Below, piece by piece: positions 1 to 38,679 of a stretch of 38,679 bases of DNA. The notes below the pieces were generated by a model. The model saw only the letters and a program-made list of their open reading frames with translations. It was not told where the DNA came from and did not search any database. Position numbers and translations under genes: made by a program. Position 1 is the first letter of the stretch, and each line of letters starts with the position of its first letter. Source of the DNA: an uncultured Lachnospiraceae bacterium (GTDB lineage Bacteria; Bacillota; Clostridia; Lachnospirales; Lachnospiraceae); the NCBI GenBank assembly GCA_902783015.1, contig CACZPL010000027.1, positions 1 to 38,679 on the forward strand. Reading direction: 5' to 3'.

Positions 1-6
1 TATAAT
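1..6 (+). promoter_or_regulatory. Probable -10 box (TATAAT) of the tRNA-Gln promoter
   Basis: Perfect TATAAT 12 nt upstream of the tRNA 5' end; the -35 box would lie outside the window. Confidence 0.6.
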
Positions 7-18
7 AGCGTCTGTTGA

Positions 19-90
19 TGGGCTATCGCCAAATGGTAAGGCACTGGACTCTGACTCCAGCATTTCCAGGTTCGAGTCCTGGTAGCCCAG
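19..90 (+). tRNA. tRNA-Gln (anticodon CTG)
   Basis: Acceptor stem TGGGCTA/TAGCCCA, D-arm GCCAAATGGTAAGGC, anticodon arm CTGGA-CTCTGAC-TCCAG, T-arm CCAGG-TTCGAGT-CCTGG; no encoded CCA. Confidence 0.97.
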
Positions 91-235
91 CGAGATAACG
101 AAGAACGCAAATGAAAAGAACCATGCACAGTGGGAGCTTGCTCACACAGTTGCATGGTTCTTTTCATTTATGGTCTGACAAGACCGTTCGAGACGAAGCG
201 AAGCGAAGTCGAGACAGCGGTCTTCGTTATCTCGC
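90..235. repeat. Nested inverted-repeat element (REP/MITE-like or structured RNA) between the tRNAs
   Basis: Perfect 15-bp IR 90-104/221-235 enclosing a perfect 19-bp IR 109-127/151-169 (loop contains GAGCTTGCTC), plus AGACCG/CGGTCT arms around a CGAAG x3 repeat. Confidence 0.7.
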
Positions 236-243
236 GTATGATG

Positions 244-273
244 AAAAAAACGGAAAGCATTTCGCTTCCCGTT
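244..273 (-). terminator. Intrinsic terminator of tRNA-Arg
   Basis: Minus strand AACGGGAAGC-GAAAT-GCTTTCCGTT followed by a T run. Confidence 0.75.
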
Positions 274-277
274 CAAA

Positions 278-351
278 CGCGGCGGAGAGGATTCGAACCC
301 CCGACACCTTGGTCCGTAGCCAAGTGCTCTATCCAGCTGAGCTACCACCGC
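278..351 (-). tRNA. tRNA-Arg (anticodon ACG)
   Basis: Reverse complement GCGGTGGTAGCTCAGCTGGATAGAGCA-CTTGG-CTACGGA-CCAAG-GTGTCGGGGGTTCGAATCCTCTCCGCCGCG folds as a canonical cloverleaf. Confidence 0.97.
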
Positions 352-381
352 ATATTGCAAATCTCATTCGCAACAGAGCAT

Positions 382-410
382 ATTTTACAATGGAAACTTC
401 TCTTTGTCAA
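382..410 (-). promoter_or_regulatory. Sigma-A promoter of tRNA-Arg
   Basis: TTGACA (410-405), 17-nt spacer, TAAAAT (387-382). Confidence 0.7.
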
Positions 411-1048
411 GTAGGAAAATCAACTGCTCCGGAAGCCGTACAGATCATGATCATATGATCGCCGTATACGTACTCCGTAAAACGAGCCGTTCTCCCCCGA
501 ACGCACATCCCCTCCGGGTCGACGCAAAAGGAGTCAAGTGCCACGCTGATCCCCTCCCCCTTATATTTCAGATAGCTTTCCTTCATGGTCCATATCCGGA
601 AAAAGCGTTCGGAAAAGACGTGCATGTCATCCCCGGCAGCCTCGATGTACGCATACTCCTCATCCGTAAAGCATCTCTTTGCCACCGCAAGGTCCTTTTC
701 GCGAAACCGGATGCGCTCGCAGTCCGCCCCCACCGGTTCATCGCCGTAGGCGATCACACACAGGCCCTCCGTGTGGGAGAGGTTGTAGTAAAAGCCCTCC
801 GCGCCCTCAAGAAACGGTTTCTCATGCTCTCCCCTGCAGATCCGGATCTCCTCCGGCTCTAACGAAAGCTCTTTTTTTGCCGCCTCCGCGAGCAAAAGCC
901 CTGCCGTATAAGAAAGTGCCCTTGCGCCATCATACTTTAATCGAAGGAGCTTTTCTCTTCTCTCGGGATCCACTCTGCGAAGCTCCGCTTCCGTAAGTTC
1001 GCCTTTGGTAAGCTCTTCTGTTTTTCTGATCTTAATCTTAACCGACAT
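407..1048 (-). CDS. Sfp-type 4'-phosphopantetheinyl transferase
   Basis: GEHEKP, YNLSHT, VGADCE and FFRIWTMKESYLK motifs. The start is ambiguous: ATG 1048 (MSVKIK) or ATG 1090, which has AAGGA upstream. Confidence 0.92.
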   Translation of the reverse strand: MSVKIKIRKTEELTKGELTEAELRRVDPERREKLLRLKYDGARALSYTAGLLLAEAAKKELSLEPEEIRICRGEHEKPFLEGAEGFYYNLSHTEGLCVIAYGDEPVGADCERIRFREKDLAVAKRCFTDEEYAYIEAAGDDMHVFSERFFRIWTMKESYLKYKGEGISVALDSFCVDPEGMCVRGRTARFTEYVYGDHMIMICTASGAVDFPT

Positions 1049-1054
1049 ATTATA

Positions 1055-1085
1055 AAAACCTGCCGGGTGCGCAGGCACCCGGCAG
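1055..1085 (-). terminator. GC-rich hairpin, probable intrinsic terminator between the BtrH-like gene and the PPTase
   Basis: Perfect 11-bp stem CTGCCGGGTGC/GCACCCGGCAG followed by GTTTTT on the minus strand. Confidence 0.65.
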
Positions 1086-1104
1086 TTCATAATTCCTTAT
1101 TTGT

Positions 1105-2160
1105 TTACTGTGCCTCAAGCTCCGCAAGCACGTTAAAGAGGATTGCAACCTCCTTCTCCTTTGCGGTCTCAAGATGATCCTTGAAGCGGTTACCCACGGA
1201 AATGTCTTCCGTGATGGAGATACGGATGAGCAGGTTTCTTGCGGCAAGCACATTGTCCACAACAACCTTATACGCATCCAGCGTCTCCTGATTGTACTTT
1301 AAGTGTCCGGTGTTCATCAGATACTTCAGACGCTCGAGCATCAGTACCTTATGATCGTACATCACATGCAGCGCACGGATGTCGAAGTCCGGCTCCTCCG
1401 CATGGATCTGCTTGTCGATCTGTGAGAGCACCTTGTCGTATACCTTGATGCCGAATACCGTGTCATCGAAACGGTTGCGCATCATACGGAAGTGATCCTT
1501 GGTGTCCTCGGAGTTCAAATACTCGCGCAGTGTCGTCTTGATCAGTTCGAGATCAAGCTCATATACGGAATTCTCGGTGTTCTTGATGATCACGTAGAGG
1601 CCGCGTCTGCCCTTGTAGTCATCCTTGAACATGTGGTCCTCCTGTGCGGAGATCACCTCGTATCCGCGCTCGATATCCGAGAAGGATACGGTCTTGTGAG
1701 AATACTTATCCTGGAAAGTAAAGTCACCCGTGTAGAAATATTCCTCATCGCGGTTGTAACCGTAGATGAACAGCTCGTGCGGGAACTTGTAATCCACGTC
1801 TGCGTCGCAGAGGATCTTTGCCTCATCGAACACGCCGTATACGTAGCCGCCGAGATCAATGGTCTTGATGATGAAGTCAATGATATTTCCGCAATAGCTC
1901 TCGATCTGCTCCTTGGTAAGCAGCGAATATACCAGATACGGGCAAAGCTTTAAGGAGCTTGAACCCGGCATCATATCCGCAAGCAGCATGTCGTCGCCGG
2001 TGAAGATCTCCTGAATGTCGTAGCAGCGAAGCTGGATGTAGTTGCTGTAGATCCACTTCTTTGCGTTTTCGTCATCCGAGAGAATGGAAAAAAGCGTTGC
2101 ATGCCACTGCCACGAAGTGATCAGCGGAACCGTTAAGGGTAATCTTTTCTTATCTGCCAT
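1105..2160 (-). CDS. BtrH N-terminal-like (papain/transglutaminase-fold) protein, putative ACP-dependent transacylase
   Basis: WIYSNYIQL, CPYL, IIDFIIKTIDLGGYVY and FPHELFIYGYN...GDF motifs typical of clostridial BtrH-like proteins; strong RBS GGAGGAGG; lies between ACP and PPTase. Confidence 0.6.
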   Translation of the reverse strand: MADKKRLPLTVPLITSWQWHATLFSILSDDENAKKWIYSNYIQLRCYDIQEIFTGDDMLLADMMPGSSSLKLCPYLVYSLLTKEQIESYCGNIIDFIIKTIDLGGYVYGVFDEAKILCDADVDYKFPHELFIYGYNRDEEYFYTGDFTFQDKYSHKTVSFSDIERGYEVISAQEDHMFKDDYKGRRGLYVIIKNTENSVYELDLELIKTTLREYLNSEDTKDHFRMMRNRFDDTVFGIKVYDKVLSQIDKQIHAEEPDFDIRALHVMYDHKVLMLERLKYLMNTGHLKYNQETLDAYKVVVDNVLAARNLLIRISITEDISVGNRFKDHLETAKEKEVAILFNVLAELEAQ

Positions 2161-2187
2161 TTTTAGTTGCCTCCTCCGAAAAATATG

Positions 2188-2433
2188 TTAAGAAATCTTT
2201 CCCGCGATGGTCGCGGCAATATCACCGAAGCTCTCGTACTCATCGAGTGCAAGTTCGAAATCCGTAAAGGAGATGTCGAACTTTTCCTCCGCAGCTACGA
2301 GTAAGCGAATGAGCGACACGGAATTCACCCCGTATTCCTTCGTGATCGACGCATTCATATTGACGTCATCCAGATCCGGAAACTCCTCACGGATGACCTC
2401 TTCAAGCTTTTTTGTGATCTGATCTTTGTCCAT
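2188..2433 (-). CDS. Acyl/peptidyl carrier protein
   Basis: 81 aa, acidic, YGVNSV phosphopantetheine-attachment motif (GxDS variant) followed by EEKFDI. Confidence 0.9.
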   Translation of the reverse strand: MDKDQITKKLEEVIREEFPDLDDVNMNASITKEYGVNSVSLIRLLVAAEEKFDISFTDFELALDEYESFGDIAATIAGKIS

Positions 2434-2471
2434 GCCTGTACCCCCTAATACATTATAGATAATACTTTTTC

Positions 2472-2500
2472 ATTGTACCTCAAAATGCAGAAACCGTCAA
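2472..2500 (-). promoter_or_regulatory. Sigma-A promoter of the ACP operon
   Basis: TTGACG (2500-2495), 17-nt spacer, TACAAT (2477-2472). Confidence 0.65.
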
Positions 2501-2524
2501 TGCTTTTAAGTGTCTGCGCGGGCG

Positions 2525-4477
2525 CTATTCAAGCTCGAACGCACCCGTGTAGAGCTGGTAATATGTACCCTTCTGATCTATCAGTTCATCGTGGGTTCCG
2601 CGCTCGATGATGCGGCCCTGATCAAGCACCATGATGGCATCGGAATTCCTGACCGTGGAGAGTCTGTGCGCGATCACGAACACGGTCCTGCCGTGCATCA
2701 GATTGTCCATACCCTCCTGCACCATGGCCTCGGTTCTCGTATCGATGGATGAGGTCGCCTCATCTAAGATCATGATGGGCGGGTTTGCCACAGCCGCGCG
2801 TGCGATGGAGAGAAGCTGCCGCTGCCCCTGGGAGAGGCTGGCTCCGTTTCCGGAAAGCTCCGTCTGATACCCATCGGGAAGACGGGTGATAAAGTCATCC
2901 GCATTGGCGAGCTTTGCCGCCTGTATACACTCCTCGTCCGTTGCGTCCAGTCTGCCGTAACGGATGTTGTCCATCACGGTTCCCGTAAAGAGATTCACGT
3001 CCTGCAGCACCACGCCGAGGGACCTCCTCAGATCCGGTTTCTTGATCTTGTTGATGTTGATGCCGTCGTAGCGGATCTTGCCGTCCGGGATATCATAGAA
3101 ACGGTTGATCAGGTTGGTGATCGTCGTCTTGCCCGCACCGGTCGCACCCACGAAGGCAATCTTTTCACCCGGCTTTGCATACAGCGAGATGTCGTGCAGC
3201 ACCATCTTTTCTTCCGTGTAACCGAAATCCACATGCTCGAGCACACAGTCGCCCTTTAATTCCGTATAGGTCACGGAACCGTCCGCCGTATGCGGATGCT
3301 TCCATGCCCAAAGTCCCGTGATGTGGTCCGCCTCGGAGAGCTCTCCGTTTTCGTTTCGTACAGCGTTTACAAGCGTCACATAGCCCTCGTCCTTTTCGGG
3401 CTCCTCGTCCGCAAGCTCAAAGCAGCGGCTGGCACCGGCAAGGCCCATGGCGATCATGTTCACCTGCATGGAGGACTGTCCCACCGTCTGGGCAAGATGT
3501 CTCGACATGCCGAGGAAGGTGATGATCACACCGATGGTGATGGGCTCCACGCCACGCAGACATACGTTGGTTGCCCCGAGTGCCGTGAGCAGACCTCCGA
3601 GTACCGCGAGCACCACATACATGATATTACCCATGTTGTGCAGGATCGGCATGAGGATATTACCGTATTTGTTCGCAAGCTCCGCATTGGTAAACAGAGC
3701 CTCGTTCAGTTCATTAAAGCGTTCCTTGCTCTCCGTCTCGTGGTTGAAGACCTTGACCACCTTCTGGCCCTCCATCATCTCCTCCACATATCCCTCGCAG
3801 GATGCAAGGGAGCGTTGCTGCGCCATCATGTATTTTGCCGATGCACCGGCAAATTTCTTGATCACGGCAGTCATCAGGATCAGGAAAACGATCACGCCGA
3901 CGGTCATCCACAAGCTGTAATAGATCATCATAAAGAACATGGTACCCACGGTGAGGATGGACTGGATCAGCGTGGGAATGCTCTGCCCGATCAGCTGTCT
4001 CACCGCATCCACATCGTTTGTATAGGTACTCATGACATCGCCGTGCGCATGGGTATCAAAGAAGCGCACCGGCAGTGTCTGCATCTTGTCAAACATATCA
4101 TCGCGGATATGCTTCAAGGTTCCCTGTGTGACCACTGCCATGATCCGCGTATAGGTAAAGGACACGATCACGCCGATCAGATATACCGTCGCCATCACCG
4201 CGAGGATGGAGAAAAAGGCTTTCTCGTCAAAGGGCTTGTCATCCTCCACGACCGGAATGATACATTCATCGATCAGTCGCTGCAAAAACATGGTCGATAC
4301 CATGCTCGCGAGGGCGCTCAGGATGATACAGAACACGACAATACCGATCCTGCCGCCATACCAGGTTGATACATATTTCATCAGGCGCTTAAAGGTTCCC
4401 TTCTTGATCCCCATGCCGGGCGGCATGGCACCCTTCGGTCCCGCATTTCCGCGTCTCATCATCGGTTTCGGACTCAT
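2525..4477 (-). CDS. ABC exporter, fused permease/ATPase (consensus-site subunit of a heterodimer)
   Basis: 6-TM N-terminus, GATGAGKT, LSQGQRQ, ILDEATS, IAHRLS. Confidence 0.95.
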   Translation of the reverse strand: MSPKPMMRRGNAGPKGAMPPGMGIKKGTFKRLMKYVSTWYGGRIGIVVFCIILSALASMVSTMFLQRLIDECIIPVVEDDKPFDEKAFFSILAVMATVYLIGVIVSFTYTRIMAVVTQGTLKHIRDDMFDKMQTLPVRFFDTHAHGDVMSTYTNDVDAVRQLIGQSIPTLIQSILTVGTMFFMMIYYSLWMTVGVIVFLILMTAVIKKFAGASAKYMMAQQRSLASCEGYVEEMMEGQKVVKVFNHETESKERFNELNEALFTNAELANKYGNILMPILHNMGNIMYVVLAVLGGLLTALGATNVCLRGVEPITIGVIITFLGMSRHLAQTVGQSSMQVNMIAMGLAGASRCFELADEEPEKDEGYVTLVNAVRNENGELSEADHITGLWAWKHPHTADGSVTYTELKGDCVLEHVDFGYTEEKMVLHDISLYAKPGEKIAFVGATGAGKTTITNLINRFYDIPDGKIRYDGININKIKKPDLRRSLGVVLQDVNLFTGTVMDNIRYGRLDATDEECIQAAKLANADDFITRLPDGYQTELSGNGASLSQGQRQLLSIARAAVANPPIMILDEATSSIDTRTEAMVQEGMDNLMHGRTVFVIAHRLSTVRNSDAIMVLDQGRIIERGTHDELIDQKGTYYQLYTGAFELE

Positions 4478-6213
4478 GATGCCACCTCCCTGCTCTTTGT
4501 CTGGGAATCATAGATTTCCCTGTAAATGCCTCCGTGAGTCATCAATGTCTCATGGGTTCCCTGCTCCACGATCTTTCCGCCGTCCAGCACCAGGATCAGA
4601 TCCGCATCCTCCACCGAGGAAAGGCGCTGCGCGATGATGATCTTCGTGGTATCCGGGATTTCTTCCGCAAATGCCTTTCTGATCAGTGCATCCGTCTTGG
4701 TATCCACCGCGGAGGTGGAGTCGTCCAGGATCAGGATCTTCGGCTGTTTGAGCAGCGCACGCGCGATGCAGAGTCGCTGCTTTTGTCCGCCGGACACATT
4801 GGTTCCGCCCTGCTCGATATGGGTGTCGTAGCCGTCCGGGAACTTTGAGATGAACTCATCGGCCTGCGCAAGCTTGCAGACTCTGACCAGCTCCTCGTCC
4901 GAGGCGTCCTTGTTGCCCCACCGCAGATTCTCTTTGATGGTTCCGGCAAAGAGCACGTTCTTTTGGAGCACCACGGCAACATTGTCGCGGAGCGCGGTGA
5001 GCTCGTACTCCCGCACATCGTGACCGCCCACAAGCAGTGCCCCTTCCGTCACGTCATAGAGACGGGGAATGAGCTGTACAAGGGAGCTCTTCGACGAACC
5101 GGTTCCGCCTATGATCCCGACGGTCATGCCGCTCTTGATCTCCAAATTGATATCGGAAAGCGCGTTTCTCTTGCTGCGCGCCTTATACTTGAAGGATACG
5201 TTCCGGAAGGAAATGCTGCCGTCCGGGATCTCCGTGAGTCCGTTTTCCGGGGAGGTCAGCGTGCTGTCGTGCGACAAAACCTCCACGATACGGTTGGCCG
5301 CCTCCGATGCGAGGGAACACATCACAAAAACCATGGAAAGGATCATCATGGACATGAGGATCTGAACACCGTAAGCGGTAAGGGAAGAAAGCTCACCTGT
5401 AGAAAGCTCCGAACCCTTGGTATTGATGATCAACTTCGCGCCGAGGAAGCTGACCAGGAACATGGATACATACATACAGAGCATCATGACCGGATTGTTG
5501 AAGGCGATGATCTTCTCCGCCTTTGTAAAATCCGCCTGCACCTCGCCGGATGCTTTGTTAAACTTCTCGATCTCATAGTCCTCGCGTACAAAGGATTTGA
5601 CCACACGGATACCGGCCACATTCTCCTGGACCGAATTGTTCAGTGCGTCGTAGCGCTTGAAGATACGCTTGAAGATCGGGTGTACGTAAAAGAATATCCC
5701 GAATAATGCCACGCCGAGGATCGGCACAATGCCGAGGAAGATCAGCGACATCTTCACGCTGATCGCCAAACTCATGGCTATCGAGAAGACGAGCATGAGC
5801 GGTGTGCGGATGGCTCCGCGGATGATCATCTGGAACGCGTTCTGTACGTTCGTCACATCCGTGGTCAGTCTGGTGACCAGCGAGGATGTGGAGAAGGTAT
5901 CGATATCGGAAAAACCGTAATCCTGTACCTTATAAAAAAGGTCCTTTCTCAGGTTCTTTGCAAATCCGGCCGAGGCGGTTGCCGCCTGCACGCCGGCCAG
6001 CCAGCCGAACAGCAGGGAAAGCATGGCGAGCGCCAGAAGGATCGCGCCATATTTGAAGATCGGTGTCATAGAGCTTCCGTCCATCTCATCGATCAGACGA
6101 GCCATGACAAAGGGAAGCAGGCACTCGAGCACAACCTCACAGGCCACAAAGACCGGCGTGAGGATGGCCGGGCGCTTATATTCCCGGATGCTTTTCATCA
6201 ATGCTTTGATCAT
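4474..6213 (-). CDS. ABC exporter, fused permease/ATPase (degenerate-site subunit)
   Basis: TM domain, GGTGSSKS, VSGGQKQ, degenerate ILDDSTS and IAQR; ATGA overlap with the partner gene. Confidence 0.95.
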   Translation of the reverse strand: MIKALMKSIREYKRPAILTPVFVACEVVLECLLPFVMARLIDEMDGSSMTPIFKYGAILLALAMLSLLFGWLAGVQAATASAGFAKNLRKDLFYKVQDYGFSDIDTFSTSSLVTRLTTDVTNVQNAFQMIIRGAIRTPLMLVFSIAMSLAISVKMSLIFLGIVPILGVALFGIFFYVHPIFKRIFKRYDALNNSVQENVAGIRVVKSFVREDYEIEKFNKASGEVQADFTKAEKIIAFNNPVMMLCMYVSMFLVSFLGAKLIINTKGSELSTGELSSLTAYGVQILMSMMILSMVFVMCSLASEAANRIVEVLSHDSTLTSPENGLTEIPDGSISFRNVSFKYKARSKRNALSDINLEIKSGMTVGIIGGTGSSKSSLVQLIPRLYDVTEGALLVGGHDVREYELTALRDNVAVVLQKNVLFAGTIKENLRWGNKDASDEELVRVCKLAQADEFISKFPDGYDTHIEQGGTNVSGGQKQRLCIARALLKQPKILILDDSTSAVDTKTDALIRKAFAEEIPDTTKIIIAQRLSSVEDADLILVLDGGKIVEQGTHETLMTHGGIYREIYDSQTKSREVAS

Positions 6214-6231
6214 TTGTCTTTTTCGTCCTTT

Positions 6232-6648
6232 CTACATATTTGCGTCTACCAGCTTCAACAGCCAGGTGAGCTCCGCAAGTTCCTTTTCGCTCAGGCTCTC
6301 CGTGAGGCGCTGGTCGGCCTCCGCCTTGCCCTTTACCAGCCGTTTGTCGATAGCCTTTGCCTTATCCGTCAGGATCACGCGCTTGTTGCGCTTATCCTTT
6401 TCATCTCTGGCGCAGCTGACATACTCGTTCTTTTCGAGCCTCGTCACAAGGCCGACCACCGTGGGGTGTGACACCTTGAGGAAGGACTCGATCTCGCGCT
6501 GTGTGGTTTCACCGCCCTGTTTCTTGATGAAGCAGAGCACCTGCACCTGTGAGAAGGTGAGATCATACTTTTTAAATTCCGCGTCTGCCTGCGTGCGCAT
6601 CTTTGCGTTGATCGCCTTGATCAGATCGCTTACCGTCTGTTCCTCCAT
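6232..6648 (-). CDS. MarR-family transcriptional regulator
   Basis: LTFSQ..VL, TQREIE..L.VSHPTVVGLVTRLEK, DKRNKRVILT; ATG 6648 follows an AAAGGA RBS. Confidence 0.93.
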   Translation of the reverse strand: MEEQTVSDLIKAINAKMRTQADAEFKKYDLTFSQVQVLCFIKKQGGETTQREIESFLKVSHPTVVGLVTRLEKNEYVSCARDEKDKRNKRVILTDKAKAIDKRLVKGKAEADQRLTESLSEKELAELTWLLKLVDANM

Positions 6649-6668
6649 AGCATTTCCTTTCAAATTAA

Positions 6669-6715
6669 AAATGTAGTCTGCTACAGAGTTTACTGTGACA
6701 GACTACATTTGTCAA
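6669..6715 (-). promoter_or_regulatory. Sigma-A promoter overlapped by a palindromic MarR operator
   Basis: TTGACA-17-TAAACT on the minus strand; perfect 12-bp IR AAATGTAGTCTG (6669-6680) / CAGACTACATTT (6699-6710). Could also act as the terminator of the upstream gene. Confidence 0.75.
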
Positions 6716-6719
6716 GTCT

Positions 6720-7919
6720 CTATTCTTCGATTTCGATCACATCCTGAAGGACGTAATGGAACTCCGGTGCCGAACCGTGCTCGTTTTCCTCAAAGCCGCC
6801 GGAAATGTCAATGGTATCATTCGGATCCTCGGGATCCACGCCTTTATACGGACCCTTGAAGATGTCGATCTTTCCACGCTTGATATCCGAGATCACATCC
6901 TCCATTTTATCGGCATAGCTCTGATCCGTATTGGTGGTGTTTAATTCCACCATACGCACCCAATCCTCCGCCATACCGCCGCAGGCATCGTTGCCCACGA
7001 TCTTTGCGTCCACATACTTTTCTATATCCTTACCGGCAAGCACCGCTTCGACTGCCGCACACATATAGGGTTCCCAGTTGATCCGGGTGCTGACCAGGGT
7101 TGAGGTCGGTGCCACGTCCATCATACTCTGGTTATAACCGACATTGTATACATGATACTGCAGCTCCGACTCTTCGCAGGCCTCGGCGGGGCCCACGGTA
7201 TCCGAGTGCTGGCCGATCACGACACAGCCATCTTCGATCAGCTTCTTTGCTTCCCTCTTTTCCGTCATATAATCACTCCAGGTATTCGTATAACGAACCT
7301 TCATGGTAGCGGTAGGCATCACGGAACGGATGCCGAGAAAAAATGCGGTGTAGCCGGAGATCACCTCCGCGTAAGGGAAGGCTGCCACATAACCGACCAC
7401 CGCCTGCTCGGGCTTGATCTCCCCCTGTTCCACCATTTCCTTCAGCTTCATGCCTGCCACAACACCGGACACATAGCGACCCTCGCAGATCCTGCCCATA
7501 AAGTTGTGATAATTGTCAAGCTTTACATCCTTGTTTGCGAGATCACCCGTCGCCACACAGAACTGGATATCCGGGTATTTCTCGGCAAATTCCTTTGCGG
7601 TAAACTGATAACCGTAGCTTGTGGTGAAGATCAGATCACAGCCTTTTTTTACCAGCCGCTCCAGACCCTCGGCAGCATTTTCTTCGGGTACGTTGTTTTC
7701 CACGAAGATCTCGACACGATCCTGATATTTCACCTCGATCGCGTTCTGCGCCATGATAAAATTGTAGGTATACGGAGCACTCTCGTCATTCACATACAGG
7801 AAGCCGACCTTGATGGTTCTGTCCTCATGCATGTTCTTTTTTTGCTCATACCGGAGAAAGAAGGCAATCAGGAGCAGACAGACACAGACCACAAGGCTGA
7901 TGATATTAATTCTCTTCAT
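6720..7919 (-). CDS. BMP-family (PnrA-like) substrate-binding protein, membrane anchored
   Basis: KVGFLYV, GCDLIFTTSYGY, EGRYVSGVVAG, GYVAAFPYAEV and VIGQHSD motifs; N-terminal hydrophobic anchor; GGAGG RBS before ATG 7919. Confidence 0.9.
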   Translation of the reverse strand: MKRINIISLVVCVCLLLIAFFLRYEQKKNMHEDRTIKVGFLYVNDESAPYTYNFIMAQNAIEVKYQDRVEIFVENNVPEENAAEGLERLVKKGCDLIFTTSYGYQFTAKEFAEKYPDIQFCVATGDLANKDVKLDNYHNFMGRICEGRYVSGVVAGMKLKEMVEQGEIKPEQAVVGYVAAFPYAEVISGYTAFFLGIRSVMPTATMKVRYTNTWSDYMTEKREAKKLIEDGCVVIGQHSDTVGPAEACEESELQYHVYNVGYNQSMMDVAPTSTLVSTRINWEPYMCAAVEAVLAGKDIEKYVDAKIVGNDACGGMAEDWVRMVELNTTNTDQSYADKMEDVISDIKRGKIDIFKGPYKGVDPEDPNDTIDISGGFEENEHGSAPEFHYVLQDVIEIEE

Positions 7920-10900
7920 GTTCCGCACCTCCCTCGGAGGCTGTTTCCTCCACCTGCTGCTTCTCCTCCTCTTGCTTACCTTCCCACTGCGGCTTCAGGA
8001 TCGGATCAACCTTTCCCTCGTCCACAAGGCGGAGCATGATCTCCGCGATCTGCGGATCGAACTGAGTTCCGCTGCAGCGTTTCAATTCACTCGTCACAAA
8101 ATCCATGTCCAGCTTCTTCCTGTACACACGGTTCTGTGTCATGGCATCGAAGGCATCCGCCACACCGATGATACGGCCGTAGATCGGGATCTCTTCGCCG
8201 GCAAGGCCGTTTGCATAGCCCTTGCCGTCATAGCGCTCATGATGATAGAGCGCGCCCTCAACCACGTGATCGATCAGGGTAAAGTCCTTCAGGATCTCGG
8301 CCCCGCGCAGCACGTGGGACTTCATGATCGTGTATTCTTCATCAGTCAGCTTTGCGGGTTTATTCAGGATCCGGTCGGGGATACTGATCTTACCGATATC
8401 GTGGAGCAGCGCGGCCTTTCTCAGGTTTTCGCACTCATCCTCCGTAAAGCCCATCTCTCTTGCAAGAAGTGCCGCGTACTCGGACACGCGCCTGGAGTGC
8501 TGACTTGTATTTTCATCCTTGGCATCCACGGTCTTCGCGATGGCGAGAATGGTCTCATTTCCCATCTGTACCTGCTGCCTTGCGAGTGCAAGCTCACGCG
8601 CCTGGAGCTTTAAGGTCCGCTGCACCTGCGTTCTTGCGATAAACCAGGTGAGCCATGCCACAAAACCGCCGGCGATCAGAAGCATATACAGATAGAAAGA
8701 CCAGTGATCGTAGACCTCCATCTCTTTTTCTATGGCATAGGTACTTTCCTCGAGCACCTGACCGTCCGAGTTTAACACCGCGATCTCAAAGGTATAGGTT
8801 CCCGATGGAAGCTTTGTATAGGTCACGGTATCAAGATCATCCGCCCGCAAATACATGGGGGACTGATCATAGCCCACGAGCTGATAGCGCACCATGGGAT
8901 TTTCCACCGTATAATTGATGATCTCGGGGAACATCTCGAGCTTTGTTGCATCACGTCCGAGCAAAATGGTATTGCCGCGCTCCACGCGCTGGTATTCCTG
9001 ATCGATCCGCACACGCTTTAAGCTCATGCGGTAGGACTTCTGCATGGAGGAATAGTTATTCGTGTTTAAGGAATAAACCCCGGAATCCGTCGCGATGTAG
9101 AGCATCTCGTTTTCATCCATATAATTCCAGGAATTCGCCGTGATACCGGAGGTCAGTCCGCGGGTGGAATCCAAAAGCTCCGTCCGGAGTGAGTTTCCGA
9201 CCTCCGACAGAAGCTCCTCCTCATTTGTCACATACACACCTGCGGATGAGAGCACAAAGGTATCGCCCTCCTGTGTGGTGTACACGTCAAAGTTGTTGAA
9301 GTACGGAAACTTGTCAAGCGATCTTGTATTATACTCTTTGTCCATATAGAAGAGGCCGTTACTTGCAACGATGTAATATCCGCTCTTGTCGTAGGTCGGC
9401 GTTATACGCAACACGACACCGGAATCAAGACCTTCCGCGGCACCGATCGTCTTGGAAGGCACACCGTTTTCTATGACGCCGACTCCGTCTCCGTCGCTTC
9501 CGGCAAGGACGACGCCCGGTTCCGTCTCATACAGGCAAAGGACCATGGCGCTCAAGAACTCCTCGCCGTAGGTGATCATATTGACCATCTTATCATTCTG
9601 AAAATAGGCGACACCCAGATCGCCGGCAGCCACAACGGTGCCGTCCCGAAGCTCAATGGTGCAGCGCACCCAGTCGGAAAAGCCGGTATCCTCACGGTTG
9701 AAGGTTACAAGCTTCCCTTTGGTATCCGCCTTAAAAAGGCCCTCCCCGTAAGTGGAGATCCAGAGATTGTCCTTACTGTCGGTCATCAGGCAGCGAATGC
9801 GGACGCCGTCAAACCGTTCCGTCAGTTCGTTTGATACCTCGCGGCTTTCCTCCTCATCGATGACACAGAGTCCCTTATCCATACCGACATACAGCTTTCC
9901 CTGCCAGCGGATCACGGTGTTGGCCAGATTCTTTGTGATGCCGGCGGAGCTGTACATATCTTCGAAGGCACTCTTAGACAAGCGAAGGAGTCCGAGTCTC
10001 GAGGACGTAAACCAGAGATTTCCCTGATAGTCCACGATCATATTGTCGATGGAGTTGTCAAAGCCGTTTAAGTGGAGCATTTCGGGCTTATTTCCTTCCC
10101 GGATGCAGTACACGCCGTTTTCGGCACAGACATAGATCAGATCATCCTCAGTGACAATCACGTTGTTAATCAGATTGACCCCATTGCAGGTAACACGTTC
10201 CGTCTCCTTTAAACCGGCCTCCGAGAGTTCATACTTGATCACCTGACCGGACGAGTTTCCTACGATCAGCTTGCCGTCGTTATCAAATTCACAGCAGGTA
10301 TAGATGGTACCGTTTTCGGAAAGCTCCTTCTGAAGCACGATCTTTCGATCCTTTAATATAAACAGCTGCCCGGTGGATGTCACCGCGGCAATATAGCCGG
10401 TTTCATCCGCCGCGATGGAATGCGCATACAGGATGCCGGAAAGCTGATCACACATCTGCAATCCGGAATTCAGGCTCACCACCTGCAGAGCATCGGCAGT
10501 ACCGATGTAATAATAACCGTCCGCGCCCTGCACGATGCTTCGCACGGAATTTGACGGCAGACCGTTGTCCATGTCGACAACATTGGCAATCTCCTCGTGA
10601 ATGGCAATGGAAAGGCCGTTGTCGTTTGTTCCGATCCACAGTCTTCCCTCATTGTCCCTGTAAAGGCAGTTCACGTTTTTTACGGAATCGTATTCCGTCA
10701 TCAGGCGGAATTCCCTGCCGTTGTAGCGGTACAGACCGGCGTAGGTTCCGATCCAGAGCACACCGTCGCTCGTCTCAACGATATCGTTGGACTTTCCGCA
10801 GGGAAGACCGTTCTCGCTGTTGTAGATCGTCTGCACATAGGAATAAAAATCAAGATCATCGGAATCATCCTGCTCCTTCGCATGCACGGAAAGAGGAAGC

Positions 10901-11499
10901 GCCAGGGATGCCATGAGGGCAAGCGCCAAAAGAAGCGCGACGGGTTCCTTTTTCTTCAGCTTCATCCTGTGCTTTTTTATCTTGATACACATATACAGGA
11001 AGGCCAGCGTGAGCACCTTATCGGGGAAGTCGATATAAGCTTCTCCGATGACGCAGGCGATCACCTTGATGAAGCGGTGCTCGATCAGATAATCGATCAC
11101 ACCGTCGCCGAACAGGTTTCCGGTCATTCCGTCATAAAGGATCATATTGATGGGAACGGAAGCGGCTACCGTGACAAAGGTGACCAGGGTGCAGACACTC
11201 ATCACACGGAAAAAGCTCTCGAAGCCTCCGCGCCGAGCCATGATACCGACGATCACGCCGATCAGGATATTCACTATGGCATAAACCTGGGAACCGCTTG
11301 CAAAGAGTTCATAGATCAGGTTACCGCAGGCGCCGACACAGGCCCCGGAAAACGGGCCGAACATATAGGCCGCAAAGGCCGTTCCGAAGGAATCCAGCCA
11401 GAGCGGGAGCGTAAGCTCCACCGCAATAAACTTGCCGAACACATTTGCCAAAACGGCAAAAAGAACAACACCGATAATTTGGATATTTTTAAGCTTCAT
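7906..11499 (-). CDS. Membrane sensor: ECF S-component-like domain + beta-propeller/Y_Y_Y + HD-GYP phosphodiesterase
   Basis: N-terminal PLWLDSFGT...GPFSG; propeller repeats (DGVLWIGTYAGLYRYNG, GRLWIGTNDNGL); YTKLPSGTYTF; TM helix; HSRRVS, LLHDIGKI, HHERYDGKGY, VADAFDAM. GAGG RBS before ATG 11499. Confidence 0.88.
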   Translation of the reverse strand: MKLKNIQIIGVVLFAVLANVFGKFIAVELTLPLWLDSFGTAFAAYMFGPFSGACVGACGNLIYELFASGSQVYAIVNILIGVIVGIMARRGGFESFFRVMSVCTLVTFVTVAASVPINMILYDGMTGNLFGDGVIDYLIEHRFIKVIACVIGEAYIDFPDKVLTLAFLYMCIKIKKHRMKLKKKEPVALLLALALMASLALPLSVHAKEQDDSDDLDFYSYVQTIYNSENGLPCGKSNDIVETSDGVLWIGTYAGLYRYNGREFRLMTEYDSVKNVNCLYRDNEGRLWIGTNDNGLSIAIHEEIANVVDMDNGLPSNSVRSIVQGADGYYYIGTADALQVVSLNSGLQMCDQLSGILYAHSIAADETGYIAAVTSTGQLFILKDRKIVLQKELSENGTIYTCCEFDNDGKLIVGNSSGQVIKYELSEAGLKETERVTCNGVNLINNVIVTEDDLIYVCAENGVYCIREGNKPEMLHLNGFDNSIDNMIVDYQGNLWFTSSRLGLLRLSKSAFEDMYSSAGITKNLANTVIRWQGKLYVGMDKGLCVIDEEESREVSNELTERFDGVRIRCLMTDSKDNLWISTYGEGLFKADTKGKLVTFNREDTGFSDWVRCTIELRDGTVVAAGDLGVAYFQNDKMVNMITYGEEFLSAMVLCLYETEPGVVLAGSDGDGVGVIENGVPSKTIGAAEGLDSGVVLRITPTYDKSGYYIVASNGLFYMDKEYNTRSLDKFPYFNNFDVYTTQEGDTFVLSSAGVYVTNEEELLSEVGNSLRTELLDSTRGLTSGITANSWNYMDENEMLYIATDSGVYSLNTNNYSSMQKSYRMSLKRVRIDQEYQRVERGNTILLGRDATKLEMFPEIINYTVENPMVRYQLVGYDQSPMYLRADDLDTVTYTKLPSGTYTFEIAVLNSDGQVLEESTYAIEKEMEVYDHWSFYLYMLLIAGGFVAWLTWFIARTQVQRTLKLQARELALARQQVQMGNETILAIAKTVDAKDENTSQHSRRVSEYAALLAREMGFTEDECENLRKAALLHDIGKISIPDRILNKPAKLTDEEYTIMKSHVLRGAEILKDFTLIDHVVEGALYHHERYDGKGYANGLAGEEIPIYGRIIGVADAFDAMTQNRVYRKKLDMDFVTSELKRCSGTQFDPQIAEIMLRLVDEGKVDPILKPQWEGKQEEEKQQVEETASEGGAEHEEN

Positions 11500-11546
11500 A
11501 GAATACCTCTTACCTACGAAAAACTCACATGAACGCATACACGGTC

Positions 11547-11575
11547 ATTGTACAAAAAAAGGGGCGGAGTGTCAA
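11547..11575 (-). promoter_or_regulatory. Sigma-A promoter of the HD-GYP/BMP operon
   Basis: TTGACA (11575-11570), 17-nt spacer, TACAAT (11552-11547). Confidence 0.72.
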
Positions 11576-11593
11576 GAATCTCGTCACTCCGCC
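11554..11593 (-). terminator. Intrinsic terminator after the corC-like gene
   Basis: GGCGGAGTG/CACTCCGCC stem followed by CCTTTTTTT on the minus strand; overlaps the next -35 box. Confidence 0.65.
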
Positions 11594-12855
11594 GCTTCTT
11601 CCTGTTCGGTTTTTTCTATCTTCACGAGCACACGCTCGATCCTGTTTTTTGCAACCTTCATCACGCGAAAATGCAGGTTCTCGTAATCGGTCTCCTCGCC
11701 TTCTCCGGGAAGCTTGTCCATGCGCTCGATCACGAAGCCTGCCAGGGAGTCGTAATTGTCCGAGGATAAGCTCGTGGAAAGCGCATCGTTTAAGTCATCC
11801 AGACGGATGGACGCGTCGATGTCGTAGGTGTCGTCATCCACACGGATGATGTATTTCTCCTCATCCGCGTCGTACTCGTCACGGATCTCGCCCACGATCT
11901 CCTCGATCAGATCCTCCATCGTGATGATACCGGTGGTCACGCCGTACTCGTCCAGGACAACCGCCATGGACACCGAAGAGGTCTTCATATCGGAGAAGAT
12001 CTGCGCCGTTCGCTGATACTCGTATACGAAGAGCGGCTTGCGCATCAGCCGTTTCATGTTGAACTGCTCGGCGCCCTTTTTCTCACTGAAGAAAAACAGA
12101 TCCTTCATGTAGAGGATGCCGATGATATTGTCCCTGGATTCCTCGTAGATCGGGATTCTCGAAAAGGTCTCCTTGATAAACAGCTCCACCATTTCATCGT
12201 AAGTGGAATTTACATCCGCGCAGACCACATCCGCCCGCGGGATCATGATATCCTTGGAGAGCGCATCCCCGAAATCCACCACGTTGGAGATCATGAAGCG
12301 TTCCTCCGGCTCGATCACGCCCTCCTCATGGCTCACATCCACAATGGTGCGAAGCTCGGATTCCGTGATGACATCCTCATTATAGCCCTGCGGGATACGC
12401 AAAAGCTTGAAGATGAGGCCCGTAATGATATCGAGCAAAAAGATGACCGGGGTCAGGATCACCATGAGCACGGAGATCGGATAGACAAACACCTTGCTCA
12501 TGCCCACGGAGTGACAGCTGGCCATGGTCTTCGGTATGATCTCGCCGAAAACCAGGACCAAAAAGGTCAGGATACCCGTGGCAAATCCCAGGTACTTGTT
12601 GCCGAAGGCTTCCGTACACAGTGTGGTCGTCAGTGCCGATGCGGTCAGATTGACGATATTGTTCCCGATCAAAATGGTGGAGAGCAGTTTGCTCTTATTC
12701 TCCGTGCATTTGATCACCTTTGCGGCGCTCTTGCTCCCGCGCTCCGCAAGCGAGCGGAGCTTGATCTGACTCACCGTGGTGAGCGCTGTCTCGGCAGATG
12801 AAAAAAAAGCCGACAGGATGAGCAGTAAAATAACAATGACCAGTTTTACGACCAT
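11584..12855 (-). CDS. HlyC/CorC (CNNM/DUF21-CBS-CorC) family transporter
   Basis: LSAFFSSAETAL, VFGEIIPK, FSRIPIY, VLDEYG...TMEDLIEEIVGEIRDEYD. Confidence 0.93.
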   Translation of the reverse strand: MVVKLVIVILLLILSAFFSSAETALTTVSQIKLRSLAERGSKSAAKVIKCTENKSKLLSTILIGNNIVNLTASALTTTLCTEAFGNKYLGFATGILTFLVLVFGEIIPKTMASCHSVGMSKVFVYPISVLMVILTPVIFLLDIITGLIFKLLRIPQGYNEDVITESELRTIVDVSHEEGVIEPEERFMISNVVDFGDALSKDIMIPRADVVCADVNSTYDEMVELFIKETFSRIPIYEESRDNIIGILYMKDLFFFSEKKGAEQFNMKRLMRKPLFVYEYQRTAQIFSDMKTSSVSMAVVLDEYGVTTGIITMEDLIEEIVGEIRDEYDADEEKYIIRVDDDTYDIDASIRLDDLNDALSTSLSSDNYDSLAGFVIERMDKLPGEGEETDYENLHFRVMKVAKNRIERVLVKIEKTEQEEAAE

Positions 12856-12861
12856 ACGCTT

Positions 12862-13581
12862 CTACTCCTTCTTCTGCGGCTTCCCCGTTCTTACGGGCTT
12901 CTGCTTTTCCTTTGGTTTTGCGGTTTTTGCCTTCGCGGCCTTTGCCCTGGCTGCCTTTTCCTCGGCCGCCTTCTTCTCCTCCGCCGCGCGGCTTCTCTCC
13001 GCCTGCATGGAATCGATGATATGCTCCATCACCTTTCGTTTCATGAAGACATCATATCCGAGCAGGCACAGGAAAATAAAGTTTTTTAAATATTCATCCT
13101 CCTCGCCTTCGCCCTCCACCTTCTTCTCGGAAAGCGCGAGTGTCTTCAGGATACTGTCCTCTGTATCAAAATACTGGCGTTTTTCCAGCTCATACATGTT
13201 CTTATATAACTCCGTGAGAGCGTTATCATCCTTGCCCTTCACGGCATAATCCTCCACCAGAGGACTCAAGACCGTACGGATATCGCTGATCGAGATCACA
13301 TTCTTCATGTAATAGATCAGGATGAGCAGCACAATGTGATCGCTGTTGTAGCGCTTATTCTCGGTGGGCGGAAGCAATGCATTCTTTGTGTAGTTGTTCA
13401 CCATGGTCTTGGTGAGCGTCTTGTCGTCTTCCCCGCGCTTGTAGCCCGAGAGATAATTATCCATGAAGCGGATCACCTGCTCCACGTAAAGATCGATGCT
13501 CGGAATCTCTTCCGGACGGATATAGCCCTGACGGATCCATTTGCGGATCTGTTTTTTCAATTCTTCTTTTTCGATTTTCAT
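12862..13581 (-). CDS. DUF1836 domain protein (putative DNA-binding regulator)
   Basis: IPSIDLYVEQVI, LTKTMVNNYTK, RYNSDHI motifs; Lys/Ala-rich tail. Confidence 0.85.
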   Translation of the reverse strand: MKIEKEELKKQIRKWIRQGYIRPEEIPSIDLYVEQVIRFMDNYLSGYKRGEDDKTLTKTMVNNYTKNALLPPTENKRYNSDHIVLLILIYYMKNVISISDIRTVLSPLVEDYAVKGKDDNALTELYKNMYELEKRQYFDTEDSILKTLALSEKKVEGEGEEDEYLKNFIFLCLLGYDVFMKRKVMEHIIDSMQAERSRAAEEKKAAEEKAARAKAAKAKTAKPKEKQKPVRTGKPQKKE

Positions 13582-13600
13582 GGCATCTCACCTCACGCAT

Positions 13601-13629
13601 AGTATATAGTATCGAATACTATTTGTAAA
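13601..13629 (-). promoter_or_regulatory. Sigma-A promoter with a palindrome in the spacer
   Basis: TTTACA-17-TATACT; ATAGTAT-CGA-ATACTAT palindrome at 13606-13622. Confidence 0.62.
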
Positions 13630-13632
13630 GGT

Positions 13633-13666
13633 AAAGAAAGCCACAGCTTAAGCTGCGGCTTTCTTT
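13633..13666 (-). terminator. Intrinsic terminator, possibly bidirectional
   Basis: AAAGAAAGCC(A)CAGCTT/AAGCTG(C)GGCTTTCTTT inverted repeat directly after the stop codon at 13667. Confidence 0.75.
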
Positions 13667-14821
13667 CTATGCCGTTTTCACAAAATCCGTCTGCTGGAGT
13701 CCTCCCGCAAGTCCGTCCTCGGTCAGATACATGCCGCTCCGCCGCACCTGCGCCTTCAGACTGTTATCTGTCTTTGACTTGTGCGAAAAGTCCGTGCGCA
13801 GGCTGTCAAGCAGGATGGCACCCACCTTGGCCTCCCGAAGCGACATCAGCCGGTCTGCACCGGAAACATCCTTCACCCACACGGAGAGCAAGTCGTAAGC
13901 CTCATCCGCTTCATCGATCCAGCCGTTGCCGTCCGAGTCAAGCTCCGCAAGCTCATAAAACCCGTTGCCCGTTCTTGCTCCGAAGAGTTCGCTCCCGTCA
14001 TTGATGATGCCGTCGCCGTTTTTATCATAGGCAAGGAAGCCCGCACCCTGCGCAAGCTCCGAGATATTATCTTTGATGCCGTCCGCATCGATGTCAAAGC
14101 TCCAGGTTGTGTCGGACAGTGCTGGCGGAAGACCGTCCAAGCTGATCACGATGGGATCCGTCATCAGCACCTCCACGCCCTCGAGCAAGGTCTCCGTTCT
14201 CTGTGTGAACTCCCGGGAGAGGTTCATGGTGAGATCAAAATCGATGGTCCTGCCGTCAGCCGTCTTTACCTGTCCTGTGGTCGCAAAGGTCAGCTGCTCC
14301 TCCTCATGATATTCATAGATCGAGTGTTCCACTCTGTGCCACACGTTTGTGCGCGCACCGCCTCCTGCCGCGCGGAGATCATAGATCGCCTCCTGCGCAA
14401 AGGGATCCGGCCTGGTCTGCATACCGATAAAACCGTTCATGGGATCATAATCGCCGTAGCCGAGCAGCGGATTCTGATACCCGTAGAGTCCGTAGGATGT
14501 CCGAAAGGTTCCGAGCTTGCCGAAGATCCGCTCCCGGATGCTCATGATATACTCCCGCAGGCGGTGCATGAATTCACGTGCCTGCGCAAACTGATCCTGC
14601 GCAGTGGCCGGACGTCCGCCCCACACCTCCTGCGTATGATCGGAAGCCTCCGCATTTTTGCTCGCGGCATACCGCTCGTCATAGGTTGCCTCGAAGCTTT
14701 CGGAATAGTAACGCACATTTCCCGTGCGCGCGTTTGTAAAGGTCTGTTCGTTTTTGCGCGCCAGCCGCTCGCTGCGCGCGGAATTTGCACTCAAATTGGT
14801 GTTGGACGTATTGATGATCAT
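13667..14821 (-). CDS. Protein with a C-terminal FrpC-like Ca2+-dependent self-processing module (Asp-Pro)
   Basis: TD|PIVISLDG, FDIDADG, GFLAYDKNGDGIINDGSELFG, LAELDSDGNGWIDEADEAYDLLSVW; AAGGAGG RBS before ATG 14821. Confidence 0.75.
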   Translation of the reverse strand: MIINTSNTNLSANSARSERLARKNEQTFTNARTGNVRYYSESFEATYDERYAASKNAEASDHTQEVWGGRPATAQDQFAQAREFMHRLREYIMSIRERIFGKLGTFRTSYGLYGYQNPLLGYGDYDPMNGFIGMQTRPDPFAQEAIYDLRAAGGGARTNVWHRVEHSIYEYHEEEQLTFATTGQVKTADGRTIDFDLTMNLSREFTQRTETLLEGVEVLMTDPIVISLDGLPPALSDTTWSFDIDADGIKDNISELAQGAGFLAYDKNGDGIINDGSELFGARTGNGFYELAELDSDGNGWIDEADEAYDLLSVWVKDVSGADRLMSLREAKVGAILLDSLRTDFSHKSKTDNSLKAQVRRSGMYLTEDGLAGGLQQTDFVKTA

Positions 14822-14938
14822 AAAGTCCCTCCTTTTGTTTCCTGCGTTTTTGCACAAAAAAGGAATCAGTCTACTCATTTCGGGTGACTATCAATACGTT
14901 TTTGCATATGCATGAATACGTCCTTGTATCTAACATAA

Positions 14939-14966
14939 ATATCGGGCAGATTTCTTTGTTTCATTA
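14939..14966 (-). promoter_or_regulatory. Putative sigma-28 (SigD/FliA) promoter
   Basis: TAAT-16-CCCGATAT against consensus TAAA-N15/16-GCCGATAT. Confidence 0.5.
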
Positions 14967-14985
14967 CCAAAGAAACCTGCCCGAT
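14941..14985. terminator. 18-bp-arm hairpin after yerC, probable terminator
   Basis: ATCGGGCAGATTTCTTTG / CAAAGAAACCTGCCCGAT with one mismatch. Confidence 0.6.
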
Positions 14986-14995
14986 TTTTCACATC

Positions 14996-15280
14996 CTATT
15001 TCATTCGTTTTAAGACCATATCGTAGGAGTCGTTTCCGTAGTTCAGCGACCGGTTCACCCTGCTGATCGTTGCCGTGGAAGCCCCGGTTTCCTGTGCCAC
15101 CTCAAGATAGGTGTGGTTTTCCTTGAGCATCCTTGCAACGGCAAAGCGCTGCGATATGGAGAGCACTTCGTTTACCGTACAGACGTCTTCAAAAAACTTG
15201 TAGCACTCCTCTGTATTTTCCAGCGTCAGAATGGCCTTGAAAAAGTCCTCCACCGCCGGTGTGTTCAGTGTCTTTCCCAT
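14996..15280 (-). CDS. yerC: YerC/YecD TrpR-like protein
   Basis: ECYKFFEDVCTVNE..SISQR..VA.ML, TGASTATISRVNRSL.YG. Confidence 0.9.
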   Translation of the reverse strand: MGKTLNTPAVEDFFKAILTLENTEECYKFFEDVCTVNEVLSISQRFAVARMLKENHTYLEVAQETGASTATISRVNRSLNYGNDSYDMVLKRMK

Positions 15281-15295
15281 GGTATCCCCGCCTTT

Positions 15296-16753
15296 TTATT
15301 CTCTGTTCTCCTTGTGCACCCAGACTGCCACGGCATCGCGGTTCACATAGAAGTCTCCGTAGCCCCATTCATCGATCTTGATATTGTACTTCGCATTCCC
15401 CATGATATCAGAAAAATGGCAGCCCGCAAACTGCTTCCCGATATACATATGCTTGGTCCCGCCGGTTCCGTCGGAGATCATGACCGCAAGTCCCGAATCG
15501 GGATGCTCCTCATCACCCTCTCGGGTCCAGCCGATACAGTTCGGATCGTCGAAATAATCGTGCTGCTCTCCGTAAGCATACTCCGCACGCAGCTTCAAAA
15601 GCTTGTCTAAATCCTTCTTCTTGGACTTCACCTTCGATGCCGGGATTCCCTTATAATCACCGTAGAATACACAGGGATAGCCCTCACGGCGAAGCAGGAT
15701 GATCGCGTAAGCCATGGGCTTAAACCAATCCTCCACCCAGGACTCTAAGGACTGTCCGGGCTGGCTGTCGTGGTTATCCACAAAGGTCACGGATTTCAGC
15801 GGTGCGATCTGTGTCAGGGTTCCGTCCAGGATCTTCGTCAGATCATAGCTTCCGTGTGCCTTGGAGCAATTGTGGAAATTAAAGTGCAACGGCACATCGA
15901 ACAGGCTGATCTCCGCATCGGTGGCACGGATATAATCCATCAGGAGATTCACATCCCAGTGCCAATACTCTCCCACCGCGAAGAGATCCTTGTCGCTAAC
16001 CTCCCGCATGGCCTTCATCCAGTCACGGAAGAAATATTTATTGATATGCTTTACGGCATCCAGGCGGTAGCCGTCCAGGTCGCAGAACTCTGTGTACCAC
16101 TTGCCCCAGCGGGTCAGCTCCTCCCGTACCTCCTGATTGTCAAAATCTATATCGGCACCCATCAGGTAATCGTAATTGTCGAGGTCCTTGTCAACATCCT
16201 TGTCCCACTCCTTGCCCTCAAAAGCAAAGATGGACTTCTTCGCGCGATCCTGATCCCAGTCGATACCGTCGAAATGATTCCAGTTCCAGGTGAAATCGGA
16301 ATACTTTCCCTTTCTGCCCGGGAAGGTGAATTTTGTCCAAGCGCCGATGGTCTTGGAATCGCTCACCATCTGACTTCTGGAGTTCTCGTTAAACTCCTCG
16401 GCAGTCACCTGCTCCACCTTGTCGGCACCCATCTTGTGGTTGAACACCACATCCGCATACACATTGATCCCCTTTGCGTGCAGCGCCTTGATGGCAGCCA
16501 GATACTCCGCCTTGGTTCCGTACTTGGTGGCAACGGTCCCCTTCTGCTTGAATTCCCCCAGATCGTAGAGGTCATACACACCGTAACCCACATCTTCCAC
16601 GCCGGCGGCACCCTTGTACGCGGGCGGAAGCCAAAGTGCGGTGATCCCGAGATTTTTCAGCTTCGCAGCATCAGTCTTCAATGTTTTCCAAAGGGTGGAA
16701 TCCGCAGGGAGCTCCCACTCGAAATATTGCATCATCGTACCGTTTAAACTCAT
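15296..16753 (-). CDS. Cytoplasmic alpha-amylase (GH13_5-like)
   Basis: NGTMMQYFEW, DVVFNH, GYRLDAVKH, VGEYW, FVDNHD; no signal peptide. Confidence 0.95.
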   Translation of the reverse strand: MSLNGTMMQYFEWELPADSTLWKTLKTDAAKLKNLGITALWLPPAYKGAAGVEDVGYGVYDLYDLGEFKQKGTVATKYGTKAEYLAAIKALHAKGINVYADVVFNHKMGADKVEQVTAEEFNENSRSQMVSDSKTIGAWTKFTFPGRKGKYSDFTWNWNHFDGIDWDQDRAKKSIFAFEGKEWDKDVDKDLDNYDYLMGADIDFDNQEVREELTRWGKWYTEFCDLDGYRLDAVKHINKYFFRDWMKAMREVSDKDLFAVGEYWHWDVNLLMDYIRATDAEISLFDVPLHFNFHNCSKAHGSYDLTKILDGTLTQIAPLKSVTFVDNHDSQPGQSLESWVEDWFKPMAYAIILLRREGYPCVFYGDYKGIPASKVKSKKKDLDKLLKLRAEYAYGEQHDYFDDPNCIGWTREGDEEHPDSGLAVMISDGTGGTKHMYIGKQFAGCHFSDIMGNAKYNIKIDEWGYGDFYVNRDAVAVWVHKENRE

Positions 16754-16778
16754 GACACAAACCTCCGTTTTAATAATA

Positions 16779-16845
16779 AAAAATCTGCCATACTACGCTT
16801 TAAAGCTTTAAAGTGTATTATAGCAGATTTTTAAATTTTCGTAAA
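16779..16845 (-). promoter_or_regulatory. Amylase promoter embedded in a 54-bp quasi-palindrome/terminator
   Basis: TTTACG (16845-16840), 17-nt spacer, TATAAT (16822-16817) with extended TG; palindrome arms 16779-16805 and 16806-16832. Confidence 0.65.
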
Positions 16846-16848
16846 GTA

Positions 16849-18285
16849 TCAATAATGTCTGACCACTTCGAAGCGTTCCAGCTTGCAGCCCTTTTCGTCC
16901 TCGGCAAGACCCGCCTTTTTCTTTGCAATGGCAAGCTGTTCTTCTACGGTGTCCACACCGTCCAGGTTCGGCAAGAGCAGTCCGCGTCTGCCGCCCTTTG
17001 TAACGATCACGCCGTAGCGCTTTACGTCAAGTTCATCCTCGGAATCGATGGGCTCCGTCTCCGAGAGCACATCCACGGTGATCTCGAGTGCGAGAAGCTC
17101 ATCCCGCTTGATAGGCGAAAAGCGCGGATCCCTTGTAGATGCGCTGATGGCGTTGACGATGATCTCATCCGCCAGTTTATCGCACACCGGTCCGATCGTA
17201 CCGATGCAGCCCCGCAGTCTTCTCTCCTTGTGGATGGAGACAAAGGCTCCCGCCTGTCTTCCGGTAAGCTCTTCCTGCAAAGCGTTTTTTGCCTCCTCCG
17301 AGGACTCACCCGCAAGAAGTCGGTCCTTTGCGCTGCTCCAGGTGAGCGGCTCGCCGGTGATGATATAGTTTTCAAGAGACATACGCGCAAGGCGCACGTA
17401 ACCGTCTTCGTTTTCCCTCTCGGTGAGCAGGCGTTTCTTTTCCCTCTCCTGCCAGAGATCCATCATGGCGCGGTCTTCGTTATCACCCGCTGCCCGATAG
17501 GTGCAGATTCCGTAACCGACCCCGGTCACATCCGCATGGGAAAGCTTTTTCGCTTCCACGTTCTTTCTGTCAAAGGCTCCTGCCATCATGACAAAGGAAC
17601 GGTGTCCGCACTCCGCGGCTTTATCGCAAAAGTTTTCATCAAAATCAAAGAGCTCATCGAAGGCCGCGCGTCCCATCACGTCCATGATGCGCTTGTCATA
17701 TTCCGGACCGGCGGGATCGAAGCCGTAGGGGCCGTATTCCTGCAGCTTATGGGAAAGGTCACCGCTTGCCACATATACCACGTTTCTTTCAAGCGCCTCC
17801 GCAACCCTTTGGATCTCCATGCCGAGCCTGTAGTGCTCTGTCAGAGAGAGACCGGAAAGCCCGATCCTGACAAGCTTGAAGCCCGCATATTTCTGCAGGA
17901 TAAAGTAAAGCGGCACCATGACACCGTGGTCAAGCTCCCGTTTTCTGCCGCCGAGATTCCCGGCGGAAATGCCTGCCTTTTCCGCACATTCGCATAGCAA
18001 CTGCACAAAATCCGTATCGTACTCCGCCTCAAAGGCGACCTCCGGCGCACCGAACTCCGCAAAGGACCCGGTGGTCCCGCTTCCCGGCGCAATGTGCATA
18101 TAATCGCTATACATCACCGTATGCGGTGACGAGATCACGATGGTATCCGGTGCGATCCGCGCGATCTCCTCCGCAACCTTTTCATATGCCGCTGTCGTTT
18201 CCGGCACCTGCTTTTCGCCGCCGCGCCCCACCTGCGGCACGATCATCGGCGGATGAGGCACCATAAAGCCCGCTGTGATTCCCAT
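16849..18285 (-). CDS. amrA: AmmeMemoRadiSam system protein: LigB/Memo-like domain fused to AMMECR1 domain
   Basis: PHPP, SPH, DHG, SGDLSH and ECG motifs of the Memo/LigB fold; GAFVSIH..LRGCIGT and DPRF of AMMECR1. Confidence 0.88.
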   Translation of the reverse strand: MGITAGFMVPHPPMIVPQVGRGGEKQVPETTAAYEKVAEEIARIAPDTIVISSPHTVMYSDYMHIAPGSGTTGSFAEFGAPEVAFEAEYDTDFVQLLCECAEKAGISAGNLGGRKRELDHGVMVPLYFILQKYAGFKLVRIGLSGLSLTEHYRLGMEIQRVAEALERNVVYVASGDLSHKLQEYGPYGFDPAGPEYDKRIMDVMGRAAFDELFDFDENFCDKAAECGHRSFVMMAGAFDRKNVEAKKLSHADVTGVGYGICTYRAAGDNEDRAMMDLWQEREKKRLLTERENEDGYVRLARMSLENYIITGEPLTWSSAKDRLLAGESSEEAKNALQEELTGRQAGAFVSIHKERRLRGCIGTIGPVCDKLADEIIVNAISASTRDPRFSPIKRDELLALEITVDVLSETEPIDSEDELDVKRYGVIVTKGGRRGLLLPNLDGVDTVEEQLAIAKKKAGLAEDEKGCKLERFEVVRHY

Positions 18286-18289
18286 ACTG

Positions 18290-19300
18290 TCACCTCGGCA
18301 TTTCTATAAAGCCTACCTTTTTCATAACCTTGCGAAGCGTCTTATTTGCGTAATAAGATGCCTGCTCCGCATTGTCCTTCATGATGCGGTTGATATAATC
18401 CTTGTCCTTTTCAAGCTCGGCATATCTTGCCTGCAGAGGAGCAAGCTCCGCGGCCACGGCCTCGCCCACGCATTCCTTCAATGTACCGTAGCCCTGACCC
18501 TCGAATTCCTTCAGGGTCTCCTCCACGGATTTGCCTGTCACGGCATTGTAGATATCGATCAGATTGCGCACACCCGGCTGCTCCTCACGGTAGGCGATCT
18601 GCGCCTCGGAATCAGTCACGGCGCGCTTGAATTTGCGCATGATGGTGTCCTTGTCGTCCAGAAGGAAGATGCTCGCATTCGGATTTTCGTCCGACTTGGA
18701 CATCTTCTTGGTCGGATCCTGCAGGCTCATGACGCGTGCTCCGCTCTTTCCGGTATAGCCCTCGGGGATCGTGAACACGTCGCCGTAGATGCCGTTGAAG
18801 CGGTTCGCGATATCACGCGTGATCTCCAAATGCTGGATCTGGTCCTGTCCTACCGGCACGATGTCCGCCTGATAGAGAAGAATGTCTGCTGCCATCAGGA
18901 CCGGATAAGTAAAGAGTCCGGTGTTGATATTGTCCGCGTGCTTCTGTGACTTGTCCTTAAACTGTGTCATACGGTTCATCTCGCCCATGTAGGTGAAGCA
19001 ATTTAAGATCCAGGCAAGCTGCGGATGCGCGGGCACATGTGACTGGAAGAAGAGACAGTTCTTCTCCGGGTCAAGGCCCGCCGCGATATATAAGAGCATG
19101 AGGCGGCGTGCGTTCTTGCGAAGCTCCGCCGGATCCTGCCGCACGGTGATGGAGTGCAGGTCCATGATGCCGTAGAAGCATTTGATGTCCTCTTCCTCAC
19201 CGAAGTGTACCCAGTTTTTCAATGCGCCGAGATAGTTTCCCAGCGTGATCATGCCCGTGGACTGCATGCCGGAGAGCATGGTCTTTTTACCGTCTATCAT
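18290..19300 (-). CDS. trpS: Tryptophan--tRNA ligase
   Basis: TLGNYLGA, YPVLMAADIL, VPVGQDQ, KMSKS. Confidence 0.97.
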   Translation of the reverse strand: MIDGKKTMLSGMQSTGMITLGNYLGALKNWVHFGEEEDIKCFYGIMDLHSITVRQDPAELRKNARRLMLLYIAAGLDPEKNCLFFQSHVPAHPQLAWILNCFTYMGEMNRMTQFKDKSQKHADNINTGLFTYPVLMAADILLYQADIVPVGQDQIQHLEITRDIANRFNGIYGDVFTIPEGYTGKSGARVMSLQDPTKKMSKSDENPNASIFLLDDKDTIMRKFKRAVTDSEAQIAYREEQPGVRNLIDIYNAVTGKSVEETLKEFEGQGYGTLKECVGEAVAAELAPLQARYAELEKDKDYINRIMKDNAEQASYYANKTLRKVMKKVGFIEMPR

Positions 19301-19317
19301 TTTTTACTCCTTTTTGT

Positions 19318-20949
19318 TTAGTTATCCTCGTCCGATGCGAGGTTCATAACCTGACGCTTTCTCGCCAGCTCATCGCTCGCAAGATATTCATCGTAGGTTG
19401 TCTGCTTGTCGATCAGGCCCGTGTTCGTAAGCTCCATGATACGGTTTGCGGTGGTCTGTACAAACTGATGGTCCTGGCAGGCAAAGAGCGCCACACCCGG
19501 GAACTTGATCAGTCCGTTATTCAAAGCCGTGATGGACTCCATGTCAAGATGGTTCGTGGGCTCGTCCAGGATCAGCACGTTGGAACCCATGATCATCATC
19601 TTGGAAAGAAGGCAGCGCACCTTCTCACCACCGGAGAGCACCTTCACCTTCTTCACGCCGTCATCGCCCGCAAAGAGCATACGGCCGAGGAAGCCTCGTA
19701 CATAGGTCACATCCTTGTCATCCGAATACTGTGCCAGCCAGTCCGAGATGATCAGATCGTTGTCAAACTCCTTGGTGTTATCCTTCGGGAAGTAACCCTG
19801 GGAGGTAGTCACGCCCCACTTGTACTCTCCCTCGTCCGGCTCCAACTCACCGGCAAGGATCTGGAACAATGTCGTGGTCGCAATGGTATTCGGTCCCACA
19901 AAAGCGATCTTGTCCTCGCGTCCTACGGTGAAGGAGATATCGTCCAAAACCTTCTCGCCGTCAATGGTCTTTGAGATATGAGAAACCGTCAGCACCTCGT
20001 TTCCGATCTCGCGCTTCGGGCGGAAATCGATGTAAGGATACTTTCTGCTGGAGGGCTTGATCTCCTCGAGCTGGATCTTTTCAAGCGCACGTTTTCTGGA
20101 GGTTGCCTGCTTGGACTTGGAAGCATTTGCGGAGAATCGCTGGATGAACTCCTGCAGCTCCTTGATCTTCTCTTCCTTCTTCTTGTTGGCCTCCTTCATC
20201 TGGCGGATCATCAGCTGGCTGGACTCGTACCAAAAGTCGTAGTTGCCGGCGTACAGCGTGATCTTTGCATAGTCGATATCCGCGATCTGCGTACAAACCT
20301 TATTTAAGAAGTAACGGTCGTGGCTCACCACGATCACCGTATTTTCAAATTCGATCAAAAATTCCTCGAGCCATGCGATGGCATCCAAGTCAAGGTGGTT
20401 GGTGGGCTCGTCCAAGAGAAGCACGTCCGGATTGCCGAACAATGCCTGCGCAAGCAGCACCTTCACCTTCAGGTTACCGTCGAGCTCGCTCATCTGTTTA
20501 TAATGGATGTCCGTGTCCACGCCGAGGCCGTTTAAGAGGGTTGCGGCATCGGACTCCGCGTTCCAGCCGTCCATCTCGGCAAACTCCGCCTCAAGCTCCG
20601 AGGCGCGGATACCGTCCTCATCGGTGAAATCTTCCTTCGCGTAGATCGCATCCTTTTCCTTCATGATGTCATACAGGCGCTGATTGCCCATGATGACCGT
20701 GTCCATGACGGAGAACGCGTCGTATTTAAAGTGATCCTGCTGCAGCACGGAGAGACGCTCCCCGTCGTTCATGATCACCTCGCCCTTGGAGGGCTCGATA
20801 TCTCCCGCAAGAATCTTTAAAAAGGTGGACTTCCCGGCACCGTTGGCACCGATCAGACCATAGCAGTTGCCCTCGGTGAACTTAATGTTCACGTCCTCGA
20901 ACAATGCCTTTTTTCCGAAGCGCAGGGTTACGTTATTTGCACTGATCAT
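19318..20949 (-). CDS. ybiT: ABC-F family ATPase (YbiT/YkpA-like)
   Basis: Two NBDs without TM domains, GANGAGKS, LDEPTNHLD twice, linker FSANASKSKQATSR. Confidence 0.9.
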   Translation of the reverse strand: MISANNVTLRFGKKALFEDVNIKFTEGNCYGLIGANGAGKSTFLKILAGDIEPSKGEVIMNDGERLSVLQQDHFKYDAFSVMDTVIMGNQRLYDIMKEKDAIYAKEDFTDEDGIRASELEAEFAEMDGWNAESDAATLLNGLGVDTDIHYKQMSELDGNLKVKVLLAQALFGNPDVLLLDEPTNHLDLDAIAWLEEFLIEFENTVIVVSHDRYFLNKVCTQIADIDYAKITLYAGNYDFWYESSQLMIRQMKEANKKKEEKIKELQEFIQRFSANASKSKQATSRKRALEKIQLEEIKPSSRKYPYIDFRPKREIGNEVLTVSHISKTIDGEKVLDDISFTVGREDKIAFVGPNTIATTTLFQILAGELEPDEGEYKWGVTTSQGYFPKDNTKEFDNDLIISDWLAQYSDDKDVTYVRGFLGRMLFAGDDGVKKVKVLSGGEKVRCLLSKMMIMGSNVLILDEPTNHLDMESITALNNGLIKFPGVALFACQDHQFVQTTANRIMELTNTGLIDKQTTYDEYLASDELARKRQVMNLASDEDN

Positions 20950-21008
20950 TTTTCTTTTTCCTTCCGATAGTTATTTCAGGATCCGATAATCCTCACAAAA
21001 TCGTTGGT

Positions 21009-21037
21009 ATTCTACCATACACGCTATTATTATGCAA
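21009..21037 (-). promoter_or_regulatory. Sigma-A promoter of the ABC-F/trpS/amrA unit
   Basis: TTGCAT-17-TAGAAT with extended TG. Confidence 0.6.
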
Positions 21038-22316
21038 GACTCACCAAAAAACGTACGGTAAAGATTCCGTCATCATCGGAGATGTCCATCTCGCCGTGGT
21101 ACTTGTCCATATAATCCCGCACGGAGAGCAGTCCCATCCCGTGTCCCTCCCCCCGTGCGGAAGCCGGCAGGCCGGTGTTTTTATCATACACGATCACCCC
21201 CGCGTAGGGATTCTTCACCTCTCCGATCAGCTTTCCCTTATCACAGATGATCATCAGGGAAACCTTCTTTTCGGTCACCTCCGGAGAAGTAACGGCCATA
21301 CAGGCATTTTCAAGCAAATTCGAGACCACCATGGCAAGTTCGATATTGCCGACGGAGATTTCCCCGGGCAGTTGGGCCCGGATATCACAGGTCACCTCCG
21401 GGTACTGCTTCACGATCACATCGATGGCATTGCTCACCATCACATTCTCACAATAGTTCACGGAATAATAAAGGTCCGGCGGATCGTCTCTGTACAAAAG
21501 CTTCCTCAGCTCCTCATAATCTCCCCGTTCAAAACATTCGCGCAGCATAAGCTTCATATGTCTTGCATTGTGGCGCAGCTTGTGGATATGCTCCTGTGTC
21601 GTTGCGATCTCCCTGCTTCTTCTCACAAGGTTGGCCTCAAAATTCTTCAGAATGGCCTCCGTACGCTTCACGGATTCCTGTTCTCTGATATCCTTTACAT
21701 AGCTGAACATGAGCAGGTACACCAGGGGCATGAGAAGTATGATCCCGACGGACACCGGAATGTATCTCTCATCGGAGAGCAGCGCATCCGGGGACATGTG
21801 GAAAACAAAGGAAAGGCAGTAGAAGGCGAAGGGAACCATACAAAACATGCCCCAGGTTCTCTTTCTCAGTCCCTGCCCCGTCTTCCAGATCTCTTTCGTG
21901 TAACGGATCATAACGGCAGTGAGCAGATAATCAACCAGTAAAAGCCCGAGGATCGCGGCGATCAGATTGTCCGTCCGCGCATAGATAAACCGGCCGATGA
22001 TGTCTCCGACTCCGATCAGGTTTCCGACAGCCAGACCGCCGAACAGCACCGGAAGTCCGCGGTTCTTTGCCAGGATCTGCACAAACACCTGCACGATCAG
22101 GATTGTCGAGATGACATAGAACAGCACACCCCGATTATCATTTTTCTCAAAGAATCCTTCTCTTGCAAGCGTGCAGACAGACACCAAAAAAACAGCCATC
22201 ACACAAATAAGCAGCGTGATGCCCATGGAAAACCTGTGCTGCATGACAAGGAGCATGGTGATAAAAATGCAGATACAGGAAACGATCAAAATGATGTCAA
22301 TGCCGTAAATGAACAT
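21030..22316 (-). CDS. AgrC-like GHKL sensor histidine kinase
   Basis: Multi-TM N-terminus, LRHNARH H-box, NLLENA, HGMGL.SV. Confidence 0.88.
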   Translation of the reverse strand: MFIYGIDIILIVSCICIFITMLLVMQHRFSMGITLLICVMAVFLVSVCTLAREGFFEKNDNRGVLFYVISTILIVQVFVQILAKNRGLPVLFGGLAVGNLIGVGDIIGRFIYARTDNLIAAILGLLLVDYLLTAVMIRYTKEIWKTGQGLRKRTWGMFCMVPFAFYCLSFVFHMSPDALLSDERYIPVSVGIILLMPLVYLLMFSYVKDIREQESVKRTEAILKNFEANLVRRSREIATTQEHIHKLRHNARHMKLMLRECFERGDYEELRKLLYRDDPPDLYYSVNYCENVMVSNAIDVIVKQYPEVTCDIRAQLPGEISVGNIELAMVVSNLLENACMAVTSPEVTEKKVSLMIICDKGKLIGEVKNPYAGVIVYDKNTGLPASARGEGHGMGLLSVRDYMDKYHGEMDISDDDGIFTVRFLVSLA

Positions 22317-22320
22317 TTTT

Positions 22321-23058
22321 CTACCTGTTCTTATCCGCCATATACTTTAACACGCACTTTTTCACCTGACTCTGTCTGTTCTTGCTGATCCGGATCACGT
22401 CACCCGAGATCAGGCGTACCTCTCCCTGCCGGAAGGAGTCGATGTAGTCCATGTTTACGATGTAGGATTTATGCGTCTGCAGGAAATTATCCGCCGCAAG
22501 AAGCTCCGAGAGCTCCCCCTCAAAGGAATTGCGGATGCAGACACTCTTTACGGATTTGCCGTCTACCGTGTGCAGAAGCACCATACGGCGGAAGCACTCC
22601 GCATACAGAATATTCTTGTGAGAAAAGCAGAGCAGTCCCTCGGAGGTCTTCAGACAAAAATGCTTGTCCTTTTTCTTTGAATCCTCCGTCTCCACGGCTG
22701 CGTTTACGGCCTCATAAAGCTCCTCCTGCTTTAAAGGCTTTAAGAGATATCTCACTGCGTGCACGCCGTAAGCCTGCAACGCATAGTCCGGGGACGATGT
22801 GAGATAAATGATGCTCGGCTCGCGGTCCACCTCTTTGATGGCACGCGCAACCTCGATCCCGTTTGTCTCGGGCATCAGGATATCCAGCATGTAGACATCC
22901 GGATTGTTTCCGCTTTTCACATCCTCGATCAAGCTGCCGGCATCATGATAGGTCACAAGCTCCACATTCATATCATGCGCATGACGGATCTCGTCGATCA
23001 TGTGACCGATCTCCTTTAAGTCTCTTTCGTTGTCATCACACAGTGCAAGCTTATACAT
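22321..23058 (-). CDS. LytTR-family response regulator
   Basis: ALCDD, LDILMPETNG, YLLKP receiver domain; FLQTHKSYIVN LytTR domain. Confidence 0.93.
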   Translation of the reverse strand: MYKLALCDDNERDLKEIGHMIDEIRHAHDMNVELVTYHDAGSLIEDVKSGNNPDVYMLDILMPETNGIEVARAIKEVDREPSIIYLTSSPDYALQAYGVHAVRYLLKPLKQEELYEAVNAAVETEDSKKKDKHFCLKTSEGLLCFSHKNILYAECFRRMVLLHTVDGKSVKSVCIRNSFEGELSELLAADNFLQTHKSYIVNMDYIDSFRQGEVRLISGDVIRISKNRQSQVKKCVLKYMADKNR

Positions 23059-23060
23059 TT

Positions 23061-24893
23061 TCAATACCCCCCAACCAGACGCTGCATCCAGTCCGAAAGC
23101 AGCGAATCGTTCGCATTATATATGATATTCTTTGTTTTGTACGGATCATCCGTGATCACACTGTCCACATCCAAAAGCAGTACATCCTTGATATCCCGCT
23201 CGTTGTTCACGGTCCAGGCGTAGATTTCCTTATGGTTTTCGTGGACACTCTTTACGATACGCGAGGAAATAGATGATTTCCGAATACTGAAGGCGTTTAC
23301 ATCCTCCGTCCCTCCGATCTCCCCAAAGGCAAGGGACATGATGTACACCGTATCGATCTCGTCGTCAAGCGCCTGCACGCGATGCACCGTTTTGATATCC
23401 AGAGAGGCAAGCACACACTGATCCTCGAATTCAAATTCCCGGATCAGATCAAGGATCCCTTCCTCATAGTTGTGATCCGTTTTTGCAGGCTTCAATTCTA
23501 TATTTAAAAATATATCATTTTCCTTTGCATAAGTCAAAACCTCGCGAAGTGTAGGCACCGGCTCCCCGGCATACTCCTCGGAAAACCGGCTTCCGGCATC
23601 CAGGGTCTTTATATAATCAAGCGTGCATTCACCCACTTTTTTATTCACTCCGGTGGTACGCGCAAGGCTTTCGTCGTGCATCACGACATACTCACCGTCC
23701 GCCGTCTGTCTCACATCGATCTCAATGATATCTGCCTGGTTCTCATATGCAAGGCGGATGGCAGCCATGGTGTTTTCCGGCGCATGCTTGGAATCTCCGC
23801 GGTGCGCGGTCACGCTGGCTCTGTTGGAATAGACGATGTTGAAGGACGTATGATTTCCGTAGAGGAGATAAAGGTAATAACCGTTCAGCAAAAGCGCTGT
23901 TACAACCATGGTCACGCTGACCACGACATTGCGGTAACGTTTCCCGTTTTCCTTCGCTTCTTTTCGTTTCTCCCTGATACTTTTTCGGCGTTCCGCCTCA
24001 TTTTCATAACCCGTCTCCTTCCGCAGCTCATAAAACCATGCGGAGAGATATGCGGTCACACAGGGTGTGGACACCAGCGCGAGAATCAGGTAGGTCACGA
24101 ACAGGATCACACGGATGATCAAATTGATCGTAAACCTGAGTTTCTTTTTTGCGATGATGAGGGAAAGTATTTTGGCGATCACAGTGGCAAGCACACTCTC
24201 AAGCAGCACCATACCCACAAGAAATACCAGGTTGATCAGGCACACCCCGAGCAGAATCCGAAGCTTCTTCCCGCGAACAAGCTCCGCGCTTTCCTTCCTT
24301 GCTTCGAGAAAGGTCCTTTCGTGTGCGACAAAGCAATGCAGTGTGAGGAGCCTGCGCACCGCAAGGAAACAACAAAGAAGAAAGACCACGGCCAAAATGA
24401 TCAGGAGCAGCTTGTGTTGTTTGTAAAACCGGTGAAAAAAGTCCGGCATCTTCATGCCGATCACAAAACCGGCCACCATCAAAGCGTGGTAAAACGGAAT
24501 CGCAAGGAGCTGATAAAAGAACATGCCCATGTTCTTCAAACGCAGAGAACGAAATCCGTCCGTCAGACCGTGAAACAGCATTGCAAGCGATACGGTTTTC
24601 TGTTCGTAATAAGAACAGTCGAAGGCATAGATCAGACTGGAGACATTGACCAGCATATAAAACGCGATGGCCAGTACGATCAGAAGCAGAAACAGATAGG
24701 TGCTCGGTGCGCGGAAATAACGATTCATGGTACCGGTCGAAAGGTACGGGATCCCCGCAGCGGAGACGGATGCGTTCAGCAATCCGTAAAACAGCGGAAT
24801 GAGGATCGCAAGCGAGACCGCTTTGTATATGATCTCAAACACGATGACATGAGAAAGATTCTTTTTCAACAGGCGAAAGCCCTCGCGAAGCAT
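23061..24893 (-). CDS. Glycerophosphodiester phosphodiesterase with membrane domain
   Basis: TM N-terminal half; AHRG, APENT, IEIDV, HD, NIELK, WTVN, ITD motifs. Confidence 0.92.
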   Translation of the reverse strand: MLREGFRLLKKNLSHVIVFEIIYKAVSLAILIPLFYGLLNASVSAAGIPYLSTGTMNRYFRAPSTYLFLLLIVLAIAFYMLVNVSSLIYAFDCSYYEQKTVSLAMLFHGLTDGFRSLRLKNMGMFFYQLLAIPFYHALMVAGFVIGMKMPDFFHRFYKQHKLLLIILAVVFLLCCFLAVRRLLTLHCFVAHERTFLEARKESAELVRGKKLRILLGVCLINLVFLVGMVLLESVLATVIAKILSLIIAKKKLRFTINLIIRVILFVTYLILALVSTPCVTAYLSAWFYELRKETGYENEAERRKSIREKRKEAKENGKRYRNVVVSVTMVVTALLLNGYYLYLLYGNHTSFNIVYSNRASVTAHRGDSKHAPENTMAAIRLAYENQADIIEIDVRQTADGEYVVMHDESLARTTGVNKKVGECTLDYIKTLDAGSRFSEEYAGEPVPTLREVLTYAKENDIFLNIELKPAKTDHNYEEGILDLIREFEFEDQCVLASLDIKTVHRVQALDDEIDTVYIMSLAFGEIGGTEDVNAFSIRKSSISSRIVKSVHENHKEIYAWTVNNERDIKDVLLLDVDSVITDDPYKTKNIIYNANDSLLSDWMQRLVGGY

Positions 24894-24907
24894 GGTTCTA
24901 CCTCTTT

Positions 24908-25933
24908 TTATAATAGTAACATTGCATCTCCGAAGGAGAAAAATCGATAGCGTTTGTCTACCGCCTCCCTGTATGCGGCAAGCACCTTCTCCCTGTCGTA
25001 GAAGGCGGATACCAGCATGAGAAGCGTAGATTCCGGCAGATGAAAATTGGTGATCAGGCTGTCGACAAGCTTAAAGCTGTATCCGGGATAAATGAATATA
25101 TCCGTATCCCTGCTGCCGGGGCAGAGTCTTCCCGCATCGTCGGTCATACTCTCCACCGTACGTACCGAGGTCGTTCCGACACAGATGATGCGTCCGCCGG
25201 CCTCCTTGGTCTCGTTGACCAGTCTTGCCGTCTTCTCGCTCACCTGACAGAATTCCGTGTGCATATGATGCTCCAGGATATTCTCCGTCTTTACCGGCCG
25301 GAAGGTGCCGAGTCCCACATGCAGGGTGACGTAGGCCGTTTTCACGCCCATTTCCGTAAGTTCGGCAAGTAACTCCTTCGTAAAATGAAGTCCCGCCGTC
25401 GGCGCGGCCGCAGAGCCTTCATGCTTTGCGTACACCGTCTGGTAACGATCCTTGTCAAGAAGCTTGTGCGTGATGTAGGGCGGAAGCGGCATCTGTCCGA
25501 GGGCATCCAGGATCTCCTCAAAGATTCCTTCATAAAAAAAGCGCACGACACGGTTTCCGTCCGCGAGCACCTCCTCGATCTCACAGGTAAGCTTACCGTC
25601 GCCGAAGCTTGCCCTTGCACCGGGGCGAAGCTTTTTCCCTGGCTTCACGATCGTCTCCCAGCGATTGTCGTCGATGCGCTTTAACAGGAGCACCTCAACG
25701 GTGGCTCCCGTATCTTCTTTAACGCCCAAAAGCCGGGCAGGAATTACCTTGGTGTCATTTAAGACAAGGCAATCCCCCGGCTTTATGTAGCTTTTGATAT
25801 CCGTAAAGGTTTTATGCTCGATCTCATCCGTGTCCCTGTGGAGCACCATGAGTCTCGAATCGCTCCGCTTGGCCAGAGGATCCTGCGCGATCAGCTCCGG
25901 CGGAAGCTCGTAGTTAAAATCACTTAGGACCAT
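24908..25933 (-). CDS. queA: S-adenosylmethionine:tRNA ribosyltransferase-isomerase
   Basis: [45 protein letters not shown]. Confidence 0.97.
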
Positions 25934-28451
25934 AGAGTTCCTCCGACCATGCGCGGCTCACATCGATCCCGAGTTTTTCAAGTGCAAGCAGGGTATCCTT
26001 CACGATACCGTTAACCTTCTGTGCTTCCAGAGTTTCCTTTGCGCTTCTGTAGGAGAGGTGATAAACCACACGGTTCTCAAACTCATCCACCAGGCTGCAC
26101 TCCTCCAGCAGATTACCGCCCTGCTTTTTGATACAGCCTTCGATATCACCCAGATAGGTTCCCGTCAGCTTATAGCTGCCGTTCTCCGAGGAAACGGTTG
26201 GCATCTGACTGATGGTAAGCTGTATATCTCTTGTGATGGCAGGATACTTGGAAAGGCTCGTGTACTTCTTATCCTCCCGTGCAAGCATGCAGAGCGTGGC
26301 AAGGTCGAGCACCGCAACATAGCAGTCTGCCTTGATATCGTAATTGTCGCATACCTCGGGGTGCACCTGTCCGATGTAGCCGAGATTGAGCTTTCCCTTG
26401 TTGATATTTGCGGTCCTGCCGGGATGCAGGAAGGAATACTCCGCCGTCGGCGCGAAGGAAACACCCTGGGTGATCATGAGCTTGTCAAGGAGCTCCTCCA
26501 CAACACCCTTTAAGTCAAAGAAATCTCCTGCGCCGTAACAGCCCAAGGTAAGCTTCAGCTTTTCCTCCGGAAGCTCCGTTAAGGGAAGTGCCTTCGGCAG
26601 GTATACATTTGCGATCTCATAAAGTCTCGCAGCCTTGTTTCTGCGGTTATAGTTTGTGGAAAGCCAGGTCATCATGCCGTTTAAGGTCACGGTCCGCATG
26701 ATTGAGAAATCCTCTCCGAGCGGATTGCTGATCGTCACAGCCTGACGAAGCTTGTCATCTGCGGGGATACAGAGCTTATCGAATGCCTTCGGGCTTTCGA
26801 AGGAATAGCCCATGGCACCGGAAAAGCCGTTTGCCTCACAGGTATCACGGAGAACACCGCAGATCCTGTCCTCATAGGAAAGCTTTCCTACGGTGCTTGA
26901 CCCGGGCAGGGTCACCGGGATGTTGTCATAGCCCGTAAACCGTGCCACCTCCTCGGCCAGATCCGCAACACAGGTCAGATCCTGGCGGAAGGTCGGGATG
27001 GTCAGCGTACGCTCCGCTTCGTTATATACGAGTTCCAGTCTCTTGAATATATCAAGCATCTCCTGCTCGGAGATATCGGTGCCGAGCAGCTTGTTCATCT
27101 TTTCCGGTTCAAACGGAAGCACCTTTTCCTTCACCGGTTCCGGATAGATATCGATCACACCGTCCACAACCTTGCCGCAGTCAAGCTCCTCAATGAGCTG
27201 GCATGCACGGTTGATGGCCGTAAGCGCGAGATTCGGATCCAAACCCTTTACGAATTTTCCTGCCGCGTCCGTCGGCATATCCAGCCTTCTTGAGGAAAGG
27301 CGGATATTGGTGCCGTCAAAGCAGGCTGCCTCAAAGAGCAGATTCTTGATGCTGTCCGTGACCATGGAGTTTTCACCGCCCATGATACCGGCGATTCCGA
27401 TCTCCTTCTCGCCGTCACAGATCATCAGCACATCCTTGTCCAGTTCTCTCTCTATACCGTCCAGGGTCGTAAACTTTTCTCCGTCCTTTGCGCGGCGCAC
27501 CACGATCTTATGTCCCGCTACGGTGTCAAGATCAAAGGCGTGCATGGGCTGGCCGTACTCCTCCATCACATAGTTTGTGATATCCACCAGATTGTTGATG
27601 GGGCGGATGCCCTGCGCGCGAAGTCTCTCCTGCATCCAGAGCGGTGAGGGTGCAAGCTTGATATCCGTCACGACCCTTGCGCAGTAGCGCTTGCAAAGGT
27701 CCGTGTCGAGCACCTCCACGGAGGCATAATCGTTTACGTCACCGCCGTTTCCCTTTACCGTGATCTTCGGCTCCTCAAAGGGCTTGCGGAAGGTAACCGC
27801 CGTCTCTCTTGCCATGCCGATCATGGAGAAACAGTCTACTCTGTTAGACGTAATCTCATATTCTACCACCGCATCATTTAAGTGCAGTGCATTTGTCACA
27901 TCATCTCCGGGCTTCACATCCGCGTCTGCCGGGAAGATATACACCCCCGCCTCCGGGTCCGCATTCCTGTCCTCATCCTTGAACAAACTGTAATCCCTTA
28001 CGAGCTCGCATGCGGAGCACATCATGCCCGCAGAGGGCACGCCGCGGAGCGCTCCCGCGGTGATCTTGTTTCCGCCCTGGACAAGCTCATACTTGTTATC
28101 CTTGGTGTGATGGAAGGGAACCATACCGCCGTCCAATACGGTAGGCACCAGATCGCCCTCCTTCACGTTCGGCGCGCCGGTCACGATCTGAATGGTCTCA
28201 CTTCCGATATTCACCTGACAAACCACCAGTTTGTCCGCATCCGGGTGCTGCTCGATCTTCTCGATCTTACCGACCACAACCTTCTCTATATATTTGTTCT
28301 TTAATTCATAGCCCTCCGCATGGGAACCCGAGAGTGTCATGGCATCCACATAAGCCTTGACAGCCGCCTCCTTCTCCTCCTGCGTGCCCTCCGCAAGCTT
28401 CACATCAAGCTCCGGGACATATGCTTTGATCCACGAAATTGGTGTATTCAT
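25920..28451 (-). CDS. pheT: Phenylalanine--tRNA ligase beta subunit
   Basis: [32 protein letters not shown]...DLAEEVAR; divergent C-terminal domain. Confidence 0.96.
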
Positions 28452-28463
28452 GTTTTCCTCCTC

Positions 28464-29522
28464 CTAGAACTGACTCAAGAAACGCTCATCGTTTTCATAG
28501 AGCAGTCTCATGTCGTCAATCTCATATTTCAGCAGTGTGATACGCTCCAGTCCGATGCCGAACGCAAAGCCCGAATATTCCTCCGGGTCGATGCCGCACA
28601 TCTCAAGCACATGCGGGCGCACCATACCGCAGCCGAGGATCTCGATCCAGCCGCTGCCCTTACATACACCGCAGCCCTTGCCGCCGCACTTAAAGCACGT
28701 GATATCCACCTCTGCCGAAGGCTCCGTAAACGGAAAATGATGCGGACGGAATTTGGTCTTTGTCTTCTCGCCGAAGAACTCCCTTGCAAACTGAGCCAGC
28801 GTACCCTTTAAGTCCGCCATGGTGATGTTTTTGTCGATCACCAGTCCCTCTACCTGATGGAAGGAGGGGGAATGCGTTGCATCCACCTCATCCGCGCGGA
28901 ACACTCTGCCCGGGGAGATCACACGGATGGGGAGTGTGCGCTCCTTCTCCGGATTCACTGCATCGAGCATGATGCGCGCCTGCACGGAAGACGTCTGCGT
29001 ACGGAGTAAGATATCATCCTCCGTGGTCTTTCCTCTCTGAATATAGAAGGTGTCCTGCTCATCCTTTGCGGGATGATCAGCAGGGATATTTAACAGTTCA
29101 AAATTATATTTGTCGTACTCTACCTCGGGACCGGACACAACCTCATAGCCCATGCCGATGAATACGCGTTCAAGATCCTCCAAAGCGATCTGGTTCGGAT
29201 GACGCTTTCCCTGGATCAAACGTCTGCCGGGTCTTGTGACATCTACGGTCTCACGCATCAGCTTTGCGCTTCTGGCACGTTTGGTCAGCTCCTCCAGCTT
29301 TTTATTAAGCTTCTCCTCGATCGCGCTTCTCGCATCGTTTACCATCTGACCGATCTTCGGTCTGTCTTCGGGCGCCACATCCTTCATACCCTTTAATACC
29401 TGTGTCAGCTCGCCTTTTTTTCCGAGAACGGCAACCTTCAGGTCGTTTAAGGAATTTGCATCCGACGCGATCTCGATCTGTTTTAAAGCCTGCGCCTTAA
29501 TGCGCTCCAGCGTTTCGTTCAT
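28464..29522 (-). CDS. pheS: Phenylalanine--tRNA ligase alpha subunit
   Basis: QDTFY, LLRTQTS, FHQVEG, FPFTEPS, GFAFGIGLER. Confidence 0.97.
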   Translation of the reverse strand: MNETLERIKAQALKQIEIASDANSLNDLKVAVLGKKGELTQVLKGMKDVAPEDRPKIGQMVNDARSAIEEKLNKKLEELTKRARSAKLMRETVDVTRPGRRLIQGKRHPNQIALEDLERVFIGMGYEVVSGPEVEYDKYNFELLNIPADHPAKDEQDTFYIQRGKTTEDDILLRTQTSSVQARIMLDAVNPEKERTLPIRVISPGRVFRADEVDATHSPSFHQVEGLVIDKNITMADLKGTLAQFAREFFGEKTKTKFRPHHFPFTEPSAEVDITCFKCGGKGCGVCKGSGWIEILGCGMVRPHVLEMCGIDPEEYSGFAFGIGLERITLLKYEIDDMRLLYENDERFLSQF

Positions 29523-29545
29523 GTTTTGTTACCTCCAAAAAGATT

Positions 29546-30475
29546 TTATTCATTCTCTATATGAAAAATCACATCATCTATCAATGACTCGTTTGAAAAA
29601 TCCACCTCGTAAAAGATCCTGCCCGGGGTGGAAAGGGTCAGTCTGTAGACCGGTGATCTGCGAAAGGCCTTTTTTCTCTCCACCTCGTTCTTCGAGATGT
29701 ACTGCACCTCGTCAAGCTTGATGGCATCGGTCTTTGACAGATAACTCACCACAAGATAGTTCTCCGTGACATAGATATTGTTTTTTCGGAATAAAAGCTT
29801 ACGCCGCATCTCGCTGTTGATCTCGGCGATCACCTCTGCGGGATCTCCGTACTCCCGCAGCTGTCTGGCCTGTGTGTTCATGCTCGGCTGGATGCACACC
29901 AGAAATGTGTAGATCACAATGATCAATGCCACAAAAGCCGGCATGGCAAAGAACACATAGATCATGATCACGTAGGCGTAGGGATACTCCGGCTCACTGA
30001 TCACATAATCGCTCGTCATGTTTTCCACCAATGCGGGATCCATACCGGACTCCAAAGCAAAGCCCGTGACGATATGATCCGCTGTCAGCTTGTCCTTCTT
30101 GATCCTGCCCTTCACGAGCTTTTCATCGATCTTCATGGGCGGATTGTCCGTCTTCACGAGCAGCATAAGGTATTTTCCGCCCACCTTGGTATAGTAATAG
30201 GCGCCGGAAAGCTCTCCGTCCACGTAGTAATCAAAACCGGTATAGTGCAGATTCTCCGCGGAATACTCCACATTTGTAGTCTTTTCCGCGTACATCAGAC
30301 CGAGCGTGATATTCGCATCCGTCATGGTCGCTATGCTGTGGCATTGGATCCTGTCGAGCAGCGGATAGCGCGCAAACATAAATGTCAAAATAACAAACAC
30401 AGCTATCGCAGGGATTGCGATAGCCAGTGTGTTTTTCATCAATAGTCTTTGAAAGGGTTTCCTTCCCATCATCAT
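29546..30475 (-). CDS. Hypothetical membrane protein (2 TM, extracellular OB-like region, cytoplasmic tail)
   Basis: 309-aa ORF coupled to the leuS stop, two hydrophobic segments; no motif recognised with confidence. Confidence 0.75.
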
Positions 30476-32895
30476 TTCGCCACTATATTAACGATCCTTC
30501 CCGGCACGTAAATCTCCTTGATGATGTTGCCGGAGAGCTTGTCACCGAGGGCTGTCTTCGCCTTTGCGATGGCCGTATCCTTGTCATCATCCGCGCCGAT
30601 CATCACGGTAGCCTTGGTCTTGCCGTTGATCTGTACTGCGATCTCAATCTCGTTATCCTTCATGGCCTCCTCATCGTAGGTCGGCCAGCTCTCATGGAAC
30701 ACGGAATCCGTTCCGCCGAGCAGCTCCCAGAGTTCCTCACCGATATGCGGTGCAAAGGGGGCGATCAGCTTCACCATAGTCTTTAAGGTTTCCTTGTCAA
30801 CACCCGCGCCCTTGGTGAGCTCGATAAACTTGTTGTTATACTCCATAAACGCAGAGACAACCGTGTTCAAGGAGAACTGTGTCAGTCTCTGTGTCACGTC
30901 GTAGGTCAGCTTGTGGCGAAGCTTTACAAGCTCCGGTGTCTCCGGCGCATTCTTGTCTAAGTTGTTAGTCACCATGGTGTAGAAGCGGTTCATGAAGCGG
31001 TAGATACCTTCCATGCCGCTGTCATCCCAGATGGAATCCAGCTCCGGCGGTCCGATAAAGAGCTCGTACAGACGCAGGGAATCGCAGCCGTAATCGCGTA
31101 CCATGTCATCCGGCGACACAATATTGCCGAGGGATTTGCTCATCTTGGTCGCCGCGCCGGTCTCCTTGTCGCGGCCGCAGACCATACCCTGGTTAAAGAG
31201 CTTCTTAAACGGCTCCTCGAAATCAACAACGCCGATATCATACAGGAACTTGGTGTAGAAGCGGGAGTACAGAAGGTGCAGTACCGCGTGCTCCACGCCG
31301 CCGATGTACATATCTACCGGGAGATATTTGTCCGCCTTCTCGCGGTCCACAAGCGCTTCCTTATTCTTGCTGTCCACATAGCGCAGGAAGTACCAGGAGG
31401 AACCTGCCCACTGGGGCATGGTGTTGGTCTCTCTCTTGGCCGGCTTACCGCACTGCGGGCAGGTGGTGTTCACCCAGCTGTCAATGGCCGCAAGCGGAGA
31501 TTCGCCCGTGCCGGTAGGCTCGTACTTTTCCACATCGGGAAGCAGCACCGGAAGCTCTTCCTCCGGAACAGCCACCGCACCGCAATCCGGGCAGTGTACG
31601 ATGGGGATCGGCTCGCCCCAGTAGCGCTGACGGGAGAATACCCAGTCTCTCAGCTTGTAGTTGACGGTCTTCTTTCCGTAGCCCGCCTTCTCGATCATCT
31701 CCGGTGCCTCTCTCTTTAACACGGCACTCTCCATACCGTTCCAGTCTCCGGAATTGATCATGGTACCCGCTGCCTCTGTATAGGCCTCGGTCATATTCTC
31801 TATCTCCTTGCCATCCTTCGCGATAACCTGAATGATGGGAAGGTCAAATTTCTTGGCAAATTCAAAGTCGCGGTCGTCATGTGCCGGCACGCACATGATG
31901 GCACCGGTACCGTAATCCGCAAGCACGTAATCGGAAAGCCAGATCGGTGTCTTCTTTCCGTTTAACGGATTGATCGCATAGCTTCCGGTGAACACACCGG
32001 TCTTATCCTTATCCTGCATACGATCCACATTGGACTTCATGGATGCGTTGTAGATGTACTTCTCGACAGCGTCCTTGTTTTCCGGTGTCGCAAGCTTCGC
32101 AGCAAGCGCGTGCTCCGGTGCGAGAACCATGAAGGTTGCGCCGTAGAGTGTATCCGGTCTCGTGGTGTACACGGTGATGGTCTCATCCGTACCGTCCACC
32201 TTAAAGTCTACCTCCGCACCGTAGGACTTTCCGATCCAATCGGTCTGCATCTTCTTAACCTTTTCGGGCCAGTCGAGCTTATCGAGATCAGCCAGCAATC
32301 TCTCGGCGTAAGCTGTGATCTTTAACATCCACTGACGAAGGTTCTTCTTTGTCACCTCGCTGTGGCAGCGCTCACACTTGCCGTCCACAACCTCCTCGTT
32401 TGCAAGGCCGGTCTTACAGGACGGACACCAGTTGATGGGCATTTCCTTCTCGTAGGCAAGACCCTTCTTAAACATCTGTACAAAGATCCACTGTGTCCAC
32501 TTGTAATACTCGGGATCCGTGGTATTGACCTCTCTGTCCCAGTCATAGATCGCAGCGATCTCATTGATCTGACGTTTGATGTTCGCAACATTCTCGGCCG
32601 TGGAAATAGACGGATGGATACCGTGGGTGATCGCATAGTTTTCCGCAGGAAGACCGAAGGCATCCCATCCCATCGGGTGGATCAGGTAATAGCCCTGCAT
32701 CATCTTGTAGCGGCTCCACACATCCGAGATCACGTAGCCTCTCCAGTGGCCCACATGCAGGCCGTTGCCCGAGGGGTAGGGGAACATGTCGAGGCAGTAG
32801 TACTTCGGCTTCACGCCATCTTCGACATTGATCGGCTTCTCCTCCCATTTCTTACGCCATTTTCCTTCTATCAGCTTATGGTTGTAATTTCCCAT
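30472..32895 (-). CDS. leuS: Leucine--tRNA ligase
   Basis: [44 protein letters not shown]. Confidence 0.98.
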
Positions 32896-32929
32896 GTTTG
32901 TTTCTTCCTCCGGTTTCTATGTTCATAAT

Positions 32930-33115
32930 TTATGCAAATTTCTTCAATGACTCGTTGTACGAATACCCGAGTGTGAGAAGCTTTGCTTCAAGATCCGCGC
33001 GGCTGACATCAAAGCGCGCGCAAAAATCGTCCAGGTCCGAATCTTCATCCCGAAGATGCGTATTCACAAAGGAAAGCAGCATCGCGGGATCGCTCGGTAA
33101 ATGCTCTATTGCCAT
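32930..33115 (-). CDS. DUF4250 small protein
   Basis: LP.DP.MLLSFVN..LRD...LDDFC, GYSY; TGATG overlap with the upstream gene. Confidence 0.85.
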   Translation of the reverse strand: MAIEHLPSDPAMLLSFVNTHLRDEDSDLDDFCARFDVSRADLEAKLLTLGYSYNESLKKFA

Positions 33116-34017
33116 CACAGTACCTCGCCCGTGATCAGCCAGGGTGACGGCTGCGTCACAAAGATACTGTTCTTATCCGTCTTGGACACGGTGATCTGCG
33201 TAACCTCCATGTTTTCGATACCGTATTTGGAAAAGAGCTCTTTGATGCCCGACAGGATATTGAGCTCTAAGGTATAGATCACGAATTGCATCTTCGGATT
33301 CTTCTTCAGCAGCCTTGCGATATCCTCCTCCAGGTGCTTGTTTGCAACGATGAAGGAAAGTCGCGGTGTCGGAATGCTGTCCATGGACTCCTGTGACAGG
33401 TCCGGAATGATCTTTACATTGTGCACGCCGAACTGCTTGACATTGTCCTCCATGGTCTCCTTGGCGCCCTTGTCGTTTTCCACACAGATGATTGTGCCGT
33501 CGCCGGCGATAAAGGCCGCCTCGATCGCGATACTCTCGGCATCCACCAGACAGATGGTATCCTGGCTGTCCACACCGAGCATGGACATGATCACCGCACG
33601 GATCTCGTGTCCCACATACTTGATGGGGCCCTTGGAGAACATCTCATTCTTCATACCGATGCGGTAGGACTCTCTCGTATTTTCATTTAAGATAAAGATG
33701 ACTGTCGGTGCCGTGATCTTCCGGTTGATGACATCCCTGATCTTTACCTTTTTGACCTGTCCTTCCTCCCCGATGCCTACGCCATACCACATGTCGTATT
33801 CACCGAAGCCGGCCTCCCAAAACTCATAAAACAGGTCCTCGTGGAATTCGTCCGCAAAGATCAATACTCTCTTGTGCGTCTCCACGAATGGGATGACGTT
33901 CTTTTGCTTCCCGCAGATATCAAGCAGCTTGATCTTTTCCGGGCTCGTCTCCATTGTACGCGCAAAATAACCCATCCACGCAAGAATCTGATTTGTATCA
34001 TAGCTCCCTTTTGCCAT
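33115..34017 (-). CDS. CbiT/CobL (precorrin-6B methyltransferase)-like protein, degenerate
   Basis: EIRAVIMSML, SIAIEAA, N..QFG..NV, EVTQI.VS and P.WLITG follow the CbiT pattern, but the Gly-rich SAM motif is absent. Confidence 0.65.
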   Translation of the reverse strand: MAKGSYDTNQILAWMGYFARTMETSPEKIKLLDICGKQKNVIPFVETHKRVLIFADEFHEDLFYEFWEAGFGEYDMWYGVGIGEEGQVKKVKIRDVINRKITAPTVIFILNENTRESYRIGMKNEMFSKGPIKYVGHEIRAVIMSMLGVDSQDTICLVDAESIAIEAAFIAGDGTIICVENDKGAKETMEDNVKQFGVHNVKIIPDLSQESMDSIPTPRLSFIVANKHLEEDIARLLKKNPKMQFVIYTLELNILSGIKELFSKYGIENMEVTQITVSKTDKNSIFVTQPSPWLITGEVL

Positions 34018-34041
34018 AATATCGCCTCCCGTTCTTTTATA

Positions 34042-35463
34042 TTAATCTTCTTTGTCTTCCGTCTCTTCCTTCGCGATCTTCTCCGCCTCGGCGGGCTCAT
34101 CGCTTTGAGTCTCCTCAATGCCCTCCTCGAAGGGGTGCTCGTTATTTTTTATATGATGCAGCTTGTTATAAAGAAGCTGTTTTCTCTTTTTCTTCCGGAT
34201 CGACTGTCTGGTCTCGTGACCCTCCATGTAGATCGGTTCCCCGGTATCCTCGTCAAAGCCCTTCAATCGGAAGTAATCCTCGGTTTTTGAGGATAGCTTC
34301 TTGGCGCGCAGTCCGTCTCTAAGCTGCACCGCGATAAAGGCATAAATGCAGGCAAACACCGGAACGCCGAGGATCATGCCCGGCACCCCGAAGAGGCTGC
34401 CGCCCACCAGGATGGCCGCAAGCACCCAAAGGCTTGAAAGGCCGGTGGCATCGCCTAAGATCAGCGGTCCCAGGATATTTCCGTCAAACTGCTGGAGCAC
34501 GATCACCCAGATCAAAAAGATCACGAACATGATGGGATCGTCCATCAGCGCAAGAAGCGCCCCCGGCACGGCTCCGATGAAGGGACCGAAGAAGGGGATG
34601 ATGTTGGTCACTCCCACGAGCACACTGATCAGGCTGGCATACTTCATGCCCACCGCCGCCGTAAAGGCGAAGCAGATGATACCAATGATCACGGAGTCAA
34701 TGATCTTGCCGTTGATAAACCCGCCGAATACCTGATTGGCATAGGAAAGGCCCCGCATGATCTTGTTGCCCGTCTTCTTGGAAAATACACAATAGATGAT
34801 CTTCTTGCCCTGGGCAAGCAGGACATCCTTGCTGTATAAAAGGTACACCGTAACGATGATACCGACAAAGCAATTTAAGAGTACCTTAAACCCGAGCATC
34901 ACACCCGAGGAGATCCTCAAAGCAATGGTGTCGATGTTCGGCATAACCTTGTCCTTCAGGATCTGGTACACGTTGTTCTGCATGTAATCCACTGCCTCGG
35001 AAAGCTTTCCGGACAAGGCCTTGTGGTCCGCAAACATCTTTGTGACCCAATCCTTCAGGTTCGCCAGGTAGGTTGGTGTATTGTTCACAAGCTCCGTCAT
35101 ACTCTCGTAAAGGCTCGGGATGACCAGGTTCAAAAAGCCCACCAGCAAAGCGATAAAGAATACCAGCGTGATGATCAGACCGGCAAGCTTGGACTTTGCG
35201 TAGACCGTATCATAGTCTCCGCCCTTTTTGATCTTCATGACACACCAGGTGATGCCCCGGCGAATGTAGATCATGATCGGATTTAACAAAAATGCGAGCA
35301 CAACACCGACGAGCACCGGTGCCAGTGCGGAAAAGAGCTTCCCGATAAAGGCAAAGATATTGGCTCTTGCCTTCAGGATCTCATAGAACACCATACAGGC
35401 GCAGACCGAAAGCACGATCGTCACGCCGAGGCGCAAATAATTTTTATCCCATTTTCGTCCCAT
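34042..35463 (-). CDS. AI-2E family transporter (PerM-like)
   Basis: AFLLNP, GKIIDS, NIIPFFGPFIG, QQFDGNILGP, GMILGVP; ATG 35463 is preferred. Confidence 0.92.
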   Translation of the reverse strand: MGRKWDKNYLRLGVTIVLSVCACMVFYEILKARANIFAFIGKLFSALAPVLVGVVLAFLLNPIMIYIRRGITWCVMKIKKGGDYDTVYAKSKLAGLIITLVFFIALLVGFLNLVIPSLYESMTELVNNTPTYLANLKDWVTKMFADHKALSGKLSEAVDYMQNNVYQILKDKVMPNIDTIALRISSGVMLGFKVLLNCFVGIIVTVYLLYSKDVLLAQGKKIIYCVFSKKTGNKIMRGLSYANQVFGGFINGKIIDSVIIGIICFAFTAAVGMKYASLISVLVGVTNIIPFFGPFIGAVPGALLALMDDPIMFVIFLIWVIVLQQFDGNILGPLILGDATGLSSLWVLAAILVGGSLFGVPGMILGVPVFACIYAFIAVQLRDGLRAKKLSSKTEDYFRLKGFDEDTGEPIYMEGHETRQSIRKKKRKQLLYNKLHHIKNNEHPFEEGIEETQSDEPAEAEKIAKEETEDKED

Positions 35464-35561
35464 ACAGGTGTTATCTCCGTCCGCTTTTCCGGGCACACTG
35501 CATAGGTGCCCATTTAAATTAAGATTATAGCACTAAAATCTCATCCAAACAAGTAAATATA

Positions 35562-35590
35562 TTGACTTAGGTAAGGTTTTTTTATACAAT
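35562..35590 (+). promoter_or_regulatory. Sigma-A promoter of the AAA ATPase gene
   Basis: TTGACT-17-TACAAT; a divergent TATAAT on the minus strand at 35524-35529 serves the AI-2E operon. Confidence 0.65.
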
Positions 35591-35651
35591 GCTCTTATAT
35601 TCATTTTTCATGCTCCGCCGATCGCAGACGGGGCAGATAAGGAGATTTCAC

Positions 35652-36908
35652 ATGTACAGAAACATCATCGAAGATCTCATGCAATGGCATGAAAAAAACA
35701 CCCGTCAGATCTTATATATCAAGGGCGCATTGGGTGTCGGAAAAACCTGGACCGTGCAAGATTTCGCGACGGCCTTTTATCCCTGTATGTGTTATATCGA
35801 CGCAAGTGAGGGACTCCCTCTAGACAACACGGAGCTTGACAAGCTGCTGATCTCCCGCTTTTCCGACGAAGAGCTCGCCGGCGGTCTGATCGTGTTTGAT
35901 GAAGTACAGTCCATCCCGCATGTGGCGGAGTTCTTCTACGAGTATGCAAAAACTCACCGGAAGTATTCCCTCTGTCTGATCGCTTCCACCATGGATATCA
36001 CGGAGTTTGAATACACCCACAGTGATGCCTTCAAGCTGATCCGCATGCGTCCCATGAGCTTCGAGGAATATATGATCGCGTCCAAGGCGCATCCCTTTAT
36101 CTCCGCGATCCGGAAAAACAGTGACAATCCGCTCACCGCTCCGGAGGAAAAGGCGATCAAATCCATGCTGAAGGAGTACCTCATGACAGGCGGCATGCCG
36201 GGTGTCATCTCTGCATTTTTAAAGAGAAAAGATTATTCGGTCATCCGTCCCCTGCAGGATCAGATGATCGCTGATTACGAAGCACTTTTGAAAAAGACCT
36301 TCCCGGATGCCATGTTCCAGCGCTCCCGCAGAGTGTTCCGCAGCATCCCGAAGCAGCTTTCCAAGGATAACAAGAAATTTATGTATAAGGTGGCCGAGGC
36401 AAATGCCAGAAGCCGCGAATATGCCGAGGCCACCCAGAACCTGTGCGATCTGGGGCTCGCAAGAAAGCTGCCGCGCCTTGCCGGCGGCACGCTTCCCCTC
36501 GAGGAGCACGTGGATTATAAATCATTCGAACTCTTTTTGGTGGATCACGGATTACTCCGCGCCATGTACAATCTCCCGGTGGACGAAAGCCTCACTTTAG
36601 AGGACATCCTCTCCGAAAAGGAGGGTGCCATAGCCGAGCAGTACCTGTTTGAGGAGCTCTCCGAGTCTATCGGCATCATGTACTACTGGGTATCCGGAGC
36701 CACGGCCCGAGTTCCCTTCGTATACGAGGGCAAATCCAGTGCCGTTCCGGTGGATGTACGCTTTGTGAAAAACACCAAAGCACAGAATGTCAAGGTCTTC
36801 CTCGAAAAGAATCCGGATGCCAAGCTTTCCATGCGCATCACCTTGGACCAGCCCGCCATGGACGGGGACTGCATGAGCGTCCCGGCCTACGGGTTGTGGA
36901 ATCTGTAA
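35652..36908 (+). CDS. AAA_14/DUF4143 family ATPase with degenerate C-terminal nuclease fold
   Basis: MYRNI..DL..W, GALGVGKT, FDEVQ, MRPMSFEEY, TGGMP, DHGLLRAM, IAEQY; AAGGAG RBS before ATG 35652. Confidence 0.88.
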   Translation: MYRNIIEDLMQWHEKNTRQILYIKGALGVGKTWTVQDFATAFYPCMCYIDASEGLPLDNTELDKLLISRFSDEELAGGLIVFDEVQSIPHVAEFFYEYAKTHRKYSLCLIASTMDITEFEYTHSDAFKLIRMRPMSFEEYMIASKAHPFISAIRKNSDNPLTAPEEKAIKSMLKEYLMTGGMPGVISAFLKRKDYSVIRPLQDQMIADYEALLKKTFPDAMFQRSRRVFRSIPKQLSKDNKKFMYKVAEANARSREYAEATQNLCDLGLARKLPRLAGGTLPLEEHVDYKSFELFLVDHGLLRAMYNLPVDESLTLEDILSEKEGAIAEQYLFEELSESIGIMYYWVSGATARVPFVYEGKSSAVPVDVRFVKNTKAQNVKVFLEKNPDAKLSMRITLDQPAMDGDCMSVPAYGLWNL

Positions 36909-36929
36909 ACATCATTTCTGTATATTCTT

Positions 36930-36961
36930 CCGCCCGATTTTTAAGATCGGGCGGTTTTTTT
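36930..36961 (+). terminator. Intrinsic terminator
   Basis: CCGCCCGAT/ATCGGGCGG stem followed by T7. Confidence 0.8.
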
Positions 36962-36974
36962 GTCCGCTCACGCC

Positions 36975-38594
36975 CTACCTGGGGGTTATGATCACGGCGC
37001 CGGTCTGGTCGGTGCGAAGGTAAGGGATATCGGCGGCTTCGAGTGCATCCGTGACTTCCTTATGCGGATGGCCGTAGGCACTGTTCTTTCCGCAGGAGAT
37101 GATCGCGAGGCCGTCTTCCTTGAGCATGGCATACAGGTCCTCCGACAGAGAGTTGCGAGAGCCGTGATGCGGGATTTTCAGCAGGTCCAGGCTGCCTGCC
37201 TCCGGCAGAAGCTTGTTTCCCCGGGCGAACATCACCTTGATCGCTTCCGTGCCCAGATCTCCGGTAAACAGCGCGCAGAGTACATCCGACTCGTAGAGCA
37301 GCACCAGACTGGCCTCGTTTTTATCCTCTGTCCGAAAGTCATTTGTCGGAAATACACAGCAAAGGCGAGATGTACCGTTCTCGATACAATCCCCCGCTCC
37401 GAGATACAAAACGGGGATTCCGCGCGCCTTTGCAAGAAGGATCAGCTCCCGATAATTCTCGTCCTTTACTACAGCCTCGGAAAACACAAGATGATCTATC
37501 TCCACGCCGCTGCTGATTCCCTGTTCGAGGACATAGATAAGCCCGCTGATATGGTCCGTGTCCGCATGGCTCACACACCAGTAATCCACGCGGTCCATGC
37601 CATAGTATTTCAGCGCAGGGGCAAGCACATAGGTCCCGACCTGCTTTTCCGACACGGAACCTCCGTCGATCACAACGTTAGCGCCGCCCTCCATGCGAAT
37701 CAGGATTCCGTCGCCCTGCCCCACATCGAGCAACACGATCCTTTCCCGCTGTATCAGAAAAGTGCTTACGCAGAATGCGCCGATTCCGATCAAAAACAGC
37801 ACGCAGGCAATGCCCACACGTATCCGCATCCGCAAAGGTCGCATCATTCTGCCGAAAAAGAAATAAACTGCCAACAGCAAGCAGGCATAATAAATCATAA
37901 GCGCTATTACGGAAACATGTCCCACGCAAAGCACGCTGCCCGGCAGGGAAAGCGTGGCGGTCAGTATACGCTCATAGAACACAAGCACAAGCTTTGACGG
38001 AAGCACGATCAGGCCCGCAAGAAACGGACTCACGAAAGAAACAAGAAGTGAGGCCGCACCGCTTCCCACGATCACGGGGAGCAGAAGGCATACCAGCAGA
38101 TTGATCAAGATCGCATAAGTCGGGATCGCACAATAGAAATACAGAACAAGCGGCGTGAGCACACTGTTTAACGCGATAGTCATTATTGCCGTCCGACACA
38201 GGCGAAAGCGAAGCTTATGATACTTTTTGAACAGCCTGCCACGCCTTGTCCTTTCGAAACGCCCCTGCATAAAGGTTCCGAGACACACACCGAGCACGGC
38301 GCCAAAGGACAACACCAGCCCCGTATCAAACAGACGGTTTTCACCTCCGAGCAGAATAAACATAAGTGCAAGCGCTGCGCCCGTCATCATGTCATAATGC
38401 CGTCCGAGAATATGGCCGAGTACTGCAAGCGCAAGCATAATGATCGCGCGGAGCGTAGAAAAGGAAAGCCCGGTCAGAAGGCCGTAGCAAATCATCAGCA
38501 CCACCGTGATCACTCCGGACATGGCAAAGGGCAGCCCTGCCGCAAGGAGCATGGCATTTACGACACCGCCGAGCATGGATACATGCAACCCCGA
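36975..38594 (-). CDS. comEC: ComEC/Rec2 competence protein, 3' portion (interrupted at the SGLH motif)
   Basis: SGLHV, STLRA.IM, GLVLSF; metallo-beta-lactamase domain LDVGQGD, IDGG, SHADTDH, LFTGD, KIPHHGS, NSAYGHP. No N-terminal half in frame. Confidence 0.9.
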   Translation of the reverse strand, partial: SGLHVSMLGGVVNAMLLAAGLPFAMSGVITVVLMICYGLLTGLSFSTLRAIIMLALAVLGHILGRHYDMMTGAALALMFILLGGENRLFDTGLVLSFGAVLGVCLGTFMQGRFERTRRGRLFKKYHKLRFRLCRTAIMTIALNSVLTPLVLYFYCAIPTYAILINLLVCLLLPVIVGSGAASLLVSFVSPFLAGLIVLPSKLVLVFYERILTATLSLPGSVLCVGHVSVIALMIYYACLLLAVYFFFGRMMRPLRMRIRVGIACVLFLIGIGAFCVSTFLIQRERIVLLDVGQGDGILIRMEGGANVVIDGGSVSEKQVGTYVLAPALKYYGMDRVDYWCVSHADTDHISGLIYVLEQGISSGVEIDHLVFSEAVVKDENYRELILLAKARGIPVLYLGAGDCIENGTSRLCCVFPTNDFRTEDKNEASLVLLYESDVLCALFTGDLGTEAIKVMFARGNKLLPEAGSLDLLKIPHHGSRNSLSEDLYAMLKEDGLAIISCGKNSAYGHPHKEVTDALEAADIPYLRTDQTGAVIITPR

Positions 38595-38679
38595 CTGACG
38601 TTTGACTGTGGTAACAAATTCACGTAAGTGGGTTTCGTGTAATCGTTACCCCTATATAATAGAAGGAAAATGTGCGAAA
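38595..38679. mobile_element. Probable end of an element inserted in comEC (runs off the window)
   Basis: Abrupt loss of ComEC homology, in-frame TAA at 38646-38648, more AT-rich sequence, imperfect IR 38610-38624/38636-38650. Confidence 0.5.

What the first reader, a model, noticed from the sequence alone, without database searches (positions are those of the whole stretch)
13667..14821. FrpC-type 'clip-and-link' self-processing module in a Firmicute protein with no RTX repeats
Seen: from Asp222-Pro223 (codons 14158-14153) the last 162 aa read DPIVISLDG...FDIDADG...GFLAYDKNGDGIINDGSELFG...GFYELAELDSDGNGWIDEADEAYDLLSVW...LMSLRE...SGMYLTEDG. This is collinear with the Neisseria FrpC self-processing module as I recall it (D|PLALDLDGDG...DLNGNGIIDNGAELFG...LAELDSNGD...W). 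Established: in FrpC and ApxIVA, Ca2+ triggers Asp-Pro cleavage and the freed Asp forms an isopeptide bond with a Lys on another protein. Here there are no RTX repeats, no T1SS genes, no Sec signal and no cell-wall anchor. Inference: a Ca2+-activated covalent glue that attaches a 222-aa N-terminal domain to neighbouring, host or filament proteins, outside the known Gram-negative RTX context.
Basis: partly seen in the sequence, partly recalled or inferred. Interest (0 to 1): 0.8.

Follow-up and report, generated by a model that had tools for sequence, protein, structure and literature searches.

The report
Flagellum-linked stand-alone self-cleaving protein family
This gut-bacterium protein carries the calcium-binding self-cutting module known from large Neisseria surface proteins, but its family sits behind flagellar-type promoter motifs and was found only in genomes with flagellar genes, so it is likely exported through the flagellum and would then cut itself and possibly glue its front half to a neighbouring protein.

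Summary
Residues 223-384 have the FrpC self-processing-module (SPM) fold (Z 18.5, 149 residues), starting exactly at Pro223. The domain is already in Pfam (PF26745), and an SPM-like region is published for a Firmicute RTX protein, so 'SPM in a Firmicute' is not new. The context is new. These 350-420 aa RTX-free proteins form their own branch. A sigma-28 motif precedes 66 of 95 homologues versus 5 of 531 neighbouring genes. This gene's site ranks 4th genome-wide. All 60 carriers among 251 family genomes have flhA, and none of the 119 flhA-negative genomes is a carrier. This points to a late flagellar gene, likely exported through the flagellum. Cleavage is untested. The Asp is kept in 482 of 482 sequences but lost in 5 of 16 long SPMs. 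Against it, FrpC's W451, D456, D478 and D579 are replaced and two calcium sites are eroded. No acceptor lysine is known. Verdict: new variant of a known kind. The scan's look-ups showed no earlier report of this family.

The parts
13667..14821 (-). Gene for the 384-aa stand-alone SPM protein (no RTX repeats, no Sec signal)
14939..14966 (-). Predicted sigma-28 promoter: -35 TAAT (14966-14963), 16 nt, -10 CCCGATAT (14946-14939), about 125 nt upstream of the start
   Evidence: Rank 4 of 79,471 candidate sites in the genome with a matrix built without this site; family enrichment
14932..14995 (-). Strong hairpin after the upstream yerC-like gene; the predicted sigma-28 promoter lies within its loop and 3' arm
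   Evidence: -32.8 kcal/mol, z -9.95; neighbour named
14828..14833 (-). Ribosome-binding site AGGAGG
   Evidence: sequence
14156..14821 (-). N-terminal fragment, residues 1-222 (25.4 kDa): predicted long strands 3-30, 36-48, 159-187 and 192-219, a helix 74-100 and a disordered linker about 104-139; no significant fold or Pfam match
14213..14305 (-). Conserved hairpin E173-R203 (ExExxxFxxxGxVxTADGRxIxFxxxxxMSR); pairs with the first strand; its tip covaries with the SPM's second calcium loop
14153..14158 (-). Asp222-Pro223, equivalent to the scissile D414-P415 of FrpC
   Evidence: D in 482 of 482 and P in 481 of 482 sequences; register
13670..14155 (-). SPM domain, residues 223-384 (17.4 kDa), ending at the C-terminus
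   Evidence: Pfam PF26745
14078..14095 (-). DxDxDG loop D243-G248, nearly invariant in this family, in the region that is a dispensable flexible loop in FrpC; candidate replacement calcium site (inferred)
   Evidence: PMC7078468
13988..14026 (-). EF-hand-like loop D266-E278 (= FrpC D462-E474), intact
13904..13939 (-). EF-hand-like loop D295-D306 (= FrpC D499-D510/511), intact, with a family-specific Trp301
13685..13693 (-). Q377-T378-D379: Q377 stands where FrpC has D579; D379 is a family-specific near-invariant Asp (FrpC L581)
13633..13666 (-). Hairpin directly after the stop codon, likely the terminator, making the gene its own transcription unit
   Evidence: -24.4 kcal/mol, z -6.41; the next gene has its own sigma-70-like site at 13629-13601

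Best explanation
The protein is an RTX-free member of the FrpC self-processing fold whose gene is predicted to be switched on by the flagellar sigma-28 factor; it is likely exported unfolded through the flagellar channel, would fold on meeting outside calcium, would cut itself between Asp222 and Pro223, and would link the freed Asp of its long beta-hairpin front half to a lysine of a neighbouring protein. Shown by calls: the fold, the register and conservation of Asp-Pro, two intact calcium loops, the promoter motif, and the restriction to genomes with flagellar genes. Inferred, with my odds for each step: sigma-28 control about 0.9; export by the flagellar type III system about 0.7; calcium-triggered cleavage about 0.6; productive cross-link if cleaved about 0.6. 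The most likely acceptor is a protein at the exit site (filament, cap or another copy); this is a guess. Family-specific residues (N/D286 with Q/H377, D379, the D243-G248 loop, W301) would have to replace FrpC's lost D478, D579, D456 and W451.
For: Fold and register. Asp222 is kept in 482 of 482 family sequences and Pro223 in 481 of 482, although the preceding domain averages 16% column identity. The same Asp is lost in 5 of 16 long SPM proteins, so the fold does not need it. Port residues L475, G477 and G491 are kept (L279 448 of 481, G281 481 of 481, G287 476 of 481). D579N is tolerated in FrpC and D478N D579N still cleaves (PMC7078468), and the family has Q in 328 of 480 at the D579 position. 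Sigma-28 motif with at most 2 mismatches: 66 of 95 upstream regions versus 5 of 531 neighbour genes, 2 of 95 reverse strands and a shuffle mean of 1.5; 14 of 26 versus 1 of 26 in a second, phylum-wide set. The family-built matrix also finds this genome's flgM (rank 6), mbl-flgF/G (9), flgB (19) and flagellin (22) promoters. flhA is present in 60 of 60 carriers against a baseline of 132 of 251, and in 32 of 32 against 230 of 301. Of 50 further carrier genomes, 46 have flhA and the other 4 have flagellin-family genes; 4 of 4 more from a Proteobacteria-centred sample have flhA. Two loci lie divergently beside flaG-fliS. No Sec or membrane segment. Precedent: sigma-28-dependent non-flagellar proteins are secreted by the flagellum in Campylobacter (PMC5223770), and the SPM acts only at outside calcium levels (PMC7078468).
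Against: No experiment shows expression, export, cleavage or cross-linking. Both side-chain ligands of FrpC's fifth, bond-twisting calcium site are changed: D478 becomes T, A or P, and D478A strongly slows FrpC; D579 becomes Q or H. W451 of the Trp pair and port becomes Q, M, F or other (E in this protein). D456 and much of the D419-G424 site are lost, and the D521-E532 loop is shortened. Most long SPMs keep these residues. The N-terminal fragment has no conserved lysine, and no acceptor is identified. About 30% of upstream regions lack the motif. This gene's own site overlaps a hairpin arm. Neighbours are mostly unrelated to flagella. More than half of the flhA-positive genomes in the family sample lack the gene (72 of 132), so it is not a core flagellar part. 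Related genomes are not independent samples.
Confidence: 0.45

Rival explanations
1. A disarmed SPM: a sigma-28, flagellum-exported calcium-binding protein that keeps the fold and the Asp-Pro for structure but does not cleave. It would act as a calcium-folded filament-associated or surface protein.
For: W451, D456, D478 and D579 equivalents are all replaced and two of four calcium sites are eroded. Covariation ties the N-terminal tip (I2, I3, T187, A188) to the SPM loop (A305, N268, W301, L294), as for one intact unit (only I2-A305 is strong).
Against: The Asp is kept in 482 of 482 family sequences but lost in 5 of 16 long SPMs. Port Gly/Leu residues are kept. Amide substitution at D579 is tolerated in FrpC. 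The covarying N/D286-Q/H377 pair next to the site suggests compensation.
Confidence: 0.27
2. Clip without link: cleavage is a calcium-timed maturation switch. The anhydride hydrolyses and the freed long beta-hairpins assemble into an oligomer (fibre, ring or beta-barrel).
For: Four strands of up to 28-29 residues at pLDDT above 85-90 form an open sheet with no core of its own. The best, non-significant structural neighbours are pore-state MACPF hairpins (8B0F Z 4.7; Foldseek E about 1e-3). There is no conserved lysine. Hydrolysis competes with ligation in engineered SPMs (PMC7846742).
Against: Those fold matches are at noise level and only reflect long hairpins. The distal strands are Ser/Thr/Glu-rich on both faces, with no membrane-facing hydrophobic belt.
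Confidence: 0.2
3. A cytoplasmic protein co-regulated with motility, or one exported by a type I system encoded elsewhere.
For: Many sigma-28 genes are cytoplasmic (general knowledge). No export signal can be recognised for type III substrates. The genome was not searched for type I systems.
Against: The SPM needs about 150 uM calcium, found only outside (PMC7078468). There are no RTX repeats, and the protein ends at the SPM in 543 of 562 sequences (150-169 aa after the Pro), leaving no type I tail. Long SPM proteins also occur in an flhA-negative genome (G169), the stand-alone form does not.
Confidence: 0.08

Closest known systems
FrpC / FrpA / ApxIVA self-processing module (PDB 6SJW, 6SJX; PMC7078468)
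   Same: Fold over 149 residues, N-terminal Asp-Pro in register, EF-like loops D462-E474 and D499-D510, W519, port residues L475, G477 and G491.
   Different: Host protein is 384 aa, not over 1000. No RTX repeats or type I tail; the SPM is C-terminal. W451, D456, D478 and D579 are replaced and the D521-E532 loop is shortened. Invariant D379, W301 and the D243-G248 loop are added. Sigma-28/flagellar context.
Pfam PF26745 'SPM' (Pfam 38.1, as labelled)
   Same: The homologues and the stored copy of this protein carry this family; Atlas clusters are auto-named 'SPM domain-containing protein'.
   Different: A domain label only. I saw no description of the stand-alone architecture, the N-terminal hairpin domain or a flagellar link. 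The local Pfam copy lacks a matching model, so I could not read the entry.
Filifactor alocis FtxA (PMC7692872) and other long SPM proteins of Firmicutes (L146-L155, P0127)
   Same: SPM-like region in a Gram-positive lineage.
   Different: These are long proteins (open frames of about 700-2070 aa). FtxA and P0127 carry RTX-type repeats; I did not examine the repeats of L146-L155. The sampled ones mostly keep W451, D456 and D/E579 and lie on the other side of a 100/100 branch.
Campylobacter Fed/Cia/FspA proteins (PMC5223770)
   Same: Non-flagellar proteins made with flagellin under sigma-28, some secreted by the flagellar type III system.
   Different: An analogy of regulation and route only; no sequence comparison was made, and no self-processing is mentioned in the passages read.

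Membership tests
FrpC-type self-processing module (domain) | SPM fold | tested here: met
   VIA Z 18.5, rmsd 2.9, 149 aligned; Foldseek E 2.7e-10; predicted model, mean pLDDT 76
FrpC-type self-processing module (domain) | Asp-Pro at the domain's N-terminus | tested here: met
   P223 aligns to chain residue 1 = P415; D 482 of 482, P 481 of 482
FrpC-type self-processing module (domain) | EF-like loops D462-E474 and D499-D511 | tested here: met
   D266, E278, D295, D297 and D306 in 481 of 481
FrpC-type self-processing module (domain) | Calcium sites D521-E532 and D419-G424 + D456 | tested here: not met
   Loop shortened by about 4 residues; D456 becomes S/A/N and D419 becomes N/S
FrpC-type self-processing module (domain) | W451-W519 pair | tested here: not met
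   W519 = W315 kept (473 of 481); W451 position is Q/M/F/R/S/E
FrpC-type self-processing module (domain) | Fifth-site ligands D478 and D579 | tested here: not met
   A282 (T228, A157, P74) and Q377 (Q328, H146 of 480); possible compensation not testable here
FrpC-type self-processing module (domain) | Ca2+-dependent Asp-Pro cleavage and Asp-Lys isopeptide formation | not testable with these tools
   needs bench work
RTX proteins / type I substrates | GGxGxDxL repeats and a C-terminal tail after the SPM | tested here: not met
   0 of 99 with the repeat; 543 of 562 end 150-169 aa after the Pro
Sigma-28 flagellar regulon | TAAA-N15/16-GCCGATA(T/A)-type promoter | tested here: met
   consensus as given in PMC3720852
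Sigma-28 flagellar regulon | Occurs only with flagellar genes | tested here: met
   60 of 60, 32 of 32 (G000 and G160 in both sets), 50 of 50, 4 of 4
Sigma-28 flagellar regulon | Transcription depends on sigma-28 and starts at the predicted site | tested here: inconclusive
   Four RNA runs gave only scattered short contigs
Flagellar type III export substrates | Secretion depends on the flagellar export gate | not testable with these tools
   only indirect: no Sec or TM segment, regulon evidence
Beta-pore-forming proteins (MACPF/gasdermin-like) | Significant fold match and membrane-facing hairpins | tested here: inconclusive
   best Z 4.7; distal strands polar

The most novel reading that the evidence does not exclude
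A widespread, undescribed class of late flagellar export substrates uses the flagellum as the secretion route and outside calcium as the trigger. It covalently staples a long beta-hairpin domain onto the filament, onto itself or onto host or substrate surfaces: a clip-and-link system with a rewired active site, independent of RTX and type I secretion, in roughly 45% of flagellated genera of this gut family and in Desulfobacterota and Betaproteobacteria.
Probability: 0.3. Interest if true: 0.85.

Novelty: new variant of a known kind. Interest (0 to 1): 0.66.

Why it matters
[quoted passage not shown] Here is a large RTX-free branch (2,524 clusters at 50% identity with E below 1e-30 to the profile) tied to the flagellar regulon of common gut and rumen bacteria and of other phyla. 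If it cleaves, it extends clip-and-link chemistry to a second secretion route. It would also give a natural test of the proposed fifth-calcium mechanism, since both of its side-chain ligands are swapped. It could name a new covalent modifier of flagella or an adhesion factor in commensals whose flagellins are studied as immune stimuli. And it would supply 160-residue SPM variants for NeissLock-type protein ligation, where the homologues named in the text I read are all from Neisseriaceae (PMC12538545). If it does not cleave, it is still a previously unnoticed sigma-28 gene family.

Tried and rejected
The local Pfam and NCBIfam copies gave no family for the protein or for the N-domain. N-domain fold searches gave nothing significant; this is not evidence of a new fold. 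A four-copy complex prediction of residues 1-222 gave no verdict (score 0.30, mark 0.42). The Atlas search on the N-domain did not complete. RNA runs covered the region only with scattered short contigs, some from other organisms, so expression is not shown. A conserved operon partner was rejected: no neighbour occurs in more than 14 of 80 loci. Only 133 of 221 representative neighbours and 85 of 180 further ORFs were sent to Pfam. No full-length relative was found in plasmids (47 records, SPM-region hits only) or phages (1 record, SPM only). My first mapping of FrpC D579 to D379 was wrong and was corrected to Q377. A second sigma-28-like site at 14884 ranks 1430 and was dropped. The upstream ATG at 14878 was rejected as the start. 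The DP count among 562 sequences is circular (selected on DP) and is not used. Literature searches found no paper on this family; the library lacks most subscription papers, including the original 2004 clip-and-link paper, and I read no supplements. Earlier scan notes on archaeal Gly-x-Asp-Pro proteins concern other families and were not used.

Full report
Observation. The reading frame 14821->13667 on the minus strand encodes 384 aa, with a ribosome-binding site before 14821. Sequence search of the PDB returns only the FrpC self-processing module (E 2.5e-9; profile E 6.5e-12). An AlphaFold2 model built on 115 homologues matches 6SJX by Foldseek (E 2.7e-10) and 6SJW by VIA-align (Z 18.5, rmsd 2.9, 149 residues; model 223-384 on chain 1-172; next hit Z 4.7). 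Pro223 therefore sits on FrpC Pro415.

What is already known. Homologues carry the precomputed Pfam label PF26745, named SPM in the Atlas. Kuban et al. [quoted passage not shown] A passage in PMC7692872 reports an SPM-like region in FtxA of the Firmicute Filifactor alocis. Long SPM proteins also turned up in Firmicute genomes here. So an SPM in a Firmicute is not new in itself.

The family. The protein belongs to a large family, mostly 350-420 aa: 2,703 hits among 7,995 candidates; 2,524 representatives at E below 1e-30. Named carriers include Lachnospiraceae, Oscillospiraceae, Syntrophomonadaceae, Desulfobacteraceae and Betaproteobacteria. The N-terminal domain travels with the SPM: 119 of the 120 listed hits of an N-domain profile carry PF26745, and the exception lies on a 1.2-kb contig. 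In a tree of 49 SPM cores, 33 stand-alone and 16 long-protein sequences fall on two sides of one branch with 100/100 support (midpoint root, FrpC itself not included). In 99 family proteins there was no RTX repeat, no LPxTG and no signal-like hydrophobic stretch. The genes are solitary: no neighbour recurs in more than 14 of 80 loci. In the window the gene is flanked by two strong hairpins, and the next gene has its own sigma-70-like site.

Residues that decide activity. FrpC numbering was mapped through; counts are (482 distinct sequences; gap rows from partial matches left out). Kept: Asp-Pro (482 of 482, 481 of 482), the loops D462-E474 and D499-D510, W519 (473 of 481), and port residues L475, G477 and G491. 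Changed: W451 (Q, M, F and others; E here), D456 (S mostly), D419 (N or S), the D521-E532 loop (about four residues shorter), D478 (T, A or P) and D579 (Q 328, H 146 of 480). In FrpC, D478A strongly slows cleavage, D579A abolishes it, D579N does not affect it, and the D478N D579N double mutant still cleaves. The family adds its own near-invariant residues: D379, W301, the D243-x-D245-x-D247-G248 loop, and an N/D286-Q/H377 pair that covaries beside the site. Among the 16 long SPMs the D579 column is always D or E, but the scissile Asp is missing in 5. The fold thus tolerates loss of the Asp, and its complete retention in the stand-alone family argues for selection on it. I put cleavage at about 0.6.

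The flagellar link. In 251 genomes of the window's family (about one per genus, nearly all at least 90% complete), 60 carry the full stand-alone form (six genomes with only long or partial SPM hits were counted as non-carriers). All 60 have flhA, against 132 of 251 overall; none of the 119 flhA-negative genomes is a carrier. Across the phylum, 32 of 32 carriers have flhA against 230 of 301 (two long or fragment hits excluded; two genomes shared with the first set). Of 50 of the 80 locus genomes, 46 have flhA and the other four have flagellin-family genes. Four further carriers from a sample centred on a betaproteobacterium all have flhA. Naive Fisher values are 4e-21 and 2e-4; relatedness inflates them.

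The promoter. A TAAA-N15/16-GCCGATA(T/A) motif with at most two mismatches lies within 250 nt upstream of 66 of 95 homologues. It lies upstream of 5 of 531 neighbouring genes and on 2 of 95 reverse strands, and shuffles give 1.5 on average with a maximum of 5 (12 of 111 hits dropped for an unclear start or short flank, 4 as duplicates). A second set gave 14 of 26 against 1 of 26 (3 dropped). The neighbour control includes genes inside operons, so the shuffle and reverse-strand controls are the fairer ones. This is the sigma-28 consensus used for Roseburia and Eubacterium flagellin genes (PMC3720852 passages). A matrix built from homologues without this gene ranks the window's site, TAAT-N16-CCCGATAT at 14966-14939, 4th of 79,471 candidates in the genome. 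It also recovers sites before flgM-flgN-flgK (6th), mbl-flgF/G (9th), flgB-flgC-fliE (19th) and flagellin (22nd). Many other top-ranked sites precede no plausible gene, so rank alone is not proof. Two loci lie divergently next to flaG-fliS.

The N-terminal half. Modelled alone, it has four long strands (3-30, 36-48, 159-187, 192-219), a helix (74-100) and a disordered linker. Covariation supports the pairing of strand 1 with strand 3 and the 173-203 hairpin. It also suggests that the N-terminus and the TADG turn touch the SPM's second calcium loop (I2-A305 strong; T187-W301, A188-L294 weak). No fold match is significant; the best are long hairpins of MACPF pores at Z 4.7. The distal strands are polar on both faces, and there is no conserved lysine.

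Mechanism. The best reading is a late flagellar gene whose product leaves unfolded through the flagellar type III channel, as sigma-28-dependent non-flagellar proteins do in Campylobacter (PMC5223770 passages). It would fold in outside calcium, which the SPM needs, cleave at Asp222-Pro223 and acylate a nearby lysine on the filament, the cap or another copy. Fold, conservation, promoter motif and co-occurrence are shown. Export, cleavage, linkage and partner are inferred. Whole chain 0.45. Rivals: a disarmed calcium-binding form (0.27), cleavage as a maturation switch without linkage (0.2), and a cytoplasmic or type I route (0.08).

Novelty. The domain is a known kind and is catalogued. The stand-alone architecture, the rewired active-site surroundings and the tie to the flagellar regulon were not found in eight literature searches or in four look-ups of this scan's earlier notes. 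The library lacks most subscription journals. I read no supplements: Fig. S6 of PMC7078468 and the homologue panel in Fig. S1 of PMC12538545 (part 1 of 4 read) could bear on the residue argument and on novelty. Of PMC7846742 I saw passages only. Verdict: new variant of a known kind, interest 0.66.

Noticed in passing
window 7906-11538 (-): A 1210-aa protein joins an ECF S-component-like N-terminus, a two-component-type beta-propeller with Y_Y_Y domain and a C-terminal HD-GYP domain: a membrane-sensor c-di-GMP phosphodiesterase with an unusual transporter-like front end.
   Followed up: no
window 16849-18285 (-): Fusion of a LigB/Memo-like domain and an AMMECR1 domain, i.e. AmmeMemoRadiSam proteins B and A in one chain.
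   Followed up: no
window 407-2433 (-): Acyl carrier protein, a 351-aa protein without Pfam match and a phosphopantetheinyl transferase in a row, downstream of a MarR gene and two ABC exporter genes.
   Followed up: no
L156:1236-1874 (-) = G000:C109: The genome's top-ranked sigma-28-like site precedes a roughly 200-aa protein with no Pfam match: another candidate uncharacterised late flagellar gene.
   Followed up: partly
L146-L155 (G166, G105, G128, G144, G193, G222, G169, G420): Long SPM-containing proteins (open frames 693-2070 aa) in Firmicute genomes; 9 of 10 keep Asp-Pro and most keep W451 and D456; one is in an flhA-negative genome.
   Followed up: partly
P0125, P0129: Long SPM proteins whose first Asp-Pro is replaced; P0125 has two SPM-like copies in tandem, both without Asp-Pro.
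   Followed up: no
L069:3782-6069 and L119: Tandem pair of family genes; the first has a sigma-28 motif and the second does not, as expected for a two-gene operon.
   Followed up: partly
L017, L027, L035, L056, L081: Desulfobacteraceae members have C-terminal extensions after the SPM and lie divergently from a CheD-HDOD gene in 5 of 5 loci. P0122 and P0124 also have long tails.
   Followed up: no
L004, L065, L069: Records titled Bacteroides, Muribaculaceae and Bacteroidota carry the gene with flhA or flagellin and Firmicute-like sequences; their titles may be misassigned.
   Followed up: no
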